Assembly: GCA_964355645.1 (NCBI GenBank)
Contig: CAYHDI010000002.1
Location: 11,452 to 75,451 of the forward strand
Length of the DNA: 64,000 nucleotides
From: an uncultured Candidatus Saccharibacteria bacterium
GTDB taxonomy: Bacteria; Patescibacteriota; Minisyncoccia; Phycocordibacterales; Zambryskibacteraceae
Direction: 5' to 3'
Shown: positions 1-64,000 of the stretch, in pieces
How positions within the stretch are numbered: position 1 is the first letter of the stretch
How the letters are laid out: each line of letters begins with the position of its first letter
Notes under the pieces: generated by a model
Database searches by the model: none
What the model was told of the DNA's origin: nothing
Seen by the model: the letters and a program-made list of their open reading frames with translations, nothing else
Program-made: the position numbers and the translations under genes

Positions 1-478
1 AAGAAACAACATGAAGAAGCGAAGCCCCGATGAATCGAAATCCACCCGCAGAAATAGCCGAAGGGATGATAGCTTCTTTTTGAAGCAAAGGATTGAGTAA
101 TGGACTGGCAATGAAAAGTGCATTTTCGAGAGCAGCAAATCCCAGGGCGACAGTAATCATATAGATGACAGAGTCTATAGGTTCATCATCATCTCTGGTG
201 TGAATGGCAATGAAATAAGCCCCAGCGAATTTTAATCCTTCTTCAACCAAGGCCCAAAGCGAGAAAGTCAGTGGACTCATGCCCGGGAAAAAATCATTAA
301 TGATTTTTTCTAATGGAAGGACAAGTATCACTGCACCCATACCGGCCAAAAAAGTTTTAGTAATAAGAAACGGAGATTCAGGATGCTTTGAATCTTCTTT
401 TAACCAAAACAAAAGCCAAATCACAGCCGGCAGGATTCCTCCCAAGAGCGCATAGAAGATTGTGTTGAAAGTAATCAT
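1..478 (-). CDS. PrsW-family intramembrane protease, partial (C-terminus lies beyond the window edge)
   Basis: The reverse-strand ORF starts at an ATG at 478-476 and overlaps the valS stop by 4 bp (ATGA). The translation MITFNTIFYALLGGILPAVIWLLFWL...EEGLKFAGAYF...FAALENALF carries the EEGLKF and FAxLEN motifs of the PrsW/YhfC protease family. Confidence 0.5.
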   Translation of the reverse strand, partial: MITFNTIFYALLGGILPAVIWLLFWLKEDSKHPESPFLITKTFLAGMGAVILVLPLEKIINDFFPGMSPLTFSLWALVEEGLKFAGAYFIAIHTRDDDEPIDSVIYMITVALGFAALENALFIASPLLNPLLQKEAIIPSAISAGGFRFIGASLLHVVS

Positions 479-2565
479 TGTTTTGTCGGCCAGGGTTCAA
501 TCATGAGTAAATTCTTTTTGTTCATGGACTGCCAGATTTCTTCGGTGATGAACGGCATGAAAGGATGAAGGAGTTTGAGTGAATTCTCAAGGATATAAAA
601 CAAAGTTTCTCCATAACCTTCTTTGTTTTTGCTTTCCTCCAAAATTTCATCAGCAAATCGATGCCAAACATAAGCATAAATCTTCTCAGCGGCAATATAA
701 AAACGAAAACTTTCCATATCACGCGTTATATCCTTAGCCAGATTATCAAACTCTTCAATCAAATCTTTTTTTAATTCGCCTCCGTCAGCCGGCGGATTTT
801 CTTGAGAAAGAACGTAGCGCGCGATGTTCCAAATTTTGTTCGCAAAGTTTTTGTAGGCTTTAATTTTGTCTCTGGACATTTTCATATCAGTACCGACCGT
901 ATTTCCAACCACCAACGCCATGCGCCCAGCGTCCATTCCAAAATCCTTAGCCACATCCAAAGGGTCTATTCCATTGTTCAAACTTTTGCTCATCTTTCGA
1001 CCCTTATCATCCCTGACGGTACCGTGGAGATAAACAGTATGAAAAGGAATATCCTCTAAACAAAATCCAGTCATCATAATCATTCGGGCTACCCAGAAGA
1101 AAAGTATCTCATAACCAGTTTCAAGCACGTTTGTTGGATGATAAATTTTTAAATCAGGTGTATTTTCGGGCCAGCCGAGAGTTGAAAAGGTCCAAAGGGC
1201 AGAAGAAAACCATGTGTCGAGGGTATCGGAATCTTGTTCCCAGCCATCTCCTTTCGGAGCTTCTATATCACAAGAAATCTCATCGTTTCTATACCAAACT
1301 GGAATTCTATGCCCATACCAAATTTGTCTTGAAATGCACCAATCTCGCAGGTTGTCTATCCAATGAAAATAGGTTTTATTGAAATAATCTGGGATGATTT
1401 TTATCTTGCCTGACTCGACTGTCTCACGCATCATTTCTTTCAGAGTGTGTCCTTTCCATTCTTTGTTCACATTTACAAACCATTGAGTCATGATTTGCGG
1501 TTCAACAAATCCACCCGTTCTTTCGGCTGTGGCAATATTGTGAACATAGTTTTCATCCACTTTTTCTACTAACCCTTTCTTTTGAAGTTTTTCTATAATT
1601 TTTTCTCTGGCATCCTTTATTTTTATTCCGGCCAATTCTCCAGCAATAGGTAAAAGCTTGCCGAATGGATCGATAATTTTCTCTTTGTCCAAGGAATGTG
1701 TTTCTGCAATTTCGAAGTCCACCACAGAATGTGCCGGAGTGATGGTCATCACTCCCGTGCCGAATTCCGGGTCAATGCGTTTGTCTTTGATGATAGTGGC
1801 TTCGATAGGACCATTAATCCATTCAACTACAAGCTTGTCTCTATGTTTATAATCTTTGTACCTCGTATCATCCGGGTGCATTACTACATACTTGTCTCCG
1901 AACTTCGTTTCGGGCCTGGCAGTGGCAATAGTGAATGGTCCGTATTTCAAATAATAAAATTTTGTTTTCTCTTCAACATAAACAATCTCATCATCAGCGA
2001 TAGTCGTTTGACCCTTGGGGTCCCAATTCACAATTCTTTCTCCTCTATAAATCAATCCAGCGTCGAACATTTTTTTAAATGCGGTTCTCGTAGCCAGAGT
2101 TCTTTTTTTATCCAAAGTGAAAGCTTCACGACTCCAATCGCAAGATGCTCCGAGGACTTTGATTTGGGAAACAATCGTATCGTGACTTTCTCCAGCAAAT
2201 TTTTCAACGCGAGAAATAAACTCATCTCGACCGAGATCGTGTCTGGATTTCCCTTCTGTTTTGTGAATATCTTTCTCTACTCTGGATTGAGTGGCAATAG
2301 CTGCATGGTCTGTACCTGGAAGCCACAAAGTTTTCTTTCCACGCATTCTTTCGAAACGAATCATGATATCTTCAATGGTCAACATTAAGGCATGCCCCAT
2401 ATGCAGGATGCCTGTCACATTCGGAGGAGGCATGATGATGGTGAATGGTTCGATGTGTCTAGAAGGTAAGTTGTCGGGATTAAAAAAGCCACTCTTTTCC
2501 CAAAGAGTGTAAATTTTCTGCTCTGTTTCAACCGAGTTGTAGGGTGTAAGAAACTTCTTATCCAT
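475..2565 (-). CDS. valS: valyl-tRNA synthetase (short form, 696 aa)
   Basis: It carries the class I HIGH-type motif PPPNVTGILHMGHA, which is ValRS-specific, and the KMSKS motif (KMSKSLNNGIDP). It has no C-terminal coiled-coil extension. Confidence 0.85.
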   Translation of the reverse strand: MDKKFLTPYNSVETEQKIYTLWEKSGFFNPDNLPSRHIEPFTIIMPPPNVTGILHMGHALMLTIEDIMIRFERMRGKKTLWLPGTDHAAIATQSRVEKDIHKTEGKSRHDLGRDEFISRVEKFAGESHDTIVSQIKVLGASCDWSREAFTLDKKRTLATRTAFKKMFDAGLIYRGERIVNWDPKGQTTIADDEIVYVEEKTKFYYLKYGPFTIATARPETKFGDKYVVMHPDDTRYKDYKHRDKLVVEWINGPIEATIIKDKRIDPEFGTGVMTITPAHSVVDFEIAETHSLDKEKIIDPFGKLLPIAGELAGIKIKDAREKIIEKLQKKGLVEKVDENYVHNIATAERTGGFVEPQIMTQWFVNVNKEWKGHTLKEMMRETVESGKIKIIPDYFNKTYFHWIDNLRDWCISRQIWYGHRIPVWYRNDEISCDIEAPKGDGWEQDSDTLDTWFSSALWTFSTLGWPENTPDLKIYHPTNVLETGYEILFFWVARMIMMTGFCLEDIPFHTVYLHGTVRDDKGRKMSKSLNNGIDPLDVAKDFGMDAGRMALVVGNTVGTDMKMSRDKIKAYKNFANKIWNIARYVLSQENPPADGGELKKDLIEEFDNLAKDITRDMESFRFYIAAEKIYAYVWHRFADEILEESKNKEGYGETLFYILENSLKLLHPFMPFITEEIWQSMNKKNLLMIEPWPTKQ

Positions 2566-2599
2566 GCGTCTCTTATATTAGCACGGGTTAATTATTGTT

Positions 2600-2780
2600 C
2601 ACACTCTCTATAAAGGACAAAATATACATTGTTGACGTATGAATTCATGAAGCTGGTTTATAGGACATAAAAAAACCAACTAGGACAAGCTGTAGTGAAA
2701 TTAACAAAGTTTTGTATAGGACACTTTATTGATAAAGGACAAATCATGTAAATACGTTGCAAACAAAGGATAAATTTGAA
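2600..2780. repeat. array of 5-6 TAWAGGACA boxes in the valS / surface-protein divergent intergenic region
   Basis: Copies are taaaggacaaaa (2611), tataggacataa (2660), ctaggacaagc (2681), tataggacact (2716), taaaggacaaat (2734) and aaaggataaat (2765). Spacing is irregular at 17-49 bp. Confidence 0.45.
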
Positions 2781-2800
2781 ATCACTATTTTTTCCTCGCC

Positions 2801-2829
2801 TTGACAGGTTCCACTAGGAAACGTAGTGT
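2801..2829 (+). promoter_or_regulatory. sigma70-like promoter candidate (TTGACA-17-TAGTGT) upstream of the surface-protein gene
   Basis: TTGACA lies at 2801-2806 with a 17-nt spacer; the -10 is weak. Confidence 0.3.
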
Positions 2830-2841
2830 AAGAATATCTTC

Positions 2842-4773
2842 ATGTCGAAAGCCATTTCTCATAAATTTTTAGTTAAATTTTTGACCATATACACCATGGT
2901 CTGTATTCTCTTGGTAAATTTCCCTTTGTCTGCTCTCGCTGCCGGAGTTTCAGTCAGTGTCACGGCAAATGGTCTTAGTGCTCTTACTCTTTCTAGCTCA
3001 ACGGATACCTTCACGATTGACGTTTCCTCTACAAACGCCACAGCATGTCAAACGACTTCACCATCTGCTTCTGGTATTGCCACCTCAGTCAGCATGAGTA
3101 TTGGACCCGGAAATCCTTTTTATCCATCGGTTGGTGGAAATTCGACTTTCACTGTTACTTGTACCGATGGTGTGGATAATGCCACTGGGAGTGTTATCGT
3201 ATCTTTGCCCGCAACCCCTCCGGTCACTCTTTCTGTGGACATCAAAGCCAACAGTTCAGATGGTCCAGTGAATTTAAATACAGGTGATACTTATACATAT
3301 TCTTGGACTTCAACCAATGCGACAGCATGTCAACTCACTTCACCTGCAGTTTCCGGTATTTCAACATCGGGAACAAGTGCCACGATTGATTCTGGTAATC
3401 CATTTTATCCGTCAGCGGGCGGTTCTGTGACCCTAACTATTACCTGTACTGATGGAGCAACTAACGTCACGGATTCAGTCATGGTAAATCTCGCGGCCCC
3501 ACCTCCACCAAGCGGAGGAGGTTCGTGTACCCTCCCAACCATAAATAGCCCACTCACTGCTTCGGGGACTGTAAACACAACTTTTTCATATACAACTACG
3601 ACCACCAGTACTTCTACTCCAAGCTTTTCAATTGGCGCCTCAGTCCTTCCAACAGGTTTGTCCTTTAGCCCTACAACAGGAGTTATTTCTGGTACTCCCA
3701 CCCAATCAGGAACATTTAATATAATTATCACTCCAACAAATCCTTGCGGAACAGACACTCAAACACTTGTTTTGACCATAGCTCCTGAAGTCATTCCTCC
3801 TGCAGGTGGTGGGGGTGGGGGAGCCGGTGGAGGTGTAGGCAGTATCCCAATAAACAACACTGTTCTTCCTGGAGGTCATAGACATGGCGGAATAGTATTG
3901 GGAGCAGAAACATCTGATTTGGAGTGTTTTTACCTCCATGATTATATGAGAATTGATTTTCAGAATGACCCCATTCAGGTTATGAGACTTCAAGCCTTCC
4001 TCAAATCTTTCGAGGGATATGATTATGTGACGGTAAATGGTGTCTTTGATCAAGCAACCTTTGATGCTGTTTCTGCTTTTCAAATGAAGTATAAGGATGA
4101 CATCCTTACTCCATGGGGGCATACCGCTCCTACTGGCTATGTCTATATTTTGACTCTCAAAAAAATAAATGAATTATATTGTCAACACACCTTCCCAATA
4201 AACGAGGCACAGGCCCGCGAAATAGTGGCTTTCAGAGCACTTTTGGAAAGCCTAAGAAATAAGGGCATACAAATTAACTTCACTCCTGAAGGCACGATAG
4301 TGATACCGGAAGGAACATCTACTCCGGCCGAACTACCAATCGTGGGTGAAGCAAGTCCGCCTAAAGGACAAAATCTAAATAACCTCGCGACTGCTATCTT
4401 TGCGGGGCCACCATCATTAGCCAGCGCGCTAGGGTGTTTATATCAATTTCTGATTATCTTAATTGTCCTTTATATTATTGCTAGTATATTGACTGATGTC
4501 CTTTATAATAAGGAACAAAATGTCCTTAAGAAAAGATTGACCAAATGGATTATATTCTCCCTTGAATTAATCATCGCCCTAATCATTGCCTATATTCTAA
4601 AAGAATGGTGTCTTATTCTTCCACTTTTCATTGCCTTGATTTGTTCAATAATCTGGATTGTTTTCTACAAGAAACATGATTCAATTAAAGCTTCTTTCAA
4701 ATCATGGTCTATGGTAATCGATGCTCGTATTAAAAGTATTCTAAAAAGAAACAATCTTCCTTCTAATAAGTAA
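2842..4773 (+). CDS. cell-surface protein
   Basis: It has a signal peptide (MVCILLVNFPLSALAAG) and two roughly 90-aa repeats (TACQxTSPxxSGIxTS...GNPFYPSxGG..T.TCTDG). An Ig-like domain follows (LPTGLSFSPTTGVISGTPTQSGTF), then a poly-Gly linker and a peptidoglycan-binding-like segment (YDYVTVNGVFDQATFDAVSAFQ). The C-terminus carries TM helices. Confidence 0.5.
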   Translation: MSKAISHKFLVKFLTIYTMVCILLVNFPLSALAAGVSVSVTANGLSALTLSSSTDTFTIDVSSTNATACQTTSPSASGIATSVSMSIGPGNPFYPSVGGNSTFTVTCTDGVDNATGSVIVSLPATPPVTLSVDIKANSSDGPVNLNTGDTYTYSWTSTNATACQLTSPAVSGISTSGTSATIDSGNPFYPSAGGSVTLTITCTDGATNVTDSVMVNLAAPPPPSGGGSCTLPTINSPLTASGTVNTTFSYTTTTTSTSTPSFSIGASVLPTGLSFSPTTGVISGTPTQSGTFNIIITPTNPCGTDTQTLVLTIAPEVIPPAGGGGGGAGGGVGSIPINNTVLPGGHRHGGIVLGAETSDLECFYLHDYMRIDFQNDPIQVMRLQAFLKSFEGYDYVTVNGVFDQATFDAVSAFQMKYKDDILTPWGHTAPTGYVYILTLKKINELYCQHTFPINEAQAREIVAFRALLESLRNKGIQINFTPEGTIVIPEGTSTPAELPIVGEASPPKGQNLNNLATAIFAGPPSLASALGCLYQFLIILIVLYIIASILTDVLYNKEQNVLKKRLTKWIIFSLELIIALIIAYILKEWCLILPLFIALICSIIWIVFYKKHDSIKASFKSWSMVIDARIKSILKRNNLPSNK

Positions 4774-5842
4774 GATTTCCTCGAGCCTTTAACTTTTCTT
4801 TTTTTGTTTTATACCCCGTTTTGATTTTTATGTATCCGGCTACGGCTATCATGACCGCGTTGTCTGTTGTCAAAGATGGTTCTGGTGTTCTTAATATGAG
4901 TTCATGAAATTTTAGAGAGAATTTTTCCAATTCTCGGCGCAGATGTGTGTTGAGCGAAACCCCACCGGCCACGATAAGAGTTTTCGGATAAAACTCGTCC
5001 AATGCCTTCTTCGTTTTCTCCACGAGAACACCGATAGCCGAATCTTCAAAAGCTCGAGCCGCTTCGTTTCTTTGTTCCTCGGTTAATTCTCTCCCTCTTA
5101 GTTTATACAAAACAGAAGTTTTCAATCCAGAAAAAGAAAAATCTAAATCCTTCGAATGAATCATTGGTCTAGGAAATTCGTATGATGGGGATAGTCCTTC
5201 TTTTCGGTGTTGTTCGGCTAGAATAGAAATTTTTGGCCCTCCCGGGTAAGACAAACCGAGAAGTCGAGCAACTTTGTCGAAGGCTTCACCCACGGCATCA
5301 TCCTTTGTCCGCCCAACAATTTTATAAGAACCAAAATCATCAATATAAACAAGTTCAGTATGCCCGCCTGAAACGAGAAGAGCTAGGGCAGGGAATTGAA
5401 TTTGTTGACACTCGGTGTCAACATCATTATATAAAACAGAATAAATATGTCCTTCCATATGATTGACTGGGACAATTGGAACATTCCAGTTCTCACCCAA
5501 CTTTTCGGCGAAGAGAATTCCTTCCCAAAGAGCAGGCTCAAGTCCGGGTCCTTCTGTGACAGCGATGTAGTCAATGTTTTTTGGATTTTCTCCAGTCTCC
5601 TTTATTACCTTCTCAAGTAGAATTGGCAAATTTTTTTGATGTTCACGTTTGGCGAGCATGGGGTAAACCCCGCCGTATTTCTCGTGAATATCAATCTGAG
5701 AAATAAGGGCATTCCCAAGGAGTTTAAATTTTAATGGTTCCCACCCCGCTTCGCCAAGGCTACGCGGGGTAAGTGTTCCCTTACATTCAAGCAGGGCAAT
5801 AGCCGTCTCGTCGCAACTCGTTTCTATGGCCAAGATTTTCAT
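4763..5842 (-). CDS. tsaD: tRNA N6-adenosine threonylcarbamoyltransferase TsaD (Kae1/YgjD family)
   Basis: The N-terminus MKILAIETSCDETAIALLE is the hallmark of this family, and the 359-aa length fits. Confidence 0.85.
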   Translation of the reverse strand: MKILAIETSCDETAIALLECKGTLTPRSLGEAGWEPLKFKLLGNALISQIDIHEKYGGVYPMLAKREHQKNLPILLEKVIKETGENPKNIDYIAVTEGPGLEPALWEGILFAEKLGENWNVPIVPVNHMEGHIYSVLYNDVDTECQQIQFPALALLVSGGHTELVYIDDFGSYKIVGRTKDDAVGEAFDKVARLLGLSYPGGPKISILAEQHRKEGLSPSYEFPRPMIHSKDLDFSFSGLKTSVLYKLRGRELTEEQRNEAARAFEDSAIGVLVEKTKKALDEFYPKTLIVAGGVSLNTHLRRELEKFSLKFHELILRTPEPSLTTDNAVMIAVAGYIKIKTGYKTKKEKLKARGNLTY

Positions 5843-5880
5843 TATATTGGTGATTATCAGTATATCGGACTATAAACTAA

Positions 5881-8223
5881 GTGTATAATAAGGCAATGAT
5901 TAAGGATTATGTACGGGCAGCCAATTATTTGAGTGCCATACAGATTTATTTGTGGAGTAATTTTTTGTTAGAAAAACCTCTTAGTAGTGATGATATCAAA
6001 TCAAGACTTTTGGGTCATTGGGGCACTTGTCCGGGAATTAACTTTGTTTATGCACATTTAAACGACCTCATCATTAGGCACAAACTCGATATGATGTTCG
6101 TGCTCGGTCCGGGGCATGGTTTCCCAGCTCTCCAAGCCAATTTATTCTTAGAGAAAACTCTCGGCCAATATTATCCCGAAGCCACTCAAACAGAAAACGG
6201 TATTGCCTACATGGCGAAAAATTTCAGCTGGCCATACGGATTCCCGAGCCATTCGAATCCTGGAGCGCCCGGAGTGATTCTTGAGGGTGGAGAACTCGGG
6301 TATTCGCTCTCAACGGCCTGGGGTACGGTTTTAGACAATCCGAATCTCATCACAACATGTCTAGTTGGAGACGGTGAAGCTGAGACCGGACCTCTGGCCA
6401 CTTCATGGCATTTAAATAAATTTATCAATCCGAAAACCGATGGAGCCGTTCTTCCTATTCTTCATTTGAATGGCTACAAGATTTCTGGTCCCACGATTTT
6501 CGGTCGAATGAATAATGAAGAGTTGAAAAGTTTGTTCTATGGGTACGGCTATGAACCAATCATAGTAGAGGGGAATGATGATGAACTTTATGAACGCATG
6601 CCAATCGCTTTGGAAACTTGCTTAGGGCAAATTAAAAAACTTCAACAAGAAGGCAAGGCAGAGAAAGATTCCTTCGCTCGGTTCCCAATGATTATTCTTC
6701 ATACGAAGAAAGGTTGGACCGGAGTGAAAGAATCGAGAGGTCGAAAAATCGAAGATAACTGTCTTTCTCATCAAGTTGTGTGTTCACATGTGAAGTCTGA
6801 TGCCGAAGAATTGAAATCCGTTGAAGCTTGGTTTCGTTCATACAAATTCGAAGAATTGTTTGATAAAGAAAAAGGCTTTTCCAAGGACATTACCGACCTC
6901 ATTCCTCCACTAGAACTGGCGATGGGGAACAACAAGCATGCTTTCGGTTTGAAATATTTGGGCCAACCTCTCGAGCTTCCTTCGGCCGAAAGTTTGATGG
7001 AAGACGCTTCCATTCCGGGCACCATAGGTTCAAGCAGTATGATTCGCATGGCCCTTTTCCTCAAGGAAGTGTTTCAAAAAAACCAAGCAAACAAAAATTT
7101 CCGCCTAATGTCTCCGGACGAAACTTATTCAAACAAACTTCAGGAAGTATTCAAAGAAACTGCTCGAGCATTCGACGGTCCTACAGAGGCTTGGGATATG
7201 GATTTGTCCCCAGACGGGCGAGTGATGGAAATGCTTTCTGAACATTCGCTTCAAGGTTTGGCCCAAGGTTATATTTTGACTGGGCGACATGCTGTCTTCG
7301 CTTCTTATGAAGCTTTCGTGCAAGTAGTCTCAAGCATGGCTGATCAATATGCGAAGTTCCTGCGCGTCGCTCGCGAAACTCCTTGGAGAGGCGACATTCC
7401 TTCTTTCAATTATATTTTAACTTCGTCGGGTTGGAGGCAAGAACACAATGGCTTCTCTCATCAAAACCCAGGGTTCATTGATACCATGCTTCAGAAACAT
7501 GGATGCTTCGTGCGAGTATTTTTCCCACCAGACGGCAATACCGCGCTTTCTGTACTCAAACAATGTTTAGAATCCAAGAACGAAATAAATTTGATTGTGG
7601 CTGGGAAAACTCTCGAACCACGTTGGCTTACACCAGAATTGGTGAAAAAAGAATTAGAAACAGGAATTATGATTTGGGGCTTCGCGAGCGACGAGAATCC
7701 AGATTTGATTTTCTCTGCAGCTGGTGAATATCTGACCAAGGAAGCACTCGCAGCCATGATGATTGTTCGGAAACATTTACCGAAAATTAAATTGCGCTTT
7801 GTGAGTATTTTGGAAATTTCGGCCATCGGTCTCGGCAATTCTGCTTGCAAAATTCCTCTTCAAACTTTCAATGATTATTTCGAGAAAGACAAACCGGTCA
7901 TATTCAATTTTCACGGCTATCCGGAAACTCTCAAACAAGTTCTATTTGACGAACAAGACGGAACGAGTCGTTTCTATGTCCACGGCTACACGGAGAACGG
8001 TTCGACCACCACACCATTCGATCTTCATCTAAGGAACAAAACCAGTCGCTACGACCTCGCCATGGAGGCTTTCAAAATCCTGTCTGAGAAAAATCTTATT
8101 TCTACAGAAGAAGCTCAACAATTAACCGAAGAATATCAAAAGAAAATCTCCGAGCATCATGAATATATAATTCTGCACGGTGTTGACCCAGAAGAAATTA
8201 CCAATTGGCAATGGTCGAGATAA
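5881..8223 (+). CDS. xfp: xylulose-5-phosphate/fructose-6-phosphate phosphoketolase
   Basis: At 780 aa it carries the motifs HWGTCPGINFVYAHLN, LGPGHG and GYSLS, which are typical of phosphoketolase. Confidence 0.85.
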   Translation: MYNKAMIKDYVRAANYLSAIQIYLWSNFLLEKPLSSDDIKSRLLGHWGTCPGINFVYAHLNDLIIRHKLDMMFVLGPGHGFPALQANLFLEKTLGQYYPEATQTENGIAYMAKNFSWPYGFPSHSNPGAPGVILEGGELGYSLSTAWGTVLDNPNLITTCLVGDGEAETGPLATSWHLNKFINPKTDGAVLPILHLNGYKISGPTIFGRMNNEELKSLFYGYGYEPIIVEGNDDELYERMPIALETCLGQIKKLQQEGKAEKDSFARFPMIILHTKKGWTGVKESRGRKIEDNCLSHQVVCSHVKSDAEELKSVEAWFRSYKFEELFDKEKGFSKDITDLIPPLELAMGNNKHAFGLKYLGQPLELPSAESLMEDASIPGTIGSSSMIRMALFLKEVFQKNQANKNFRLMSPDETYSNKLQEVFKETARAFDGPTEAWDMDLSPDGRVMEMLSEHSLQGLAQGYILTGRHAVFASYEAFVQVVSSMADQYAKFLRVARETPWRGDIPSFNYILTSSGWRQEHNGFSHQNPGFIDTMLQKHGCFVRVFFPPDGNTALSVLKQCLESKNEINLIVAGKTLEPRWLTPELVKKELETGIMIWGFASDENPDLIFSAAGEYLTKEALAAMMIVRKHLPKIKLRFVSILEISAIGLGNSACKIPLQTFNDYFEKDKPVIFNFHGYPETLKQVLFDEQDGTSRFYVHGYTENGSTTTPFDLHLRNKTSRYDLAMEAFKILSEKNLISTEEAQQLTEEYQKKISEHHEYIILHGVDPEEITNWQWSR

Positions 8224-8227
8224 ATAT

Positions 8228-9211
8228 ATGAAAATTTTAACTGTTAATGTAGGAAGTGAATCGAAGAAATACGCTCTGTTTGGAGACGACAAGGAAATTT
8301 GGAATGTGCATATTGAAGAACGAGAGGGGGGTTTAGAAGAAGGCAAACTGTCCGAGCAATTTGATTCAATTGTTTTTAGAATTGTTGCCCCGGGAACGTA
8401 TTTCAGACAACACAGAGTCATAGACGCAGAATTTTTGAATCAATTAAATTTGGCTCGACCGAAGGCCCCACTTCATATAGATAGAACTTTGGCAGAGATT
8501 AAACTCTTCCAAACGAAATTTCCAAATACCAAGATGGTTGGGATTTCTGATTCAGCATATCACTCCACCCTTCCGGATTATGCCCGACTTTATGCTTTGC
8601 CTACGGAGGATGCGAAAACTTTGGACATAGAACATTTCGGCTATCACGGCATTGCTCTTTCTTCAGTGGTGGAAAAGCTAAAAGCCCAAAACAATTTGCC
8701 CGAAAATATTATTATTTGTCACCTCGGCGGAGGTTCGAGCATTACTGCAGTGAAAAACGGCGCAAGCATTGATACTTCAATGGGCTTCACTCCGCTTTCT
8801 GGTTTGACCATGGCCACGAGGGTAGGGGAAATTGATCCGGGAGCTCTCGTTTATCTTTCTGAAGTGAAAAATTTGCATGGGGAAAAATTCGAAGAATATT
8901 TGGCCAATCAATGTGGTTTCCTCGGCTTCGCTGGCACTCCAAGTATGAAGCAACTCCTGGCCCAAGAAGCCACAGATGAAAAGTCGGCCATGGTCATAAA
9001 GATGTTTGTCTATCAAGTTCAAAAATATATTGGAGCTTATACAGTTGCTCTCGGCGGTCTCGATTTACTTGTTTTCTCTGGAGGAATCGGCGAACCATCA
9101 GAACCCATTCGTACAAAAATTCTCGCAGGTCTTGGCATGTTAGCCAAAAATATCTTGGTTGTGCCTGCAGATGAAGCCAAGGAGCTGGTGAGGCTGTCAA
9201 AAAATTTATAA
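8228..9211 (+). CDS. ackA: acetate kinase (short)
   Basis: It begins MKILTVNVGSESKKY and continues ...GYHGIA...HLGGGSSITAVKNGASIDTSMGFTPLSGLTMATRVGEIDPGAL, with the acetate/propionate kinase motifs. The start was chosen at the ATG at 8228 rather than the upstream in-frame M, which overlaps xfp. Confidence 0.75.
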   Translation: MKILTVNVGSESKKYALFGDDKEIWNVHIEEREGGLEEGKLSEQFDSIVFRIVAPGTYFRQHRVIDAEFLNQLNLARPKAPLHIDRTLAEIKLFQTKFPNTKMVGISDSAYHSTLPDYARLYALPTEDAKTLDIEHFGYHGIALSSVVEKLKAQNNLPENIIICHLGGGSSITAVKNGASIDTSMGFTPLSGLTMATRVGEIDPGALVYLSEVKNLHGEKFEEYLANQCGFLGFAGTPSMKQLLAQEATDEKSAMVIKMFVYQVQKYIGAYTVALGGLDLLVFSGGIGEPSEPIRTKILAGLGMLAKNILVVPADEAKELVRLSKNL

Positions 9212-9213
9212 AA

Positions 9214-9240
9214 CCTAGCAAGAACGGTTCTTGCTAGGTA
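9214..9240. terminator. perfect 13-bp-arm palindrome acctagcaagaac-g-gttcttgctaggt, copy 1 of a 3-copy motif family
   Basis: It lies 3 bp after the ackA stop. There is no U-tract after it. Confidence 0.45.
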
Positions 9241-9309
9241 TATATCATTCCAACATTCTATAGAACATTGGAATGTATATTCTAGGATTTTGCAAAAGAC
9301 TTAATTTGT

Positions 9310-9382
9310 GCGCGATGCAGGACTTGAACCTACAACATCCTCAACGTCAATGAGGCGCTCTACCAATTGAGCTAATCGCGCA
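9310..9382 (-). tRNA. tRNA-Val (anticodon GAC)
   Basis: The reverse complement folds as a cloverleaf with anticodon loop ttGACgt. Confidence 0.75.
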
Positions 9383-9411
9383 ATAAATCTACTTTATACT
9401 AAAATTTAAAT

Positions 9412-9502
9412 TGGCGGAAGCGGTGAGATTTGAACTCACGAGACCCTTTCGAGCCTGCCAGTTTTCGAAACTGGTGCCTTCAACCACTCAGCCACGCTTC
9501 CG
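9412..9502 (-). tRNA. tRNA-Ser (anticodon CGA), CCA encoded
   Basis: The reverse complement is cggaagcgtggctgagtggttgaagg...ttCGAaa... with a long variable arm; the T-arm is gttcaaatc. Confidence 0.75.
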
Positions 9503-9554
9503 TAGGGCGAACTATAGCATTTTTCTTAAAAAATGTTAATATAAGCTTTGTTTT

Positions 9555-9640
9555 AAGGCCTCCCGACCCCGATTTTAATCGAGGGTCGAGGATCCTCGAT
9601 TCACGACTCGAAAGAGTCGGAATCGGGACTATCGTCTGCA
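9555..9640 (+). repeat. left direct repeat of the GIY-YIG cassette (hairpin-rich; ends with a partial copy of the tRNA-Glu 5' end)
   Basis: Its sequence tcccgaccccgattttaatcgagggtcgaggatcctcgatt...aatcgggactatcgtctg is about 80% identical to 9906-9992. Confidence 0.55.
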
Positions 9641-9653
9641 CAATACTTTCTGA

Positions 9654-9896
9654 ATGTTTTATATTTATATTCTCCAATCACTAACAGATAACTCCTACTA
9701 TGTGGGTTGTACAGAAAATACATCCAGAAGAATTTCTGAACACAATTCAGGAAAAGTGAGAAGCACAAAGACACGCCAACCATGGTCATTGCGATATACA
9801 GAGAAATATAATACATTATCAGAAGCTCGAAGCCGTGAAAATCAGATTAAACGCTGGAAAAGTCGAGCTGCTATTGAAAGATTGTTAAATAAGTAA
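9654..9896 (+). CDS. GIY-YIG nuclease family protein (80 aa, UPF0213-like)
   Basis: YIYILQSLTDNSYYVGCTENTSRRISEHNSGK...RENQIKRWKSR carries the GIY-YIG motifs, including the conserved Arg and the Glu. Confidence 0.75.
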   Translation: MFYIYILQSLTDNSYYVGCTENTSRRISEHNSGKVRSTKTRQPWSLRYTEKYNTLSEARSRENQIKRWKSRAAIERLLNK

Positions 9897-9905
9897 TAAC
9901 ATCAC

Positions 9906-9992
9906 GTAAGGTCCCGACCTCGACTTCAGTCGGGTCGAGGACCCGCGATTTTGTAACAACTTCGTTTAACAAAATCGGGGCCCTATCGTCTA
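9906..9992 (+). repeat. right direct repeat of the GIY-YIG cassette, running into the authentic tRNA-Glu 5' end
   Basis: Its sequence gtcccgacctcgacttcagtcgggtcgaggacccgcgatt...aatcggggccctatcgtcta matches the left repeat in the same orientation. Confidence 0.55.
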
Positions 9993-10050
9993 TCGGTTAG
10001 GACACATCCTTTTCAAGGATGGAAGCAGAGTTCGACTCTCTGTAGGGTCA
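9979..10050 (+). tRNA. tRNA-Glu (anticodon TTC)
   Basis: ggccctatcgtctatcggttaggacacatccttTTCaaggatg...gttcgactctctgtagggtca has a 7-bp acceptor stem with one G-U pair. Confidence 0.75.
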
Positions 10051-10056
10051 CAAATT

Positions 10057-10314
10057 ATGAGTTTATTCAAAGAAAGAGTTTTAAAAGTGGTCAGGGGGAT
10101 ACCAAGGGGTCGAACACTTTCATACGGAGATGTGGCTAAACTTGCCGGAAACCCTGGTGCAAGTAGGGCAGTAGGAACAATTATGAAAAACAATCACGAC
10201 AAGTCAGTTCCGTGCCATAGAGTTATAAAATCAAATGGGGAAGTCGGAGAATACAATAACGGAGGACCAAAGATGAAACGGGCTCTACTCAAAAAAGAGG
10301 GCGTAGATATATAA
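10057..10314 (+). CDS. methylated-DNA-protein-cysteine methyltransferase DNA-binding-domain protein (MGMT/Ogt C-terminal domain only, 85 aa)
   Basis: ...GRTLSYGDVAKLAGNPGASRAVGTIMKNNHDKSVPCHRVIKSNGEVG... carries the PCHRV active-site motif. Confidence 0.7.
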   Translation: MSLFKERVLKVVRGIPRGRTLSYGDVAKLAGNPGASRAVGTIMKNNHDKSVPCHRVIKSNGEVGEYNNGGPKMKRALLKKEGVDI

Positions 10315-11108
10315 TGTTCTACACAATGTTCAGAAAACTTTTCTCAACTTTATTCTTTGTACTACTTCTCGCGGGAGCGGGGGTTTATTTTTATAATCAG
10401 CAACCTTGCGTTCAACCGATTGGATTTAGGATTGGGACCCTCGACAGTCGGTTTGGATTGAGTCAGGTGGAGTTTAAGCAGATTGCTATTCAAGCCGAAG
10501 AAATTTGGAGCAAAGATTTGGGTAAACCATTATTCAAATACGATCCAAATGGGTCGCTGGCGGTGAATTTGATTTATGATTCAAGGCAGGCAACCGCGGA
10601 CAAGAATGCGAATATCATCTCAGACATAAATCAAACGACCGAATCCGCTGATGCGGTTCGTACCCAATTTCTCGCCCTTGAATTAAATTACAAAGAAAGT
10701 CTTGCAGATTACAACGCGCTTCTTTCAGAGCGAAAGGATTTTCAGGCGATTGAAGAGAAAAGATTGGAAGTCAACGCTTTGGCCGAGCAAATCAATGCGT
10801 TGGTAAAAAAATATAATTATTTGGTTAGTGCGGTGAACACAAATATAAATACGGTGAACCAGTCGGCGGGCAAAGAATTCGAAGAAGGGGAGTATGTTTA
10901 TGATTCGAACGGCAAGAGAATAAATATTTATGAATTTAAAACTCGATCGGAACTTATTCGAGTGCTAGCTCACGAATTTGGCCATGCGCTCAATATGAAT
11001 CACAACAATAATCCAAAATCGATTATGTATTATTTGAATCAGAGCTCAAATGAAGTCCCAACCGCAGAAGATACGAACGCCTTGAAAACAATTTGTAGAG
11101 TGAAATAA
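10314..11108 (+). CDS. membrane-anchored zinc metalloprotease (HExxHxxxxxH, matrixin-like)
   Basis: It has an N-terminal TM segment and the C-terminal motif LAHEFGHALNMNHNNN. Confidence 0.55.
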   Translation: MFYTMFRKLFSTLFFVLLLAGAGVYFYNQQPCVQPIGFRIGTLDSRFGLSQVEFKQIAIQAEEIWSKDLGKPLFKYDPNGSLAVNLIYDSRQATADKNANIISDINQTTESADAVRTQFLALELNYKESLADYNALLSERKDFQAIEEKRLEVNALAEQINALVKKYNYLVSAVNTNINTVNQSAGKEFEEGEYVYDSNGKRINIYEFKTRSELIRVLAHEFGHALNMNHNNNPKSIMYYLNQSSNEVPTAEDTNALKTICRVK

Positions 11109-11222
11109 AACCCTTGCTCCATCGGCATACAAGTGGACAAAGGCAGTGTTTTGTGCTAAGGTGCCCTCAGATCATGATGTACGCGGATTCCCCGCACAAA
11201 CCTGCTCCCGAGGTACCAACTC

Positions 11223-11801
11223 ATGCGCTCCTTTACCCTCGTTGTACTCCTGGCTATCCTGCTGGCCCCGTTGGGCCTGATTCAGGCCCAGAACACGTGC
11301 GGTATCTGTCCGCCCAAGGACACCACTGCCCTAGCCCTCAACGCCTTCAAGGCGAAGATGGACAAGACGGACAGGAGTCAGAATGCTCGCATCGCGAGCC
11401 TCCAGGTCTCCCGTGTCCAGATGCAGAAGAGCATCGAAGTCCTGTCCGGCAAGGTCCTCGACCTCAACGCGAGGCCTACGACCGATACGTCGGTCATGAA
11501 CCAGCTTACTTGGAATTCGGCCGAACTCGCTCGGCAGAAGGTCGAACTCTCCAAGGTCGAGAACGAGATCTCTGGGCTCGGGCGTCAGCTAGCCGAAGCA
11601 AGGGCAAAGGCTCTTGAACAGGCGAACAAGGATACCAAGAAGAAGACAAGCGGTCTGTCGACGGGCGACAAGTGGCTAATCGGCGGCTCAGCCGTCGTCG
11701 TGACTGGAGGACTGGTGTATCTCGCTGTCCAGAAATTGGGCAGGTCGGAGACTCACACCAGCTCCTCCAGCTCCTCCTGCTCCGGCAGCAATTGCCGATA
11801 G
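11223..11801 (+). CDS. secreted coiled-coil protein with C-terminal TM and Ser-rich tail, encoded in a roughly 60% GC block (likely foreign)
   Basis: It has a signal peptide (MRSFTLVVLLAILLAPLGLIQAQ). GC content jumps sharply relative to both flanks. A GC-rich terminator hairpin follows directly. Confidence 0.35.
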   Translation: MRSFTLVVLLAILLAPLGLIQAQNTCGICPPKDTTALALNAFKAKMDKTDRSQNARIASLQVSRVQMQKSIEVLSGKVLDLNARPTTDTSVMNQLTWNSAELARQKVELSKVENEISGLGRQLAEARAKALEQANKDTKKKTSGLSTGDKWLIGGSAVVVTGGLVYLAVQKLGRSETHTSSSSSSCSGSNCR

Positions 11802-11806
11802 CGCAC

Positions 11807-11840
11807 CCGGGCCTCGCAGAACATGCGAGGCCCTTTTGTT
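11807..11840 (+). terminator. rho-independent terminator
   Basis: The hairpin gcctcgcagaacatgcgaggc is followed by ccttttgttttt. Confidence 0.55.
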
Positions 11841-11867
11841 TTTATTATTTATAGTGAGCCTGTCGAA

Positions 11868-12827
11868 CTATTTTCCAGCGTGCAAGTACAAATAAATATC
11901 TTCGAGAGCCTTCACCGCGTCGCCGGCAGCGATGTTGTTTTGATGATAAAGTCCATCTGTGCAATCTCCAGCAGCCCAGAGACCTTCGACTTCAGATACT
12001 TGAGTTTTCGGATTAACCGGGATTTGTTTGTATTCGTTTAATTTAATTAAATTTTCTACAAATGAAGTGGATGGGATAAGTCCAATTTCAACAAATATGC
12101 CGGTGACGGGCAATTCAACTTTTTCTTTTTTTTCATTCTCATAAACAATAGATGAGACAAAGTTTGTTCCTTTAATTTCTACAGGCGTAGCATTCTTTGT
12201 AAGCTTCATATTCGGATGAGAGAGGACTTTTTCTACTGTGGATGGATCGGCCTTAACTACCTCACTTCTGTTGAGTAGGGTTACAGATCTTGCATAAGCC
12301 AAGAGTTGGGCGGCAGATTCGAATCCTGCATTTCCGCTTCCTATGACCACGACATCTTGTCCGGCGAAGAGAGGGCCGTCGCATGAGGCACAATATGTGA
12401 TACCTTTGTTTTCAAATTCTTTGGCTCCAGGGATGTCTAGTTTTCTACGAGTGCTCCCAGTGGCCACAAACACAGTTTTGGTTTCGTATCTTCCTTCTTT
12501 GGTAGTGACAGAGAAATTGTCACTGTTCTTTTCGATTTTCTGTACCCATTCGTTTAAATGAATATCTACCACATCGCTCGCCACGGCTCGAAGATGATTT
12601 TCTAAAGCTTTGCCCAGATCTGCTCCAGAAATATTCAAAGTGCCAACCCAGTTTTCTACCCCCATGGATTCTACTGATTGCCCCCCAATAGATTCTGCGA
12701 TGAATAGGGTTTTCAATCTTTTGCGCGCAGCATATATACCAGCAGAAACCCCGGCTGGGCCCCCTCCGATGATAGTCAAGTCGTATTGCATAAAGCACAG
12801 AATACCAGAAAATTTTTTTATATACAA
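11868..12827 (-). CDS. trxB: thioredoxin-disulfide reductase-like FAD/NAD(P) oxidoreductase
   Basis: It has the GGGPAG dinucleotide motif, a redox CxxC (CASCDG), and a second Rossmann motif GSGNAG. The likely start is the internal Met at 12788. Confidence 0.7.
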   Translation of the reverse strand: MYIKKFSGILCFMQYDLTIIGGGPAGVSAGIYAARKRLKTLFIAESIGGQSVESMGVENWVGTLNISGADLGKALENHLRAVASDVVDIHLNEWVQKIEKNSDNFSVTTKEGRYETKTVFVATGSTRRKLDIPGAKEFENKGITYCASCDGPLFAGQDVVVIGSGNAGFESAAQLLAYARSVTLLNRSEVVKADPSTVEKVLSHPNMKLTKNATPVEIKGTNFVSSIVYENEKKEKVELPVTGIFVEIGLIPSTSFVENLIKLNEYKQIPVNPKTQVSEVEGLWAAGDCTDGLYHQNNIAAGDAVKALEDIYLYLHAGK

Positions 12828-12849
12828 AAAAGCCCCGCTCCGATTTCAC

Positions 12850-12890
12850 ATCGGAAGTACAAAAAAGTTCCCCCACTATAATTTCCGACC
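12850..12890 (-). terminator. terminator for the ftsZ operon (reverse strand)
   Basis: On the minus strand the hairpin cttccgatgtgaaatcggag is followed by cggggcttttttgtat. Confidence 0.4.
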
Positions 12891-12939
12891 GCGAAAAATA
12901 GTGTATTATTGTTTCGATATATCGATACAAAAACCGAAA

Positions 12940-12980
12940 CCCCTCTCCTTAATAAGGAGAGGGGCAGGGGTGAGGTGTAT
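12940..12980. repeat. GC-rich palindromic element, copy A (inner hairpin plus right outer arm)
   Basis: cccctctccttaataaggagaggggcaggggtgaggtgtat abuts the ftsZ stop codon. Confidence 0.6.
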
Positions 12981-14140
12981 TACTTCAATTTTGAACGACG
13001 GAGGAAAGCAGGCACGGCGCCCCAATCATCTTCGTTGTCATTCGCCGAAGGAGCAGGAGTGACTTCAGGCTTCTTTGTTTCCTCAACTTTTTCGCCCGGC
13101 TTTGTGAAGGAGTTGAAAATCTTGCCTTTGTCCCCATCATTTGAAGGAGTACCCCCGAACAAGGAAGTCGCTTTCTTCTGCATGTGCTCAGGGAAACTTG
13201 AAGCGATGACCGTAATCTTGAGTTCACCTTTTTTGAGTTTGTCATCCTTGACTGTCCCGAAAATAATCTTGGCATTCGGATCGACTGATTCGGTGATAAC
13301 CTTGGCTGCGTCTTGGATTTCAAACATAGTGAGGTCGTCTCCACCGGCGATAGAGAAGAGTACGCCCTTGGCCCCATTAATTGAGATTTCAAGAAGTGGA
13401 GAAGAGATGGCCATACGAGCCGCTTCCTCGGCGCGTTTCTCACCCGAAGCCCGTCCGATACCCATAAGTGCAGCACCTGCATTCTCCATGACCGCGCGAA
13501 TATCAGCGAAGTCAATGTTGATGATGCCCGGTGTAGTGATGAGGTCCGAGATTCCTTCAACGGCTTGTTTAAGAATGTTGTCGCAAGTGGCGAACGCATC
13601 CTTGGCTGTAGTGTCCTTGTCTATGGTTTGAAGAAGTCGGTCATTCGGAATGATGATGAGAGCGTCAACGGCTTGTTTGAGTTCATCTATAGCCACATCA
13701 GCAATTTTCATGCGTTGAATACCTTCGAAGAAGAAAGGCTTGGTAACTACAGCGACGGTGAGACAGCCAGCTTCCTTGGCTGTTCTCGCAATGACTGGAG
13801 CAGCCCCGGAAGCTGTCCCTCCTCCCATTCCGCAAGCAATGAAGACCATGTCTGCACCCTTGATGGCTTCTTGAATTTCTTCCTTCGTTTCTTCGACCGC
13901 GCGTTTACCCAAATCAGGATTCATCCCTGTACCCAAACCTCGAGTGAGGTTTTTCCCAATATGAATTTTCTTCTTGGCCAATGAGTGATGCAAATCTTGG
14001 GCATCTGTATTGACTGAAATGAAATCTACCCCCTTGACCTTCGAATTGATCATGTGGTTGATCGCGTTTTTCCCCGAACCTCCTACCCCGACGACCTTTA
14101 TCCTAGCGAAAGCTTCTACTTCTGGTTTGATTTGTGGCAT
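12980..14140 (-). CDS. ftsZ: cell division protein FtsZ
   Basis: It carries [13 protein letters not shown], a variant of the tubulin signature, and N-terminal [15 protein letters not shown]. Confidence 0.9.
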
Positions 14141-14261
14141 GTTTTTCTTATAAGTTTCTTGCGCCTTATACTACCTAAGCCCAGTCTAAAAGAAAAGGAG
14201 TTGACATTTTCTTTAAATGGTTTGTGAAAAAGAGTAATTTTTGAATTATTTTTATAAAAAG

Positions 14262-14302
14262 CGAAACCCCCTCTCCAACCGAAGTTGAATTGGGGGTTTT
14301 TG
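14262..14302 (-). terminator. terminator downstream of the acidic mini-protein gene
   Basis: On the minus strand the stem aaaccccc...gggggttt is followed by a T-run. Confidence 0.4.
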
Positions 14303-14303
14303 T

Positions 14304-14516
14304 TTAGACTGGTTCGCTGTCGTCTTCCGGCCAATCATACTTACATCTTGGGCAGAGTGGGGTCGAATCCGTGGGGTCCAGTTTGCTGACTGGAAACGGA
14401 TTTCCACATTCACCACAAATGGCCGGTCCTTCTAGTTCGAACTTGAAGTCTACTGCGCAGTCGTCTGCCGTTCCTTCTTCGAGATAATCAGGGGATTCTT
14501 CATAGTCGTCCGACAT
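14304..14516 (-). CDS. highly acidic zinc-ribbon mini-protein (70 aa)
   Basis: MSDDYEESPDYLEEGTADD...ICGECGNPF...LCPRCKYDWPEDDSEPV has two CxxC pairs. There is a strong RBS (aaggagatacaaATG). A long, roughly 150-200-nt structured leader lies downstream of a TTGACT-17-TAGTAT promoter at about 14700. Confidence 0.4.
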   Translation of the reverse strand: MSDDYEESPDYLEEGTADDCAVDFKFELEGPAICGECGNPFPVSKLDPTDSTPLCPRCKYDWPEDDSEPV

Positions 14517-14679
14517 TTGTATCTCCTTTGAAGGTTTAACTTTAAAGGAGTTATCGCATCCGCTTATTCCTGAGGGAAGGGTGAAGGAAGCGAAACCTTA
14601 CTGGCCAATGTGTCTTGATTACCCGTACAGACACTTTGGTGACTTTCGTCGTTCAGGTTGCTCTAGACTTATACTAGCA

Positions 14680-14712
14680 CGGTTCAATATGAAAGTCAAG
14701 CATTTTATCCAC
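14680..14712 (-). promoter_or_regulatory. promoter candidate (reverse strand: TTGACTttcatattgaaccgtgcTAGTAT) driving a long leader and the zinc-ribbon gene
   Basis: Read on the reverse complement of 14680-14712. Confidence 0.35.
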
Positions 14713-14792
14713 TTGTAAGAAAAGGCAGATATGTTAGTATACAGGGTATATACGGCTTCGGCCCTCCCCGCAAGGGGTTAATATACAAAAGC

Positions 14793-15182
14793 TCAAGCAA
14801 TCAAAAGCTTGATCTTTTGTTTTATCTCCACATAATCTTTTATGTCTAAAACCCCGATTTTATATTGTAAGCGTTTGGAATCTATCATTCTCAGTTGTGA
14901 AAGTATCACTGTATTAGAACCTCTATTCTCTAGACTAAAAGTAAAGTAGTATTCACCTTTTTTAGTTTTCTTTGTAAGTGGAATGGCCCAAAAACTTTCA
15001 TTATTAAATTTTCTTAACACAAGTACCGGACGACGGAACTCCTTACCCCTACCGTCTTCTTCAAATCCGATGTTGGCTCCGAGCGAGGCAAACCAAATTT
15101 CTCGTTCATGGAAGAAAGGCCTTTGTCTATCCTCGTGAATATCGCTTTTTTCTTTGTGCCATTCAGAAAAATCTTTTTTCAT
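14793..15182 (-). CDS. MazF/PemK-family mRNA interferase toxin-like protein
   Basis: ...EREIWFASLG...RRPVLVL...WAIPLT...TVILSQLRMIDSKRL..KIGVLD parallels MazF/NdoA in Bacillus (...RPVLVIQ...VILLEQIRTIDKQRLTDKI). It lies 16 bp downstream of ftsA. No upstream antitoxin gene is present. Confidence 0.6.
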   Translation of the reverse strand: MKKDFSEWHKEKSDIHEDRQRPFFHEREIWFASLGANIGFEEDGRGKEFRRPVLVLRKFNNESFWAIPLTKKTKKGEYYFTFSLENRGSNTVILSQLRMIDSKRLQYKIGVLDIKDYVEIKQKIKLLIA

Positions 15183-15198
15183 TTTTCCAAATGTTTAT

Positions 15199-16410
15199 TT
15201 AAGGCAGGAATTGGGAGAACCAATCGGAAACTTGGCGCAAACCTTTTTTCCCAGACTCAGCCATTTTTTCTACATTTCCGAGACCAATTGAGCGTTGTTC
15301 GTTTTCAGCATTGAACCCGAGGACGGCGAGTCCGTAGGCGACCGACCAAGTTAAATCTTTTTGTTTTTTGTTTGATTCAGAATTTTCTTCTCCAAAATGA
15401 ATCTCAGCAATTCTTGAGGGAAGTTTCAAAGTACTTTCGGCCAATTCTTTAATCATCGAGAGCTTGGCTCCACCTCCAGTGATGACTATGCCGGCAGGCA
15501 AGAGAGCGTTGCGACCAATTTTCTTCAAATGTGTTTCAATCAGTTCAAACATATCTTCGAGCCGAGCAGAAATTATTTCATCCAGCTTTTTCTTAGAATA
15601 ATTTGAATTAGTGATAGAGCCTAGCTTGATTGATTCAGCTTCTTCGAGTGAAATTTTCAATCCGAGAGCTATGTCGTTCGTGATGTCTGTCCCGCCGATA
15701 GGGAAAACTTCGAGCGAAATGGGATTGCTGTTTTCAAAAACAATCATAGAAAGTGTTTCCGCTCCAACATTGACCAAGACCACCCCTGCTTTCTTTTGTT
15801 TCTTGTTTAAATTGACGAAGCTTGAAGCAATGGGCGAAGCGACGACGTCTATGACTTCAATATCTATTTCTTCTACTGCTTTGATTAAATTTTGAATATG
15901 ACTCTCGAGACACATAATGAAGAAAGTTTTCACATCGAGCTTCTCGGCTTTCAAACCCAGAGCCTGTCCCCACACGGTCTTCCCATCAATCTTGTATTCA
16001 ATCGGGATGGTGTTGATAATCTTTTTGTTCAAAGAAACCGAGTGGGGAATGGTCGCTTCAGCCGTTTCAAGAGCTTTGTTCACATCAAGGGCTGTGATTT
16101 CAAGGTCGGCCCTAGAAATGACTGTGGAACCGTTCGTGGTGATACCTGAAAGCCCGATGCCTCCGATAGAAACAAACGCTCGTTTAATTTTATAATTCGA
16201 TGACTTTTCTGCTTGGGCGACAGCCAGAGCGATAGCTTCTGAAGCCTCAGAAGTATTGGTGATGAAGCCGTGATGCAGGCCCTTTGATTCACTCGAACCA
16301 CTACCTATTATTTTTGAAAAAATTTTTCCTTCAGCGTGCAACTCTTCAGCTACTACAACTTTGATTTCGTGAGTGCCTATATCAATGCCTGTTGCTATTT
16401 GACGTGCCAT
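15199..16410 (-). CDS. ftsA: cell division protein FtsA
   Basis: It has the actin/Hsp70-fold N-terminus IATGIDIGTHEIKVVVAE... and the 3' end is ...ITGGGAKL. The start was trimmed to the second Met at 16410. Confidence 0.85.
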   Translation of the reverse strand: MARQIATGIDIGTHEIKVVVAEELHAEGKIFSKIIGSGSSESKGLHHGFITNTSEASEAIALAVAQAEKSSNYKIKRAFVSIGGIGLSGITTNGSTVISRADLEITALDVNKALETAEATIPHSVSLNKKIINTIPIEYKIDGKTVWGQALGLKAEKLDVKTFFIMCLESHIQNLIKAVEEIDIEVIDVVASPIASSFVNLNKKQKKAGVVLVNVGAETLSMIVFENSNPISLEVFPIGGTDITNDIALGLKISLEEAESIKLGSITNSNYSKKKLDEIISARLEDMFELIETHLKKIGRNALLPAGIVITGGGAKLSMIKELAESTLKLPSRIAEIHFGEENSESNKKQKDLTWSVAYGLAVLGFNAENEQRSIGLGNVEKMAESGKKGLRQVSDWFSQFLP

Positions 16411-16798
16411 GAATTTTAAATGTTTGGCGTAGTTTGGATTCCGCTTTCTCCATTGTACTGCCATGTCTCATTCCCTTCAAATGGCACAAACCGTGGACAA
16501 AGAGAAAACCGACGAAATTTTGAAAAGTTTGATTGAAAATAGGAGCCTCCTTCTTAGCTAGTTCGAGGTTTATGAAAATTTCTCCGGTTCCGCCAGTTGG
16601 CGGATTCGAGAGAGGAAACGAGAGAATGTTCGTCGGTTTGTTTTTCTGCCGATAAGTTTTGTTTAGTTGTTTAGAAAGTTTGTTGTTTATGAAAACCAGT
16701 GAAAGTGCGTAGGTCCGACCTAAGCAAGTGTTTTTGATTAATTCAAAATGAATTTTTGGAACAACCCTCCTTGTTTTTTTGGAAATTGAAAATGGCAA
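16382..16798 (-). CDS. ybeY: rRNA maturation RNase YbeY
   Basis: It carries the HGLCHLKGMRH (HxxxHxxGxxH) zinc motif at 138 aa. It overlaps the annotated ftsA start. Confidence 0.75.
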   Translation of the reverse strand: MPFSISKKTRRVVPKIHFELIKNTCLGRTYALSLVFINNKLSKQLNKTYRQKNKPTNILSFPLSNPPTGGTGEIFINLELAKKEAPIFNQTFQNFVGFLFVHGLCHLKGMRHGSTMEKAESKLRQTFKIHGTSNSNRH

Positions 16799-16817
16799 AT
16801 TGAAAATTTTCTGGCTC

Positions 16818-17069
16818 CTAGCGTTTGCGTTTGGTGAACTTGGTTACTTCAGCAATCTTGCCGAGCTTCACAAGTTCTGCGGTTTCCCCTTTCTTCTTTA
16901 GATAAGCGAGGGTCTTGGCTTTCCTGACATTTTCAGATTTGGTTCGCTCTGTATAGCGTTTGCTTCGAACACGATTCAAGACACCGGCTCCTTGAACACG
17001 TTTTTGGAAACGTCGAAGTACGGAGAGGTTGTTCTCACTGGCGCCCTTGATTACTTCAATATTTATCAT
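16818..17069 (-). CDS. rpsU: 30S ribosomal protein S21
   Basis: MINIEVIKGASENNLSVLRRFQKRVQGAGVLNRVRSKRYTERTKSENVRKAK matches the S21 pattern (LRRFKR..EKAGVL.E.RRR.FYEKP). Confidence 0.7.
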   Translation of the reverse strand: MINIEVIKGASENNLSVLRRFQKRVQGAGVLNRVRSKRYTERTKSENVRKAKTLAYLKKKGETAELVKLGKIAEVTKFTKRKR

Positions 17070-17097
17070 TGTGAGGGTCACTTTAGCACAAACTTAT

Positions 17098-18237
17098 CTA
17101 CAAGGCAATATGTTTTAGAAATTGAGGCAAATCGGCAATTTTCACTGTTTCTTGAGCGCGGGTGGAAACATTACGTACAGTGACAGTTTCTTCCAGAGCC
17201 TCTTTTTGACCAATGATTAAAAGATAAGGCACCCGCAAACTTTCAGCGTTCATTAATTGAGGAACGATTTTGTCCTTGCCGAGGAAATGATAGATGGCTA
17301 TATGGTTCTCTCGTAGAAGTTCGATGATAGGCAAGGCCTTTAATTTCGCTTTTTGACCAAGTTGAATTAAATAGAATTTTGGTCGAGGCAATTCCTTGCA
17401 TATTTTTTCATTATTTCCATTTGGGTTTTTTTTGTGCAAATCGAAAATGGTGGCAGAGACCGCGGGCATTTCTTTCTTTAATCCGAACCGTTTGGTCAAT
17501 CGAGTGTAGCGGAAACCTTCGCTGAGCAAATTTTCATTATCTGTGTCACGTATGGCAAACGCGGTGTGAGAGTTGAAATGTCTATTTCCAATCAATTTGT
17601 GGGCCAAACGAAATTCTACTCCTAGGGCTTCCAAATATTCGAGCATCTCTTTGAAATGTTCTCGACTTTGAATAGAAAGAGAGGCGATGGAAGGAGGGAT
17701 ATGATCATGAAGATTTTCAGCCAAGTCTAATTTTAATAATTTAAAGATGTCATCTTTCAATTTTTTCTTATGTTCGGGCGTAAGTTCGTGCGCCATCTTC
17801 CTCGCACACTGATGAAGCTCTCGTTCATAAGCGACGATAGAATCCTTGTCCCCGATAGAATTTATTTCTACTACCAAATGTTCGAACCCTCTTTCAAGAA
17901 GAATAGAAAGTGTGGCTCGAATCAAAATGGCCTCGGCCAGGGCGGAATGAAGACCGAGAATATGCAGAGCATGGGTGAAGCTTCGTTTGCCCACGTCTCT
18001 TTTTTTGTAAGAAATAGTCAGGGGGTGAGGAAGATTGGCCATCCCTCTTTCAACATATGAACGGAGAAAAGCGGATTTGTCATAAGCTTCCGGTCCGCAA
18101 TCTTTGACCGCCTCCATGTCTTTCTCTGAAACATGCGGAGCTTCAACAGGAACAAAACCGAAGTATGAAGCAGAGAAAAGAGATTTGTCGAATTCGTGGA
18201 GAATGTAAGCTGGACGTGAATTAGTTAGTTTGGACAT
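17098..18237 (-). CDS. hisS: class II aminoacyl-tRNA synthetase, HisRS-like (divergent, 379 aa)
   Basis: Its N-terminal motif GFVPVEAP resembles HisRS motif 1. The C-terminal anticodon-binding-like segment is YLLIIGQKEALEETVTVRN. Confidence 0.45.
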   Translation of the reverse strand: MSKLTNSRPAYILHEFDKSLFSASYFGFVPVEAPHVSEKDMEAVKDCGPEAYDKSAFLRSYVERGMANLPHPLTISYKKRDVGKRSFTHALHILGLHSALAEAILIRATLSILLERGFEHLVVEINSIGDKDSIVAYERELHQCARKMAHELTPEHKKKLKDDIFKLLKLDLAENLHDHIPPSIASLSIQSREHFKEMLEYLEALGVEFRLAHKLIGNRHFNSHTAFAIRDTDNENLLSEGFRYTRLTKRFGLKKEMPAVSATIFDLHKKNPNGNNEKICKELPRPKFYLIQLGQKAKLKALPIIELLRENHIAIYHFLGKDKIVPQLMNAESLRVPYLLIIGQKEALEETVTVRNVSTRAQETVKIADLPQFLKHIAL

Positions 18238-27063: not shown

Positions 27064-28359
27064 ATGTCAAAGTTTCAGCTCATTCTTCTCGTTTCATTCG
27101 GAGCCTTCATTATCATTGCTGTTCTCTTGTTCTCTTTCTATAGAAGCTCCGGAGGAACTCAAACAGCGAATATTGTGATTTGGGGAGATATTTCTGCCGA
27201 AGATTTCAATACACTTTCAAACAATGTCGGATTCGCGAATGACCGTACTCTCGTTCTTCAGTATTCCTTTAAAGATCCATCCACTTTCGACACTACTTTC
27301 ACCGAAGCTCTCGCTCTCGGCAGTGGACCGGACCTCGTGTTCCTTTCTCAAGACAAAATTTATAGAGAAAGAAACAAAATTCTCGTCATTCCTTCGTCTT
27401 CAGTTAGTCAGAAAGACTTCTCAAATACATTCATAGATGAAAGTGATTTGTTTCTAACTTCAAACGGAGTCTATGCCCTGCCTCTTTCTGTTGACCCACT
27501 TGTCCTCTACTACAACCGTGATTTACTTTCGAAAGCTTCCCTTGCTTTCCCGCCTGCGTTTTGGGATCAAATGTATAGCTACGCGAACAAGCTAACAACG
27601 AAGGACGGAGCAGGGAACATCACGAAGTCCGTCTTGGCTCTCGGCGAGGCGAAGAATATTCCAAATTCGAAAAACATCCTTTCTCTCCTGATGCTTCAAG
27701 CGGGCACACCTATCACCGATATCCCAAGCGATACTCAGACACCAAAACTACAAGCCGAGTTGACTAACAATTTCAATCTACCGCTTAATCCAGCGAATTC
27801 AGCTTTGGATTTTTATACTCAGTTCGCGAATCCAGCGAAGCCGTTTTATTCGTGGAATAGATCTCTCCGCAATGCGAATGTGAATTTTGTTTCTGGCGAC
27901 AGCGCGCTCTATATTGGATTTGCCAGTGAATTGCGCGAACTGCGAGCCAAGTCCCCAACTCTAAATATCGGAATCGCTCTCGTTCCTCAATCAAGGGTTT
28001 CAGGCAAATCGATGACGTACGGAACTCTACGAGGAGTGGCCATTTCGAAGGGCTCGAAGAATCCGAGCGCGGCTCTTCGAGCCGCGCTCCTCCTGTCCTC
28101 CGCGAACACGAGCCTCGCGTTGTCCAAAATCCTCCAACTTCCTCCTCCTCGTCGAGATTTGCTTTCGAACAAACCGACGGATACGGCCAGCGGTGTTTTC
28201 TATGACTCAGCCATTCAATCTCGCGGTTGGCTTGATCCAGATGATGCGGAGACGGCTTCGATTTTCACCAACATGATTGAATCAGTCACTTCCGGCCGAG
28301 CACGAGTGGATGAAGCTATAAGTACTGCGCAGGATCAAATTAATACTTTAATCAAATAA
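27064..28359 (+). CDS. membrane-anchored extracellular solute-binding-protein-like (SBP family 1-like)
   Basis: It has an N-terminal TM anchor and resembles periplasmic-binding proteins in its middle region (...YALPLSVDPLVLYYNRDLL...). Confidence 0.4.
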   Translation: MSKFQLILLVSFGAFIIIAVLLFSFYRSSGGTQTANIVIWGDISAEDFNTLSNNVGFANDRTLVLQYSFKDPSTFDTTFTEALALGSGPDLVFLSQDKIYRERNKILVIPSSSVSQKDFSNTFIDESDLFLTSNGVYALPLSVDPLVLYYNRDLLSKASLAFPPAFWDQMYSYANKLTTKDGAGNITKSVLALGEAKNIPNSKNILSLLMLQAGTPITDIPSDTQTPKLQAELTNNFNLPLNPANSALDFYTQFANPAKPFYSWNRSLRNANVNFVSGDSALYIGFASELRELRAKSPTLNIGIALVPQSRVSGKSMTYGTLRGVAISKGSKNPSAALRAALLLSSANTSLALSKILQLPPPRRDLLSNKPTDTASGVFYDSAIQSRGWLDPDDAETASIFTNMIESVTSGRARVDEAISTAQDQINTLIK

Positions 28360-28363
28360 ATTT

Positions 28364-28696
28364 ATGCCTGGATGGGAACCACTTATTGTTTGTAGCAATC
28401 CACCAGATTTTCCTAAAGCTTGTGATTTTAATGCCTTGATTCTGCTCGTGAATCACCTCATTACTGATTTGATTCTTCTTTCGACTCTATTTGCTACAGC
28501 GGGGTTTGTTTATGTCGGTATCAAGCTCCTCACAGCCGGAGGGGATGAAGGGGCGATGAAGTCGGCCAAGAGTTCTGCGTGGGCAATTCTCAAAGGATTC
28601 TTGTGGATACTTGTAGCTTGGGTTTTGGTTTATACTATTACCAATGTCTTATTAAGTTCATCAGGTTATTCACTTCTAGGCGCCCCAACAAAATAA
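28364..28696 (+). CDS. TrbC/VirB2-like small two-TM protein, paralog 1 of 6
   Basis: Its architecture is TM helix, then AGGDEGAMKSAK loop, then TM helix. Confidence 0.35.
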   Translation: MPGWEPLIVCSNPPDFPKACDFNALILLVNHLITDLILLSTLFATAGFVYVGIKLLTAGGDEGAMKSAKSSAWAILKGFLWILVAWVLVYTITNVLLSSSGYSLLGAPTK

Positions 28697-29104
28697 ATGA
28701 AAAAACATCTTCCATTTCTGCTTGTCCTCGTTCTTCTCTTGAGTTTTTCAACGATGATTGTTCACGCACAACAAGCCGCAGGTCAACCAGGAGGGTCTCA
28801 AGCAACAGGTAATACCCAAAAAATAAACACGGGCATAGAAAATCCATTTGGTCCAAATGGGCCCACGAATCTCAAAGACCTTTTCACCCTTTTGATTAAC
28901 AATTTGCTCATCCCAATCGGCGGAGTGGCCGCGGTGCTCGCGTTTATTTATTCGGGCTTTCTATATGTGATGGCTCAAGGTGATGAGACGAAGATTAAAA
29001 CTGCTCATCGGGCGCTTCTCTATACTTCTATAGGCACAGCCGTGCTCCTCGGCGCGTGGGTTATCTCAAATGTGATTAGTGCTACTATCAATCAACTCAA
29101 ATGA
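28697..29104 (+). CDS. TrbC/VirB2-like small two-TM protein, paralog 2 (with signal peptide)
   Basis: It has a signal peptide, then a TM helix, then the loop AQGDETKIKTAHR, then a second TM helix. Confidence 0.4.
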   Translation: MKKHLPFLLVLVLLLSFSTMIVHAQQAAGQPGGSQATGNTQKINTGIENPFGPNGPTNLKDLFTLLINNLLIPIGGVAAVLAFIYSGFLYVMAQGDETKIKTAHRALLYTSIGTAVLLGAWVISNVISATINQLK

Positions 29105-29502
29105 GCGCTCCAACAGATTTCAAAAGTTTAGTAGGAATATTCATTGATCTCATCAACACAGCTCTTCCTGTCCTCGCCGGAGTCGGTTTGCTTGTTTTCT
29201 TTTGGGGTCTAGCGAAATTTATTCGAAATGCGGGCGATGCGAAGAATCATCAGGAGGGGAAAGATTTAATGATATGGGGAATAGTGGGTTTGTTTGTGTT
29301 GTTTTCAGTTTGGGGAATTGTGGGGTTTGTTCAATCGAGTTTTGGTATCAGAAGTATGCCTTTCGGAATTCCTTATCTTCCATCAAGCAATAATTCACAA
29401 ACGGGATTTTGTACCTATCCTAACGGCACCGTTGTCTCGGGCTATAGCCCGGCACAGTGTTTATCGGCCAAGGGTGGATGGAGCCCTGCCAGCAATATTT
29501 AG
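29101..29502 (+). CDS. TrbC/VirB2-like small two-TM protein, paralog 3
   Basis: It has the FFWGLAKFIRNAGDAKNHQEGKDLMIWGIVGLFVLFSVWGIVGF core. Confidence 0.4.
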   Translation: MSAPTDFKSLVGIFIDLINTALPVLAGVGLLVFFWGLAKFIRNAGDAKNHQEGKDLMIWGIVGLFVLFSVWGIVGFVQSSFGIRSMPFGIPYLPSSNNSQTGFCTYPNGTVVSGYSPAQCLSAKGGWSPASNI

Positions 29503-29519
29503 GACAAAATTAAATAATT

Positions 29520-29765
29520 ATGAAAGCTTTGATTCAAGCCACTGGAGGTATCATAAATCAGCTGATTATTATTGTGGCTGGATTGGCCTTAATCTATTTC
29601 TTTTGGGGGTTAGCGAAATTTATTTTTCACGCTGGTGATGTTGAGAAGCACGAAGAAGGCAGAAACATCATGATTTGGGGCGTCGTCGCTCTATTCGTGA
29701 TGGTGTCTGTCTGGGGGTTATTGAATTTTATTAGCTCTGCTCTCAATATCTGGAGCACTGTTTGA
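29520..29765 (+). CDS. TrbC/VirB2-like small two-TM protein, paralog 4
   Basis: It has the FFWGLAKFIFHAGDVEKHEEGRNIMIWGVVALFVMVSVWGL core. Confidence 0.4.
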   Translation: MKALIQATGGIINQLIIIVAGLALIYFFWGLAKFIFHAGDVEKHEEGRNIMIWGVVALFVMVSVWGLLNFISSALNIWSTV

Positions 29766-29876
29766 TCTTTCGGTGCTTGTTTATAAGTGAATAACGGGGC
29801 TAGTATTCTGTCCATCCTCGGCGTATGATTAAAGCATACCGCATTCGGGTATATTAAAAGATAAATATATTTGTAA

Positions 29877-30224
29877 ATGAAAAGAATTATTCCGTTTCTT
29901 GTTCTGACGCCATTCCTTGCTTCGGCTCAGACGCTTGGTACTATTCCAACTTTGCTCAAGTCTGTAGGAAGCCTTATCAACACAGCCCTACCTATCGTGG
30001 TTGGACTGGCTCTTCTTGGGTTCTTCTGGGGATTGGCCATGTTCATTTTTGGCGCAAATGATGAAGAAAAACGCAAAGAGGGTCGTTCAATTATGATTTG
30101 GGGCGTCGTCGCTCTATTCGTGATGGTGGCTGTCTGGGGATTGGTAAACTTCATTGGAAGTGCTGTGGGTGTTGTTCCAGGAGCTGCTGGTATTCCGACA
30201 ATTCCGACCGTTCCAGCTAGATAA
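29877..30224 (+). CDS. TrbC/VirB2-like small two-TM protein, paralog 5 (with signal peptide)
   Basis: It has the FFWGLAMFIFGANDEEKRKEGRSIMIWGVVALFVMVAVWGL core. It shares a 48-bp DNA segment with paralog 4 with one mismatch. Confidence 0.4.
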   Translation: MKRIIPFLVLTPFLASAQTLGTIPTLLKSVGSLINTALPIVVGLALLGFFWGLAMFIFGANDEEKRKEGRSIMIWGVVALFVMVAVWGLVNFIGSAVGVVPGAAGIPTIPTVPAR

Positions 30225-30233
30225 TATTTCTGC

Positions 30234-30509
30234 TTGATGTCGATTGCCACGTTTCTAAACAAGATTAATGCAGCGATTCTTAATCCGCTCATAGGTTTGG
30301 TTTTCGCTGTGGCCACTATTGTGTTCATCTACGGTCTTGTTGAGTTCATTCGTTCAGAAACAGCGGACAAGGCCCGCGAAGCGGGCAAGAAGAAAATTCT
30401 CTATGGTCTCCTCGGAATGTTCATCATGTTCAGCGCTTACGGATTGATTCATCTGATTCTCGGAACATTCGGCATCCCGAATCCTCCGGGTGCTTACATT
30501 AGTTTCTAA
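30234..30509 (+). CDS. TrbC/VirB2-like small two-TM protein, paralog 6
   Basis: It has the same architecture with a diverged loop, ETADKAREAGKKKILYG. Confidence 0.35.
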   Translation: MMSIATFLNKINAAILNPLIGLVFAVATIVFIYGLVEFIRSETADKAREAGKKKILYGLLGMFIMFSAYGLIHLILGTFGIPNPPGAYISF

Positions 30510-30526
30510 GAAAATACAGAAATGAA

Positions 30527-30570
30527 TAAGCCCCGTCCCGCAAAGTCGCATGTGCGACCGCGGGGCGGGG
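30527..30570. terminator. GC-rich bidirectional terminator at the boundary of a GC-rich island
   Basis: The stems are agccccgtcccgc...gcggggcggggct. Confidence 0.5.
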
Positions 30571-30582
30571 CTTTGTGTTCCC

Positions 30583-31230
30583 CTACTTGTAGAATCGTAC
30601 GCCGATTCGGAGACTCGAATCACCGAGCGATTTGAACGCGATGGTTCTCACCATTCCGAATTGCACAGTTTCCATCTCCGGACGAATGGTGAATTTTCCA
30701 GCTTGAGTTGCCACGACGTACGGGACGTCGAGCTCCTCGGCATTCACTTCCATCGTGTAGCCTTTCCGCACTTCTCGGGGAAGCGTCCATGACTTGCCGA
30801 ATGTATTCGGCTGAGCTGTGAACCAAAATGTGGTATCGCTTGGGAACTGTGGATGCGTCTTCAAGTATTCGGCCTGAGCCTGAGCTTTGGCCATTTCCGC
30901 CTTCTGGTACTTCCCGTTGACCCACGGCCACACGATGAAGATGACGACGAGAGCGAAAATGGTCCAGCCCGCGAACTTCTGGAACCACTTGTGCGTGATA
31001 ACCGTGCCAGCTTTTGTTCGGCGATTCTCGTCCCAGGCAATCCAGGAGATGAGAGCGAGTAAAGCAAGCACTACCGCGGTGATCCACGTCCAGTGCCAGA
31101 CTCTTGACCAATCCACCGAACCGATGAAAAGGCTAAGAATCATAACCGCAACGATGAGCCCGATGACTGCACCGCCGGCTTGGAGCCTCTGTTTTCTGTT
31201 CATATCCCCTCCACGGGGAAATAGGTTCAA
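30583..31230 (-). CDS. membrane protein with C-terminal soluble domain (possible NfeD-like partner of the SPFH protein); GC-rich
   Basis: It has four predicted TM helices and a C-terminal domain of roughly 90 aa. It shares an operon and GC content with the SPFH gene. Confidence 0.35.
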   Translation of the reverse strand: MNLFPRGGDMNRKQRLQAGGAVIGLIVAVMILSLFIGSVDWSRVWHWTWITAVVLALLALISWIAWDENRRTKAGTVITHKWFQKFAGWTIFALVVIFIVWPWVNGKYQKAEMAKAQAQAEYLKTHPQFPSDTTFWFTAQPNTFGKSWTLPREVRKGYTMEVNAEELDVPYVVATQAGKFTIRPEMETVQFGMVRTIAFKSLGDSSLRIGVRFYK

Positions 31231-31314
31231 CTTCGTCTTTGCCCATTATACGCCCAAATTATATTTTGTCAAGTATGAAAAAGACTGGGAGATTTTTTGC
31301 CCAGTCTATGCACA

Positions 31315-32445
31315 TTACTTCGACCCAACGAGTTGGGCTGTCTTGCCTCCAACCACGAGAGTAGTAAGAGTTTTGTTCTCTCCGATTGCCTCGGCGAAAC
31401 GAATCCCCGCAGCGTTCGGAATTGCTCCGAGCGGAATGAGTACTCGAGTGACGCGATCAGCATCAGCGGTGTTCACAACCTTCTGTGCCTCGGCTTTTCC
31501 CTCACCGGCGAGGATGACAAGTTTCTTATCCTTCTCGGCTCGAGCGATGGCTGCCTTGTTCTCGCGCTCCGTGGTTTCTTGGAGTTCGAGAAGCGTACGT
31601 GTCTTCTCGTCCACATCGATGCCAAGAAGATTCGTAGTTCTGACCGTGATTCCAATCTTTTCTTCTATTTCTCCCTGCTTATCCATCACAGCCTTGACGA
31701 GGTCGTGTTTGTTGGAGACATCACCTTGGATGAAGTACTCAGGTTCTTGATTTCCCGTCGTGTTGTTTACGGCTTCCATCACCATCGCTGTGAGCACGGC
31801 GTTGGGGTCGGCCATTCCCAAAACGGCATGAACCGGATATTTCATCGCGTACAACAAGTTGAATTGCAAATCGAGCTCGTATGAGCCCATGGTTTCCGCA
31901 CCACGCACATCCACAGCTTGCTCGCGCGAGTAGTAGATGAACTTGGTGGAGAAATCCTTGCCTACGATTGAGTACACGTCGCGGTCTCCATCCTTGCCCT
32001 TCTTGAATCTGATTTCATGAACCTGATTTAGACGGAGAGAACGACCCCAGCCAATCCAGTGGATGCCGAAGAGGTAGTGAAGGAGTCCATATTCCTTTTC
32101 ACCATCCTCGAAGCACCACTTGAATGGATCTGGGTCATCGTCATTCAAGCGTTGGCCTGGAACGCCGTGGATAACTTTGTCGAGCTCACCATCAATGAGA
32201 TTGGATGCATCGGTTGAATCACTTGACGACCCCCAAGTGACAAGTGCGAAAGTATTCGCCGGAATGAAGCACCACCAGATCTCGTTGTAAGCGAGAATCC
32301 AGATGGTTCCAAGCACTAGTGTTACTAGTGCAAGGACGATGAGAAGGGAAATGAAAAGCGCTATCATTCTGTGCTCCCTGTGGCCATAGCCACGGAGTAA
32401 TGTGAAATGTGCATGAATCTTGCCTGTCGCGATTTTATCATACAA
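31315..32445 (-). CDS. SPFH/Band-7 (stomatin/prohibitin/flotillin) domain protein; GC-rich
   Basis: It has an N-terminal TM helix, a band-7 core and a C-terminal ...ILAGEGKAEAQK... Ala/Glu-rich coiled coil, typical of flotillin-like proteins. Confidence 0.65.
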   Translation of the reverse strand: MYDKIATGKIHAHFTLLRGYGHREHRMIALFISLLIVLALVTLVLGTIWILAYNEIWWCFIPANTFALVTWGSSSDSTDASNLIDGELDKVIHGVPGQRLNDDDPDPFKWCFEDGEKEYGLLHYLFGIHWIGWGRSLRLNQVHEIRFKKGKDGDRDVYSIVGKDFSTKFIYYSREQAVDVRGAETMGSYELDLQFNLLYAMKYPVHAVLGMADPNAVLTAMVMEAVNNTTGNQEPEYFIQGDVSNKHDLVKAVMDKQGEIEEKIGITVRTTNLLGIDVDEKTRTLLELQETTERENKAAIARAEKDKKLVILAGEGKAEAQKVVNTADADRVTRVLIPLGAIPNAAGIRFAEAIGENKTLTTLVVGGKTAQLVGSK

Positions 32446-32501
32446 AATCTACGAAGTCAAATAAAAAATACCAAACAAAAGTCTGGAATTTTTTGCATTG
32501 T

Positions 32502-32581
32502 GCCGAGGAGAGGACTTGAACCCCCACCCCTTGCGGGACCAGTTCCTAAAACTGGCGTGTCTACCATTTCACCACCTCGGC
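32502..32581 (-). tRNA. tRNA-Leu (anticodon TAG)
   Basis: The reverse complement is gccgaggtggtgaaatggtagacacgccagtttTAGgaactgg... with a long variable arm; the T-arm is ggttcaagtcc. Confidence 0.75.
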
Positions 32582-32585
32582 AGGG

Positions 32586-32658
32586 TGCGCCCAGTAGGAG
32601 TCGAACCTACGACCATCTCCTTAAGAGGGAGCTGCTCTACCAACTGAGCTATGGGCGC
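32586..32658 (-). tRNA. tRNA-Lys (anticodon CTT)
   Basis: The reverse complement is gcgcccatagctcagttggtagagcagctccctCTTaaggag...ggttcgactcc. Confidence 0.7.
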
Positions 32659-32729
32659 AAAACTTTTGTAACTTACAAACAATACCTAAAAAACAATTCT
32701 TTTTCAATTATGATAATGTATTAAAGAGT

Positions 32730-32801
32730 GGCCTAGTCGCCAAGTGGTAAGGCAAAGCTCTGCAAAAGCTTTATACGGCGGTTCGATTCCGCCCTAGGCC
32801 T
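32730..32801 (+). tRNA. tRNA-Cys (anticodon GCA)
   Basis: ggcctagtcgccaagtggtaaggcaaagctctGCAaaagcttt...ggttcgattccgccctaggcct. Confidence 0.75.
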
Positions 32802-32837
32802 CCTGTTCAAGAAAGTTTTGTTGTGTAGAATTAGATA

Positions 32838-33551
32838 ATGATTGATCGTGAAAAAATTAAACCTCAACATCTCTGGTATTTTATAGGATTGATTGTAACC
32901 GATGGAAATCTAAGTAAAAGTGGACGACATATTATTCTGACTTCTAAAGATAGAGAGCATCTATATTTAATTAAGAAGATTCTAGGGCTTACAAATGTTA
33001 TTGGCAGAAAGACTAGGGCTAGTTCAGAAGATAGATTATATTCTACCCTTCAGTTTGGAGATATTCGTTTTTATAAATACTTACAGAGCATAGGCATAAC
33101 CCAGAAAAAATCTCTTACTCTTGGAAAGATTGCAATAGACAAAAAATATTTCTGCGATTTTTTGAGAGGGGTAATTGATGGTGATGGCTATATTACTAGA
33201 TGGAAACATAAAAATAATGGGTTAAATCAGTGGGCTTTGGGCATTGTCTCTGCGGCTCCCGTATTTATTTGTTGGTTAAAAAATGAAATAGAGATACAGT
33301 TTAAAGTAAGGGGAAGGTTACACATTTATCTACCAAAAGGAAAGAAAAACCCTATAAACACATTAAAATTTGGGAAACTTGCTGGTAAGGTGATTATAAA
33401 AAATGTTTATTATAAGAATTCTTTTTGTCTGGAAAGAAAAAGACTCAAATGTGAAGAGTGTTTACTAGATAGGAATCGAATGGTAAATTATGGGGGTGTC
33501 ATTCGCCCGGGTGCTGAAATCGGTAGACAGCCTCGACTTAAAATCGAGTGA
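32838..33551 (+). CDS. LAGLIDADG homing endonuclease (double-motif)
   Basis: Two LAGLIDADG motifs are present: YFIGLIVTDGNL and DFLRGVIDGDGYI. The gene is AT-rich. Its last roughly 45 nt read into the 5' half of tRNA-Leu(TAA). Confidence 0.75.
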   Translation: MIDREKIKPQHLWYFIGLIVTDGNLSKSGRHIILTSKDREHLYLIKKILGLTNVIGRKTRASSEDRLYSTLQFGDIRFYKYLQSIGITQKKSLTLGKIAIDKKYFCDFLRGVIDGDGYITRWKHKNNGLNQWALGIVSAAPVFICWLKNEIEIQFKVRGRLHIYLPKGKKNPINTLKFGKLAGKVIIKNVYYKNSFCLERKRLKCEECLLDRNRMVNYGGVIRPGAEIGRQPRLKIE

Positions 33552-33588
33552 GGGAAACCTTGTGTGGGTTCGAGTCCCACCCCGGGCA
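33505..33588 (+). tRNA. tRNA-Leu (anticodon TAA)
   Basis: gcccgggtgctgaaatcggtagacagcctcgactTAAaatcgag... has a long variable arm; the T-arm is gggttcgagtccc. Confidence 0.75.
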
Positions 33589-33592
33589 CATT

Positions 33593-33663
33593 GCGGGTAT
33601 GGTTTAGTGGTAGAATGCGACCTTCCCAAGGTTGAGACCCGAGTTCGATTCTCGGTACCCGCA
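33593..33663 (+). tRNA. tRNA-Gly (anticodon CCC)
   Basis: gcgggtatggtttagtggtagaatgcgaccttCCCaaggttg...gagttcgattctcggtacccgca. Confidence 0.7.
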
Positions 33664-33717
33664 CACTTCTGCAAGCTCAGTGTAAACTATTATTTTATTT
33701 CATTCGTAATCTCGTCC

Positions 33718-33756
33718 AATCTCTGACGGTTGCGTTCACCATAATCAATTTTCCAA
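33718..33756 (+). repeat. 39-bp perfect direct repeat, copy 1 (aatctctgacggttgcgttcaccataatcaattttccaa)
   Basis: It is identical to 34804-34842, which lies inside the rbfA 3' coding end. Confidence 0.85.
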
Positions 33757-33801
33757 GCCCTATGGAACTCTCTTGCATTAACAGGAACACAAGGAAGGAG
33801 A

Positions 33802-34716
33802 TTATTCAGTTTTTAGATTTTCTGTAAGACCAGAATTTGCAATAATTATTTGAATAATCTTAAGTAAATTCTCAAGTATAGGTACAATTCTTCTGTTTTC
33901 TTCCGCGATATCTTCCTCAGAAGGCAGTTTTCTAGTTCTCAAATATTTGTCACGGTTAGTGGAAAGATACTCAAAACAATAATTAGCTTCGTCAATTATT
34001 TTATTAAATTCCTTTTGTTGTTGTGGGGTTAAAGATGACTCATCTCGTATGTCGAACGAAGGGTCACGCACCATTCGTTCCAAAAGATTTAGGCTAAGAC
34101 TTTTGATATATTGAGCATATTCGATTGCTTTTGTGAGAGTTTGTTGAGAGACAGCAATTCTTTTTGCAAGGATTGTTATCCTATCTTCCTCACTTGCTTT
34201 AGGAAGTTCACTTCCAAGAAATTGTCCGGTGTAGCACCCGTATGAGAGCTTGTTTGTTATATCTCCCCCTATCTCGATTATTTGCTCCAAGAACGTCATA
34301 GGGTTTTGCTCTTTTGTGGTTTCATCTTTGATACGACTCATCTGATACGAACGGAGAATTTTAATATCTGTTCCCACTATCATCTTAAGTGTTACGTCTA
34401 CGTTAGCTCCATGCCCAAGGCGATCTGTAATAGTTCGGACCAAACCTTCAGTATCTATAGGATTGGTTACGACAGGATGTTTATCAGCGCCCTTTATCTG
34501 ATCTAATAATCTATCAACATACCCCTCTTGGATGGCCTTAAGCAACATTGGATTAATTGTTGCCTGTTCCATCTGTTCATGACGATGAGCAGCAGTTTCC
34601 AGAGTAAATTTGGGATCACGAAAATCTTCTTCTCTTAATGCCAGATACCGTGCTAATATCCTTGGCTCAATTTCAGGTACGGGTTCTTCAAGTTTTTCTT
34701 CATTCATATAACGCAT
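33802..34716 (-). CDS. hypothetical protein (304 aa), cargo of the direct-repeat-flanked insertion; no recognisable domain
   Basis: The complete ORF is AT-rich and co-oriented with infB-rbfA. Confidence 0.4.
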   Translation of the reverse strand: MRYMNEEKLEEPVPEIEPRILARYLALREEDFRDPKFTLETAAHRHEQMEQATINPMLLKAIQEGYVDRLLDQIKGADKHPVVTNPIDTEGLVRTITDRLGHGANVDVTLKMIVGTDIKILRSYQMSRIKDETTKEQNPMTFLEQIIEIGGDITNKLSYGCYTGQFLGSELPKASEEDRITILAKRIAVSQQTLTKAIEYAQYIKSLSLNLLERMVRDPSFDIRDESSLTPQQQKEFNKIIDEANYCFEYLSTNRDKYLRTRKLPSEEDIAEENRRIVPILENLLKIIQIIIANSGLTENLKTE

Positions 34717-34784
34717 TATAACATTATGATAAATAGTACACTACACGTAGAAATTTCTAGCAAGAAATTATCTGTGACCACAAA

Positions 34785-35105
34785 TCAAACCGAAAGTTTA
34801 TCTAATCTCTGACGGTTGCGTTCACCATAATCAATTTTCCAACGGAGATGGGGGATAATACCGATTTTGGATTTGTCGCGGACGAAATGCATAAACTCGC
34901 TTCCTTTTCTTTCTAAAAATTTCAACGCGGTGTCTTCCTGACTGTCGGGTAGGGTAGTGAAGTATAGGTCGGCCACTTTCCCAGAAGGATTAAGTTCTAC
35001 TCGAGTGATGGTGATGAGGGATGCGGGAGTAGATTCTCGGAGGACGAAGTCTGCAGCGAGTTGACGAATGATTTCAGCTGTTTTGTCTTTCTTGATTTGT
35101 TTCAT
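34785..35105 (-). CDS. rbfA: ribosome-binding factor A
   Basis: Its 106 aa read ...ITITRVELNPSGKVADLYFTTL... It lies downstream of infB. The 3' end contains direct-repeat copy 2. Confidence 0.75.
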   Translation of the reverse strand: MKQIKKDKTAEIIRQLAADFVLRESTPASLITITRVELNPSGKVADLYFTTLPDSQEDTALKFLERKGSEFMHFVRDKSKIGIIPHLRWKIDYGERNRQRLDKLSV

Positions 35106-35124
35106 TTATAGTGAGTTTACCGAA

Positions 35125-36672
35125 CTATTTGGTCACCTTGATTATCTCTTCAAACATATCGCCTGGAGCAATTTCAATTTTCGATTCAATCATCGCGCCG
35201 AATTCACTACCTTCGGATACTTTGTCTACATCAACTTTATTTATCTGAAGCTCCTTCACTACTCCCTTACTTATTTCTTCTTCTCGTCTAGAAATTCTCA
35301 CTTGACCTCCAACCTTGATTGTCCCCGAGAGGACTCGGGCTCCCAACACTTGCTTGTCTTTGGTGGCACTAAAAATTTTTAAAACTTTCGCACTTCCACT
35401 AACTTCTTCGACCTCGATTCGAGGTTCGTGTTCGTTCAAAAGTTCTGTGATTCGCTCGGTCAATTTATAAATCACGTCGAATGATTCGATGTTTACACCC
35501 GAGCGTTCGGCGAGCGCGCGAGCCTGCGCATCAATTTTTGTGTGGAAAGCGAAGATGATGGTGCCGGGCATAGTCATAGCTGAATGGATATCATTTTCTC
35601 CGACAGTTCCTACCGCTTCGAGGATGATTTGAGGCACGATGCGCTCCTTCGAAAGTTTTTTAATCTCATAAACAATTGCTTCTAGACTTCCGGACACATC
35701 GGCTTTTATAATGATTGGTAGGGTAGACATATCTTCATCAATCTTCTGATTCTTTTTGCACTTGGCATTCTTGTTCGCTTCGCTTAGGGCATAAAATTCA
35801 GCTGCTTTTTTGTTTTCGAAAGTCTCGAAGACTGCTCCGACTGGGGGCATGAAATTCCAGCCAACAATTTGTACTGGGCTTGAGAACGAAAGTGATTCTT
35901 GTTCATTTCCATTTGAATCCAAAATAAATCGAATAGGAGCGATGGCTCCCACTGAAGCAGCGACCATGCCTTTCTTCACTGTTCCATCCTTAATTATTCC
36001 GACCGTAGTGATGCCTCTTTTTGAATCGAGGTGACTTTCGACGATAATGCCCATACCCCATCTTTCGCTGTGGCCCACGAATCGCTCAATGTCTGCGACG
36101 AGAAGTATCATGTCTAGAAGTTCTCTAATCCCTTCACCGGTTTTGGCCGAAGTTAGGACAATAGGAACATCACCGCCGTAGCCTTCCACATAAATTCCGT
36201 TCTCAGCGAGAGACTGCTTGACCATTTCAACATTCGCGCTCGGCTTATCAATCTTGGTAACCGCAATAATGAAAGGGAGTTCGGCTTCTTTGATTTTTGA
36301 ATAAGCCTCGAGAGTTTGATGTTTGACTGCGTCTTCGGCCGAGACCACGAGCACCGCAATATCTGCCACGTTCGCTCCGCGTGCCCGAATTCCTTTGAAA
36401 GCTTCGTGTCCGGGAGTATCGAGGAAAGTAATCTTCGCTTTCACACCATTTTCTCTTGAATGTTCTACTTCATATACACTGACGTGTTGGGTAATCCCGC
36501 CGGCTTCGCCTTCGACCACCTTTGTCTTTCGAATAAAGTCTAGGAGAGTCGACTTTCCATGATCAATATGACCCATGACGGCGACCACAGGGGCTCGTGT
36601 TTCATCATCGTTTGTATGAATAGAATCAATCATAGGTGGCCATACCTTATCATATTTTAGTTGCAAAAACAC
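35125..36672 (-). CDS. infB: translation initiation factor IF-2 (short form lacking the N-terminal domains)
   Basis: The G-domain is [17 protein letters not shown]...DTPGHEAF... The protein is 515 aa. Confidence 0.9.
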
Positions 36673-36694
36673 GGCTTAACACTAGAATGTGGTG

Positions 36695-37831
36695 ATGAAT
36701 CTTTTTTCTAAAAAACGAATCAATCTTGACTATGCGTCAGGGGGAGAGAATCCTTCGGCGATTTATAAGGAAGGGGTTGAGGTGAAGAGAAAATTAGAAA
36801 CCGCGCGAACAAAAATCGCTCGAGTCTTGGGCGTGCAATCAAGAGACATCATTTTCACTTCGGGCGGGACAGAATCAAACAACCTTGCTCTGCTTGGAGT
36901 TTTCAATGCGGTTAAAACACCGAGTGTTTGGAATCCCTTAACACTCGGTGTTGAAAGACCACATTTTATTATTTCTTCTCTTGAACATTCAGCCATTACA
37001 GAATGTGCTGAAGAGATTGTCCGTCGAGGTGGTGATGTGACCATTGTTTCCGCAGATGAAACAGGTCGAGTGAATCCTCAAGAAGTTTTAAAAAATATCA
37101 AACCGAATACCGTTCTCGTTTCTATTGTTTATGCGAGCAATGAAATAGGCACTATTCAACCAATTCACAAAATCTCACGTTTAATAAACGAATACAAAAA
37201 AGAACACGAAACGAACTTTCCTTATTTTCATACGGATGCCAGTCAAGCAGGGAAATATCTATCACTTCAAATTTCTTCACTCGGTGTAGACCTTATGACT
37301 CTCGATGCTTCGAAAGTTGAGGGGCCAAAAGGTTCCGGGCTTCTCGTTGTTCGCCCGAATGTAAATGTGGCACCAATAATTTTTGGTGGGGGACAAGAAA
37401 GAGGTTTGAGATCCGGAACTGAAAATGTCGAAGCCATTGTTCAATTCGCCGAAGCTCTCGAATCAGCTCAAAACAATCGAACGAAAGAATCCGAACGACT
37501 TTTTAAACTTCGAGATTATTTTATTGAGGAAATTTCAAAAAACTTTCCGAGAGCAACAATAAATGGAGGGGCAGCCACCGCCTCTCGCGGGGTCCCGCCT
37601 TCGGCGGTGAAAGAAACCTTGCCGAATATTGTGAGTATCACTTTTCCTAAACAACTGGCTGAATTTATGGCTATAAAGCTCGATCAAAACGGAATAATGG
37701 TTTCAGTTGGAAGTTCTTGCGATTCGAACAAAAGAGAATTAGAGAAGGAAGCCATTCGGTTTTCGTTCGGAGAGAAAACCACTCCCAAGGATCTTGAAAA
37801 AACAATTTATATTTTGAAGAAAATGTGCTAG
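36695..37831 (+). CDS. cysteine desulfurase (class V aminotransferase, IscS/NifS-like)
   Basis: It carries FTSGGTESNN and C-terminal ...SVGSSCDS. The ATG at 36695 lies 6 nt after TAGAAT. Confidence 0.75.
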   Translation: MNLFSKKRINLDYASGGENPSAIYKEGVEVKRKLETARTKIARVLGVQSRDIIFTSGGTESNNLALLGVFNAVKTPSVWNPLTLGVERPHFIISSLEHSAITECAEEIVRRGGDVTIVSADETGRVNPQEVLKNIKPNTVLVSIVYASNEIGTIQPIHKISRLINEYKKEHETNFPYFHTDASQAGKYLSLQISSLGVDLMTLDASKVEGPKGSGLLVVRPNVNVAPIIFGGGQERGLRSGTENVEAIVQFAEALESAQNNRTKESERLFKLRDYFIEEISKNFPRATINGGAATASRGVPPSAVKETLPNIVSITFPKQLAEFMAIKLDQNGIMVSVGSSCDSNKRELEKEAIRFSFGEKTTPKDLEKTIYILKKMC

Positions 37832-37840
37832 GATAGCGCC

Positions 37841-38668
37841 ATGACAACCATGGAAGACCTAACGAAGACACAGATTATTCTCCTCACGCTTCTTATAAGC
37901 TTTGTGACTTCAATTGCCACAGGGATTATCACCACCTCACTTCTCGCAGAAGCTCCGGCCGGCGTGACTCAAACTATCAACCGCGTAGTTGAACGCACTA
38001 TAGAGAAAGTGAGTCCTTCTGCAAACGGGGGCTCTTCGACCAAGGAAGTCACTATCATAAACGAAGATGATGCTATCACCTCGGCTATAACCAAAGCCTT
38101 GCCCGCAGTGGTTCGTATTTCTGCACCGGTAGTCGCAGACGGTTCAAGAGAATTTTATGGATTGGGAATTGTAGTTTCTAAATCAGGTCTTGTTTTGAGT
38201 GATAAACATTCTCTAGTCTTAAATACGATTTATAGTATTACTCTTCCTGATGGGACTACCTTGCCTGCCACCATTGTTCATATCAATGATGTGGATAATA
38301 TCGTCACTTTCCAAATTCAGCCGGACTCTACGCACAACAATAATTTTTCTTCTATAACCATTGCCCAAAACAACCTTAAACTCGGCCAAACAGTCATCGG
38401 CATAGAAGGTAGAAACAAAAATTCAGTTCAAGTCGGCAGAGCTACCAGTCTCAATACTCGTTCCGCTCAAGATTCTAAGGGCAAAGATATTACCACGATT
38501 TATTCTGTAGAAACCGACATCCGAGGTTCGACCGAAGTTTCCGGGGCACCACTTCTCAATCTTTCTGGGGAATTGGTCGGTATCAAAGGTTCTCAAGTTG
38601 ACGCGACCCTTCTTTCTGGTGTATATATAACCCTTTCGCCGATTATTGATCTAATAAATTCGAAGTAG
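37841..38668 (+). CDS. membrane-anchored trypsin-like (S1/HtrA-like) serine protease without PDZ domain
   Basis: It has an N-terminal TM helix. A chymotrypsin-fold-like core ends in ...GSTEVSGAPLLNLSGELVGI, a degenerate GDSGGP-type motif. Confidence 0.4.
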   Translation: MTTMEDLTKTQIILLTLLISFVTSIATGIITTSLLAEAPAGVTQTINRVVERTIEKVSPSANGGSSTKEVTIINEDDAITSAITKALPAVVRISAPVVADGSREFYGLGIVVSKSGLVLSDKHSLVLNTIYSITLPDGTTLPATIVHINDVDNIVTFQIQPDSTHNNNFSSITIAQNNLKLGQTVIGIEGRNKNSVQVGRATSLNTRSAQDSKGKDITTIYSVETDIRGSTEVSGAPLLNLSGELVGIKGSQVDATLLSGVYITLSPIIDLINSK

Positions 38669-38671
38669 TCT

Positions 38672-41353
38672 ATGCCACCACTTCAACGCCTTACAACTAA
38701 AGCCAAAGAGGCCATAAGGAAAGCTCACGAATTGGCCATAGAACGTGGTCAAAACCACGTGAATCCGATGCATCTTTTGGCCGCGCTTCTTATTCAGGAT
38801 GAAAGCATGGTGGTTTCTGTGTTGGACAAAATGGAGGTGGACACAATTCTCCTCACTGATTCGGTTTTGGATTTTATTGAAAATCCCGAAACTTCGCAAA
38901 CACTTGCCCAAACATATCAAATCTATCTGACTCCAGAGTTGGCGCACATTATGGAATCAAGTGTGAAGGTGGCTGAATCAATCGGAGATGAGTTTGTGTC
39001 TACTGAGCATCTTTTCCTTTCAGTGCTTGATGTGCCGGGTGAAGCGCGAGATTTGCTTTTGAAATTTAAAATTGCTCACGAGAAAGTGGTGAAGGTAATA
39101 GAAGAACTTCGCAAATCAAATTCAACGGAACCGAAAACAGACAAAAAATTTAAATCGCTTTTGAAATATACCCGCAGTTTGACCAAGCTAGCCAAGGCGA
39201 ACAAACTCGACCCAGTCATTGGCCGAGATGAAGAAATCTCTCGTATTATTCAAATCCTTTCACGTCGTACGAAGAACAATCCGATTCTCATCGGAGAAGC
39301 CGGAGTGGGGAAGACGGCCATCGCCGAAGGCTTGGCTATTCTCATGGCGAACGGCAACGTACCCGAATCTTTAAAGGACAAAGAGCTTGTGTCTTTAGAC
39401 ATCGGACTTTTAATCGCGGGCACAAAGTACCGTGGGGAATTCGAAGAACGTTTAAAAAACATTATTAAGGAAATAGAAAAGTCTGAGGGCAAAATCATTT
39501 TGTTTATTGATGAGATACATACTATTGTTGGTGCGGGGGCAGGAGATGGGGGTTCACTTGATGCGTCGAATATGCTTAAGCCGTCGCTCGCTCGTGGAGA
39601 TTTGAGAGCTATCGGTGCCACGACTCTCAGAGAATATCAGAAACACATAGAAAAGGATCCGGCCCTTACCCGTCGTTTCCAACCGGTGTATGTGAACGAG
39701 CCTTCGATTGAGGATGCCATGACTATTCTCCGCGGTCTCAAGGAGCGCTACGAACTTTATCATGGGGTACGCATTACTGATGATGCCATCCGTTCAGCCG
39801 TTATTCTTTCTTCACGCTACATTACCGATCGATTTCTTCCAGACAAGGCCGTTGATCTCATAGACGAAGCTGCATCATTTTTGAAAATTTCTCTTGAGAA
39901 CATGCCCCCAGTTCTTCAAGATGCTCATTCGAAAATCATGAAGTTTGAAATAGAGAAAGAAGCGCTCAAGAAAGAAACAAAAAATATAAAATCCAAAGCA
40001 CGTATAAAAATTATAGACAAGGAAATCGCCGATCTGCGAGAGAAAACTTCAGAGCTAGAATTAAAATGGAAAAACGAGAAGGAAACAGTCAATCAAATAA
40101 AAGAAATCAAAAAATCTCTCGAGAGTCTGCGTCTTGAGGCTGAATCGGCTGAGGCGAAGTCCGATCTCGCTCTGGCTGCTGAACTTCGCTACGGCAAGAT
40201 TCCAACTTTAGAAAAAGATTTAGAAACAAAAAGCAAGAGATTGAAAAAGCTTCAGAGCTCACGTCGAATTTTGAAAGAAGAAATTACAGAATCTGATATT
40301 GCCGATGTAGTCAGTCGTTGGACTTCGATTCCTGTCTCGAGAATGCTCGAAGAAGAGGCCGAGAAGCTCTCGCGCATGGAAGAATATTTGCACAAACGAA
40401 TCGTGGGTCAGGATGAAGCGGTCAAGAAAATCTCCGAGACCATCAAGAGAAGTCGGGCAGGAATTTCTGATCCGAATCGTCCGATTGGTTCGTTCATGTT
40501 CCTTGGTCCAACTGGTGTAGGCAAGACCGAATTGACTAAAGCACTCGCCGAATTTATGTTTGATGATGAGAAATCTCTCATTCGGGTTGATATGTCTGAA
40601 TACATGGAGAAGCATTCGGTTTCCAAACTTATTGGTGCGCCTCCGGGCTACGTAGGATTTGATGAGGGAGGTACTTTCACTGAGATAGTTCGACACAGAC
40701 CGTATTCGGTTATTCTTTTTGATGAAATAGAGAAAGCTCATCCGGAAGTTTTTAATATCCTTCTGCAAGTTTTGGACAATGGGCGTTTGACTGACACCAA
40801 AGGTCGAGTAGTGAATTTCAAAAACACAGTCATCATCATGACCTCAAATATTGGAGCAGAATATATAGACAAGATGCAATCCATCGGATTTTCTAAAGGT
40901 GGAGACAAAGAGGATTATGAAAATGTGAAGGACAAAGTTACAGGGGCTTTAAAGAATTATTTCAGACCAGAATTCTTGAATCGTTTGGACGACACCATCA
41001 TCTTCGATGTACTTTCGAAGGAAGTGATTAAAACCATTGTGGAAATTCAGATTGAACAAATTAAAAAACGTTTGGAAGATAAAGAAATTGTCCTTGAAGT
41101 GACAGAAAAGGTGATAGAAGTGTTGGCCAAGGAAGGCTACAATCCGCAATACGGCGCGCGACCTTTGAAACGTTTGATTCAAACCAAGATTCTTAACCCT
41201 GTAGCTAATCTGATGATTGATCGCAAGGTTCTCATCGGCGGAACGGTCATTGTTGATTTCAAAGGCACTGAATTTTTGTTCGAAGTGATTAAGGGAAAAA
41301 AGACCAAGAGCCTCGGCCACAAATTGACGATACCCGAAAAACAGTTGAATTAA
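38672..41353 (+). CDS. clpB: ATP-dependent chaperone ClpB
   Basis: It has a Clp N-domain, two AAA+ modules (GEAGVGKTAIAEGLA; GPTGVGKTELTKALA) and a long middle coiled-coil M-domain. The protein is 893 aa. Confidence 0.9.
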   Translation: MPPLQRLTTKAKEAIRKAHELAIERGQNHVNPMHLLAALLIQDESMVVSVLDKMEVDTILLTDSVLDFIENPETSQTLAQTYQIYLTPELAHIMESSVKVAESIGDEFVSTEHLFLSVLDVPGEARDLLLKFKIAHEKVVKVIEELRKSNSTEPKTDKKFKSLLKYTRSLTKLAKANKLDPVIGRDEEISRIIQILSRRTKNNPILIGEAGVGKTAIAEGLAILMANGNVPESLKDKELVSLDIGLLIAGTKYRGEFEERLKNIIKEIEKSEGKIILFIDEIHTIVGAGAGDGGSLDASNMLKPSLARGDLRAIGATTLREYQKHIEKDPALTRRFQPVYVNEPSIEDAMTILRGLKERYELYHGVRITDDAIRSAVILSSRYITDRFLPDKAVDLIDEAASFLKISLENMPPVLQDAHSKIMKFEIEKEALKKETKNIKSKARIKIIDKEIADLREKTSELELKWKNEKETVNQIKEIKKSLESLRLEAESAEAKSDLALAAELRYGKIPTLEKDLETKSKRLKKLQSSRRILKEEITESDIADVVSRWTSIPVSRMLEEEAEKLSRMEEYLHKRIVGQDEAVKKISETIKRSRAGISDPNRPIGSFMFLGPTGVGKTELTKALAEFMFDDEKSLIRVDMSEYMEKHSVSKLIGAPPGYVGFDEGGTFTEIVRHRPYSVILFDEIEKAHPEVFNILLQVLDNGRLTDTKGRVVNFKNTVIIMTSNIGAEYIDKMQSIGFSKGGDKEDYENVKDKVTGALKNYFRPEFLNRLDDTIIFDVLSKEVIKTIVEIQIEQIKKRLEDKEIVLEVTEKVIEVLAKEGYNPQYGARPLKRLIQTKILNPVANLMIDRKVLIGGTVIVDFKGTEFLFEVIKGKKTKSLGHKLTIPEKQLN

Positions 41354-41439
41354 TGGTGCGCCGGGCAGGATTCGAACCTGCGTAGCCCGAAGGCGCCTGA
41401 TTTACAGTCAGGTACGATTGACCACTCCGTCACCGACGC
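41354..41439 (-). tRNA. tRNA-Tyr (anticodon GTA), CCA encoded
   Basis: The reverse complement is gcgtcggtgacggagtggtcaatcgtacctgactGTAaatcagg... with a long variable arm; the T-arm is ggttcgaatcc. Confidence 0.7.
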
Positions 41440-41504
41440 ATGTTGGACATATTAGTCCATTTTTCATATACTTGCAAAACCTTAATATAATAAATTCTAA
41501 ATTT

Positions 41505-41807
41505 ATGGACAAAGAACCAAAATTTAATTTTAACGAGGAATTACTTCAAGAATATAAAGGCAAACTGTGGACCCTGGTCGATAAGTTTGTTTCTGATGGC
41601 AGAGCAGATGAAATAGCTGTTTTACTCGCAAACAAAGGAAAAGAATTAAAAAACCTATACCCTCATGTCGAGAATTACGTTTTTTGGCATGTTCTAGCCG
41701 GTAGTACTATTTTTGATAATGCCATGATACATACTGAAGATTTTCCTGGAAATGATTCTGTGGCTTTGTTTATAGATGAACTTGCAAATTCTGAAGGTCT
41801 AGGGTAA
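41505..41807 (+). CDS. hypothetical protein (100 aa)
   Basis: The ORF starts at the internal ATG at 41505, because the upstream in-frame extension overlaps tRNA-Tyr. Confidence 0.3.
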   Translation: MDKEPKFNFNEELLQEYKGKLWTLVDKFVSDGRADEIAVLLANKGKELKNLYPHVENYVFWHVLAGSTIFDNAMIHTEDFPGNDSVALFIDELANSEGLG

Positions 41808-41818
41808 TCTTACAATCT

Positions 41819-41992
41819 ATGTCGCAGAACCATCTTATTAAATTGGTTTCAGTGGGAGATTCGAAAGGAGTAGGCAAAGGCCACACCTATTTTTCTCGCA
41901 AGAACAAGAAGTCCGTTGAAAGGAAAATCGAAGTGAAGAAATATAATCCGATAGCTCGAAAACATACGGTTTATAAGGAAAAGAAAGCCTAG
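41819..41992 (+). CDS. rpmG: 50S ribosomal protein L33 (57 aa; below the ORF-track cutoff)
   Basis: MSQNHLIKLVSVGDSKGVGKGHTYFSRKNKKSVERKIEVKKYNPIARKHTVYKEKKA matches the L33 pattern (IKL.S..GTG.FYTT.KNKR...KLE.KKYDP..RKHV.YKE). Confidence 0.75.
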   Translation: MSQNHLIKLVSVGDSKGVGKGHTYFSRKNKKSVERKIEVKKYNPIARKHTVYKEKKA

Positions 41993-42038
41993 ATAAAGAT
42001 TCGCTCTCGGGCGAGTTTTTTGTTAATATGGCTTCACT

Positions 42039-42112
42039 GGGCGATTAGTATAGTGGTAGTACAAGGCACTCCAAACGCCTTAGTGAGGGTTCGATTCCTT
42101 CATCGCCCGCCA
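42039..42112 (+). tRNA. tRNA-Trp (anticodon CCA), CCA encoded
   Basis: gggcgattagtatagtggtagtacaaggcactCCAaacgcct...gagggttcgattccttcatcgcccgcca. This is the classic rpmG-tRNA-Trp synteny. Confidence 0.65.
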
Positions 42113-42996
42113 AGTTTGGTTTGTGAATATTTTTCTATCTTTTTATATTCATTCGGAGCAAACCATTTAATCTTTTTGTTGCGTTTAAACCATGTCATCT
42201 GTCGTTTGGAATAATCCTTAATCGCAGAATAAAGTTGTTCCACGAATTCTTGTTTAGTGATTTTCTTTTGCAGTAGTCGAGCGAGATAACGATATTCAAG
42301 TCCGAGTGCTTCCATGCGTTTAAAACTCAAACCCTGCTTGTGCAAACGTTTGGCTTCACGAATCATTCCATCCAAACGCTTCAAAATTCTTTTGTAAATT
42401 CTTTTTTCTAAATCCCGCTTATTTGGTCTGATACCAATGAAAATGTATTCGTATTCTGCTTTCGACTTTATGACTTTAGGGACTTGGCCAAGGGTTTCCA
42501 CTATCTCCAACGCTCTAATAATCCTCACCTTATTTCTCGAATCAATCTCTTTAGCCCTTCTTGGATCTTTTTTCAAAAGCATGGTAAAGAGTTTTTCCTT
42601 GCTTAACTTATTCAACTTTCTCCTTAACCACTTATTGGGTGGCACCTCAGGCAAATTTATTTTTCCAATTAAAGTATCAATATAAAATCCAGTACCCCCA
42701 ACAATGATAGGGAGTTTCTTATTGTATACGATATATGATATATATTCTTCTGCGAGTTTTTTATAATCAGAGACAGAAAAATACTTTTTTGGATTAACCA
42801 CATCGAGCATGTAATGGGGGACGCCACGCATTTCTTTTTTAGTAATTTTCCCCGTGCCAATGTTTAATCCACGATAAACTTGTCTCGAATCAGCGGAGAT
42901 AATTTCTCCGTTGAATTTCTGTGCGAGCCGAATAGCCAAGTCGCTTTTCCCCGAAGCTGTGGGTCCGAGAATAACTAAAACCTTTTGCTTTTTCAT
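42100..42996 (-). CDS. miaA: tRNA dimethylallyltransferase
   Basis: It has the P-loop LVILGPTASGKSDLAI and ...ISADSRQVYRGLNIGTGK. Its last four codons overlap the tRNA-Trp 3' end on the opposite strand. Confidence 0.85.
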   Translation of the reverse strand: MKKQKVLVILGPTASGKSDLAIRLAQKFNGEIISADSRQVYRGLNIGTGKITKKEMRGVPHYMLDVVNPKKYFSVSDYKKLAEEYISYIVYNKKLPIIVGGTGFYIDTLIGKINLPEVPPNKWLRRKLNKLSKEKLFTMLLKKDPRRAKEIDSRNKVRIIRALEIVETLGQVPKVIKSKAEYEYIFIGIRPNKRDLEKRIYKRILKRLDGMIREAKRLHKQGLSFKRMEALGLEYRYLARLLQKKITKQEFVEQLYSAIKDYSKRQMTWFKRNKKIKWFAPNEYKKIEKYSQTKLGGR

Positions 42997-43569
42997 TTCT
43001 TTTCTAATCCAATTTCTTTTATAAAACTCAATGCGTTTTTATGAATACGAAATGTAAATTTCAATCTCTGTTTGTCCAGATTTAATTTTTGTTCTGAAAA
43101 TTTATAATTTAAATTTTTAAGCATTGTTTCTACACTATTTGCCAGACTTGGAATTTGAGTTACAAAATTCGCGGTTAGATACCCTCTATCCTTATATAGA
43201 ACCATCTGTCTCAAAAAGCCCGCATAGACAATGTTTACTTAGTTTTTTATTTATTAAAATCCATTTTGGCACTCGTACTGATTGTTTTAATTTTGGGCCA
43301 CCTTTTGCTTTCCATCCCAGTACTTTTTCCCAGTCGTTTGAATAGCAATAAATATCCATGGCCGTATCTTGGCGATTAATTCTGCCCACTTTGTTGTTTG
43401 GAGCAACTATATGTAATGCGCTCTCTATTTTTCTGATTAGATGTGGATATTTTGTGTCACAAGTTATACGTAATCTAACCGCTCTACCGTTGGGATTGCT
43501 CAGATTTCCGTCTCCAAGTGCTACACCAATAATGTAAGCGAGCTTGGGTTTATTGGAAGTATTTAGCAT
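42993..43569 (-). pseudogene. LAGLIDADG homing endonuclease, frameshifted into two ORFs (43192-43569 and 42993-43214)
   Basis: The N-terminal ORF has YIIGVALGDGNL ... GLFETDGSI, then a stop. The +1 frame continues with a C-terminal part homologous to the intact LAGLIDADG protein at 32838. The gene starts 2 nt after the tRNA-Leu(CAA) 3' end. Confidence 0.6.
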
Positions 43570-43571
43570 TG

Positions 43572-43654
43572 TGCCGGGGGGGAGACTTGAACTCCCATGA
43601 GCTTGCGCTCACAGCATTTTGAGTGCTGCATGTCTACCATTTCATCACCCCGGC
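43572..43654 (-). tRNA. tRNA-Leu (anticodon CAA)
   Basis: The reverse complement is gccggggtgatgaaatggtagacatgcagcactCAAaatgctg... with a long variable arm; the T-arm is gagttcaagtctc. Confidence 0.75.
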
Positions 43655-43709
43655 GTCTACCAACATATTAACAAGAATTTGATTTTAAACAATATGCTAC
43701 AATATTTAT

Positions 43710-44690
43710 ATGTCGCAATTCATCAATGATGCAATTTTCTGGATTGAGGTAGACAAAATACACCCAAACCCGTATCAACCTCGCCGAGAATTCGATCAAG
43801 TCCAGCTTCAATCTCTGGCTGATTCGATTCGACAATACGGAGTGCTCCAAGCCCTTACGGTGACGAGGAACGAGACGGAGAAACCCGAAGGAGGTGGATT
43901 GGCTGTTGAATACGAATTAATTTCCGGTGAACGACGTTTGCGCGCTGCGAAGCTCGCTGGATTGAAGCAAGTTCCCGCGATGATTCGCAGTGGAGAAGAG
44001 ACCGATCTCATGAAGCTTGAGCTTGCGATTATTGAGAATATTCAGCGCGAAGATTTGAATTCAGTGGACAGGGCGAGAGCCTTTGACCGATTGGCGAAAG
44101 AATTTGGTTTCAAACATGTGGAGATTGGGAAGAAGGTGGGGAAGAGTCGAGAGTATGTTTCAAATACTTTGCGTTTGTTGATGCTTCCTGCCCACATTCT
44201 TGATGCGCTTTCAGAAGGCAAAATTACCGAGGGTCATGCTCGACCTCTTATGATGCTTGTGGACAAACCAGAAGAACAAGATACTTTATTCAAAGAAATA
44301 ATGTTCAAGAAATTAAACGTGCGTGATGCCGAGGGTATCGCCCGACGGATTGCATTTGAGAAGGCTCGCAAGCAGATGGATCCGGAGCTTGTGGATCTCG
44401 AAGAGAAGCTGAAAGAATCACTCGGCACACGTGTAAGGATTGAGAAGCGAGATGAAGGAGGCAAAATTACGATCGATTTCTTTAATGCTGATGATTTGCA
44501 AACTTTGTTTGATATTTTGATGAAGAAAAAATCCGATGAAGCAGAAAATATTCAAAATTTAAATGCGTCTGATGCACCAGTGCTGACCGAAGAAGAGAAA
44601 ATAGAAATGAATGAAGGTAGTGAAGATGCGATGGAAAAACCTCTCGACGAAGACGAAGGCTTGTATTCGGTGACAAACTTTACAGTTTAA
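43710..44690 (+). CDS. parB: ParB/Spo0J-family partition protein
   Basis: The ParB N-domain reads LTVTRNE...YELISGERRLRAAKLAGLKQVPAMI. The ATG lies 6 nt after TACAAT. Confidence 0.8.
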   Translation: MSQFINDAIFWIEVDKIHPNPYQPRREFDQVQLQSLADSIRQYGVLQALTVTRNETEKPEGGGLAVEYELISGERRLRAAKLAGLKQVPAMIRSGEETDLMKLELAIIENIQREDLNSVDRARAFDRLAKEFGFKHVEIGKKVGKSREYVSNTLRLLMLPAHILDALSEGKITEGHARPLMMLVDKPEEQDTLFKEIMFKKLNVRDAEGIARRIAFEKARKQMDPELVDLEEKLKESLGTRVRIEKRDEGGKITIDFFNADDLQTLFDILMKKKSDEAENIQNLNASDAPVLTEEEKIEMNEGSEDAMEKPLDEDEGLYSVTNFTV

Positions 44691-46871
44691 TTATTTCTTC
44701 TCGATTTTATGCGGATTGTGATTTAAACATTTCTTGTCGCTACATCTCTCTGGTATGGTCTTCGTGCCCTCCATCATCAAACTTCCACAGATTTTACAAA
44801 TGCTTCCAGTCGGCTTCGCCTTAATTGCATATTTGCAATCCGGATAATTTGAACAACTATAAAAAACCCCGAAACGACCCCGACGTTCAGTCATATGTCC
44901 AGTTTTGCAGGTAGGGCAGAGGATGCCGGTTGAATTGGCCTTCTCTTGTTCGGGATCTTTCTTCACAAATTTGCACTTTGGAAATCTTGAGCAGGCAGTG
45001 AACATACCGAATTTGCCCTCACGAGTGACGAGATTGCCCTTTCCGCACTTCGGACAAAGTTCACCCGTGTCCTTCGGACCTTCGAGAGCCTTGCCGTCTA
45101 TAGTCCGTGCGCCGTTGCATTCAGGAAATTTATCACACGAAAGGAATTTTCCACTCTTGCCGAGTTTAATAATCATTCCCGAACTGCAGACTGGGCATTT
45201 CTCTCCGTTCGGAGCGATGCCCATGTTCGTCACCTTGGCCACCTTTTCCTTCGCTTTCACATCTTTCAAAAATGGTTTATAAAAGTCTGAAAGAGTTTTC
45301 AAATAAGTTCTCTTGCCATTCGCAATCTCATCCAATTCATCTTCCATCTCGGCAGTGAACGAATCACTAATATAATTCGCGAAGTTTTCTTCGAGGAACG
45401 AACTCACAACTTCTCCTGTGTCTGTCGGATTTAAAGCTTTCTGAATTTTCTCCACATAGCCTCGGTCAACAATGGTTTTAATAATCGAAGCATAGGTTGA
45501 AGGACGACCGATGCCTCTCTTTTCTAATTCTTTAATCAAACCGGCTTCCGAGTAGCGAGCCGGCGGTTCAGTTTGCTTTTGTTCAGAACCAATATTCAAT
45601 AATTTCAAATCATCTCCAACCGTGAGTTGAGGGAGGATAACATCTTCACCTTGAGCATCAGGATCGGCCTTGGTCCAACCATCAAAAAGTATTCGTGAAC
45701 CGTTCAACCAAAAATCTGGAAACGCTGACTCATGAATCCGCGCTGTTATCTTTGTTCGCATCACTTGTGCGTCTTTCATCTGGCTAGAAACAGTCCTTTG
45801 CCAGATTAATCTATAAAGTTTTTTCTGTTCGTCATTCGCTCCGAGAATTTCATCATGCATGTGAGTTGGACGAATGGCTTCGTGCGCCTCCTGGGCATTC
45901 TTTGATTTTTTGGTGTAAACATGTTCCTCGTAATATTCGGAACCAAACTTGCTATTAATGATATTTTTAATATCAAGTTTGGCTTGCGCGCCGAGATTCG
46001 TCGAGTCTGTGCGCATGTAGGTGATGTGTCCAGCTTCATACAATCTCTGAGCCACTTGCATTGTGCGTGAAGGAGCGAAGCCGAGCCGACTCGAGGCGGT
46101 TTGTTGAAGAGTCGAAGTGATGAACGGTGCACGCGGGGTACGAGCGACTTTTGTTTCTTTAATATCTGTAATGGACCATGAACCTTTTTCTCCAGCTTCA
46201 ATAATTTTCTCGACTTCTTTCTTCTCCGTTGGTTCAACCGAACACACAAAATTTAAATCCTCCGGGGCTTGCCCTGCGGAGCCTTGGCGGAGCAGGGCGT
46301 TGATGGTCCAGAAAATCACAGGATTGAACGCTCGAATTTCGCGCTCACGCTCCATAATTATTCGAAGAGCGGGGGATTGGACTCGACCCGCAGAAAGGCC
46401 GTATCTTACTTTCTTCCAAATCAAACCCGACAAATCATAGCCCACGAGCCTATCTAGCACCCTGCGGGCTTCTTGGGCCTCCTTGAGGTCTATATCTATA
46501 GAACGGGGGTGCTTCAAGGCTTCCTCGACCGCTTCTTTGGTAATTTCATGAAAGACTATGCGTTCAGGATTTTTTAATCCAACTGATTCAGCGATATGCC
46601 ACGCTATGGCTTCGCCCTCACGGTCTGGGTCTGTAGCCAGGATGACTTCGTCAGCTTTCTTCGCGAGAATTTTAATATCTTTAATCACATGTTCCTTTCC
46701 ACTTGAAATTTCATAATGCGGAACGAAGCCGGCTTCAATATCAATCGCCACTTTGTTTGATTTAGGCAAATCGCGCACATGACCTACACTTGCGATGACG
46801 CGAAAATCCTTCCCGAGATATTTCTCGATGGTTTTTGCTTTCGATGGTGACTCTACGATGAGTAGCTTCAT
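44691..46871 (-). CDS. topA: DNA topoisomerase I with C-terminal zinc ribbons
   Basis: It has a TOPRIM N-terminus (MKLLIVESPSKAKTIEKYLG), the catalytic region ...GHITYMRTDS, and multiple CPxCG zinc-ribbon repeats. Confidence 0.9.
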   Translation of the reverse strand: MKLLIVESPSKAKTIEKYLGKDFRVIASVGHVRDLPKSNKVAIDIEAGFVPHYEISSGKEHVIKDIKILAKKADEVILATDPDREGEAIAWHIAESVGLKNPERIVFHEITKEAVEEALKHPRSIDIDLKEAQEARRVLDRLVGYDLSGLIWKKVRYGLSAGRVQSPALRIIMEREREIRAFNPVIFWTINALLRQGSAGQAPEDLNFVCSVEPTEKKEVEKIIEAGEKGSWSITDIKETKVARTPRAPFITSTLQQTASSRLGFAPSRTMQVAQRLYEAGHITYMRTDSTNLGAQAKLDIKNIINSKFGSEYYEEHVYTKKSKNAQEAHEAIRPTHMHDEILGANDEQKKLYRLIWQRTVSSQMKDAQVMRTKITARIHESAFPDFWLNGSRILFDGWTKADPDAQGEDVILPQLTVGDDLKLLNIGSEQKQTEPPARYSEAGLIKELEKRGIGRPSTYASIIKTIVDRGYVEKIQKALNPTDTGEVVSSFLEENFANYISDSFTAEMEDELDEIANGKRTYLKTLSDFYKPFLKDVKAKEKVAKVTNMGIAPNGEKCPVCSSGMIIKLGKSGKFLSCDKFPECNGARTIDGKALEGPKDTGELCPKCGKGNLVTREGKFGMFTACSRFPKCKFVKKDPEQEKANSTGILCPTCKTGHMTERRGRFGVFYSCSNYPDCKYAIKAKPTGSICKICGSLMMEGTKTIPERCSDKKCLNHNPHKIEKK

Positions 46872-46917
46872 TGCATAACAAATACTATAGAAAGATTTTT
46901 AATGCAAATTTTGAAAC

Positions 46918-47781
46918 CTAGAAAGTCTTTCTCACCTCGCCCAATTCTTCACAAATCAACCCCTTAATTTCAAGGAGTGAAAGGATGGCGTTCGCTTTTG
47001 AAGTATCAAATTTACTCTTGCGGATAAGTTCATCGCGTGAGGCGGGGGATTTCAAAATTTCAATAAAAACTTTTTCTTCATTGGTCAGGTCATTCATATC
47101 AAAAAGGGTTTTGTCTTCATCCCTTGATTTTAATCCGAGAAGTTCTAAAACATCTTTCGAATCTCGAATGAGTGCCGCACCGAGGCGAATAAGCATATGC
47201 GGACCATCGGATGATGGGGAATTAATCGGACCCGGCACACAACCAACTTCTCGATTGTATTCTGTGGCCAGGCGACTCGTGATTAAGGTGCCGGATTTCA
47301 TCGTGGCTTCTATCACAATAGTTGCGTGGCACATGCCGGCCATGATTCTGTTCCTTTTTGGAAAGCTCCACAACGTAGCCTTCATTTCATCCGGATATTC
47401 AGAAATTAATCCACCTCCGTTTTCAATAATTTCTCTGGCCAATTCCACATGAGCTCTTGGATGAATAGCCGAGTCTGAAATCCCCGAACCGGGTATGGCT
47501 ATTGTTTGTAATCCATTTTTCAAAGCAGCACGATGAGCAATAGAATCTATTCCAAGAGCAAGCCCAGAGATAATAGTGACAGGGTAGCCGGACAATCCAG
47601 CAATAATCGATTCACACATTTCTCTTCCATATCCGCTGTATTTGCGGGTACCAACGATGGCCAATAGTTTGTTACCCTCCTTCGGTAATTCACCTCGAAG
47701 ACGAAGCTTTTTCGGTGGGTCGTTTATTTCTTTGAGCAATTCAGGGAAATTTTCAAAGTTCAAATCGTGGATTTCATTCAT
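46918..47781 (-). CDS. dprA: DNA processing protein DprA (Smf)
   Basis: The Rossmann-like core reads LLAIVGTRKYSGYGREMCE...VTIISGLALGIDSIAHRAAL..GLQTIAIPGSGI. Confidence 0.8.
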   Translation of the reverse strand: MNEIHDLNFENFPELLKEINDPPKKLRLRGELPKEGNKLLAIVGTRKYSGYGREMCESIIAGLSGYPVTIISGLALGIDSIAHRAALKNGLQTIAIPGSGISDSAIHPRAHVELAREIIENGGGLISEYPDEMKATLWSFPKRNRIMAGMCHATIVIEATMKSGTLITSRLATEYNREVGCVPGPINSPSSDGPHMLIRLGAALIRDSKDVLELLGLKSRDEDKTLFDMNDLTNEEKVFIEILKSPASRDELIRKSKFDTSKANAILSLLEIKGLICEELGEVRKTF

Positions 47782-47886
47782 TTTTGTTTATGATATTATA
47801 ATGCAAGAATCAAAAACATTCTCCCGCTTTACCCACGTCTACGCGTGGGGCCTACACGGATAGAATTTTTTTGATTCTTCATTTCT

Positions 47887-49152
47887 ATGCTAGATATTAA
47901 ATTCATCAGAGAAAACAAGGACCTCATTGCTCTTGGGGCGAAGAAAAAACACATTGAATTTGATGTGGAAAAACTTCTTGAAGTGGATGATAGGCGCCGA
48001 GAACTCCAGAAAACTTTTGAAGACAAACGCTCTGAACAAAACACAGCGAGCGGAGAAATCGTGCGAGTGAGTGATTCAAAGAAAACAAACATCTTAGAGA
48101 AAATGAAATTTCTCAAACAGGAAATTTCTGATATAGAGGAGAAATTAAAAACAATCATGCCCGAGTGGCAAAGTCTGATGCTTCAAGTACCGAACGTACC
48201 GGATATTTCTGTGCCCGATGGAGACAGCGATATAGATAATATGGAAGTGAAAAAATGGGGCGAACTTCCAAAATTTAATTTTGAACCCAAGAGCCATATT
48301 GAAATTATGAACACTCTCGGAATGGTTGATTTTGAGCGAGGAACAAAAGTCGCTGGTTTTAGAGGATACTTCCTCAAAGCTGATGCAGTTTCCCTTTCCT
48401 TTGCTATTTGGAATTATGCGATGGACTTTTTCGGCAAAAGAAATTTTACTCCAATGATTGTTCCTTCTCTTGTTCGCAAAGCTCCGCTCATCGGGACAGG
48501 GATGCTTCCACAAAGCGAAGAAGATTTATACAAAACTCAAGATGGAGATTATCTGGCTGGTACAGCCGAAGTGGCCACGATGGGTTATCATCAAGATGAA
48601 ATTTTGGACAAGAAGGACTTACCCATCAAGTATCTTTCTTTCTCTCCGTGTTTTCGTAGAGAAGCGGGGAGTTATTCGAAGGACGTGAAAGGTCTCATTC
48701 GGGTACACGAATTTTTTAAGGTTGAACAGGTGGTGCTCTGCGAAGCGAGCCATGAGGAATCGGTGAAGTATCACGAAACAATCAACAGAAACACCGAAGA
48801 ATTTATAGAATCACTCAATATTCCATATCGGACTGTGGTGAATTGCGGAGCGGATCTCGGGTTAGGACAAGTGAAGAAACTAGACATAGAACTTTGGGTC
48901 CCTCTTGAGAATACTTATAGGGAAATTTCTTCAGCTTCGTATTTCCATGATTTTCAGACAAGACGATTGAACATTAGATACAAAGATGATGATGGAAAAA
49001 CCAAATATGTCCACTCGCTGAATTCCACAGCTATTCCGACGCCTCGTATTCTCGTTTCTCTCATCGAAAATTTTCAACAAGCTGATGGTTCAATTAAAAT
49101 CCCTGAAGTTCTCGTGCCTTATATGAATGGGAAGACGGAAATTAGAAAATAA
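47887..49152 (+). CDS. serS: seryl-tRNA synthetase
   Basis: It has an N-terminal coiled-coil arm and class II motifs (...FRREAGS...; ...GLGQ... ending NGKTEIRK). Confidence 0.9.
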   Translation: MLDIKFIRENKDLIALGAKKKHIEFDVEKLLEVDDRRRELQKTFEDKRSEQNTASGEIVRVSDSKKTNILEKMKFLKQEISDIEEKLKTIMPEWQSLMLQVPNVPDISVPDGDSDIDNMEVKKWGELPKFNFEPKSHIEIMNTLGMVDFERGTKVAGFRGYFLKADAVSLSFAIWNYAMDFFGKRNFTPMIVPSLVRKAPLIGTGMLPQSEEDLYKTQDGDYLAGTAEVATMGYHQDEILDKKDLPIKYLSFSPCFRREAGSYSKDVKGLIRVHEFFKVEQVVLCEASHEESVKYHETINRNTEEFIESLNIPYRTVVNCGADLGLGQVKKLDIELWVPLENTYREISSASYFHDFQTRRLNIRYKDDDGKTKYVHSLNSTAIPTPRILVSLIENFQQADGSIKIPEVLVPYMNGKTEIRK

Positions 49153-49164
49153 TATAAAATTGAG

Positions 49165-50016
49165 ATGAAAATTGTCTCAAGCGGAAAGGGGATACATTCC
49201 CTTGAATTTCACCAGAAGAAAAGGAGGGAAAGGAATATTCGCATTGCAGTGGTCGTTCTTTTCGTTATTGTTTTCATAGCTATCCCGACTTATCTTTTGA
49301 AGACCAAACGTTTTCTCATTTCCTCTGTGGAAGTTAAGGGCAATAGCGTGACCAGAACCGAAGAGATTGAACAAATTGTTTCAGGCAAAATCAGTGGGAA
49401 CTATCTTTGGCTTTTCCCCAAGTCGAATGATGTGCTTTATCCGAAAAGCACGATTAAAAATGTTCTTCTTCAAGATATTCCGCGTTTGAGTTCAGTGACT
49501 ATCTCTCTTTCGAATCCAAATTTGCTTTCTATTTCTGTAGTTGAACGACAACCCTTTGCTTTGTATTGCATAGATATTTCTCCACCAACTAGTGATTCAA
49601 ACAATTCGAACGGATGTTTTTTCCTTGATAAGACTGGATACGTTTTCTCCGAGGCACCCTCGTTCTCCGGCGGAGTGTACTTCGTCTATACGAGCGAACC
49701 CGTGTTTGATGCTCCACTCCGCCAATCTTTTTTAAATCCGGTCAGGTTTGGAGAACTCGCACCGTTTGTTTCAAGCCTAGGTAACATAGGGCTTTATCCA
49801 AAAATTTTTGTAGACAAAGGAAATGAATACAACCTTGAGCTTTCGAATGGTGGTAAGATTGTGATTCGGTCTGATTCTGATTTAGAGCGAATCGTTGGTG
49901 ATTTGGAAGCTTTTCTTAATAGTCCTAAAATTGAAGCCGAAAGAGATTTCATAAAAAGAATTGTTTCATTGGACTTGCGTTTCGGGAATCAAATTAGATG
50001 GACGTTGAAAGATTAA
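49165..50016 (+). CDS. ftsQ: FtsQ/DivIB-like cell-division protein (TM plus POTRA)
   Basis: It has an N-terminal TM helix and a POTRA-like segment ...LISSVEVKGNSVTRTEEIEQIV... Confidence 0.5.
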   Translation: MKIVSSGKGIHSLEFHQKKRRERNIRIAVVVLFVIVFIAIPTYLLKTKRFLISSVEVKGNSVTRTEEIEQIVSGKISGNYLWLFPKSNDVLYPKSTIKNVLLQDIPRLSSVTISLSNPNLLSISVVERQPFALYCIDISPPTSDSNNSNGCFFLDKTGYVFSEAPSFSGGVYFVYTSEPVFDAPLRQSFLNPVRFGELAPFVSSLGNIGLYPKIFVDKGNEYNLELSNGGKIVIRSDSDLERIVGDLEAFLNSPKIEAERDFIKRIVSLDLRFGNQIRWTLKD

Positions 50017-50037
50017 CTCCATACAAAATTTAAAACA

Positions 50038-51087
50038 ATGAATTTTTGGAAAAAGCTCAAGAAACCATTTTTCTGCCTTGCACCTATGTCGGACGTGACC
50101 GACGTGGCTTTTCGATTTATGTTGGCCAAATACAGCAAGAACAGAGAAAACAAAGACCAAGTTGTTTTTTGGACAGAGTTTGTGTCTGCTGATGGCCTGT
50201 CGAACAAGCTGGCCAAAAAGAAATTAGCTCATATGTTGAAATTTTCTGAACGCGAGAGACCGATTGTGGCTCAAGTTTTCGGCGCTAACCCAGAGAATAT
50301 GAAGAAAGCTTGCCAATATATCGCGAGCCTTGGCTTTGATGGAATAGACATAAACATGGGTTGCCCGGACAAATCGGTCGTTAGTCAAGGGGCCGGAGCG
50401 GGATTAATTAAAACTCCCGAGCTCGCGAGGAAAATTATACAGTCGGCTCATGCAGGGATAGAATCTGCCGGTTTGCATATTCCTGTGTCGGTCAAAACAC
50501 GAATTGGTTTCAACAAAGAAGAAATAGATCAGTGGATTGGGGAATTATTAAAGGAGGATATTTCGGCTCTGACGATTCACTTACGAACGGCCAAAGAATT
50601 ATCTCTCGTTCCGGCGAATTGGGATTATATGAAAAAAATCAAGGAACTAATTACTAAAAGTGGCAAGGAGGTCTTGCTCATCGGCAACGGAGATATTAAG
50701 GATATGAAGGATGCGAAAAGCAAAGCCCAAGAATACAGTTGCGATGGAGTGATGATAGGTCGTGGAGTTTTTGGTAAGCCGTGGTTCTTCGCGGATCTTC
50801 ATTCACCTCACCCCATCTGCTCGCCCAGCAGTCGCCCCTCTCCTTGTCAAGGAGAGGGGAAGGGGGTGAGGTGTATTGAGGAGCAACTCAATATTCTTGT
50901 TGAACATACACAACTTTTTGAGAAGGAACTTTCCATATCAAAACACAAGAGTTTCGCCGTGATGAAAAAGCATTTCAAGGCTTATGTGAACGGATTCAAC
51001 GGGGCAGGGAAACTGCGCACAAAGCTTATGGAGACAAACAACTCACAGGAGGTGGAGAAAATAGTGAAGGATTTCCTAATCAAATAA
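50038..51087 (+). CDS. dus: tRNA-dihydrouridine synthase with an in-frame 27-aa insertion encoded by a palindromic element
   Basis: The N-terminus reads FCLAPMSDVTDVAFRFM...VFGANPENM.., a Dus TIM barrel. The inserted peptide HSPHPICSPSSRPSPCQGEGKGVRCIE is encoded exactly by repeat copy D. Confidence 0.8.
   Translation: MNFWKKLKKPFFCLAPMSDVTDVAFRFMLAKYSKNRENKDQVVFWTEFVSADGLSNKLAKKKLAHMLKFSERERPIVAQVFGANPENMKKACQYIASLGFDGIDINMGCPDKSVVSQGAGAGLIKTPELARKIIQSAHAGIESAGLHIPVSVKTRIGFNKEEIDQWIGELLKEDISALTIHLRTAKELSLVPANWDYMKKIKELITKSGKEVLLIGNGDIKDMKDAKSKAQEYSCDGVMIGRGVFGKPWFFADLHSPHPICSPSSRPSPCQGEGKGVRCIEEQLNILVEHTQLFEKELSISKHKSFAVMKKHFKAYVNGFNGAGKLRTKLMETNNSQEVEKIVKDFLIK
50802..50876. repeat. GC-rich palindromic element, complete copy D, inside the dus ORF
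   Basis: The sequence is ttcacctcacccc-atctgctcgcccagcagtcg-cccctctccttgtcaaggagagggg-aa-gggggtgaggtgtat. Confidence 0.7.
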
Positions 51088-51182
51088 GGCCGTTAAAATT
51101 GGTTGACATTCATTGTCTTTTATGCTAGGAATAGGACAGACTAACCGCAGTTCCTCGTCTCGGCCCGGGAGGGCCTTCCATC

Positions 51183-52043
51183 ATGCGTTTGAACAAGTTG
51201 TTCCTCGTGTTGTCCGTTTTGACTGCATCAGCCTGTGGCGACAAGATTTATGTCACCGCTACCGCCACTGCCGTGGCGGGCGTGGATACCACGCATCACG
51301 CACCACCGATTGACACGACGAAGAAGGACACGACCACGTCCCCGTCTACCACAACCGTTGCGGTGACTCCGAAGACGCTCGATTTGTTCATCGGGCAGTT
51401 TGGACAACTCACGGCGACTGTCACGGTCTCAAGTGGGACGGCCCCGACGCCGACATGGTCAAAGACAAATTCCTGCATCAGCCTGTCTACGGCCATTGGC
51501 ACCATTACTTCGGTGTCAGCAAATGCTGTGTGCAACACATACGTTGTCGCTTCGGCGAACGGCATTCGTGACTCAGCTCTCGTCAACGTGACGAGCGGAG
51601 CATCGAGTTGCACATGGGCGAACATAGGCGGTTCAGCCGTATACAACGCCTACATTGTGGGTGTGCCCTTCAATGCCTTTGGTGGTTGCGTCTTCCATGG
51701 CGTGGCCCAGCAACCGTATTGGTATTCGAAGGATCCTTCACGGTTCACGGTGTTGGGTGCTCCGTTCGTCTGCATGATTTCGGGCGTCGGATACCCCTGT
51801 GGAACATCGGCGACAATCAAGCCGATTTTCGTGGGGACGGCTGATGTCTGTGTACAGGCAGCTGTCCAAGATCCGAACATGATCTTCTGTCGGACTCTGA
51901 CCTCTGTCGCAGGACTTTCTGCAAGTATGGTCCAAGGCGACATTGCTGAAGGTTACAGTATGGTTTTGCCGACCGCACCTCCGAAGGGAGCCAAGGTCGA
52001 CCGAATCATCCCCTGGGCAGAATGGGTGGCTACACATCGTTAG
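51183..52043 (+). CDS. secreted/lipoprotein-like protein with bacterial Ig-like (Big_2-like) domain; encoded in a roughly 58% GC block
   Basis: The signal peptide MRLNKLFLVLSVLTASAC is lipobox-like and followed by a Thr-rich linker. The strong GC deviation suggests foreign origin. Confidence 0.4.
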   Translation: MRLNKLFLVLSVLTASACGDKIYVTATATAVAGVDTTHHAPPIDTTKKDTTTSPSTTTVAVTPKTLDLFIGQFGQLTATVTVSSGTAPTPTWSKTNSCISLSTAIGTITSVSANAVCNTYVVASANGIRDSALVNVTSGASSCTWANIGGSAVYNAYIVGVPFNAFGGCVFHGVAQQPYWYSKDPSRFTVLGAPFVCMISGVGYPCGTSATIKPIFVGTADVCVQAAVQDPNMIFCRTLTSVAGLSASMVQGDIAEGYSMVLPTAPPKGAKVDRIIPWAEWVATHR

Positions 52044-52064
52044 TTTCTCCAAATCCTCTTCGGA

Positions 52065-52100
52065 GGTCCCTCGTCTACCAAGGCGAGGGCTTTTTCTTTA
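52065..52100 (+). terminator. rho-independent terminator
   Basis: The stem ccctcg...cgaggg is followed by ctttttctttatttt. Confidence 0.55.
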
Positions 52101-52131
52101 TTTTAGTAATGTTGAATTGGTTTGCTATAAT
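52101..52131 (+). promoter_or_regulatory. dnaX promoter: TTAGTA-17-(TGc)TATAAT, extended -10, with TATAAT-N6-ATG leaderless geometry
   Basis: TATAAT lies at 52126-52131 and the ATG at 52138. Confidence 0.45.
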
Positions 52132-52137
52132 ACCCAC

Positions 52138-53157
52138 ATGTCTCTCTACAGAAAATATCGCCCGAAGAATTTTAATGAAGTTATCGGCGAGGACCATATC
52201 ATCAAAGTTCTTTTGGGGGCGATTAAACTTGGAAATATTTCTCATGCTTATCTTTTCTCTGGCTCGAGAGGTACGGGCAAGACGAGTGTGGCAAGAATCT
52301 TCGCAGAAGAAATAGGCACGAGTGCAGATGATTTGTATGAAATGGATGCGGCTTCGACGAACAGCGTGGATGATATTCGAGCCATAAACGAAGCCGTTCA
52401 TACTCTGCCTTTCAAATCAAAATACAAAGTTTATATTGTTGATGAAGCGCATATGCTTTCTAAATCAGCTTGGAATGCTTTTTTGAAAACTCTCGAGGAA
52501 CCGCCGGCTCACGTGGTTTTCATCCTGGCTACCACCGAACTTGAGAAGGTCCCGGAGACAGTTGTCTCAAGGTGCCAGACTTTCGTTTTCAAACAACCGA
52601 ATCAATCAATCTTGAAGGAATTCGCTCAAAATATTGCGAAGAAGGAAGGAGCCACTCTTGAACCCGATGCGGCCGAACTTGTCGCACTTCTCGGAGATGG
52701 TTCATTTAGAGATGCACACGGAATCTTGGAAAAAATAATTTCTTCAAGCAAAAATAAAAAAATAAATCGTGCTGATGTAGAGGCAGTGACTGGGGCACCG
52801 AAAGCTGAATTGGTAAAAAATATTTTGGAATCAATTGTGAAGAAAGATTTAAAGAAGGGGATTGAGGCAATTCACAAGGCGTCGGAAGCAAACGCCGATA
52901 TGAAAATCTTTTCTAAAATGATTCTTGAGCGTTTGCGATTCGTCTTTCTTCTACGTTTGAAAGCCGGGATGGACAAATATATTGAAGAAAATGTTTCTGA
53001 GGATGATTTCAAATTTCTCAAAGAACTTGCCTCGACCGCTGGTCCAGATCTTACGTCCGAAACACTTGTTCGATTTATCACTGCGACCGAAGATGCCGGT
53101 CGAACAAGTCTCCCGGACCTTGCTCTCGAACTCGCGCTGGCTGATACAGTGAAATAA
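52138..53157 (+). CDS. dnaX: DNA polymerase III subunit gamma/tau (short, about 340 aa)
   Basis: MSLYRKYRPKNFNEVIGEDHI...HAYLFSGSRGTGKTSVARIFA...YIVDEAHMLS...SRCQTF. Confidence 0.8.
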   Translation: MSLYRKYRPKNFNEVIGEDHIIKVLLGAIKLGNISHAYLFSGSRGTGKTSVARIFAEEIGTSADDLYEMDAASTNSVDDIRAINEAVHTLPFKSKYKVYIVDEAHMLSKSAWNAFLKTLEEPPAHVVFILATTELEKVPETVVSRCQTFVFKQPNQSILKEFAQNIAKKEGATLEPDAAELVALLGDGSFRDAHGILEKIISSSKNKKINRADVEAVTGAPKAELVKNILESIVKKDLKKGIEAIHKASEANADMKIFSKMILERLRFVFLLRLKAGMDKYIEENVSEDDFKFLKELASTAGPDLTSETLVRFITATEDAGRTSLPDLALELALADTVK

Positions 53158-53194
53158 TGGTTACTGTTTTTCGTTATCCACCTACGTTTGATAT

Positions 53195-53230
53195 ATTACC
53201 TTGATTGTGTATAATGGAGATGTGCCTGTG
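53195..53230 (+). promoter_or_regulatory. promoter TTGATA-16-TATAAT
   Basis: The sequence is tttgatatattaccttgattgtgtataatgg. Confidence 0.4.
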
Positions 53231-53231
53231 G

Positions 53232-53315
53232 GCGTAAGCCCCGTTCAGCTAATAAACTAAGCTGAAGGCAGGCATTCGAAAACTCCCCGTTAATTCGGGG
53301 ATTTTTCGTTACTCA
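53232..53315 (+). ncRNA. candidate small RNA of about 80 nt (promoter, two internal hairpins, terminator)
   Basis: No ORF is present. Hairpins are gcctg...caggc and ttcagct-aataaacta-agctgaa. The terminator tccccg-ttaatt-cgggga followed by ttttt is also positioned to terminate the convergent reverse-strand gene. Confidence 0.3.
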
Positions 53316-53785
53316 TTAGAAATATTTTTGCTTGCTAAGTACAAATATGAGTCGCCGTCTTTTAATTTGATTGTTGGCATTACACTCCAAAATACAATAT
53401 TTCCATTACCAACTCTTCGAAGAATAATTTTAATACGAATTGGTCGTTCTCCTTTTGTAATGGCGATTATTCCCCAATATTCAATTTCCCGCATTTCTCT
53501 GGATCCATCGGAAAACCTTTTTTGACCAATTGGTTCTCGTGTATGCCTATATTCTTGTACGGTACCAGCATTTCTCAGAATTTGAGGGACCGCATTAAGA
53601 AGACTAAATTTTAACATTTGCTCTTGTTTTGAGCGTTCTCTTTCTGCAGAGAATTGAAGATGGTGAAAACCGTCTGAATTAAAAATTATATCGGTAGCAA
53701 AAAAGGGGCACCTAACCCTTTCAATAGTTTTATAGAAAGCCTCTGCCTTATCCTTTTCTTTTTTATGTCGAGATAGAATTCCCAC
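53309..53785 (-). CDS. hypothetical protein (158 aa)
   Basis: The ORF is complete; no recognisable motif was found. Confidence 0.3.
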   Translation of the reverse strand: MGILSRHKKEKDKAEAFYKTIERVRCPFFATDIIFNSDGFHHLQFSAERERSKQEQMLKFSLLNAVPQILRNAGTVQEYRHTREPIGQKRFSDGSREMREIEYWGIIAITKGERPIRIKIILRRVGNGNIVFWSVMPTIKLKDGDSYLYLASKNISNE

Positions 53786-53832
53786 AAGAAAATTCTACCA
53801 CAAAAAATGATTACGAAACAAAAAACAGTTTT

Positions 53833-54225
53833 CTAGAAAAGCCACACTGCGACGAACATTACGAGGAAGTTTATAAAGGAAACCACGCACCATGTACAGA
53901 AAGCTTTCAAGACGAAGCCTTGAACATACATAAAATACAGAGAAAAGAGAAAGCCAAAAGTCACGATGGCTTGAATCGGCCAAAATATAACCGAACCACC
54001 AACGTACATCCAAGTGAGAACGAGGATAATCGCATACATGGCGAATCCCGCATACGAATTAGGAATGCCGAAAGTTTTGCTCTGCGGGCTGTGTTGAACC
54101 TTCTCGCACCATTCTTTCGGAAAGAAAATACAGGCCACGTCTGTACCTCGAACTTTGTGATAAATCAAATAAAACGTATCAATCAAGCCAATAATTCCAA
54201 AAATATACAAAATATTTATTGTCAT
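53833..54225 (-). CDS. vitamin K epoxide reductase (VKOR)-family membrane protein
   Basis: It has four TM helices, CxxC motif CTWC, and a loop Cys pair (ACIFFPKEWC). Confidence 0.6.
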   Translation of the reverse strand: MTINILYIFGIIGLIDTFYLIYHKVRGTDVACIFFPKEWCEKVQHSPQSKTFGIPNSYAGFAMYAIILVLTWMYVGGSVIFWPIQAIVTFGFLFSLYFMYVQGFVLKAFCTWCVVSFINFLVMFVAVWLF

Positions 54226-54247
54226 ATATCAATTGTAGCACTAAATT

Positions 54248-54780
54248 CTATTCAATATTCGAGCCCATCTCCTTCTGCCATTTTTTCAGAAGCGCATCAT
54301 GGTCGATATAATAATTATCATTAAAATTTGGATTATTTTTTATTATATCAATTTCTTCATACGAAGAGTGCAGTTGCGAAAGTTCAACTAGTGACGGGTC
54401 TACTATCTCTTGTGGTTTAAGCCAATAAGTTTTATCTGCCTCTGGCCTAAGCAAATTTTCGTTTCCAGTGTCTAAAGTTGAAACATTAACGACCAGCGTC
54501 TGTATCTCACCATTGCGTGATAGATCCTTCCTTGAGAGATTTGTTTTTAGTATGCGGAATTAAAAATTTAAGAGTGTTCTTTAGTAGAAAAATTTATTTG
54601 ATTAAAAATATTTTCAACCTCATCTTCTTTTAACAAATCGCAGATATATACCGGGATATTTAATTCAGTATTTTTCCTACTCAATCCAATTACTTTTTGA
54701 TTGTTTTCCTGTAATGATTTAATAAAGCACCCACCTAATTTGGCAGATGCTCCTGTCACAATATACAACTCTTTATTCAT
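54248..54780 (-). pseudogene. disrupted short-chain dehydrogenase/reductase (SDR) gene
   Basis: The 70-aa N-terminal ORF carries the TGASAKLG Rossmann motif and then a stop. Translation resumes in another frame for about 106 aa; the central region appears to be missing. Confidence 0.4.
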
Positions 54781-54934
54781 AATTTAATTATACCAATTTT
54801 ACGAGCTGGGGGAGAAGGAATCGGACCTTCATTAGAAGCTTCAAAGGCTCCTGTCCTACCATTAGACGATCCCCCAAAATCTATAAACAATTACTTAATA
54901 GTCTTTAACTTAACAAAAAAAATCAATTTTCGCC

Positions 54935-55105
54935 ATATCAAATTTATTTGACGGGATTCTTTTGAAATGCTAGTTTGCTTTCAGACGTTTCCTGTTGCAT
55001 TCACCCTCTTGTGAGGAGCGTGCCGTGCATGTCAGAGATTTGCCAGCTTCGGTTTCTCGGACCCTCTCAAGCCCCTGCCCGCCCTCCTGTTAGTCAGGAG
55101 CAGGC
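54935..55105 (+). ncRNA. candidate non-coding transcript ending in a strong terminator
   Basis: The region is GC-rich, ORF-free and has hairpins. The terminator at 55066-55100 is followed by tttttc. The next gene is convergent. Confidence 0.25.
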
Positions 55106-55115
55106 GGGTTTTTCT

Positions 55116-55607
55116 TTATTTGTCTGGGTGATGTTCTTCGAAATCTTTTTTTAAGGCTTCTATTTCATTTCCAATTTTGTTTACAGCGTTTTGCATATTC
55201 TTGATTTGAGACTCCTCCACATCCAATTCCTCTTTTGTTTTTTCTGTTGTTTTCTTTTCTCCACGCAAGCCAGTCATAATAAGTCTGCTTCCAACAAAAG
55301 CAGAGACGAAAACCCCAGTCAGAAGAAGAATAATGCTCCCGACCAAGGTTGATACCCAGCTGTTGCTGAGATAGGGAATACTGTCTGCTGAATGCCATAT
55401 TCCACGCCAGAACAATACAATCCCAATCCCTCCTATAAGTGCGTATATAGTAGGATAGCGAGACAAATGGCCACGAACCTTGTCCTCAAGTTTGTCGAAA
55501 AATACAAATATCTTTCTATACATATTCATCATTATACTAAAGAGTCGAATAAAAGATATAATAGAGTCATGATTAAATATGGCTCCTATTTGGTTTGCAA
55601 GGAACAT
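55116..55607 (-). CDS. hypothetical membrane protein with C-terminal coiled coil
   Basis: It has three or four TM helices and a charged helical C-terminus. Confidence 0.3.
   Translation of the reverse strand: MFLANQIGAIFNHDSIISFIRLFSIMMNMYRKIFVFFDKLEDKVRGHLSRYPTIYALIGGIGIVLFWRGIWHSADSIPYLSNSWVSTLVGSIILLLTGVFVSAFVGSRLIMTGLRGEKKTTEKTKEELDVEESQIKNMQNAVNKIGNEIEALKKDFEEHHPDK
55541..55571 (+). promoter_or_regulatory. 30-bp promoter/start cassette agtcgaataaaagaTATAATagagNcATGA, copy 1 (leaderless TATAAT-N6-ATG)
   Basis: It matches 56634-56665 at 29 of 30 positions. Confidence 0.5.
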
Positions 55608-55949
55608 GTTCAGGAAGTCAGAGATTTTCTATGCGATTTTTTTGAAGAAAAGATAGATAAGTACAATCATGATAATTGGGTGACTTTTTTGATACTCGAT
55701 ACAAATTTTCAAGTGAATTTAATGAAAGGAAACGATCAACCGATGACTCAAAACATGACTTTTGAAATATACTGTGATTCAAAGGAGGAGTTAGAAAAAT
55801 ACGCCGAGAAATACAAATGTGAAATTGAAAGTTTTGTGGCCACAGAAACTTCACAACCATATACCTATTATTATATTGAGATTTTGGGACCATATAATAT
55901 TTGTAAAATCGAAATCAATTATTGTGAGGATTTAAAAGGTAGTTCTTGA
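55569..55949 (+). CDS. hypothetical Cys-rich protein (126 aa)
   Basis: The start was reassigned to the ATG at 55569, 6 nt after the TATAAT. Confidence 0.35.
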   Translation: MIKYGSYLVCKEHVQEVRDFLCDFFEEKIDKYNHDNWVTFLILDTNFQVNLMKGNDQPMTQNMTFEIYCDSKEELEKYAEKYKCEIESFVATETSQPYTYYYIEILGPYNICKIEINYCEDLKGSS

Positions 55950-56027
55950 TTTAGAAAGGTATTATAAATAGCTTTGTATTGTATTGACTTTTAAATCCTG
56001 TTTGTCTATACTTAAAGCATCACCAAT

Positions 56028-56070
56028 GGAAAAGATAACCCTATGAGGTTCCGTCCTCATGGGGCCTTTT
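56028..56070. terminator. bidirectional terminator
   Basis: The stems are ccctatgagg...cctcatgggg, flanked by T/A runs. Confidence 0.5.
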
Positions 56071-56074
56071 CTTT

Positions 56075-56572
56075 TTATTTTTTCTTGTATTCGAGTCGGC
56101 CCTTTAGATCGTTCATACATCGAAGATAAGGCTTAACCTCATCACGTTTGAGGAGAGCAGAAAATTTAAGTTCATCTGGGATTATTACAGCTTCCAATTT
56201 TTCCTTATCAATGAGGTGTTTTACCAAGCAATAGAAATCTCCATCACCAGTCACGATAACCGCCTTCTCATAATTTGGATATTCAATCATCGCTTGTAAT
56301 ACAAGCTCAGCATCACAGTTTCCTTTGGTTGTACCGTCTTTGTATTTAAGGGTAGGTTTGAAGATGCAAATAAATCCAGCGTCTTGAAGAGCAGTGTATA
56401 AATCATTATTTCCTTCGATAAATCCAATGAACAGAAAAGCTTTAGCTATTCCATATTTTTCTTTCAAATATATTCGAAATTTACGAAAATCAAGATTCCA
56501 ACCAAGCGAACGGATACTCAAATTAAGGTTCTGACTGTCAATGAAGGCGCAATTTGTTTGAGGTTTCAGCAT
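56075..56572 (-). CDS. NYN-domain (LabA-like) ribonuclease-family protein
   Basis: ..CAFIDSQNL...KGNCDAELVLQAM...AVIVTGDGDFYCLV is the NYN/PIN-like signature. Confidence 0.55.
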   Translation of the reverse strand: MLKPQTNCAFIDSQNLNLSIRSLGWNLDFRKFRIYLKEKYGIAKAFLFIGFIEGNNDLYTALQDAGFICIFKPTLKYKDGTTKGNCDAELVLQAMIEYPNYEKAVIVTGDGDFYCLVKHLIDKEKLEAVIIPDELKFSALLKRDEVKPYLRCMNDLKGRLEYKKK

Positions 56573-56633
56573 GAAAATCATTATACACTTTCTCAGCTTT
56601 TTATCGTAGTAAATAACATACTGTTTGCTATTA

Positions 56634-56665
56634 TTCAGTCGAATAAAAGATATAATAGAGCCATG
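56634..56665 (+). promoter_or_regulatory. 30-bp promoter/start cassette, copy 2
   Basis: TATAAT at 56651-56656 lies 6 nt before the ATG at 56663. Confidence 0.5.
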
Positions 56666-57385
56666 AATCTAATTTTCCTAGATACCGAGACGACGGGGAA
56701 TGATGTGGTCAAAGACCGCTTGGTGCAGGTTTGCTACAAACTAAGGGATGAAAAACCTAAGGTCGAATATTTCAAAGCCCCCTTGCCGATGAGTGTGAAG
56801 GCTATGAGCATTACGCACATCACGGACAAAATGCTTGCAGAAAAAGATTCGTTTGAGACGAGCCAAATGCGCAAGGATTTGGAATTTCTCCTCGCTGGAG
56901 GAGTGCTCGTGGCTCATAATGCGAAATTCGATGTGGCCATGCTCGAGGCCGAAGGAGTGAAAGTTTCTCGTTTCATTTGTACTCTTCGGGTGGCAAGATT
57001 CCTTGATGCGAAAAATTTAATTCCTGAATATAATTTGCAATTCCTTCGCTATTATATGGGTTTGGAAATTGAAGGTAATCCGCATGATGCAGAAGGGGAT
57101 GTGAATGTCCTCGTAGCTGTGTTCGAACGTTTGTATAAAAAAATATTGGAGGTAGAGAATCCGCCAGCTGGCGGAGAAGAGGTTGTCATAAACAAAATGA
57201 TTGAGATTTCGAGCAAGCCATCCCTCTTTACCTTTTTTAATTTTGGGAAATATAAAGACAAGAAGATTGAAGAAGTAGTGAAAACTGACCGAGGTTATCT
57301 CGAATGGCTTTTGAATCAGAAAACTATTGATGGGGGAATGGATGAGGATTGGATTTATACTTTGAAATATTATTTGGGTAAATAA
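56663..57385 (+). CDS. DnaQ-like DEDDh 3'-5' exonuclease with C-terminal extension
   Basis: Exo I is FLDTETTG, Exo II is VAHNAKFDVAML, and Exo III is HDAEGDVNVL. Confidence 0.7.
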   Translation: MNLIFLDTETTGNDVVKDRLVQVCYKLRDEKPKVEYFKAPLPMSVKAMSITHITDKMLAEKDSFETSQMRKDLEFLLAGGVLVAHNAKFDVAMLEAEGVKVSRFICTLRVARFLDAKNLIPEYNLQFLRYYMGLEIEGNPHDAEGDVNVLVAVFERLYKKILEVENPPAGGEEVVINKMIEISSKPSLFTFFNFGKYKDKKIEEVVKTDRGYLEWLLNQKTIDGGMDEDWIYTLKYYLGK

Positions 57386-57386
57386 T

Positions 57387-58481
57387 ATGTTTGGTCTAAC
57401 AACTATCAGAAATTGGTACGGGAAGTTTGAACGGCCGATTTCGTCCTTTTCACTCATAGGTGGATTCGTGTTTGATGCAATTTTCCTCAAACGAGTAGAT
57501 TTGTTCTGGGAAAATTTTTGGATTTTTGTTCACCTCGCCGTGGTAGCCATCTGTATTGTTTTAATTAATCTTCGAAAATATCGAACAGAAGAAGAAACTG
57601 ACCCGAGCAAACTTCACTTCTGGTATGTGAACATCTTACAATTCTTTTTTGGAGGATTGCTTTCAACCTTTCTCGTTTTTTATTTTCGCAGTGCCACCCT
57701 TTCGGCCAGTTGGCCTTTCTTTCTGATTTTAGGATTGGCCTTCGTGGCGAACGAACGACTGAAGAGGCATTTCAGCCGTTTGGAATTTCAAATTAGCCTT
57801 TTGTTTTTGTGTCTTTTTTCTTTTTTGATATTTTATGTGCCGGTTTTGGTGCATAGCATTAATCAATGGACATTTGTTTTGAGCGGATTTTTGAGTTTGG
57901 TCATTATTACAGTTTTTCTTCGTTTGCTGTCCAGATTTTCTAAGGAAAACTTATTTGGACACAAACACAAATTAATCATTTCTATCGCCGGTATTTTCCT
58001 CGTCATGAATGTTTTGTATTTCACTAATATTATTCCACCCTTACCACTTTCTTTAAAAGATTCGGGGATTTATCATGCTGTTCTTCATAATTCAAACGGG
58101 GATTATGTGATTCAAACTGAAAACGAAAGTTGGTGGCAGAAGTATTTTGCACTTTATCCAGATTTTCATTTGGTTTCCGGTGATGTGGTTTACGCCTTTA
58201 GTTCGGTTTTTTCACCCGAATCATTCAATACTTCCATCGTACATGAATGGCAGTATTTTAATCAGAAGACAAATGATTGGACGACGGAAGGCAAGGTTTC
58301 TCTTTCGGTTGCTGGTGGACGGGGCGGGGGATACAGAACTTATTCTGCGAGAGTCGATCTTAACTCAGGACACTGGAGAGTAAATGTTTTGACTTTGTCC
58401 GGTCTCGTTCTTGGACGTCTACGTTTCAATGTTGTTCCTGTTGTAGTCGAGCCAATTTTAAATACAAAAATTAGTCAATAA
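57387..58481 (+). CDS. hypothetical polytopic membrane protein with C-terminal extracytoplasmic domain
   Basis: It has about six TM helices followed by a soluble domain of roughly 150 aa. Confidence 0.3.
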   Translation: MFGLTTIRNWYGKFERPISSFSLIGGFVFDAIFLKRVDLFWENFWIFVHLAVVAICIVLINLRKYRTEEETDPSKLHFWYVNILQFFFGGLLSTFLVFYFRSATLSASWPFFLILGLAFVANERLKRHFSRLEFQISLLFLCLFSFLIFYVPVLVHSINQWTFVLSGFLSLVIITVFLRLLSRFSKENLFGHKHKLIISIAGIFLVMNVLYFTNIIPPLPLSLKDSGIYHAVLHNSNGDYVIQTENESWWQKYFALYPDFHLVSGDVVYAFSSVFSPESFNTSIVHEWQYFNQKTNDWTTEGKVSLSVAGGRGGGYRTYSARVDLNSGHWRVNVLTLSGLVLGRLRFNVVPVVVEPILNTKISQ

Positions 58482-58533
58482 GAAAGAATGATACAATAAA
58501 TCTAGTTTATTAATTAATTTTGTTTTAATAAAA

Positions 58534-59052
58534 ATGTCTGAACACAATACTACTGATTCGTGGCTTTCACAAAAAGTTTTTAATAATCACAAACTTGCTT
58601 GGCTTTGGCTCATTGTCCGAGTTTATGTTGGGTGGCAATGGCTTACGTCCGGGTGGGAGAAAATAATAAATCCGCTCTGGATTGGACCGAACGCTGGTCC
58701 CGCTCTCTTCGGGTTCATCAAAGGCGCACTGGCGAAGGCTGCCGGGGCACACCCTGATGTTCAAAATTGGTACGCTTCATTTCTTCAAAACGCAGTCCTG
58801 CCTCATGTTCACGGGTGGTCGGCCATCGTTGCCTACGGGGAAACTCTTGTTGGACTAGGATTAATTTTGGGGCTTTTCACTGGTTTGGCCGCTTTCTCCG
58901 GAGCCTTTATGAATTGGAATTTCCTCATGGCCGGTACCGTGAGTGTGAATCCGATTCTTATGATTCTTTCAATCTGGATTATACTTGCTCGAAGGGTCGC
59001 AGGACGAATCGGATTAGATAGACTTCTTCATTCTAGATTCAGAAAGTTTTAG
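58534..59052 (+). CDS. DoxX/DoxD-like membrane protein
   Basis: Its hydrophobic profile and W/G-rich helices resemble the DoxD/DoxX family. Confidence 0.3.
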   Translation: MSEHNTTDSWLSQKVFNNHKLAWLWLIVRVYVGWQWLTSGWEKIINPLWIGPNAGPALFGFIKGALAKAAGAHPDVQNWYASFLQNAVLPHVHGWSAIVAYGETLVGLGLILGLFTGLAAFSGAFMNWNFLMAGTVSVNPILMILSIWIILARRVAGRIGLDRLLHSRFRKF

Positions 59053-59876
59053 GACTTCTTGAGAAAAATTCGAATTCCATCCCACCACCCATCTCCGAGG
59101 CTATCGCGTTTGTTCGGATTTGTTTTCACACAATCTTTTGTAGCACCTTGATACGTGCAGGTTTCCACTTCGTCTGGTAGCCCGTCTTGGTCGCTGTCTT
59201 TCACTCGTTCGGTCAGTCGAGCATCCACAGTCGAAGTGGCCATCGGTTGGCTCTTGTCTATGAATATGTAGGTCACTTCATCAGGGAAACTATACGAAAG
59301 TATTTTCGGTGTTCCATTTGAATCCCGAGTGAAATAAATTCTTTTCTGAACGAAGCTTCGAGCGTTGTCTGATTGGTCAGTAATGAAGTTGGTCGAAAGG
59401 ATGATTTGTTTCTGGTCGAACCAAACATTAACGAAATCTTTCTCAACGAATTGAAGACCGACTTTGTAGGCACCGGTCATCAGGTCATTGCATTCTTTGG
59501 TTTTGGCTGGATCGTTGCAAGTGTCAGAGTTTTGATATGAGTAACTTTTGAGTTTGAGGAAGTCATTGTCCTTTGCCGCCGAGAGGTATCCTTGCCACGC
59601 GGTCCAAGCAATTTTCTTGATATAACCTGCGGTTTCAGTCTTTGTGCTCACAGAGGTTGAAGTTCCGACGAGCGGAGTGCCCACCGCCGTTGGCGTGGTC
59701 CCGCTTGCAGCGGTGATTGATGCGTCTGAATTAATAATAGGACCAGTGTTTATAAGAAGAGGGGAGGGTTTCTTGAGTCTAATTCCAAGGAAAATTGCTC
59801 CAATAATGACAATCACTCCGACTAAAATCAAAATTTTGTTTTGCATTAGAGCAGTATAACAAATGCTGAAAATCAA
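59049..59876 (-). CDS. membrane-anchored secreted protein with C-terminal Asp-rich (DxDxDG-like) calcium-binding repeats
   Basis: It has an N-terminal TM helix and a Thr/Ser-rich linker. The repeats are DSDQDGLPDE and DSLGDGWWDG. Confidence 0.3.
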   Translation of the reverse strand: MIFSICYTALMQNKILILVGVIVIIGAIFLGIRLKKPSPLLINTGPIINSDASITAASGTTPTAVGTPLVGTSTSVSTKTETAGYIKKIAWTAWQGYLSAAKDNDFLKLKSYSYQNSDTCNDPAKTKECNDLMTGAYKVGLQFVEKDFVNVWFDQKQIILSTNFITDQSDNARSFVQKRIYFTRDSNGTPKILSYSFPDEVTYIFIDKSQPMATSTVDARLTERVKDSDQDGLPDEVETCTYQGATKDCVKTNPNKRDSLGDGWWDGIRIFLKKS

Positions 59877-59923
59877 AATTCATTGACATTTCTAGTCTAA
59901 CTTGCTATAGTTAAGGTAAGTTT

Positions 59924-61081
59924 ATGTACCAAAAAAGAAAGTTTGCAGTCAGAAGAGCTCCACGAGGTAGATCATTTGCCCAGCATCTAGACATCAAGAA
60001 CTTTATCAACAAGGCGGTTATCGTCGAAGAGGTTGATCATTTCATTCCTGAACACGAATTCAGTGATTTTTTGATTGAAGAAAAGTTGAAGAAAAATATT
60101 GCAGACAAAGGCTACGTGGCTCCCACTTCGATTCAAGATAGAACCATTCCTCATATTTTGAAAGGACAGGATGTGGTGGGGATTGCGAACACAGGTACAG
60201 GCAAGACGGCGGCTTTTCTCATTCCGCTTATTAATAAAGTCATGCGTGACCCGAGCCAATCGGTGCTCATTGTTGTTCCTACGCGCGAATTAGCTTCTCA
60301 AATCAATGATGAATTGAAAGGCTTCGCGCCGGGCACCGGACTTTTCTCTGTAGTTTGTGTGGGGGGGACACCGATGGGACCACAGCTCAAAGAATTAAAA
60401 TACAAAAATCATTTTGTCATTGGTACCCCCGGACGATTGAAGGATTTAATCGAACGTCGAGCTCTCGACCTTTCAAAAACCAGAAGTCTGGTGCTTGATG
60501 AAGCAGACAGAATGCTTGATATGGGATTTATGCCCGACATGAAATTTATTTTGGGCCAGATGCCGAAGGAGAGACATACTTTGTTTTTCTCGGCGACCAT
60601 GTCGAAAGAAATTGAGAAACTGATTCAAGAATTTCTTCATGAGCCGGTTTCCATTTCGGTCAAGACGCAGGACACAGCGAAGAATGTAGATCAAGACATC
60701 GTGCGGATGCGAGCCGGTGAAGACAAACTCCTCGCCCTCGTAGATATTTTGAAGAAAGAAGGTTCGAACAAAGTTCTGATTTTCGGTAGAACTAAACACG
60801 GAGTAGAAAGATTGGCCTCAACTCTTTCGGCTAGGGGATTCAAGGCAGATTCAATTCATGGAGACAAAAGTCAGGGTCAGAGACAACGTTCTCTTGATTC
60901 TTTCAAACAGGACAAGCTTCAAATCTTGGTAGCCACAGACGTCGCCGCCCGTGGTCTCGACATTCCACTCGTCTCGCATGTCATCAACTACGACCTCCCC
61001 GCAACCTACGAAGACTACATTCACCGCATCGGCCGAACCGGCCGCGCCGGAGCCACGGGTAAAGCTTTGACCTTCGTGTAA
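59924..61081 (+). CDS. DEAD-box ATP-dependent RNA helicase
   Basis: The motifs are Q (APTSIQ), I (ANTGTGKT), II (DEAD), III (SAT) and VI (HRIGRTGRAG). Confidence 0.85.
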   Translation: MYQKRKFAVRRAPRGRSFAQHLDIKNFINKAVIVEEVDHFIPEHEFSDFLIEEKLKKNIADKGYVAPTSIQDRTIPHILKGQDVVGIANTGTGKTAAFLIPLINKVMRDPSQSVLIVVPTRELASQINDELKGFAPGTGLFSVVCVGGTPMGPQLKELKYKNHFVIGTPGRLKDLIERRALDLSKTRSLVLDEADRMLDMGFMPDMKFILGQMPKERHTLFFSATMSKEIEKLIQEFLHEPVSISVKTQDTAKNVDQDIVRMRAGEDKLLALVDILKKEGSNKVLIFGRTKHGVERLASTLSARGFKADSIHGDKSQGQRQRSLDSFKQDKLQILVATDVAARGLDIPLVSHVINYDLPATYEDYIHRIGRTGRAGATGKALTFV

Positions 61082-61086
61082 TTTAA

Positions 61087-61110
61087 GCAAGAACCGTTCT
61101 TGCTTAATAC
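61087..61110. terminator. palindrome ttaagcaagaac-c-gttcttgcttaa, copy 3 of the 3-copy motif family
   Basis: It lies immediately after the helicase stop and is followed by a partial tandem half-site. Confidence 0.45.
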
Positions 61111-61239
61111 GGTTCTTACTTAATAGTAGATACTTTTGATACATACGTTAATATGTTGTGGTCGCGAGATTATAGCGTATGGGTATGAATATATATTTTT
61201 TTGTTATAATACAATCCTTAATCTTAATTCATTAAAATC

Positions 61240-61623
61240 ATGCCACTTTTATTTGTCATTGGACGCATTATTTTGGGAGGATATTTCTTGATTAGTGGGT
61301 ATGGCCATTTCAAGAATTTGAGTGGTAGTGCGGGATATGCTGCTTCGAAGGGTGTACCCATGCCCAAGCTGGCTGTCGGATTCTCCGGATTGCTTCTTCT
61401 AGTTGGTGGAGCGACTATTGTTCTTGGTACTTGGACGAACATTGGCATTTATGCCCTTGTTCTCTTCTTCATCCCGGTGACGTTTCAAATGCATGCGTAT
61501 TGGAAAGAAACTGACCCGATGGTCAAAATGAATCAGAAAATCAGCTTTATGAAAAACATGGCTCTTCTTGGAGCTTTGCTCATGCTTCTCTCTCTTCCGA
61601 CACCTTGGATTAATTCTTTCTAA
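61240..61623 (+). CDS. DoxX-family membrane protein
   Basis: RIILGGYFLISGYGHF...HAYWKE...FMKNMALLGALLML fits the DoxX pattern. Confidence 0.55.
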   Translation: MPLLFVIGRIILGGYFLISGYGHFKNLSGSAGYAASKGVPMPKLAVGFSGLLLLVGGATIVLGTWTNIGIYALVLFFIPVTFQMHAYWKETDPMVKMNQKISFMKNMALLGALLMLLSLPTPWINSF

Positions 61624-62324
61624 TTGGCACCCTGTTGGGCATGCATAGATTCGATTATTCTCGTCGGGGTTTTGTGCAGAATGTTTAGAACTTCTCGATG
61701 ATCATCGGTCACCGTGAAAAGTTTTATGTCTTCATCTAGAATCACTCCTCGGCTTAATAGAGTATTACCAATGAAGTTTTGCATAGCATTCCAATAGTCA
61801 CTACCTACACAGATGATTGGGACGTCCTTAATCTTCTTCGTTTGAACAAGAGTTAAGACTTCGAAGAATTCATCGAGGGTCCCGAATCCTCCGGGGAAAA
61901 AGATAAAGGCTTCAGACGAAAATGTGAGGCAGACTTTGCGTACGAAGAAATAATAAAAGTTTACTTGAGCGGTGAGATATTTGTTCACGACTTGTCCGTC
62001 AGGAAGTTTGATAGTTAATCCCAAGGATGATCCACCAGCTTCGCTTGCCCCTCGGTTGACCGCTTCCATGATTCCCGGTCCACCACCAGAAATAATCGCA
62101 TAGCCGAGTTCCTTGGCGATTAAGCCGGCCAGTGTTCGCGCACTTTGATAATAAGGATTATCTTCTTTAAAGGTGGTAGAGCCGAAGAAAGTCACAGACT
62201 GTGGATAGTCCTCAAGCAGTTTGAATCCATCCTTAAATTCCTTGGAAATTTCTGATATTCGTTCTCTCGCCACTTCCTGCATTTCCAAGCGTGTCAGGGT
62301 GGGAATGTTTTTGTCTATATCCAT
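61620..62324 (-). CDS. LOG-family protein (TIGR00730; cytokinin riboside 5'-monophosphate phosphoribohydrolase-like)
   Basis: It has GGGPGIMEAVNRGA and PGGFGTLDEFFE motifs. Confidence 0.75.
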   Translation of the reverse strand: MDIDKNIPTLTRLEMQEVARERISEISKEFKDGFKLLEDYPQSVTFFGSTTFKEDNPYYQSARTLAGLIAKELGYAIISGGGPGIMEAVNRGASEAGGSSLGLTIKLPDGQVVNKYLTAQVNFYYFFVRKVCLTFSSEAFIFFPGGFGTLDEFFEVLTLVQTKKIKDVPIICVGSDYWNAMQNFIGNTLLSRGVILDEDIKLFTVTDDHREVLNILHKTPTRIIESMHAQQGAN

Positions 62325-62375
62325 TTGATTATAATAACATGGTATATTATATGCATAGTAATTTTAAGTAATAAG

Positions 62376-62849
62376 ATGAAACTATCAAGAAATCAATCCA
62401 TCGGAGTTTTCGTGGCCATTGTGGTGACGGGGTTTATCCTCTTTGGAGGACAGTTTTTAAATTTATTCTCATCGAACGATAATTCGAATCAAGCCAATAT
62501 GCAACAAGGAACAACAGGAGTGAAGGTGGAGAACATTATAAATGGTCAAGGTACTATAGCTGAGAAAAGCGACCTTATCACTGTGAACTATATTGGCACT
62601 CTCACAGACGGCAAAGTTTTCGACAGCTCAATTGATCGCAAGCAACCTTTCACTTTTCAACTTGGTGTAAAGCAAGTAATTCAAGGTTGGGATGAAGGAT
62701 TAGTCGGAATGAGAGTTGGTGGAAAGCGTCGATTGACTATTGGTTCTGATTTCGCCTACGGGAATCAAGCTGTGGGTACCATTCCTCCGAATTCTACATT
62801 GGTGTTTGAAGTAGAACTTTTGAAGGTAGAAAAGCCAGCAACCAAGTAA
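62376..62849 (+). CDS. FKBP-type peptidyl-prolyl cis-trans isomerase with N-terminal membrane anchor
   Basis: It carries ...YIGTLTDGKVFDSS..PFTFQLGVKQVIQGWDEGLVGMRVGGKRRLTIGSDFAYG. Confidence 0.75.
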   Translation: MKLSRNQSIGVFVAIVVTGFILFGGQFLNLFSSNDNSNQANMQQGTTGVKVENIINGQGTIAEKSDLITVNYIGTLTDGKVFDSSIDRKQPFTFQLGVKQVIQGWDEGLVGMRVGGKRRLTIGSDFAYGNQAVGTIPPNSTLVFEVELLKVEKPATK

Positions 62850-62859
62850 TTAAAACAAA

Positions 62860-63543
62860 ATGGAGATAGATACAAATAATCTCCACCATGCGTATCTTAT
62901 CCTCGGTCCCAAATCAGAAGGGGAAAATTTGGTCGTGTCTGTTTGTCATGAACTCGGATTAACCGAAGTAGGGAATCCGGATTTTCATGCGTACAGAGTT
63001 AATTCGTTCGACATAGAATCGGCTCGTGATGTTCGCGAACGTTCGCAAGAAAAGCCATTCGGCCTGAAGAAGATATTTTTGATTTCGGCCGAAAGGTTCA
63101 CGCACCAAGCTCAAAACGCTCTTCTGAAAACCCTCGAGGAACCTTCGATGAATGTGCATTTCTTCGTTCTACTTTCGGCCCCGGATTTGCTATTACCGAC
63201 ACTGCTTTCAAGGATGCAGGTAGTACGCTCAAATTCGCAGGAATCTTCTTTCAAGAAATCTTCGGATGTTTCCTCCGGAAAGCATGGCCAGATTTCTCTC
63301 AATAAGATTCCTGCTTCTCCAGAAGAGTTTCTTAGATTATCACTGAAAGACAGATTAAACTTCGCGAAGAAATTCGCAGACGATGAAAGATCACTCCCAA
63401 CATTTCTTGATTCTCTTATGTCCCTAATTCGCGAGAACGGTTCTAACGAAGCATTAAAAAAAATATTTACCGTCCGCCGTTTCGCCGATGACCCTTCGAA
63501 AAGTTCCCGCCTCATCCTCGAGCATTTAGCTTTGATTTTGTAA
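62860..63543 (+). CDS. holB: DNA polymerase III delta-prime-like subunit (AAA+ clamp-loader)
   Basis: It has HAYLILGP, sensor-region NALLKTLEEP and TLLSR motifs. Confidence 0.55.
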   Translation: MEIDTNNLHHAYLILGPKSEGENLVVSVCHELGLTEVGNPDFHAYRVNSFDIESARDVRERSQEKPFGLKKIFLISAERFTHQAQNALLKTLEEPSMNVHFFVLLSAPDLLLPTLLSRMQVVRSNSQESSFKKSSDVSSGKHGQISLNKIPASPEEFLRLSLKDRLNFAKKFADDERSLPTFLDSLMSLIRENGSNEALKKIFTVRRFADDPSKSSRLILEHLALIL

Positions 63544-63592
63544 ATAAAAAAACCATTTGCACTTTAGCAAATGGTTTTTGTGAAGGGTTAAC

Positions 63593-63997
63593 TTAAGCTC
63601 TCCACAAATATGTTTGAAGAATTGGAGCGATTCTCTCTTTCAAACTCAGAGCTTTCAGAAAGAAAAAATCATAACGCTCCGGAACCTCAAGAGGTACCAA
63701 GATGCATTCTCCCATCAATGAATCTTTCTCCGAGAGAAGCTGACCTTCTTTGACCTCGCAAGCAATCTGGAAGAAAACATCCTGTTGAAGTTCTTCACTA
63801 GATTGGGTGAGGCCAGCTTCTTCTCGCGCCCACGCTGAATGACGCTCAATCTCGATTCGAAGAGCTCCTTCAGAAACAAAGTCATAAATGCGAGCAATTA
63901 CTTCAATATCAGGTTTAGAACGAGCCTCAAGGACATCATCCTCCCAATCGAGAAGTATGAGCCAGCCTTCTTCCACAAGCGGTTTAGCTAGGTTCAT
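63593..63997 (-). CDS. hypothetical protein (134 aa)
   Basis: The complete ORF starts at 63997; no recognisable motif was found. Confidence 0.3.
   Translation of the reverse strand: MNLAKPLVEEGWLILLDWEDDVLEARSKPDIEVIARIYDFVSEGALRIEIERHSAWAREEAGLTQSSEELQQDVFFQIACEVKEGQLLSEKDSLMGECILVPLEVPERYDFFFLKALSLKERIAPILQTYLWRA

Positions 63998-64000: not shown

What the first reader, a model, noticed from the sequence alone, without database searches (positions are those of the whole stretch)
9555..10050. GIY-YIG nuclease cassette flanked by roughly 85-bp direct repeats that copy the tRNA-Glu 5' end
The 80-aa GIY-YIG gene lies between two about 80%-identical, hairpin-rich repeats (9555-9640 and 9906-9992). 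The right repeat runs into the genuine tRNA-Glu (9979-10050). The left repeat ends with a degenerate copy of the first roughly 14 nt of that tRNA: aatcgggactatcgtct versus aatcggggccctatcgtct. This looks like an insertion or duplication event targeting the region immediately 5' of a tRNA gene, within a tRNA cluster of Val, Ser and Glu.
Basis: seen in the sequence. Interest (0 to 1): 0.55.

Follow-up and report, generated by a model that had tools for sequence, protein, structure and literature searches.

The report
Selfish nuclease cassette splitting tRNA-Glu gene
An 80-amino-acid GIY-YIG nuclease gene, bracketed by two copies of a palindromic double-hairpin repeat, sits inside what used to be a tRNA-Glu gene of a Patescibacteria (CPR) bacterium, with an intact replacement tRNA-Glu just downstream; the same layout recurs at dozens of other tRNA genes across bacterial phyla, and I found no published description of it.

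Summary
An intact 80-aa GIY-YIG ORF (9654-9896) is flanked by two copies of a ~68-nt double-hairpin palindrome (9561-9628 and 9912-9980). The right copy abuts tRNA-Glu(UUC).

The interpretation needs correcting. Three related genomes lack the cassette. In them, tRNA-Glu starts exactly where the window has GGCC (9557), after a conserved 53-56-nt spacer. So the old tRNA-Glu gene was split: decayed remnants lie at 9557-9560 and 9629-9653, and an intact copy lies 422 nt downstream.

This is a family trait. In 79 loci encoding relatives of this nuclease, 44 have a co-oriented tRNA 5' end within -50 to +99 nt of the ORF stop. About 35 of the 85 loci examined also carry an upstream duplicate of that tRNA's 5' part, usually interrupted by GC-rich hairpins.

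The double-hairpin element is dispersed in CPR metagenomes (132 copies in 120 stretches), mostly without an ORF. Many ORF-less copies lie beside duplicated 5' gene ends. Some copies carry the ORF inside hairpin 1.

The protein is UPF0213/SLX1-like and under purifying selection.

Best reading: a selfish, homing-type GIY-YIG and palindrome cassette that regenerates its target. The mechanism is inferred. I rate it a new variant of known kinds.

The parts
9502..9556 (.). Ancestral intergenic spacer between tRNA-Ser(cga) (-) and the original tRNA-Glu start; presumably holds the divergent promoters.
   Evidence: Aligns along its full length with the 53-56-nt Ser/Glu spacers of the cassette-free loci L226, L227 and L228. 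A promoter-like site for tRNA-Ser lies on the minus strand at 9539-9511.
9557..9560 (+). GGCC: remnant of nt 1-4 of the original tRNA-Glu gene (pseudo-tRNA, piece a).
   Evidence: Sits at exactly the position where tRNA-Glu starts (GGCCCTATCG...) in L226, L227 and L228 after the conserved spacer.
9561..9628 (.). Left double-hairpin element (DHE-L): hairpin 1 at 9561-9592, hairpin 2 at 9593-9628. Frame: TCCCGA...TCGAGGA|TCCTCGA...TCGGGA.
   Evidence: Matches the consensus of 88 metagenomic copies. Hairpin 2 is conserved at the same position in L003, L011 and L015. Absent from the empty sites.
9629..9653 (+). Pseudo-tRNA-Glu, piece b: CTATCGTCT (= nt 5-13), then a decayed D/anticodon-arm remnant that runs up to the ATG.
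   Evidence: Local alignment to tRNA-Glu nt 1-45 gives p about 0.005 for the composite with GGCC. Sister loci keep clearer versions: L001 has 22 + 16 nt at 100% identity ending at anticodon-loop position 38.
9654..9896 (+). 80-aa GIY-YIG nuclease gene of UPF0213/SLX1-like type (catalytic domain only).
   Evidence: Pfam PF01541, E=3.4e-17. PDB sequence hits 1ywl and 1zg2 (UPF0213), then SLX1. AlphaFold2 pLDDT 94; Foldseek finds 1zg2 and SLX1 at TM 0.64-0.70. Y5, Y16, G18, R26 and E62 are invariant. dN/dS is 0.05-0.2.
9860..10056 (+). 'Right module': the last ~12 codons of the ORF, a 15-nt spacer, DHE-R, tRNA-Glu and 5 nt beyond. This block has a different history from the ORF body.
   Evidence: 96% identical to L101, a cassette at tRNA-Glu(CUC), over 193 nt. 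The ORF body shows only ~50% nucleotide identity to L101 by visual estimate of the alignment, with no significant BLAST match. The ORF body is closest to L003, L001 and L011 at 72-76%. A promoter-like TTGAAA-17-TAACAT lies at 9874-9902.
9912..9980 (.). Right double-hairpin element (DHE-R): hairpin 1 at 9912-9941, hairpin 2 at 9942-9980. Its last two G are G1 and G2 of tRNA-Glu.
   Evidence: Conserved at the same position in L001, L003, L014, L043 and L101, with a compensatory G:C to A:T change in hairpin 2.
9979..10051 (+). Intact, regenerated tRNA-Glu(UUC).
   Evidence: ARAGORN and Rfam tRNA at 54 bits. It lies 422 nt downstream of the ancestral start. Its anticodon and T stems resemble L101's tRNA-Glu(CUC) more than the tRNA-Glu(UUC) of relatives.
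9412..9501 (-). tRNA-Ser(cga): the conserved left neighbour that anchors the comparison with the empty sites.

Best explanation
The locus is a composite selfish cassette lodged in a tRNA-Glu(UUC) gene of a Minisyncoccia (Patescibacteria/CPR) genome.

Layout, left to right: the conserved Ser/Glu spacer; nt 1-4 of the old tRNA-Glu; a double-hairpin palindromic element (DHE-L); decayed remains of old tRNA-Glu nt 5 to ~38; an intact gene for an 80-aa, catalytic-domain-only GIY-YIG nuclease (UPF0213/SLX1-like); a second double-hairpin element (DHE-R); and a complete replacement tRNA-Glu.

Shown:
- The cassette is absent from three relatives.
- The same '5' pseudo-tRNA - ORF - intact tRNA' layout recurs at many different tRNAs in many phyla.
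- The DHE is a dispersed DNA palindrome. Copies without an ORF also sit beside duplicated 5' ends of the adjacent tRNA or protein gene.
- In some loci the ORF lies in the loop of DHE hairpin 1.
- The modules have mosaic histories.

Inferred mechanism:
- The nuclease nicks or cuts DNA at hairpin or loop-forming sites: tRNA-gene loops and the DHE itself. This is probably structure-specific, as for SLX1, because the protein has no DNA-binding domain.
- The break is repaired by recombination with a cassette-bearing copy. That copy could be a donor allele, or a small circle excised by recombination between the direct repeats.
- Repair copies in the ORF and DHE together with a portable 5' segment of the target gene. 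An intact gene is thereby rebuilt downstream, and the resident 5' segment is stranded upstream as a pseudogene.
- The cassette is probably transcribed from the old tRNA promoter, perhaps also from a promoter-like site in the ORF's 3' end. The tRNA would then be processed out of that transcript.
For: **Empty sites.** L227 and L228 have tRNA-Ser(-) - 53 nt - tRNA-Glu(+) - M10 peptidase. L226 has the same unit inverted. None has a GIY-YIG ORF or a DHE. The spacer aligns with window 9502-9556, and window GGCC aligns with tRNA nt 1-4.

**Sister cassettes.** L001 reads tRNA-Glu 1-22, DHE, 23-38, then AA-ATG. L011, L003, L015, L023 and L146 have the DHE at position 11/12.

**Family-wide pattern.**
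- 47 of 85 loci have a co-oriented tRNA or tmRNA starting from -46 to +86 nt of the ORF stop.
- 44 co-oriented tRNA 5' ends fall in the -50 to +99 bin, against 0-1 per bin further downstream. Overall 109 tRNAs are co-oriented and 7 opposite.
- About 35 loci carry an upstream duplicate of the same tRNA's 5' part, up to 55 nt at 100% identity.
- At least 14 tRNA species plus tmRNA are targets.
- Tandem arrays and truncated copies occur (L077, L064, L065, L013).

**DHE.**
- 132 copies in 120 metagenome stretches, and 0 in viral contigs.
- The frame is conserved while the inner stems are hypervariable yet paired.
- It is two-fold symmetric, with no strand bias in stability.
- ORF-less copies lie next to 5' duplicates of tRNA-Thr, -Ile and -Arg, and of topA, aminoacyl-tRNA synthetase and other genes. 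The differences between the duplicates are mostly synonymous or conservative.
- The ORF lies inside hairpin 1, bracketed by 15-22-nt inverted repeats, in L017, L020, L021, L030, L032, L044/45 and L126.
- 11 of the 16 GIY-YIG ORFs on DHE-bearing contigs lie within 400 nt of a DHE.

**Protein.** UPF0213/SLX1-like, with catalytic residues kept and dN/dS of 0.05-0.2.

**Mosaicism.** The right module is 96% identical to L101, whereas the ORF body is only ~50% identical to L101 by visual estimate.
Against: - No activity, cleavage site or transfer event has been observed. Everything about mechanism is inferred from anatomy.
- An intact target (the regenerated tRNA) persists next to the nuclease gene. 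Classical homing endonucleases avoid this by disrupting their own site.
- The 80-aa protein has no DNA-binding domain that could give sequence specificity.
- Most DHE copies (122 of 132) are not next to a GIY-YIG gene. The link could therefore be a shared insertion preference rather than mobilisation.
- dS between sister cassettes is saturated. The Glu cassette is thus old and largely vertically inherited in this clade. It may be domesticated rather than actively mobile.
- In the window itself the pseudo-tRNA is short and only modestly significant.
- How the 5' duplication first arises at a new target is not explained.
Confidence: 0.72

Rival explanations
1. Two unrelated parasites happen to share a site. 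The double-hairpin element would be an independent MITE/REP-like repeat mobilised by some other enzyme, or a host structural repeat, that prefers tRNA flanks and 5' gene ends. The GIY-YIG ORF would be a separate free-standing homing endonuclease gene that also likes tRNA genes. Their juxtaposition would not be functional.
For: 122 of 132 DHE copies have no GIY-YIG ORF within 400 nt. ORF-less DHEs make the same flank duplications without any ORF. Some GIY-YIG cassettes have no recognisable hairpin: 19 of 83 loci are unclassified. L011 and L146 have no right-hand DHE.
Against: The only two DHE copies in 64 kb flank the ORF; if two copies fell at random, the chance would be about 1e-5 by my estimate. 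Each copy is conserved at its own position across sister cassettes whose synonymous sites are saturated. The ORF lies inside hairpin 1 in about 10 loci. 11 of 16 GIY-YIG ORFs on DHE contigs are adjacent to a DHE. Hairpin box type loosely tracks protein similarity: 48 of 64 nearest neighbours share the type. No other transposase candidate was seen next to DHEs.
Confidence: 0.15
2. A domesticated host arrangement. The GIY-YIG protein would have a host function, for example DNA repair as proposed for UPF0213/YhbQ-type proteins. The hairpins would be leader, processing or stability signals of a tRNA-Glu operon. The repeats would come from an old local tandem duplication, with no ongoing mobility.
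For: Strong purifying selection on the ORF, and saturated dS between sister cassettes at the same tRNA-Ser/tRNA-Glu locus (window, L001, L011), indicate long vertical retention. The ORF is co-oriented with and abuts the tRNA, so co-transcription is likely.
Against: Relatives lack the cassette at the same site. At least 14 different tRNAs, tmRNA and protein genes are targets, each with its own duplicated 5' part. Tandem arrays and truncated copies occur. Modules are mosaic. DHE stability shows no strand bias, and its symmetry is at the DNA level. There is no Rfam family and no terminator-like T-tract.
Confidence: 0.08
3. An att-site scar of an integrase-driven island. The partial tRNA copy would be attL or attR, left by a tRNA-targeting integrative element.
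For: tRNA genes are classic integration sites. Large serine recombinase genes lie beside the tRNA-Ser/tRNA-Glu cluster in L011, L226 and L227.
Against: The duplicated part is the 5' part of the tRNA rather than the 3' part (by my knowledge, integrase att sites usually duplicate the 3' part). The two copies are only ~420 nt apart, with a single 80-aa ORF between them. There is no integrase in the window cassette or in most of the 85 loci. L227 has the recombinase gene but no cassette.
Confidence: 0.03

Closest known systems
Free-standing GIY-YIG homing endonuclease genes of T-even phages (Seg family, e.g. SegB in the T4 tRNA gene cluster) - from my own knowledge
   Same: A GIY-YIG nuclease gene that is not in an intron, sits among tRNA genes, varies in presence or absence between relatives, and is expected to spread by break repair with co-conversion of flanks.
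   Different: Seg proteins are over 200 aa and have DNA-binding domains; this one is 80 aa, catalytic domain only, and of SLX1/UPF0213 type (I-TevI is only a weak fold match). Seg genes lie between genes and do not split and regenerate a tRNA gene. They have no palindromic repeats. This element is chromosomal in CPR and other bacteria, and no DHE occurs in viral contigs.
Mobile GIY-YIG ORF with a hybrid atp6 gene, and double-hairpin elements (DHEs), in Allomyces mitochondrial DNA (Paquin, Laforest and Lang 1994 and 2000; the 2000 paper is cited in PMC2800124; details from my own knowledge)
   Same: A GIY-YIG ORF arrives with a replacement piece of the host gene and leaves the resident piece as a pseudogene. 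Short mobile elements made of two adjacent hairpins are associated with it. No classical target-site duplication is seen.
   Different: The Allomyces case is mitochondrial and replaces the 3' end of a protein gene. Here the host is bacterial, the 5' parts of tRNA (and some protein) genes are replaced, and a different GIY-YIG subfamily is involved. Sequence relatedness of the hairpin elements was not tested.
REP/BIME palindromes and their RAYT (IS200/IS605-like HUH) transposases - from my own knowledge
   Same: Many dispersed short palindromic hairpin repeats per genome or community, plus a small gene flanked by copies of the repeat. Symmetry is at the DNA level.
   Different: The associated enzyme here is a GIY-YIG nuclease, not an HUH transposase. 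The inner stems are hypervariable. Insertion sites are loops of tRNA genes and 5' gene ends, with regeneration of the target.
GIY-YIG ORFs in non-intron insertion sequences of CPR rRNA genes (J Bacteriol 2024, PMC11270868)
   Same: The same bacterial group. GIY-YIG ORFs lie in insertions that are neither group I nor group II introns. In that paper most rRNA insertions of all types sit at the tops or bases of stem-loops of a structured-RNA gene.
   Different: That paper concerns rRNA, reports no target duplication or palindromic element, and concludes that GIY-YIG seems to lie outside spread by homing. Whether those ORFs belong to the same UPF0213-like clade was not tested here.
Integrase-driven genomic islands at tRNA genes - from my own knowledge
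   Same: They target tRNA genes and keep the tRNA functional by carrying a replacement segment. They leave a partial tRNA direct repeat.
   Different: Islands duplicate the 3' part and use tyrosine or serine recombinases. Here the 5' part is duplicated, the insert is ~420 nt, and the only enzyme encoded is a GIY-YIG nuclease.
UPF0213 proteins (PDB 1ywl EF2693, 1zg2 BH0048) and the SLX1 structure-specific endonuclease
   Same: Sequence and fold match: E=1e-7 and 1.5e-6 to UPF0213; SLX1 nuclease domain at TM 0.64-0.70. SLX1's preference for branched and hairpin DNA (title of PDB entry 6seh, and my own knowledge) fits the hairpin-rich context.
   Different: UPF0213 proteins have no assigned function. 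SLX1 needs SLX4 and a RING domain that is absent here. No activity was tested.

Membership tests
GIY-YIG nuclease superfamily (Pfam PF01541) | A GIY...YIG beta-hairpin motif plus conserved Arg and Glu in an alpha/beta fold of about 80-100 aa | tested here: met
   Pfam E=3.4e-17 over residues 1-71. Y5, Y16, G18, R26 and E62 are invariant in 12 relatives. The AlphaFold2 model has pLDDT 94 with beta-beta-alpha-beta-alpha-alpha topology.
UPF0213 / SLX1-like subfamily of GIY-YIG | Closer in sequence and fold to UPF0213 and the SLX1 nuclease domain than to the I-TevI or UvrC domains | tested here: met
   phmmer against PDB: 1ywl E=1.3e-7, 1zg2 E=1.5e-6, SLX1 E=0.01-0.1. Foldseek: 1zg2 E=8e-5; SLX1 TM 0.64-0.70; I-TevI TM 0.49; UvrC E above 1.
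Homing endonuclease gene (free-standing) | Presence or absence polymorphism at an otherwise conserved site | tested here: met
   L226, L227 and L228 have the same Ser-spacer-Glu locus without the cassette.
Homing endonuclease gene (free-standing) | Signs of exchange or co-conversion of flanking sequence | tested here: met
   The right module is 96% identical to L101, against ~50% (visual estimate) for the ORF body. Flank duplicates differ mainly at synonymous sites.
Homing endonuclease gene (free-standing) | Site-specific double-strand cleavage of the cassette-free allele, and a DNA-binding module that confers specificity | tested here: not met
   The protein is only the 80-aa catalytic domain, with no extra domain. 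Cleavage itself cannot be tested with these tools.
Homing endonuclease gene (free-standing) | Insertion destroys the recognition site, so the carrier is immune | tested here: inconclusive
   The upstream tRNA copy is disrupted by hairpins, but an intact tRNA-Glu copy persists 15 nt plus one DHE downstream of the ORF.
Group I or group II intron-encoded endonuclease in a tRNA gene | An intron ribozyme around the ORF, and exons that join into one tRNA | tested here: not met
   Rfam scan at E<=10 finds only the three tRNAs. A complete tRNA follows the ORF rather than a 3' exon.
Integrase-type tRNA-targeting island | A tyrosine or serine recombinase gene inside the element, and duplication of the tRNA 3' part | tested here: not met
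   The only ORF with a family match between the repeats is the GIY-YIG gene. The duplicated part is the 5' part.
MITE / REP-like palindromic repeat | Many dispersed copies with conserved terminal inverted repeats | tested here: met
The conserved frame is TCCCGAT...ATCGAGGATCCTCGAT...ATCGGGA.
MITE / REP-like palindromic repeat | A short fixed-length target-site duplication (MITE), or an associated HUH RAYT gene (REP) | tested here: not met
   No fixed short duplication is present. The apparent CTATCGT duplication is an internal repeat of tRNA-Glu itself. The flanks instead carry 17-55-nt gene 5' duplicates. The associated gene is GIY-YIG.
Mitochondrial double-hairpin elements (Allomyces DHE) | Two adjacent hairpins, mobility without flank duplication typical of transposons, and association with a mobile endonuclease ORF | tested here: inconclusive
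   The architecture matches. Sequence homology to the fungal elements was not tested because no fungal sequences were available. The comparison rests on PMC2800124 and my own knowledge.
Intrinsic terminator or tRNA leader processing signal | A GC-rich hairpin followed by a U-tract on the transcribed strand, or strand-specific RNA structure | tested here: not met
   One weak terminator-like hit inside DHE-R, against 0.9 expected. Sense and antisense stability are equal: -0.29 +/- 2.0 kcal/mol, n=21, p=0.88.

The most novel reading that the evidence does not exclude
UPF0213-type minimal GIY-YIG nucleases would be the mobilising enzymes of a previously unrecognised class of bacterial mobile DNA. 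These would be double-hairpin palindromes, with or without the nuclease ORF in a hairpin loop. They would invade loop-forming sites of structured-RNA genes (tRNA, tmRNA, perhaps rRNA) and the 5' ends of essential genes. They would survive by carrying a portable replacement for the segment they displace. As a result they would continually overwrite host tRNA genes with foreign copies. That would give a large 'function unknown' protein family a testable role, and it would reveal a structure-guided rather than sequence-guided targeting mode.
Probability: 0.4. Interest if true: 0.85.

Novelty: new variant of a known kind. Interest (0 to 1): 0.7.

Why it matters
1. It gives a concrete, testable biological role to a clade of a large family of small GIY-YIG proteins that has no assigned function. 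The family (UPF0213) has 8,487 clusters at 50% identity at E<=1e-3, of which 824 reach 1e-10.

2. It shows a way for a selfish element to occupy essential, highly conserved genes without an intron or an integrase. The element brings a spare 5' part of the gene and strands the old one.

3. It implies that tRNA genes in CPR and other bacteria are repeatedly replaced by cassette-borne copies. The window's tRNA-Glu(UUC) resembles a tRNA-Glu(CUC) cassette copy more than the orthologous tRNA-Glu(UUC) of relatives. This matters for tRNA phylogeny, for anticodon switching and for annotating pseudo-tRNAs.

4. It identifies an abundant double-hairpin palindrome in CPR genomes. That palindrome explains many short 'orphan' N-terminal ORF fragments and intergenic hairpins.

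5. A minimal 80-aa nuclease that may recognise DNA structure could be of practical interest.

Tried and rejected
- Known RNA families: Rfam at E<=10 over 8000-12000 gave only the three tRNAs. This rejects a ribozyme, an intron or a known leader.
- Terminator or processing hairpin: no U-tract and no strand bias.
- Genome-wide repeat within the window: only two copies in 64 kb.
- Phage origin: 0 DHE copies and only 9 distant GIY-YIG relatives in 2.9 million viral contigs.
- Empty site through the upstream neighbour: acetate kinase relatives L214-L216 have no tRNA cluster beside ackA. The downstream M10 peptidase neighbour succeeded instead.
- An apparent 7-bp target-site duplication (CTATCGT) around the left element in L011 and L003 turned out to be tRNA-Glu's own internal repeat, positions 5-11 and 12-17.
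- A simple long target-site duplication from staggered nicks fits poorly. The element often sits inside the left copy rather than at its edge. The duplications start at the gene's first nucleotide or start codon. The copies differ mainly at synonymous sites.
- The search for related loci with the 12-sequence alignment A2 failed for lack of a conserved stretch. It was repeated with 7 sequences.
- Literature: eight searches found no description of tRNA-linked UPF0213 cassettes or of this palindrome. The library lacks most subscription journals, so absence is not proof.
- The antisense 71-aa ORF at 9601-9816 and other small overlapping ORFs are mechanical; none was pursued.
Full report
**1. What is in the sequence**

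The window carries tRNA-Val(gac) at 9308-9381 (-), tRNA-Ser(cga) at 9412-9501 (-) and tRNA-Glu(ttc) at 9979-10051 (+). An 80-aa ORF lies at 9654-9896 (+). The ORF matches Pfam GIY-YIG PF01541 with E=3.4e-17.

Region 9555-9640 aligns with 9906-9992 at 63 identical positions in 95 columns. The score is 78, against 23.5 +/- 6.5 for shuffles. A strict pattern for the shared part hits only these two places in 64 kb, with 0 expected. BLAST finds no third copy, and no second GIY-YIG-like ORF exists in the window.

Identity is about 80% only over the first ~45 nt. The inner part of the second hairpin differs completely but still pairs. Each copy folds into two adjacent hairpins: -42.6 and -36.0 kcal/mol, z about -5.

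The frame is TCCCGA...TCGAGGA|TCC(T/C)CGA...TCGGGA. That is four copies of one ~8-nt box in alternating orientation around a central GGAYCC. I call this the double-hairpin element (DHE). DHE-L is 9561-9628 and DHE-R is 9912-9980. The last two G of DHE-R are G1 and G2 of tRNA-Glu. Rfam finds nothing here except the tRNAs.

**2. The cassette sits inside a former tRNA-Glu gene**

The closest homologues of the ORF (72-75% identity) come from four other gene neighbourhoods. All lie directly upstream of a tRNA-Glu, either UUC or CUC.

L001 makes the anatomy plain. Upstream of the ATG it reads GGCCCCATCGTCTATCGGTTAG-[DHE]-GACACAAGCTTTTCAA-AA-ATG. That is tRNA-Glu nt 1-22 and 23-38 at 100% identity, interrupted by a DHE and ending at the 3' edge of the anticodon loop. 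The ORF follows, then a second DHE, then the complete tRNA-Glu.

L011, L003, L015, L023 and L146 have the DHE between nt 11 and 12 of the pseudo-tRNA. An apparent 7-bp duplication around it is only tRNA-Glu's internal repeat CTATCGT/CTATCG.

In the window the pseudo-tRNA is more decayed. It consists of GGCC (9557-9560), then DHE-L, then CTATCGTCT (nt 5-13), then a weak anticodon-arm remnant up to the ATG. Taken alone this is only modestly significant (p about 0.005-0.03).

The decisive evidence is comparative. Homologues of the downstream M10 peptidase gene (85, 71 and 67% identity) led to three orthologous loci.
- L227 and L228 read tRNA-Ser(cga)(-) - 53 nt - tRNA-Glu(ttc)(+) - M10.
- L226 has the same unit inverted, with a 56-nt spacer.
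- None has a GIY-YIG ORF or a DHE.
- Their spacer aligns base for base with window 9502-9556. The window's GGCC aligns with nt 1-4 of their tRNA-Glu.

So the ancestral tRNA-Glu began at 9557, and the functional copy now begins at 9979, 422 nt downstream. The source organism belongs to Minisyncoccota/Minisyncoccia, judging from the names attached to close acetate kinase homologues.

**3. This is a property of the protein family, not of this locus**

A scan of one genome per species with a 7-sequence alignment returned 80 loci at 41-63% identity. They come from Patescibacteria, Ignavibacteria, Bacteroidota, Poribacteria, Omnitrophota and others.

- 47 of 85 loci have a co-oriented tRNA or tmRNA whose 5' end lies from -46 to +86 nt of the ORF stop. 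Often the stop codon lies inside the acceptor stem.
- Binned, 44 co-oriented tRNA 5' ends fall at -50 to +99, against 0-1 per 150-nt bin further downstream.
- A second peak of 17 lies just upstream of the ORF.
- In total 109 tRNAs are co-oriented and 7 are opposite.
- Targets include Glu, Gln, Ala, Ser, Pro, Lys, Met, Thr, Tyr, Asp, Gly, Val, Cys, Phe and tmRNA.
- In about 35 loci the upstream flank repeats the 5' part of that very tRNA. The repeat runs from about nt -10 to +1 up to nt 20-38 or 48-65. It is often 100% identical: L012 55 nt, L037 and L067 39 nt, L080 38 nt.

The copy fused to the ORF is nearly always altered. An arm is interrupted or replaced by GC-rich hairpins bounded by TCC(C)G...C(G)GGA (L067, L071, L034, L057, L037/L080, L022, L050).

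A mirror class has the intact tRNA upstream and a hairpin-modified partial copy downstream. It often forms tandem arrays that end in a truncated ORF (L025, L064, L065, L077, L013, L027).

**4. The double-hairpin element is a dispersed DNA palindrome linked to the nuclease**

It found none in 2.9 million viral contigs. The 120 stretches (786 kb) hold 132 copies. Of these, 10 lie within 400 nt of a GIY-YIG ORF and 17 within 150 nt of a tRNA.

So the element is common and mostly lacks an adjacent ORF. Four observations tie it to the nuclease all the same.

(a) Those contigs, selected only for having a DHE, contain 16 GIY-YIG ORFs. Eleven of them are next to a DHE.

(b) The only two DHEs in the 64-kb window flank the ORF.

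(c) Each DHE is conserved at its own position in sister cassettes, although synonymous sites are saturated. Hairpin 2 of DHE-R shows a compensatory G:C to A:T change.

(d) In L017, L020, L021, L030, L032, L044/45 and L126 the ORF lies inside hairpin 1. It is bracketed by 15-22-nt inverted repeats that include the start and stop regions. ORF-less DHEs therefore look like the ORF-less form of the same element.

Other properties of the DHE:
- The frame is conserved, while 85 of 88 inner stems are distinct yet paired.
- The frame is two-fold symmetric; 49 of 132 copies match the strict pattern on both strands.
- Hairpin stability shows no bias towards the transcribed strand: -0.29 +/- 2.0 kcal/mol, n=21, p=0.88, with G-U pairs 18 versus 16. 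This favours a DNA-level role over an RNA-level role.
- Hairpin box type loosely follows protein similarity; 48 of 64 nearest neighbours share the type. This is weak support for cognate pairs.

**5. ORF-less elements make the same scar**

Examples at tRNA genes:
- L162: tRNA-Thr nt 1-16, then DHE, then nt 17-22 plus a remnant, then 57 nt, then the intact tRNA-Thr.
- L139 (Ile), L125 (Arg) and L117 (Thr) are analogous.

Examples at protein genes:
- The DHE follows a copy of the first 10-15 codons of the gene that restarts 11-12 nt after it. This holds for topA in L142 and aminoacyl-tRNA synthetases in L160 and L129, among others.
- Such protein-level flank duplicates were found in 30 of 167 orientation tests.
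- ORF-bearing elements do the same in atpG (L017) and gatB (L030).

The paired copies differ mostly at synonymous or conservative positions; for example AGT versus TCT for Ser in topA. They therefore look like copies from different lineages (xenologues) rather than a local duplicate decaying.

In L158 an intact tRNA-Glu(CUC) lies inside hairpin 1 of a DHE. That DHE splits an outer tRNA-Glu at nt 22/23.

The general formula is [gene 1..x]-E-[x+1..b]-[gene ~1..N]. This is what Campbell-type recombination would produce, given a small circle or donor allele that carries E plus a 5' gene segment. It is inference, not observation.

**6. Mosaic history in the window**

Window 9860-10056 covers the last ~12 codons of the ORF, a 15-nt spacer, DHE-R, tRNA-Glu and 5 nt beyond. 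It is 96% identical to L101, a cassette at tRNA-Glu(CUC). The rest of the ORF is only ~50% identical to L101 at the DNA level by my visual estimate of the alignment. It is closest to L003, L001 and L011 at 72-76%.

So the 'ORF-end - DHE-R - tRNA' block is exchanged as a module. The window's tRNA-Glu(UUC) shares its anticodon and T stems with that CUC copy rather than with the tRNA-Glu(UUC) of L226, L011, L001 and L014. A promoter-like TTGAAA-17-TAACAT lies at the start of the module; this is only a consensus match.

**7. The protein**

- PDB by sequence: UPF0213 proteins 1ywl (E=1.3e-7) and 1zg2 (E=1.5e-6), then SLX1.
- AlphaFold2: pLDDT 94.
- Foldseek: 1zg2, then SLX1 nuclease domains at TM 0.64-0.70 and rmsd 1.5-3.6 A. 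I-TevI and UvrC domains match much more weakly.
- The catalytic Tyr, Tyr, Gly, Arg and Glu residues are invariant.
- dN/dS is 0.05-0.2 among sister cassettes, so the protein is functional.
- There is no DNA-binding domain.
- The family has 8,487 clusters at 50% identity at E<=1e-3, of which 824 reach 1e-10.

**8. How it most likely works**

Shown: the insertion relative to empty sites; the split pseudo-tRNA plus regenerated tRNA; the recurrence across tRNAs and phyla; the link between DHE and nuclease; the mosaicism; and purifying selection.

Inferred:
- The SLX1-like nuclease cuts DNA at hairpin or loop structures. This would explain why many different tRNA genes are hit at their D, anticodon or T loops. 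It fits the report that most insertions in CPR rRNA genes sit at the tops or bases of stem-loops (PMC11270868).
- Recombinational repair against a cassette-bearing template then installs the ORF and DHE together with a portable 5' segment. The gene is rebuilt and the resident 5' segment is stranded.
- Hairpins in the stranded copy would break up the direct repeat and any residual target.
- Expression would ride on the tRNA promoter in the conserved spacer.

Weak points:
- No activity data exist.
- An intact target persists beside the nuclease gene.
- It is unclear how the first duplication arises at a new target.
- The Glu cassette is old, so it could be partly domesticated.

**9. Comparison with known systems, and novelty**

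The closest analogues each share part of the picture:
- phage free-standing GIY-YIG endonucleases in tRNA clusters (SegB);
- the Allomyces mitochondrial GIY-YIG ORF with a hybrid atp6 gene, and double-hairpin elements (Paquin et al., cited in PMC2800124);
- REP/RAYT;
- integrase islands at tRNA genes;
- GIY-YIG ORFs in CPR rRNA insertions.

None combines a catalytic-domain-only UPF0213 nuclease, a dispersed double-hairpin palindrome, and regeneration of the 5' part of tRNA genes in bacteria. Eight full-text searches found no description, but the library is incomplete. I rate it a new variant of known kinds, with interest 0.7.

Noticed in passing
window 10057-10314: An 85-aa gene with only the DNA-binding domain of O6-methylguanine methyltransferase (Pfam PF01035, E=1e-29) lies between tRNA-Glu and the M10 peptidase gene, overlapping the latter's start by one base. 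In L227 and L228 tRNA-Glu is followed directly by the M10 gene, so this small gene is a second lineage-specific insertion at the same tRNA.
   Followed up: partly
window 11100-11850: A GC-rich island (55-60% GC against 42% for the window) between the M10 peptidase and thioredoxin-reductase-like genes holds a 192-aa ORF (11223-11801) and several overlapping mechanical ORFs. Relatives have a 145-178-aa gene at this place.
   Followed up: no
L226 680-2215; L227 779-2314; L011 968-2545: Large serine recombinase genes (511-525 aa; Resolvase/Recombinase/Zn_ribbon_recom) lie directly beside the tRNA-Ser(cga)/tRNA-Glu(ttc) pair in three related genomes, and the tRNA trio is inverted in L226. This tRNA cluster is a hotspot for a second, unrelated kind of mobile element.
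   Followed up: no
L027 850-1480 and 1755-1815: In a Poribacteria chromosome, at least six tandem tRNA-Pro-like units (107-nt period) have their anticodon arm replaced by the hairpin TCCGAT-AG-ATCGGA. They precede a GIY-YIG ORF, and another partial unit follows it. This looks like amplification of the hairpin-modified tRNA copy.
   Followed up: partly
L158 about 14480-14760 (minus strand): An intact tRNA-Glu(CUC) lies inside the loop of hairpin 1 of a double-hairpin element. That element splits an outer tRNA-Glu at nt 22/23. The hairpin loop can therefore carry a tRNA as cargo instead of the nuclease ORF.
   Followed up: partly
L077 1020-1980: In a Prolixibacteraceae genome there is a tandem array with a 359-nt period: tRNA-Pro(cgg), terminator-like spacer, GIY-YIG ORF. 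From the second unit on, the tRNA D arm is replaced by CCCCGCCATCGGCGGGG. The ORF stop codon lies in the tRNA acceptor/nt 8-10 region. The last ORF is truncated.
   Followed up: partly
L119 6855-6922; L149 5206-5261; L132 3694-3764; L097 12493-12557: Some double-hairpin elements lie deep inside long open reading frames (up to 4.7 kb), not at gene ends. This is reminiscent of palindromic elements inserted in-frame in Rickettsia genes. Reading frame and gene identity were not checked.
   Followed up: no
window 9979-10051 versus L226, L011, L001, L014: The window's tRNA-Glu(UUC) has anticodon-stem and T-stem sequences like the tRNA-Glu(CUC) of L101. It differs from L101 at about four positions, including the anticodon. 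It is unlike the tRNA-Glu(UUC) shared by relatives. This suggests replacement of the tRNA gene by a cassette-borne copy, with an anticodon switch.
   Followed up: partly
L013 2430-2900: A more distant GIY-YIG ORF (42% identity) sits just downstream of a tmRNA gene. It is followed by a ~100-nt direct repeat of its own upstream terminator-like hairpin plus its first 17 codons, that is, a truncated second unit.
   Followed up: no
window 5881-9211: Phosphoketolase (780 aa) and acetate kinase genes lie immediately upstream of the tRNA cluster. This gene pair is conserved in relatives (L214-L216), but what follows acetate kinase differs in each, so the region downstream of it is rearranged between close relatives.
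   Followed up: partly

What the first reader, a model, noticed from the sequence alone, without database searches (positions are those of the whole stretch)
14304..15182. MazF/PemK-like toxin gene and a highly acidic zinc-ribbon mini-protein inserted between ftsA and ftsZ
In most bacteria ftsA and ftsZ are adjacent. Here a MazF-family mRNA-interferase-like gene follows ftsA after 16 bp with no upstream antitoxin. It is followed by a separately promoted 70-aa protein that is extremely acidic, with two CxxC pairs and a long structured leader, and then ftsZ. The toxin-then-small-zinc-binding-protein order is reminiscent of reverse-order TA pairs such as MqsR/MqsA, although this mini-protein has no HTH. 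Placing a growth-arrest toxin inside the division operon may be a regulatory coupling.
Basis: partly seen in the sequence, partly recalled or inferred. Interest (0 to 1): 0.6.

Follow-up and report, generated by a model that had tools for sequence, protein, structure and literature searches.

The report
MazF-like nuclease with antisense small RNA
The two genes between ftsA and ftsZ are real but are not a toxin/antitoxin protein pair: the MazF-like nuclease belongs to a large, slowly evolving family in Paceibacteria whose constant companion is an undescribed ~76-nt small RNA gene read from the opposite strand, while the acidic zinc-ribbon protein is an unrelated stand-alone unit with its own conserved structured leader.

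Summary
On the minus strand the order is ftsA, 16 nt, a 129-aa PemK/MazF protein (Pfam 42.6 bits; catalytic Arg51/Thr70 kept; MazF fold), a separately promoted 70-aa acidic CxxC..CxxC protein, then ftsZ. The interpretation mostly fails.

- **No pairing of the two proteins.** None of 80 species-level relatives of the MazF-like gene has ftsA, ftsZ or the acidic protein within 4 kb. The acidic protein family has only 13 clusters, lies in about seven other contexts, and is never next to MazF.
- **The real constant neighbour.** A convergent small RNA gene has a sigma70-type promoter about 12 nt before an almost invariant GGC[UUCG]GCC hairpin. A GNRA hairpin with covarying stem follows. A covarying intrinsic terminator spans the MazF stop codon, giving about 76 nt. 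The motif or a variant sits at this position in 79 of 80 species loci. The complete promoter-to-terminator signature is in 68 loci, including the window.
- **Strain evidence.** A 98-99% identical strain has lost the MazF ORF and the acidic ORF but keeps the sRNA gene intact.
- **Conservation.** The MazF-like protein is about as conserved as AtpD.

Best reading: a MazF-type nuclease controlled by an RNA antitoxin-like partner. This is inferred, not shown. The acidic gene carries a separate candidate cis-regulatory leader with covariation support that matches no Rfam family.

The parts
15199..16464 (-). ftsA. The MazF-like gene follows it after 16 nt with no promoter-like site between them, so co-transcription is likely.
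   Evidence: Pfam FtsA / SHS2_FTSA; ORF list.
14793..15182 (-). Solitary MazF/PemK-family endoribonuclease gene, 129 aa. It has a family-specific N-terminal extension of about 27 aa. Arg51-Pro52 and Thr70 correspond to the MazF catalytic Arg25 and Thr48.
   Evidence: Pfam 42.6 bits. Family alignment A4. PDB profile alignment to 4mdx/4me7. AF2 model pLDDT 78.7 and Foldseek TM 0.67-0.76 to MazF structures. PHROG 9567, E 3e-16.
14713..14740 (+). Promoter of the antisense small RNA: -35 TTGTAA (14713-14718), 16-nt spacer, extended -10 TGtTAGTAT (14732-14740).
   Evidence: Sequence. The same promoter, TTGAC[AT]-N16-18-TATACT-like, lies about 12 nt before the UUCG hairpin in 68 loci.
14748..14823 (+). 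Predicted ~76-nt small RNA convergent with the MazF-like gene. It has a 5' single-stranded UAUAUAC (family consensus UACAAAU), hairpin GGC[UUCG]GCC at 14754-14764, hairpin CCCC[GCAA]GGGG at 14766-14777, an A-rich linker and a terminator. It overlaps the last 31 nt of the MazF-like ORF. The ends are predicted, not mapped.
14787..14825 (.). Hairpin spanning the MazF-like stop codon: arms 14787-14798 and 14807-14818, with a U tract on either strand. It could act as a bidirectional terminator shared by the MazF-like mRNA and the sRNA.
   Evidence: Terminator-like sites on both strands. Covariation between the 3' UTR and the last codons: 95.4% paired, 180 double-change cells against 53 in shuffles. 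G.U pairs strongly favour the sRNA strand, 64 against 5.
14671..14699 (-). Promoter of the acidic-protein unit (TTGACT-17-TGcTAGTAT). It is divergent from the sRNA promoter and 13 nt away from it.
   Evidence: conserved in L007, L008, L009, L091 and L103.
14517..14664 (-). Conserved structured 5' leader of the acidic-protein gene. P1 encloses a GAAA hairpin and a long hairpin with a conserved 13-nt loop GUACGGGUAAUCA. P2 carries UUCACCC. P3 pairs CUCCUUU with the Shine-Dalgarno AAAGGAG.
   Evidence: Alignment A9 and RNAalifold. 96.2% paired; 11 pairs with compensatory changes against 4.5 +/- 1.5 in shuffles, 0/500. The covariance model hits only upstream of acidic-family genes. No Rfam match.
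14304..14516 (-). 70-aa acidic zinc-ribbon protein with core motif DDCAVDFKF..GPAxCxECG..FP..LDPTDSxPLCPxCKYxDW.
   Evidence: Third-codon-position bias against homologues. 13 clusters in 5.8 billion. DUF3039 below cut-off, 19.9 against 22.7 bits. Weak AF2 model, pLDDT 64.5.
14256..14296 (-). Intrinsic terminator of the acidic-protein unit: CCCCC..CAAC[UUCG]GUUG..GGGGG followed by a U tract.
   Evidence: Sequence; identical or nearly so in L007, L008 and L009.
12980..14140 (-). ftsZ, preceded by a TAGTATAAG -10-like box that resembles the acidic-gene promoter.
   Evidence: Pfam Tubulin / FtsZ_C; sequence.

Best explanation
Three independent units lie between ftsA and ftsZ. (1) A solitary MazF-family endoribonuclease gene is tacked onto the end of ftsA. 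It belongs to a family found in at least 546 species-level genomes of Paceibacteria (Parcubacteria) and evolves about as slowly as AtpD. (2) A ~76-nt small RNA gene is transcribed towards the MazF-like gene from its own sigma70-type promoter. It ends at a hairpin terminator that spans the MazF stop codon. This RNA, not the acidic protein, is the constant partner of the MazF-like gene. (3) A monocistronic unit of promoter, 150-nt structured leader, acidic zinc-ribbon ORF and terminator happens to lie next door in this lineage. Proposed mechanism (inferred): the small RNA acts as an RNA antitoxin or regulator of the nuclease. It could pair with the 3' end or read-through of the mazF-like mRNA, as in type I systems with 3'-overlapping antisense RNAs. 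Alternatively, its nearly invariant 5' part (UACAAAU + GGC[UUCG]GCC) could bind the nuclease directly as a pseudo-substrate, as in type III systems. I slightly favour direct binding, because that part is not complementary to the terminated mRNA yet stays sequence-invariant while the rest of the RNA varies. The acidic gene is probably controlled at translation by its leader, whose last helix sequesters the Shine-Dalgarno sequence. Shown: gene identities, catalytic residues, distribution, promoter/terminator/hairpin conservation, covariation, strand asymmetry and strain polymorphism. Inferred: that the RNA is made, and everything about its function.
For: MazF identity. PMC7354611 shows Arg25 and Thr48 are catalytic. 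No protein partner: no conserved neighbour cluster in 80 loci, and small adjacent ORFs are all singletons. sRNA motif: the exact 11-mer GGGCCGAAGCC occurs once per locus, 22-40 nt after the stop codon, in 64 of 80 species loci, with variants at the same place in 15 more. It occurs once in the 64-kb window. sRNA gene signals: an antisense promoter about 12 nt from the hairpin in 68 loci, and 68 of 68 have an antisense terminator, median RNA length 77 nt. Covariation: terminator 95.4% paired, 180 double-change cells against 53 +/- 6 in shuffles, slid controls 19-32. H1' forms in 68 of 68 with 30 different stems and mostly GNRA loops. Strand: 64 G.U against 5 A.C cells; the sRNA strand is more stable in 61 of 68 loci. 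Window RNA z-score -4.4. The layout persists in a 40%-identical homologue, L107. The strain L092/L093 lacks the MazF ORF but keeps the sRNA gene from promoter to U tract. Protein conservation: 61.5% against AtpD 64.1%, AtpG 45.5% and MreB 53% for the same genome pairs. Acidic unit independent.
Against: There is no transcript evidence; the RNA ends are predicted. Complementarity to a correctly terminated mRNA is only about 31 nt, all inside a hairpin, which is short for a type I mechanism. The RNA is a single copy downstream on the opposite strand, unlike type III repeat arrays. Housekeeping-like conservation of the protein fits a domesticated RNase better than a selfish toxin. No conserved target site for the RNA 5' end was seen at the mazF-like translation start. 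Toxicity is untested. Both ORFs are lost in the same strain, which is what a functional link between MazF and the acidic protein would also predict (n = 1).
Confidence: 0.6

Rival explanations
1. Domesticated housekeeping ribonucleoprotein. The MazF-like protein is no longer a toxin but a core RNA-processing enzyme of Paceibacteria, and the linked small RNA is its cofactor, guide, substrate or assembly partner rather than an antitoxin.
For: The protein is as conserved as AtpD and more conserved than AtpG or MreB in the same genomes. It is present in at least 546 species genomes. Its position inside atpG-atpD is stable across deeply diverged genomes. It is often co-transcribed with housekeeping genes at gaps of 0-35 nt. 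PADLOC finds no defence-system match.
Against: A near-identical strain has lost the ORF, so the gene is dispensable there. One MAG carries two copies (L046 and L062). Relatives sit as morons in Campylobacter prophages, and one lies on a contig classed as viral. The position changes even at 79% identity.
Confidence: 0.2
2. One reading: the MazF-like toxin and the downstream acidic zinc-ribbon protein form a reverse-order type II-like pair (MqsR/MqsA-like) that couples growth arrest to the division operon.
For: The genes are adjacent in the window. The protein is acidic, with aromatic residues reminiscent of MazE C-termini (sequence). Both ORFs are absent from strain L092/L093.
Against: The acidic gene and its leader are absent from 80 other MazF-like loci. 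The acidic family has 13 clusters against about 1000 for the MazF-like family. The acidic gene stands alone in about seven other contexts. The two genes are separate transcription units with a terminator, an sRNA gene and a promoter between them. There is no HTH. The ftsA/ftsZ position is not conserved.
Confidence: 0.05
3. The conserved 3' element is not an RNA gene but a DNA-level or cis-mRNA feature, such as a cassette recombination site or a 3' UTR stabiliser/terminator, with a fortuitous promoter-like sequence.
For: The gene behaves like a promoterless single-gene cassette inserted behind different genes. The stop-codon hairpin can also terminate the sense transcript.
Against: A near-consensus -35/-10 lies at a fixed distance and orientation in 68 loci. 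The loops are UUCG and GNRA only on the antisense strand. G.U asymmetry is 64 against 5 in favour of the antisense strand. An antisense U tract follows the hairpin in 68 of 68 loci.
Confidence: 0.07

Closest known systems
MazEF / PemIK type II toxin-antitoxin systems (E. coli MazF, B. subtilis EndoA/MazF, PDB 4mdx and 4me7)
   Same: MazF fold. Catalytic Arg and Thr in the RPx(V/I) and P-x-T motifs. The GxEQ motif of the beta1-beta2 loop.
   Different: No MazE/PemI or any conserved protein antitoxin gene. An extra conserved N-terminal segment of about 27 aa. Only about 20% identity to solved MazFs. Evolves as slowly as core genes. Always linked to a convergent small RNA gene.
Type I toxin-antitoxin systems with 3'-overlapping convergent antisense RNAs (B. 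subtilis txpA/RatA, bsrG/SR4; named from my own knowledge)
   Same: A small RNA with its own promoter, convergent with the toxin gene, overlapping its 3' end around a shared terminator.
   Different: The toxins there are small hydrophobic peptides. Their overlaps are about 75-120 nt, against about 31 nt here. Here the non-overlapping 5' part of the RNA is the most conserved part.
Type III systems (ToxIN, CptIN, TenpIN; PMC3401426)
   Same: An endoribonuclease toxin of the wider Kid/MazF-like fold class is neutralised by direct binding of a structured RNA. This would explain the sequence-invariant hairpin.
   Different: The antitoxin there is a tandem repeat array upstream on the same strand and is processed by the toxin. 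Here there is a single-copy RNA on the opposite strand, and the protein is PemK/MazF, not ToxN/AbiQ.
SymE/SymR of E. coli (from my own knowledge)
   Same: An antisense RNA controls a roughly 110-aa RNA-cleaving protein toxin rather than a membrane peptide.
   Different: SymE has an AbrB/MazE-like fold. SymR overlaps the 5' end and the ribosome-binding site.
Solitary MazF-mx of Myxococcus xanthus (PMC4803016)
   Same: A chromosomal mazF without an adjacent mazE.
   Different: Its reported antitoxin is an unlinked transcription factor, MrpC. No linked RNA is known for it.
MqsR/MqsA
   Same: Toxin gene first, followed by a small zinc-binding protein.
   Different: MqsA has an HTH, is co-transcribed with MqsR and always co-occurs with it. 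None of this holds here.

Membership tests
PemK/MazF toxin family (Pfam PF02452) | Profile HMM score above the curated cut-off | tested here: met
   42.6 bits against 23.1, E 7.5e-11, covering residues 28-127.
PemK/MazF toxin family (Pfam PF02452) | MazF/Kid SH3-like barrel fold | tested here: met
   AF2 model with pLDDT 78.7. Foldseek hits to YdcE, MoxT and S. aureus, M. tuberculosis and E. coli MazF: E about 1e-7, TM 0.67-0.76.
PemK/MazF toxin family (Pfam PF02452) | Catalytic Arg and Thr (Arg25 and Thr48 of B. subtilis/B. cereus MazF) | tested here: met
   Arg51 is invariant and Thr70 at least 90% conserved in 36 family members. They align to Arg25 and Thr48 of 4me7/4mdx. Their catalytic role is taken from PMC7354611.
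PemK/MazF toxin family (Pfam PF02452) | Sequence-specific endoribonuclease activity and growth inhibition | not testable with these tools
   Needs expression and cleavage assays.
Type II MazEF-like module | Adjacent, co-transcribed protein antitoxin gene conserved with the toxin | tested here: not met
   No neighbour cluster is shared beyond atpG/atpD (7-8 loci) and mreB (5 loci). Small flanking ORFs are singletons or artefacts of the RNA element.
Reverse-order pair with the acidic zinc-ribbon protein (MqsRA-like) | Co-occurrence and co-transcription of the two genes across genomes | tested here: not met
   The acidic gene and its leader are absent from 80 other MazF-like loci. The acidic gene is found alone in about seven other contexts. 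It has its own promoter, and a terminator lies between the two genes.
Type I toxin-antitoxin | Cis-encoded antisense RNA gene overlapping the toxin mRNA | tested here: met
   Computational only: promoter, fixed spacing, terminator, covariation and strand asymmetry. There are no transcript data.
Type I toxin-antitoxin | Small hydrophobic membrane-active toxin | tested here: not met
   The toxin candidate is a 129-aa soluble MazF-fold protein.
Type III toxin-antitoxin | Tandem-repeat RNA antitoxin upstream of a ToxN/AbiQ-type toxin | tested here: not met
   The element is single-copy, downstream and on the opposite strand. The protein matches PemK, not ToxN.
Type III toxin-antitoxin | Direct RNA-protein neutralisation | not testable with these tools
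   Needs EMSA or co-purification.
Any Rfam 15 family (for the sRNA and for the leader) | Covariance-model match at or near the gathering score | tested here: not met
   The window yields only tRNAs at gathering thresholds. Nothing relevant appears at E <= 10 in 14100-15250. Nothing at the sRNA position in 8 other loci.
DUF3039 (PF11238), for the acidic protein | Score above the curated cut-off | tested here: inconclusive
   19.9 against 22.7 bits. 8 of 14 family members give sub-threshold hits, best E 2.9e-4.

The most novel reading that the evidence does not exclude
A MazF-family endoribonuclease whose dedicated antitoxin or partner is a small RNA. This would be a hybrid of type I and type III logic not described for MazF toxins. 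The pair would be inherited as a near-core two-gene module across a whole class of CPR bacteria, possibly as a domesticated RNA-controlled RNase rather than a selfish element.
Probability: 0.45. Interest if true: 0.85.

Novelty: new variant of a known kind. Interest (0 to 1): 0.72.

Why it matters
MazF toxins are textbook type II toxins neutralised by protein antitoxins. A large MazF clade, present in at least 546 species genomes, always carries a convergent structured small RNA and no protein partner. If that RNA is the controller, it would blur the type I/II/III classification. It would also give a testable RNA-protein pair in the almost uncultivated Patescibacteria, and might point to a conserved RNA-processing function in these reduced genomes. 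The work also yields two candidate RNA families absent from Rfam: the sRNA and the acidic-gene leader. Finally, it shows that apparent 'orphan toxins' can hide non-coding partners that protein-based annotation misses.

Tried and rejected
1. Acidic protein as antitoxin: rejected on distribution and transcription-unit structure.
2. Coupling to division genes: rejected, because the ftsA/ftsZ context is absent from 80 relatives.
3. Hidden protein antitoxin: neighbour clustering found none. Several small 'ORFs' sharing RGRAEAIC-like peptides turned out to be translations of the conserved RNA element, which is how the element was found.
4. N-terminal extension as an intramolecular antitoxin: the AF2 model gives low confidence for residues 1-20 and is uninformative.
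5. First reading of the 3' element on the sense strand, as a 3' UTR structure or attC-like site: dropped once the antisense promoter, tetraloops and G.U asymmetry were seen.
6. Pairing of the sRNA 5' end with the mazF-like translation start: no conserved site found. The starts instead look SD-less or leaderless.
7. Scan of viral contigs for the sRNA 16-mer: 18 hits, all chance matches in GC-rich coding DNA without MazF, promoter or hairpin. The acidic-gene leader pattern gave 0 viral hits.
8. Representative-library search with the acidic protein: most long hits are spurious matches to eukaryotic C2H2 zinc-finger repeats.
9. The structure model of the acidic protein was too weak (pLDDT 64.5) for a fold search.
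10. Literature searches found no description of this family or of a MazF with an RNA partner.
11. An H1' strand test using a permissive hairpin finder was unreliable and was replaced by an energy comparison.
Full report
**1. What is in the sequence**

All genes of the region are on the minus strand:
- ybeY, 16382-16798
- ftsA, 15199-16464
- a 129-aa ORF, 14793-15182, starting 16 nt after the ftsA stop
- a 70-aa ORF, 14304-14516
- ftsZ, 12980-14140

Pfam confirms FtsA, FtsZ and YbeY. It places the 129-aa protein in PemK_toxin (PF02452) at 42.6 bits against a cut-off of 23.1.

The 70-aa protein has 20 acidic against 4 basic residues, pI 4.05, and CGEC and CPRC pairs. It reaches no Pfam cut-off; the best match is DUF3039 at 19.9 against 22.7 bits.

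The 70-aa gene has its own transcription signals. A promoter-like site, TTGACT-17-TGcTAGTAT, precedes it at 14699-14671 on the minus strand. A leader of about 150 nt follows, and a terminator closes the unit at 14256-14296.

**2. The MazF-like protein is a genuine MazF-fold nuclease of a large, slowly evolving, solitary family**

- A database search gave 967 homologues. The best 120 are all 56-100% identical and 123-156 aa long (nearly all 128-136 aa), and come from Patescibacteria/Parcubacteria.
- In an alignment of 36 members, Arg51-Pro52 is invariant and Thr70 nearly so. An N-terminal segment of about 27 aa (W8, H9, K12, R21, F23-E26) is specific to the family.
- A profile search of the PDB aligns Arg51 and Thr70 with Arg25 and Thr48 of B. 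subtilis MazF. These are the catalytic pair according to PMC7354611.
- The AlphaFold model has pLDDT 78.7, with low confidence only for residues 1-13 and for the beta1-beta2 loop. It superposes on MazF structures with TM 0.67-0.76.
- PHROG 9567 ('MazF-like growth inhibitor') matches residues 3-126 at E 3e-16. PADLOC finds nothing.
- For the same genome pairs, the protein averages 61.5% identity against 64.1% for AtpD, 45.5% for AtpG and 53% for MreB. That is unusually slow evolution for a toxin.

**3. Neither the position between ftsA and ftsZ nor the acidic neighbour is conserved**

In the 80 best species-level loci, no ftsA, ftsZ, acidic protein, fmt or def lies within 4 kb. Clustering of all neighbouring ORFs found no shared partner. 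The exceptions are atpG upstream and atpD downstream in 7-8 loci, and mreB in 5.

The gene usually follows a co-directional gene. This holds in 61 of 73 loci, and in 29 the gap is 35 nt or less. A larger gap follows it.

Other contexts:
- In Zambryskibacteria the gene lies between fmt and def.
- A 79%-identical homologue lies between a SIMPL-domain gene and secE-nusG-rplK.
- The exact window protein is seen on at least 13 contigs. The six loci shown place it directly after ftsA, and the four that reach further downstream also carry the 70-aa gene and then ftsZ. Two of the six are from Hainich wells.

**4. The acidic protein is a rare, stand-alone unit with a conserved structured leader**

The family is tiny: 13 clusters among 5.8 billion match it. 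A full HMMER scan adds only a few small proteins; its long hits are spurious C2H2 zinc-finger repeats.

Its contexts all differ: next to murE, directly after a tRNA, near glyoxalase genes, near an HD-domain gene, and beside an integrase. MazF is never nearby.

Codon-position bias shows the ORF is coding, with 20-31 differences at third positions against 5-14 at first or second positions.

The promoter, leader and terminator travel with the ORF. The leader is 74-87% identical at the nucleotide level, against 72-78% for the ORF.

RNAalifold on seven leaders gives three domains. The last is a helix pairing CUCCUUU with the Shine-Dalgarno AAAGGAG. Statistics:
- 96.2% of cells are paired.
- 11 pairs carry compensatory changes, against 4.5 +/- 1.5 in shuffles (0 of 500).
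- Slid controls give 1-4.

A covariance model of the leader hits only upstream of acidic-family genes, and nothing in the 80 MazF-like loci. Rfam has no match. I read this as a candidate new cis-regulatory leader acting on translation. Its signal is unknown.

**5. The real companion of the MazF-like gene is a convergent small RNA gene**

The element came to light through false small ORFs just after the stop codon that shared a peptide-like motif. The cause is a conserved DNA element.

Frequency of the motif:
- The 11-mer GGGCCGAAGCC occurs exactly once per locus, 22-40 nt after the stop, in 64 of 80 species loci.
- 15 more loci carry variants at the same place, several of them compensatory (GAC..GUC; GGCC-UAAA-GGCC; GCC-UUUC-GGC).
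- It occurs once in the 64-kb window, at 14754-14764.

Aligning 79 loci revealed two further blocks downstream. Read on the opposite strand, they form a near-consensus promoter, TTGAC[AT]-N16-18-(TGn)TATACT/TATAAT.

Signals on that strand:
- The promoter lies about 12 nt before the hairpin in 68 loci.
- The loops become UUCG and GNRA tetraloops.
- The second hairpin forms in 68 of 68 loci, with 30 different stems.
- 68 of 68 loci have an intrinsic terminator with a 10-12-bp stem, spanning the stop codon and the last MazF codons. The median RNA length is 77 nt. In a small subgroup the scan picked the GNRA hairpin itself as the first terminator-like site (about 41 nt from the start), so transcripts may end there.

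Support for the terminator helix:
- 95.4% of cells are paired.
- 180 cells have double changes, against 53 +/- 6 in shuffles (0 of 500).
- The covariation score is 0.577 against 0.194 in shuffles; slid controls give about 0.1.

Support for the strand assignment:
- G.U pairs favour the RNA strand 64 to 5.
- That strand folds better in 61 of 68 loci, on average by 5.3 kcal/mol.

Window coordinates on the plus strand:

| Feature | Coordinates |
|---|---|
| -35 box | 14713-14718 |
| extended -10 | 14732-14740 |
| predicted start | about 14748 |
| hairpin GGC[UUCG]GCC | 14754-14764 |
| hairpin CCCC[GCAA]GGGG | 14766-14777 |
| terminator arms | 14787-14798 and 14807-14818 |
| U tract | to about 14825 |

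The window RNA folds at -26.2 kcal/mol, against -15.1 +/- 2.6 for shuffles (z -4.4).

Wider checks:
- No Rfam family matches.
- A 40%-identical homologue on an IMG/VR contig keeps the promoter, the 5' ACAAAU, a hairpin and a stop-codon-spanning hairpin.
- Campylobacter prophage homologues are solitary genes between terminase and portal. They also show an antisense TGATATAAT box and a terminator over the stop codon.

**6. A natural deletion variant**

Two contigs from Hainich well H43 are 97-99% identical to the window in FtsA and FtsZ. In them, about 130 nt of unrelated sequence replaces the MazF-like ORF. Homology resumes exactly at the U tract of the antisense terminator, so the whole small RNA gene is retained.

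The same contigs have a clean 245-nt deletion flanked by AGCG microhomology. It removes the 3' leader and nearly all of the acidic ORF, leaving only its last few codons, and fuses the 5' leader to the terminator. Both protein genes are therefore dispensable in this population.

Keeping the RNA while losing the nuclease is the order of loss expected for a toxin and its antidote. The joint loss of both ORFs is the one observation that could still favour a link between them. It rests on a single lineage.

**7. Mechanism**

Shown: the identities, the linkage, and the RNA gene signals.

Inferred: the small RNA controls the nuclease. There are two routes.
- Antisense pairing with the 3' end or read-through of the mRNA (type I-like).
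- Direct binding of the invariant 5' part, UACAAAU plus the UUCG hairpin, to the nuclease (type III-like).

I slightly favour direct binding. That part is not complementary to a terminated mRNA, yet it is the most conserved part of the RNA. It also contains a UACA-type sequence like those cut by Bacillus-type MazFs; that resemblance is from my own knowledge and was not tested.

No conserved pairing site exists at the translation start. The starts lack Shine-Dalgarno sequences, and many have a -10 box 6-9 nt before the ATG, which suggests leaderless transcripts.

The main rival is a domesticated housekeeping RNase with an RNA cofactor. The core-gene-like conservation favours it.

**8. Verdict**

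The 'MazF-like' call is right. The proposed MazF/acidic-protein pair and the link to division are not supported.

The locus does reveal an undescribed association between a MazF-family nuclease and a convergent small RNA across Paceibacteria. It also reveals a second candidate RNA element upstream of the acidic gene. Literature searches found no prior description. The closest precedents are solitary MazF-mx (PMC4803016), type I systems with 3' overlaps, and type III ToxIN (PMC3401426).

Noticed in passing
loci L012, L016, L028, L031, L032, L045, L058, L059, L075, L081 and others, 45 nt upstream of the MazF-like ATG: Many MazF-like genes lack a Shine-Dalgarno sequence and have a TATAAT-like box only 6-9 nt before the ATG. 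This suggests leaderless mRNAs where the gene is not coupled to an upstream gene.
   Followed up: partly
L093 1819-1948 (= L092, reverse strand): In the strain lacking the MazF-like ORF, about 130 nt of unrelated sequence takes its place. It contains two inverted repeats (GCGTGTC..GACACACGC and GTCAAACA..TGTTTGAC) and has no copy in the window.
   Followed up: partly
window 14694-14718: The -35 boxes of the small RNA promoter (plus strand, 14713-14718) and of the acidic-gene promoter (minus strand, 14699-14694) are back to back, 13 nt apart. I could not tell whether this divergent arrangement matters or is an accident of insertion.
   Followed up: no
window 11100-11800: A G+C-rich island (0.55-0.60 against about 0.42 around it) holds a plus-strand ORF at 11223-11801 (192 aa). 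The ORF has a signal-peptide-like start, a coiled-coil-like middle, a hydrophobic segment and a Ser/Cys-rich tail. This may be foreign DNA.
   Followed up: no
L108 (Campylobacter phage CJIE4-1, KF751793.1 34466-34900): A 34%-identical solitary 'toxin MazF' sits between the terminase large subunit and the portal gene. On the opposite strand a TGATATAAT box and a hairpin plus U tract span its stop codon, so the antisense-RNA layout may extend beyond Patescibacteria.
   Followed up: partly
L046 and L062 (same MAG, CAYIUC01): Two copies of the MazF-like gene, each with the GGGCCGAAGCC element, occur in one metagenome-assembled genome.
   Followed up: no
window 14582-14604 and 14261-14271 (minus strand): The acidic-gene leader contains GCUUCCUUCACCC, which resembles the anti-Shine-Dalgarno end of 16S rRNA. 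GGUUUCGC occurs both in the leader and just after the terminator stem. A possible pseudoknot (GGGU of the 13-nt loop with ACCC) is invariant and therefore untestable by covariation.
   Followed up: no
P0127, P0128, P0129, P0144, P0210 and L091 542-925: Distant members of the acidic protein family carry extra CxxC pairs, either as a second N-terminal zinc ribbon or as a C-terminal Cys cluster. L091 keeps the same leader despite only 43% protein identity.
   Followed up: partly

What the first reader, a model, noticed from the sequence alone, without database searches (positions are those of the whole stretch)
28364..30509. Tandem array of six TrbC/VirB2-like two-TM mini-proteins with evidence of recent gene conversion
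Six consecutive 81-135-aa paralogs share the architecture hydrophobic helix, then a charged AGD/GDE..K..EGR loop, then a hydrophobic helix. The most conserved core is FFWGLAKFI..AGD.EK.EEGR.IMIWGVVALFVMVSVWGL. Two have signal peptides. Paralogs 4 and 5 share a 48-bp DNA stretch with one mismatch (29670-29716 versus 30093-30139) despite otherwise diverged sequence, indicating ongoing gene conversion. No prepilin-peptidase motif is present, so these are not type IV pilins. They resemble conjugative-pilin-like (VirB2/TrbC) subunits, with no other T4SS genes nearby. In an episymbiont-like reduced genome, such arrays could build surface filaments for host attachment or DNA uptake; dprA is also in this window.
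Basis: partly seen in the sequence, partly recalled or inferred. Interest (0 to 1): 0.55.

Follow-up and report, generated by a model that had tools for sequence, protein, structure and literature searches.

The report
Six-gene pilin-like operon in Patescibacteria
Six small membrane-protein genes in a row belong to the "type IV secretion pilin" family, which is already known to form such arrays in ultrasmall Patescibacteria, so this is a new example of a known kind; what is new is that the six positions are conserved one-for-one across about 70 related genomes.

Summary
Six consecutive + strand genes (28364-30509; 110, 135, 133, 81, 115 and 91 aa) encode helix / charged loop / helix proteins. 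Two have signal peptides. P4 and P5 share 47 bp with one mismatch.

The interpretation largely holds. P2-P6 pass Pfam PF18895 (T4SS_pilin). P2 also passes PF04956 (TrbC/VirB2). P1 joins by profile-profile comparison. No T4SS gene lies in the 64-kb window or within 10 kb of the array in 76 related loci.

The kind is already published. VirB2-like pilin arrays of 2-11 genes are reported in 383 Patescibacteria assemblies, and a six-gene array is essential in Southlakia epibionticum.

New here:
- The locus gyrA-(methyltransferase)-MalE-like binding protein-P1-P2-P3-P4-P5-P6 is conserved in order across Paceibacteria species, with its own ortholog at each position. It is therefore an old, non-redundant set, not a recent expansion.
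- Only the P4/P5 class duplicates or converts. A short P5-to-P4 conversion can be polarised with two outgroups.
- A conserved promoter/operator-like element precedes P5.
- dN/dS is 0.03-0.22, which gives no sign of diversifying selection.

Best reading: subunits of a heteromeric T4SS-associated surface filament. This function is inferred, not shown.

The parts
27064..28359 (+). MalE-like solute-binding protein (431 aa) with an N-terminal membrane anchor. It is the conserved gene immediately upstream and is probably co-transcribed with the array.
   Evidence: Pfam SBP_bac_8 (58.0 bits) and SBP_bac_1 (48.1 bits). The nearest solved relatives are maltose/sugar-binding proteins. It is present next to the array in 69 of 76 related loci. 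The gap to P1 has a median of 0 nt, and 94% of gaps are 30 nt or less. dN/dS is 0.03.
28364..28696 (+). P1, pilin-like protein of subfamily A (110 aa). It has a conserved N-terminal Cys..Cys-x-Phe loop and no signal peptide in this lineage.
   Evidence: PF18895 scores 20.4 bits, below the 26.6 cut-off. hhalign of the P1 ortholog alignment against P2 gives 99.5% probability, and 96.5-96.9% against P3-P6. Its ortholog is always the first gene of the array, and a same-genome paralog is the best hit in 0 of 51 cases. 29 of 41 orthologs have exactly two Cys, and about half carry a signal peptide.
28697..29104 (+). P2, pilin-like protein of subfamily A (135 aa) with a Sec signal peptide. It is the most TrbC/VirB2-like member.
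   Evidence: PF18895 35.2 bits and PF04956 TrbC 29.0 bits, both above their cut-offs. Signal peptide MKKHLPFLLVLVLLLSFSTMIVHA|QQ. It evolves fastest of the six, with dN/dS 0.22.
29101..29502 (+). P3, pilin-like protein of subfamily B (133 aa). It has a lineage-specific C-terminal tail with two Cys.
   Evidence: PF18895 39.0 bits. Orthologs hold the third position. The tail is absent in L007, whose P3 is 99 aa.
29520..29765 (+). P4, minimal pilin-like protein of subfamily B (81 aa). It is the recipient of the gene conversion.
   Evidence: PF18895 41.1 bits. The AlphaFold2 model is a helical hairpin with pLDDT 83.9. All 120 listed homologs carry PF18895, and some are named 'pilin' by NCBI.
29670..29716 (+). 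Near-identical tract in P4. The converted core is 29682-29691.
   Evidence: 46/47 identical to 30093-30139. At five clustered sites (29682, 29684, 29685, 29687, 29691) the window's P4 equals P5, but differs from P4 of the congener L078. P4 of L007 also has Ile-Ile where the window has Val-Val.
29824..29859 (+). Conserved element in the P4-P5 spacer: TATGAT, 6 nt, then the inverted repeat ATACC-N7-GGTAT, then ATTAAAA. It is a candidate internal promoter (-10 box) with an operator or 5' hairpin.
   Evidence: The motif is present in 17 of 60 spacers upstream of the P5-position gene; shuffled spacers give a mean of 0.29. The spacer before P5 is conserved in length (median 90-102 nt), while the other genes abut each other. 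This is the only ATACC-N4-8-GGTAT in the window, where 0.04 is expected. The generic sigma-70 scan did not call it.
29877..30224 (+). P5, pilin-like protein of subfamily B (115 aa) with a Sec signal peptide. It is the donor of the conversion and the candidate major subunit.
   Evidence: PF18895 40.3 bits. Signal peptide MKRIIPFLVLTPFLASA|QT. The P4/P5 class is the only one that varies in copy number (1-5) or has same-genome best hits (27 of 170).
30093..30139 (+). Donor tract in P5.
   Evidence: The peptide MIWGVVALFVMVAVWG is identical in P5 of the window, L078 and L007.
30234..30509 (+). P6, pilin-like protein of subfamily B (91 aa). It is always the last gene and is the most constrained.
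   Evidence: PF18895 30.9 bits. A same-genome paralog is the best hit in 0 of 68 cases. It is 96.7% identical in amino acids to L078, with dN/dS 0.03.
26527..27051 (+). SAM-dependent methyltransferase (174 aa). It is a frequent upstream neighbour and may be the first gene of the operon. Whether it belongs functionally is doubtful.
   Evidence: Pfam Methyltransf_31 and related families. Present in 50 loci. The gap to the binding-protein gene has a median of 14 nt. A GC-rich palindrome at 26479-26502 lies just upstream.

Best explanation
The six genes encode members of the Patescibacteria 'T4SS_pilin' family (PF18895, remotely related to TrbC/VirB2). Each product is a roughly 70-residue hairpin of two membrane helices joined by a short charged loop.

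Proposed mechanism; only the first step is partly shown, and the rest is inferred from VirB2/TraA biology and from the Saccharibacteria work:
1. The proteins are inserted into the cytoplasmic membrane. P2 and P5 go through Sec and lose their signal peptides to signal peptidase I. The others have short N-tails.
2. A VirB4-type type IV secretion machine, encoded elsewhere in the genome, extracts them.
3. They are polymerised into a surface filament or conduit that contacts the host cell. Their variable N- and C-terminal tails face outward.

Each of the six positions has its own ortholog across about 70 species. The set is therefore best read as one heteromeric assembly with fixed roles, not as interchangeable variants:
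- P1, P2, P3 and P6 are single-copy specialised subunits. P1 or P2 sometimes carries a large extra domain.
- The P4/P5 class is the abundant core subunit. It has variable copy number, undergoes occasional gene conversion, and has its own promoter-like element in front of P5.

The source organism is a groundwater member of class Paceibacteria, close to Ca. Zambryskibacteria.
For: - Family membership: PF18895 is above its cut-off for P2-P6 and PF04956 for P2. All six are homologous by hhalign, in two subfamilies: {P1,P2} at 99.5% and {P3-P6} at 99.7% or more. The model is a helical hairpin. Homologs carry PF18895 and are named 'pilin'.
- Fixed set: the order gyrA-(MTase)-SBP-P1-P2-P3-P4/5-P5-P6 recurs in most of the 76 loci, and the modal array size is 6, in 40 loci. 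Best hits are orthologs at the same position for P1 and P6 (0/51 and 0/68 have same-genome best hits). P4 and P5 show 4/40 and 23/130.
- Selection: purifying in all six, with dN/dS 0.03-0.22.
- Operon packing: the genes abut, except for a conserved spacer of about 100 nt with a motif before P5.
- Link to T4SS from the literature: pilin genes lie near virB4 in 1,135 of 1,948 Patescibacteria assemblies, and arrays of 2-11 genes occur in 383 assemblies (PMC12102498). The six PF18895 genes SEML1_0014-0019 sit in the S. epibionticum T4SS cluster, and those whose rows were read in the Tn-seq table are scored essential (PMC10633639; PMC12857230).
- VirB4 is reported in 4 of 8 relatives that carry this same locus.
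- Weak direct hint: the best PDB sequence hit of the P3-P6 profile is the pKM101 VirB2-type pilin TraM (8cw4), at E = 0.051.
Against: - No T4SS gene lies within 28 kb on either side here, or within 10 kb in any of the 76 related loci.
- The published survey found no VirB4 in 4 of 8 array-bearing relatives. All eight are draft MAGs, so absence is not proven.
- Whether this genome has VirB4 could not be tested.
- In the papers read here, a T4SS pilus in Patescibacteria is discussed only as a possibility, and the role of the T4SS is called completely unknown (PMC11665869).
Confidence: 0.6

Rival explanations
1. The array is a variation cassette. The paralogs are alternative versions of one pilin, used to change the surface or the host range, and gene conversion shuffles sequence among them, as proposed for the virB2 paralogs of Bartonella and Anaplasma.
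For: PMC12102498 offers this reading for Patescibacteria arrays. A conversion tract exists between P4 and P5. The P4/P5 class varies from 1 to 5 copies, and L042 has two identical copies. P2 and P5 evolve fastest, and the tails vary in length.
Against: Each position has its own ortholog across about 70 species, and P1, P2, P3 and P6 almost never duplicate. All six genes are complete and tightly packed in one operon. dN/dS is 0.03-0.22, which is purifying. The conversion makes P4 more like P5 rather than more diverse. In S. epibionticum the array pilins whose Tn-seq rows were read are scored essential, which interchangeable copies would not be.
Confidence: 0.12
2. The six proteins form a membrane complex that is independent of T4SS and works with the co-transcribed MalE-like binding protein. 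This could be an uptake or envelope device: six two-helix proteins give twelve membrane helices. On this reading the Pfam name 'pilin' is misleading for this clade.
For: The binding-protein gene abuts P1 (median gap 0 nt) in 50 loci and neighbours the array in 69 of 76. It is as constrained as P6, with dN/dS 0.03. No permease or ATPase gene and no T4SS gene lies within 10 kb in any locus. VirB4 was not detected in 4 of 8 relatives. The link to real VirB2 is remote.
Against: gyrA is conserved beside the locus as well (58 loci), so adjacency may simply reflect frozen synteny in this clade. The same protein family sits inside T4SS clusters in other classes, with no binding protein listed in the S. 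epibionticum T4SS cluster (SEML1_0006-0019) in the table rows read. Arrays without the binding protein exist (L035). Signal peptides and outward-facing variable tails fit a secreted polymer better than a transporter.
Confidence: 0.15
3. The P4-P5 near-identity is not gene conversion. It reflects strong constraint on the peptide and its codons, or an assembly artefact.
For: The tract encodes the most conserved peptide of the family, MIWGVVALFVMV(S/A)VWG. In the sister species P4 and P5 already share 40/47 there, against 51% elsewhere. Of the two differences between the window and strain contig L001, the one at 29706 is better explained as a point mutation in the window strain.
Against: Identical or near-identical peptides in other genomes reach at most 44/48 at the DNA level in 6,594 pairs, against 46/48 here. 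Five clustered substitutions relative to P4 of the congener all match P5, whereas only 7 of the other 29 differences do. Two outgroups show Ile-Ile to be ancestral in P4. Two independent assemblies agree.
Confidence: 0.1

Closest known systems
VirB2-like pilin arrays of Patescibacteria: the S. epibionticum ML1 genes SEML1_0014-0019 (Wang et al. 2023, PMC10633639), and the 441 arrays surveyed by Quinonero-Coronel et al. 2025 (PMC12102498)
   Same: Same Pfam family (PF18895, partly PF04956). Same phylum. Same number of genes as in S. epibionticum (six). Similar low pairwise identity: mean 28.7% here against 25% reported. Some members have Sec signal peptides.
   Different: This array is unlinked to any T4SS gene. 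It is embedded in a conserved gyrA / MalE-like binding protein / pilin locus of class Paceibacteria. [quoted passage not shown] The P4-P5 identity of 60% exceeds the reported maximum of 54%. Position-by-position orthology, the restriction of turnover to one class, and the element before P5 were not found in the parts of these papers that I read. The term searches for gyrA and for solute- or substrate-binding returned nothing.
TrbC/VirB2 conjugative pilins of diderm T4SS (PF04956; for example pKM101/R46 TraM, PDB 8cw4)
   Same: Small size. A signal peptide in some members. Two hydrophobic helices around a short polar loop. P2 passes the PF04956 cut-off.
   Different: The genes are not beside virB3/virB4, as traM is in R46. 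The organism is a monoderm. There are six distinct paralogs rather than one major pilin. Profile-profile comparison with the TraM family was not significant. Cyclisation and lipid-bound polymerisation are unknown.
Mbov_0395 / ICE_MMCAP2_0565 pilin-like conjugal transfer proteins of mycoplasma ICEs (NCBIfam NF045849)
   Same: This is the best NCBIfam match for P2-P6, covering nearly the whole 80-residue model. It is also a wall-less or monoderm setting.
   Different: All scores (26-32 bits) fall below the family cut-off of 40, so these are not members. The setting is chromosomal, not an ICE.
Multi-copy virB2 paralogs of Bartonella and Anaplasma T4SS
   Same: Tandem pilin paralogs in a host-dependent bacterium, with sequence exchange between copies.
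   Different: Those paralogs are thought to serve antigenic or host-range variation (as cited in PMC12102498). Here the copies are ancient, position-specific and under purifying selection.

Membership tests
Pfam PF18895 T4SS_pilin | HMM score at or above the gathering score (26.6 bits) | tested here: met
   P2 35.2, P3 39.0, P4 41.1, P5 40.3 and P6 30.9 bits. P1 scores 20.4 bits (E = 5e-4), below the cut-off. P1 is tied to the family by hhalign: 99.5% against P2 orthologs and 96.5-96.9% against P3-P6.
Pfam PF18895 T4SS_pilin | A domain of about 70 residues made of two hydrophobic helices and a short charged loop | tested here: met
   Hydropathy segments in all six. AlphaFold2 model of P4: helices 2-36 and 41-74, pLDDT 83.9. 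Loops are listed.
Pfam PF04956 TrbC/VirB2 pilin | HMM score at or above the gathering score (27.9 bits) | tested here: inconclusive
   Met by P2 only (29.0 bits, E = 1.3e-6). P6 scores 14.6 bits. P1, P3, P4 and P5 have no hit.
Pfam PF04956 TrbC/VirB2 pilin | Detectable homology to an experimentally characterised VirB2 pilin | tested here: not met
   hhalign of each position-wise alignment against a 17-sequence IncN TraM alignment gives probabilities of 0.2-21%. A PDB profile search with P3-P6 finds TraM (8cw4) as the best hit, but only at E = 0.051. The P2 profile finds nothing. tblastn of P2 against 72,556 plasmids finds no match. The TraM template was shallow (Neff 2.4), so this is a weak negative.
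Pfam PF04956 TrbC/VirB2 pilin | Encoded next to virB3/virB4 in a T4SS gene cluster | tested here: not met
   No VirB3, VirB4, VirB6 or VirD4 family hit in any sizeable ORF of the 64-kb window, nor in the recurrent large ORFs within 10 kb in 76 related loci. For contrast, see R46.
Pfam PF04956 TrbC/VirB2 pilin | Signal-peptide cleavage, head-to-tail cyclisation in some members, and polymerisation with phospholipid into a pilus | not testable with these tools
   Only the predicted signal peptides of P2 and P5, with conserved Ala-Gln cleavage sites in their orthologs, can be read from sequence.
Patescibacteria VirB2-like pilin array (PMC12102498, PMC10633639) | Two or more PF18895/PF04956 genes in tandem in a Patescibacteria genome, with low identity between copies | tested here: met
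   Six adjacent genes. Mean pairwise identity 28.7%, range 17-60%. All 76 related loci are Patescibacteria MAGs, and the exact P5 protein occurs in a Hainich groundwater 0.2-um metagenome.
Patescibacteria VirB2-like pilin array (PMC12102498, PMC10633639) | A VirB4-type T4SS encoded in the same genome | not testable with these tools
   Only 64 kb of this genome is available. In relatives with the same locus, Table S1 of PMC12102498 lists VirB4 as present in 4 (L037, L050, L056, L073) and absent in 4 (L005, L043, L052, L009). All eight are draft MAGs.
Type IV pilins (T4P/T2SS pseudopilins) | A class III signal peptide with a G|F(T/S)L(I)E prepilin-peptidase site, followed by one long hydrophobic helix | tested here: not met
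   No such motif occurs in the first 45 residues of any of the six. The architecture is a two-helix hairpin.
NCBIfam NF045849 Mbov_0395 pilin-like conjugal transfer protein | Score at or above the curated cut-off (40 bits) | tested here: not met
   26.1-32.1 bits for P2-P6 and no hit for P1.

The most novel reading that the evidence does not exclude
The locus encodes an obligately heteromeric filament or conduit built from six non-interchangeable VirB2-like subunits. That would be unlike every characterised conjugative pilus, which is one major pilin plus a VirB5 tip. It would be produced together with a membrane-anchored MalE-like binding protein, with a separately controlled core subunit (P5) behind its own promoter/operator. 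Such an apparatus could be the missing route by which Paceibacteria take material from their hosts. It may also persist in lineages that have no detectable VirB4.
Probability: 0.2. Interest if true: 0.7.

Novelty: new member of a known kind. Interest (0 to 1): 0.35.

Why it matters
Patescibacteria make up a large share of bacterial diversity, yet how they obtain material from their hosts is unknown. Their T4SS and its pilin array are essential in the one species tested, and the function is described as completely unknown (PMC11665869).

The window itself adds only one more array. The comparison made here, however, sharpens the question in three ways:
- In Paceibacteria the six genes are a fixed, ancient set with one ortholog per position. 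This argues for a heteromeric structure and against antigenic variation.
- The locus is physically separate from the T4SS genes and is coupled to a sugar-binding-protein gene.
- One subunit class behaves like a major subunit.

These are concrete, testable predictions for groups that can now manipulate or image such organisms.

Tried and rejected
- Direct links to classical VirB2:
  - tblastn of P2 against all PLSDB plasmids found no match.
  - The P2 ortholog profile against PDB sequences found no match.
  - hhalign against an IncN TraM alignment built was not significant.
- Type IV pilin reading: rejected, because there is no prepilin motif.
- dprA / DNA-uptake link: rejected as unsupported. 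dprA is 16 kb away among topA and serS and is not part of the conserved synteny.
- Recent tandem expansion: rejected by the position-specific orthology.
- Diversifying selection: pairwise NG86 against the congener L078 shows dN/dS of 0.22 or less in every gene and sub-region tested, except the P5 signal peptide at 0.39. Site-specific tests were not run.
- 'Ongoing conversion' read from the two SNPs against strain contig L001: only partly upheld. G at 29706 is also the ancestral P4 state, so only 29717 could be conversion.
- The first attempt to scan genomes with all six paralogs aligned failed for lack of a conserved block. A P3-P5 core alignment worked.
- The generic sigma-70 and terminator scan gave nothing above shuffled expectation in the operon.
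Full report
**What is there.**
The stretch 28364-30509 holds six consecutive + strand genes: P1 (110 aa), P2 (135), P3 (133), P4 (81), P5 (115) and P6 (91). They abut or overlap, with gaps of 0, -4, 17 and 9 nt, except for a 111-nt spacer before P5.
All six share the same plan: a hydrophobic helix, a short charged loop, then a second hydrophobic helix. An AlphaFold2 model of P4, built with a 62-sequence alignment, is a helical hairpin with helices 2-36 and 41-74 and pLDDT 83.9.
P2 and P5 start with Sec-type signal peptides that end in Ala|Gln. The other four do not. None has a prepilin-peptidase site.

**Family.**
Pfam places P2-P6 in PF18895 (T4SS_pilin) at 30.9-41.1 bits, against a gathering score of 26.6. 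P2 also scores 29.0 bits in PF04956 (TrbC/VirB2), against 27.9. P1 reaches only 20.4 bits.
The best NCBIfam match is the mycoplasma ICE pilin-like family NF045849, but every score is below its cut-off.
Position-wise ortholog alignments compared by hhalign show that all six are homologous. They fall into two subfamilies: {P1,P2} at 99.5% probability and {P3,P4,P5,P6} at 99.7% or more. Cross-comparisons give 96.5-98.4%.
A database search with P4 returned 346 relatives. All 120 listed carry PF18895, and those with a name are called 'pilin' or hypothetical.
The tie to experimentally known VirB2 pilins is remote:
- The best PDB sequence hit of the P3-P6 profile is the pKM101 pilin TraM, at E = 0.051.
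- The P2 profile finds nothing in the PDB.
- P2 finds nothing in 72,556 plasmids.
- hhalign against an IncN TraM alignment is not significant.
- Fold searches return only generic hairpins.

**Surroundings.**
The window is a housekeeping stretch of a chromosome. It holds valS-type tRNA ligase, tsaD, phosphoketolase, acetate kinase, ftsZ, ftsA, signal peptidase I, pth, S1 protein, gyrA, IF-2, clpB, miaA, parB, topA, dprA, serS, dus, dnaX and 12 tRNAs. No VirB3, VirB4, VirB6, VirB8 or VirD4 family was hit.
Upstream of P1 lie gyrA (22775-25222), a DUF3800 gene, a methyltransferase (26527-27051) and a membrane-anchored MalE-like solute-binding protein (27064-28359), whose stop codon is 4 nt before P1. 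Downstream, two convergent genes occupy a GC-richer patch.

**Origin.**
The exact P5 protein occurs on a contig from a Hainich groundwater 0.2-um metagenome. A scan of one genome per species found 76 related loci, all of them Patescibacteria MAGs. Most are labelled Parcubacteria or Paceibacteria, including Zambryski-, Kaiser-, Wolfe- and Nomurabacteria. A congener (L078, gyrA 97.9% identical in amino acids) came from a Logan assembly.

**The main new result.**
In these loci the order gyrA-(methyltransferase)-binding protein-P1-P2-P3-P4/P5-P5-P6 is conserved:
- The binding protein is present in 69 loci and gyrA in 58.
- The modal number of pilin genes is six, in 40 loci. The range is 4-9 where the array is complete.
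- Each position has its own ortholog. The best hit of a P1 or P6 protein is never a paralog from its own genome (0/51 and 0/68). It rarely is for P2 (2/81) and P3 (4/75), and more often for P4 (4/40) and P5 (23/130).
- One genome (L042) has two identical P5 copies. Others have up to five P4/P5-class genes.
- In L015 and L063 the first-position pilin carries a large N-terminal domain, giving proteins of 671 and 461 aa.

The array is therefore an old, fixed set. Turnover is confined to one class.
Against the congener L078, all six genes are under purifying selection, with dN/dS of 0.08, 0.22, 0.08, 0.07, 0.18 and 0.03 for P1-P6. The binding protein (0.03) is as constrained as gyrA (0.02).

**Gene conversion.**
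P4 (29670-29716) and P5 (30093-30139) are identical at 46 of 47 positions, while the rest of the two genes is 53% identical.
- Permuting the mismatch positions never reproduces this (0 of 200,000). The run of ten identical synonymous codons has p = 0.002.
- The same stretch compared between genomes reaches at most 44/48 in 6,594 pairs.
- The tract is also the most conserved part of the family. In L078, P4 and P5 already share 40/47 there. What is specific to the window lineage is a cluster of five substitutions at 29682-29691, which turn the Ile-Ile codons of P4 into the Val-Val codons of P5.
- P4 of both L078 and L007 has Ile-Ile, and P5 of all three genomes has Val-Val. The direction is therefore P5 to P4. 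The tract is between 10 and 36 bp long.
- A near-identical strain contig (L001) differs from the window at only two sites in 1,065 bp, and both lie in or next to the tract. G at 29706 is the ancestral P4 state. A at 29717 matches P5.

Conversion is real but small. It homogenises the two copies rather than diversifying them.

**A regulatory element.**
Across the loci, genes from the binding protein to P4 are packed tightly, with median gaps of 0-10 nt. A spacer of about 90-100 nt precedes the P5-position gene.
In 17 of 60 such spacers, all from the closer relatives, there is a shared motif: TAT(C/G/T)AT, 7 nt, TACC, 4-8 nt, GGTAT, usually followed by ATTAAAA. Shuffled spacers give a mean of 0.29.
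In the window the motif lies at 29824-29859, and it holds the only ATACC-N4-8-GGTAT in 64 kb. I read it as a -10 box followed by an operator or 5' hairpin, but this is inference. The palindrome arms never vary, so there is no covariation to support an RNA structure.

**What is already known.**
- Wang et al. [quoted passage not shown] Their tables list SEML1_0014-0016 with PF18895 and SEML1_0019 as 'pilin', and SEML1_0017-0019 are scored essential.
- A review counts six structurally conserved, sequence-divergent VirB2-like pilins there. It calls the possibility of a pilus in a monoderm 'intriguing' (PMC12857230).
- Quinonero-Coronel et al. (PMC12102498) used PF18895 and PF04956 on 3,035 genomes. 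They found VirB4 in 2,417 assemblies and pilins in 1,948 assemblies that also had VirB4. The pilin gene lay near virB4 in 1,135 of these. They also found 441 arrays of 2-11 pilin genes in 383 assemblies, with mean identity 25% and maximum 54%.
- In Paceibacteria, virB4 tends to lie near dnaA and dnaN.
- The function of the T4SS is described as completely unknown (PMC11665869).

The finding is therefore a new member of a published kind. The gyrA / binding-protein linkage, the one-to-one positional orthology and the P5 element did not appear in the passages I read. Term searches for gyrA and for solute- or substrate-binding returned nothing. I did not read every figure or supplement.

**Does the genome have a T4SS?**
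Table S1 of PMC12102498 covers eight MAGs that carry this same locus. VirB4 is listed as present in four and absent in four, and all eight are drafts. This keeps a T4SS-independent role open.

**Verdict.**
The best reading is a fixed six-subunit, T4SS-associated surface filament with a P4/P5-class core subunit (confidence 0.6). The rivals are a variation cassette (0.12) and a T4SS-independent complex working with the binding protein (0.15). Novelty: a new member of a known kind. Interest: 0.35.

Noticed in passing
window 25230-25997 (+): A DUF3800 gene sits between gyrA and the methyltransferase only in this genome. It has no counterpart in any of the 76 related loci or in the congener L078, so it looks like a recent insertion.
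   Followed up: partly
window 30583-32445 (-): Two convergent genes lie just after P6 in a patch with GC 0.507, against about 0.42 elsewhere: a 215-aa membrane protein and a 376-aa protein with a weak SPFH/Band 7 hit. The SPFH-like gene recurs downstream of the array in a dozen or more loci; the membrane protein almost never does.
   Followed up: partly
window 32838-33551 (+), within the tRNA cluster 32500-33664: A LAGLIDADG homing-endonuclease-like ORF lies between tRNA-Cys and tRNA-Leu(taa), and its end overlaps the tRNA-Leu gene (33505-33589). Homologs lie downstream of the pilin arrays in L019 and L057.
   Followed up: no
window 14793-15182 (-): A PemK/MazF-type toxin gene is wedged between ftsZ (12980-14140) and ftsA (15199-16464).
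   Followed up: no
window 26479-26502: An inverted repeat with a perfect 10-bp, all-G+C stem and a 4-nt loop (GCCCCGGCGCG AA CGCGCCGGGGC) lies in the 530-bp gap between the DUF3800 gene and the methyltransferase. It probably acts as a bidirectional terminator that separates gyrA from the pilin operon.
   Followed up: no
window 29824-29859; the same position in L007, L014, L023-L025, L027, L029, L037, L043, L051-L054, L059 and L064: A conserved TATNAT - TACC-N4-8-GGTAT - ATTAAAA motif lies in the spacer before the P5-position gene (17 of 60 spacers; 0.29 expected). It is a candidate internal promoter plus operator.
   Followed up: partly
L015 6640-8655 and L063 8064-9449: First-position pilin genes encode 671-aa and 461-aa proteins. 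The PF18895 domain is at the C-terminus, behind a large unannotated N-terminal region. These may be adhesin-bearing subunits.
   Followed up: no
L035 9830-10607: Two P5-like PF18895 genes sit in a different context, directly after a 462-aa protein with a DUF2807 adhesin-head domain. There is no gyrA or binding-protein gene nearby.
   Followed up: partly
L042 9875 and 10484: Two P5-class genes in one genome encode identical 109-aa stretches. This indicates a very recent duplication or a full-length conversion.
   Followed up: no
L063 13007-14722: A PilB-like T2SSE ATPase gene lies about 3.5 kb downstream of the array in this one locus. It belongs to the type IV pilus / T2SS class, not to T4SS.
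   Followed up: no
window 1-64000: Cumulative GC skew has its minimum near 14-16 kb, and gene orientation switches from mostly - strand to mostly + strand around 20.7-21.7 kb. No dnaA or dnaN was found in the window.
   Followed up: no
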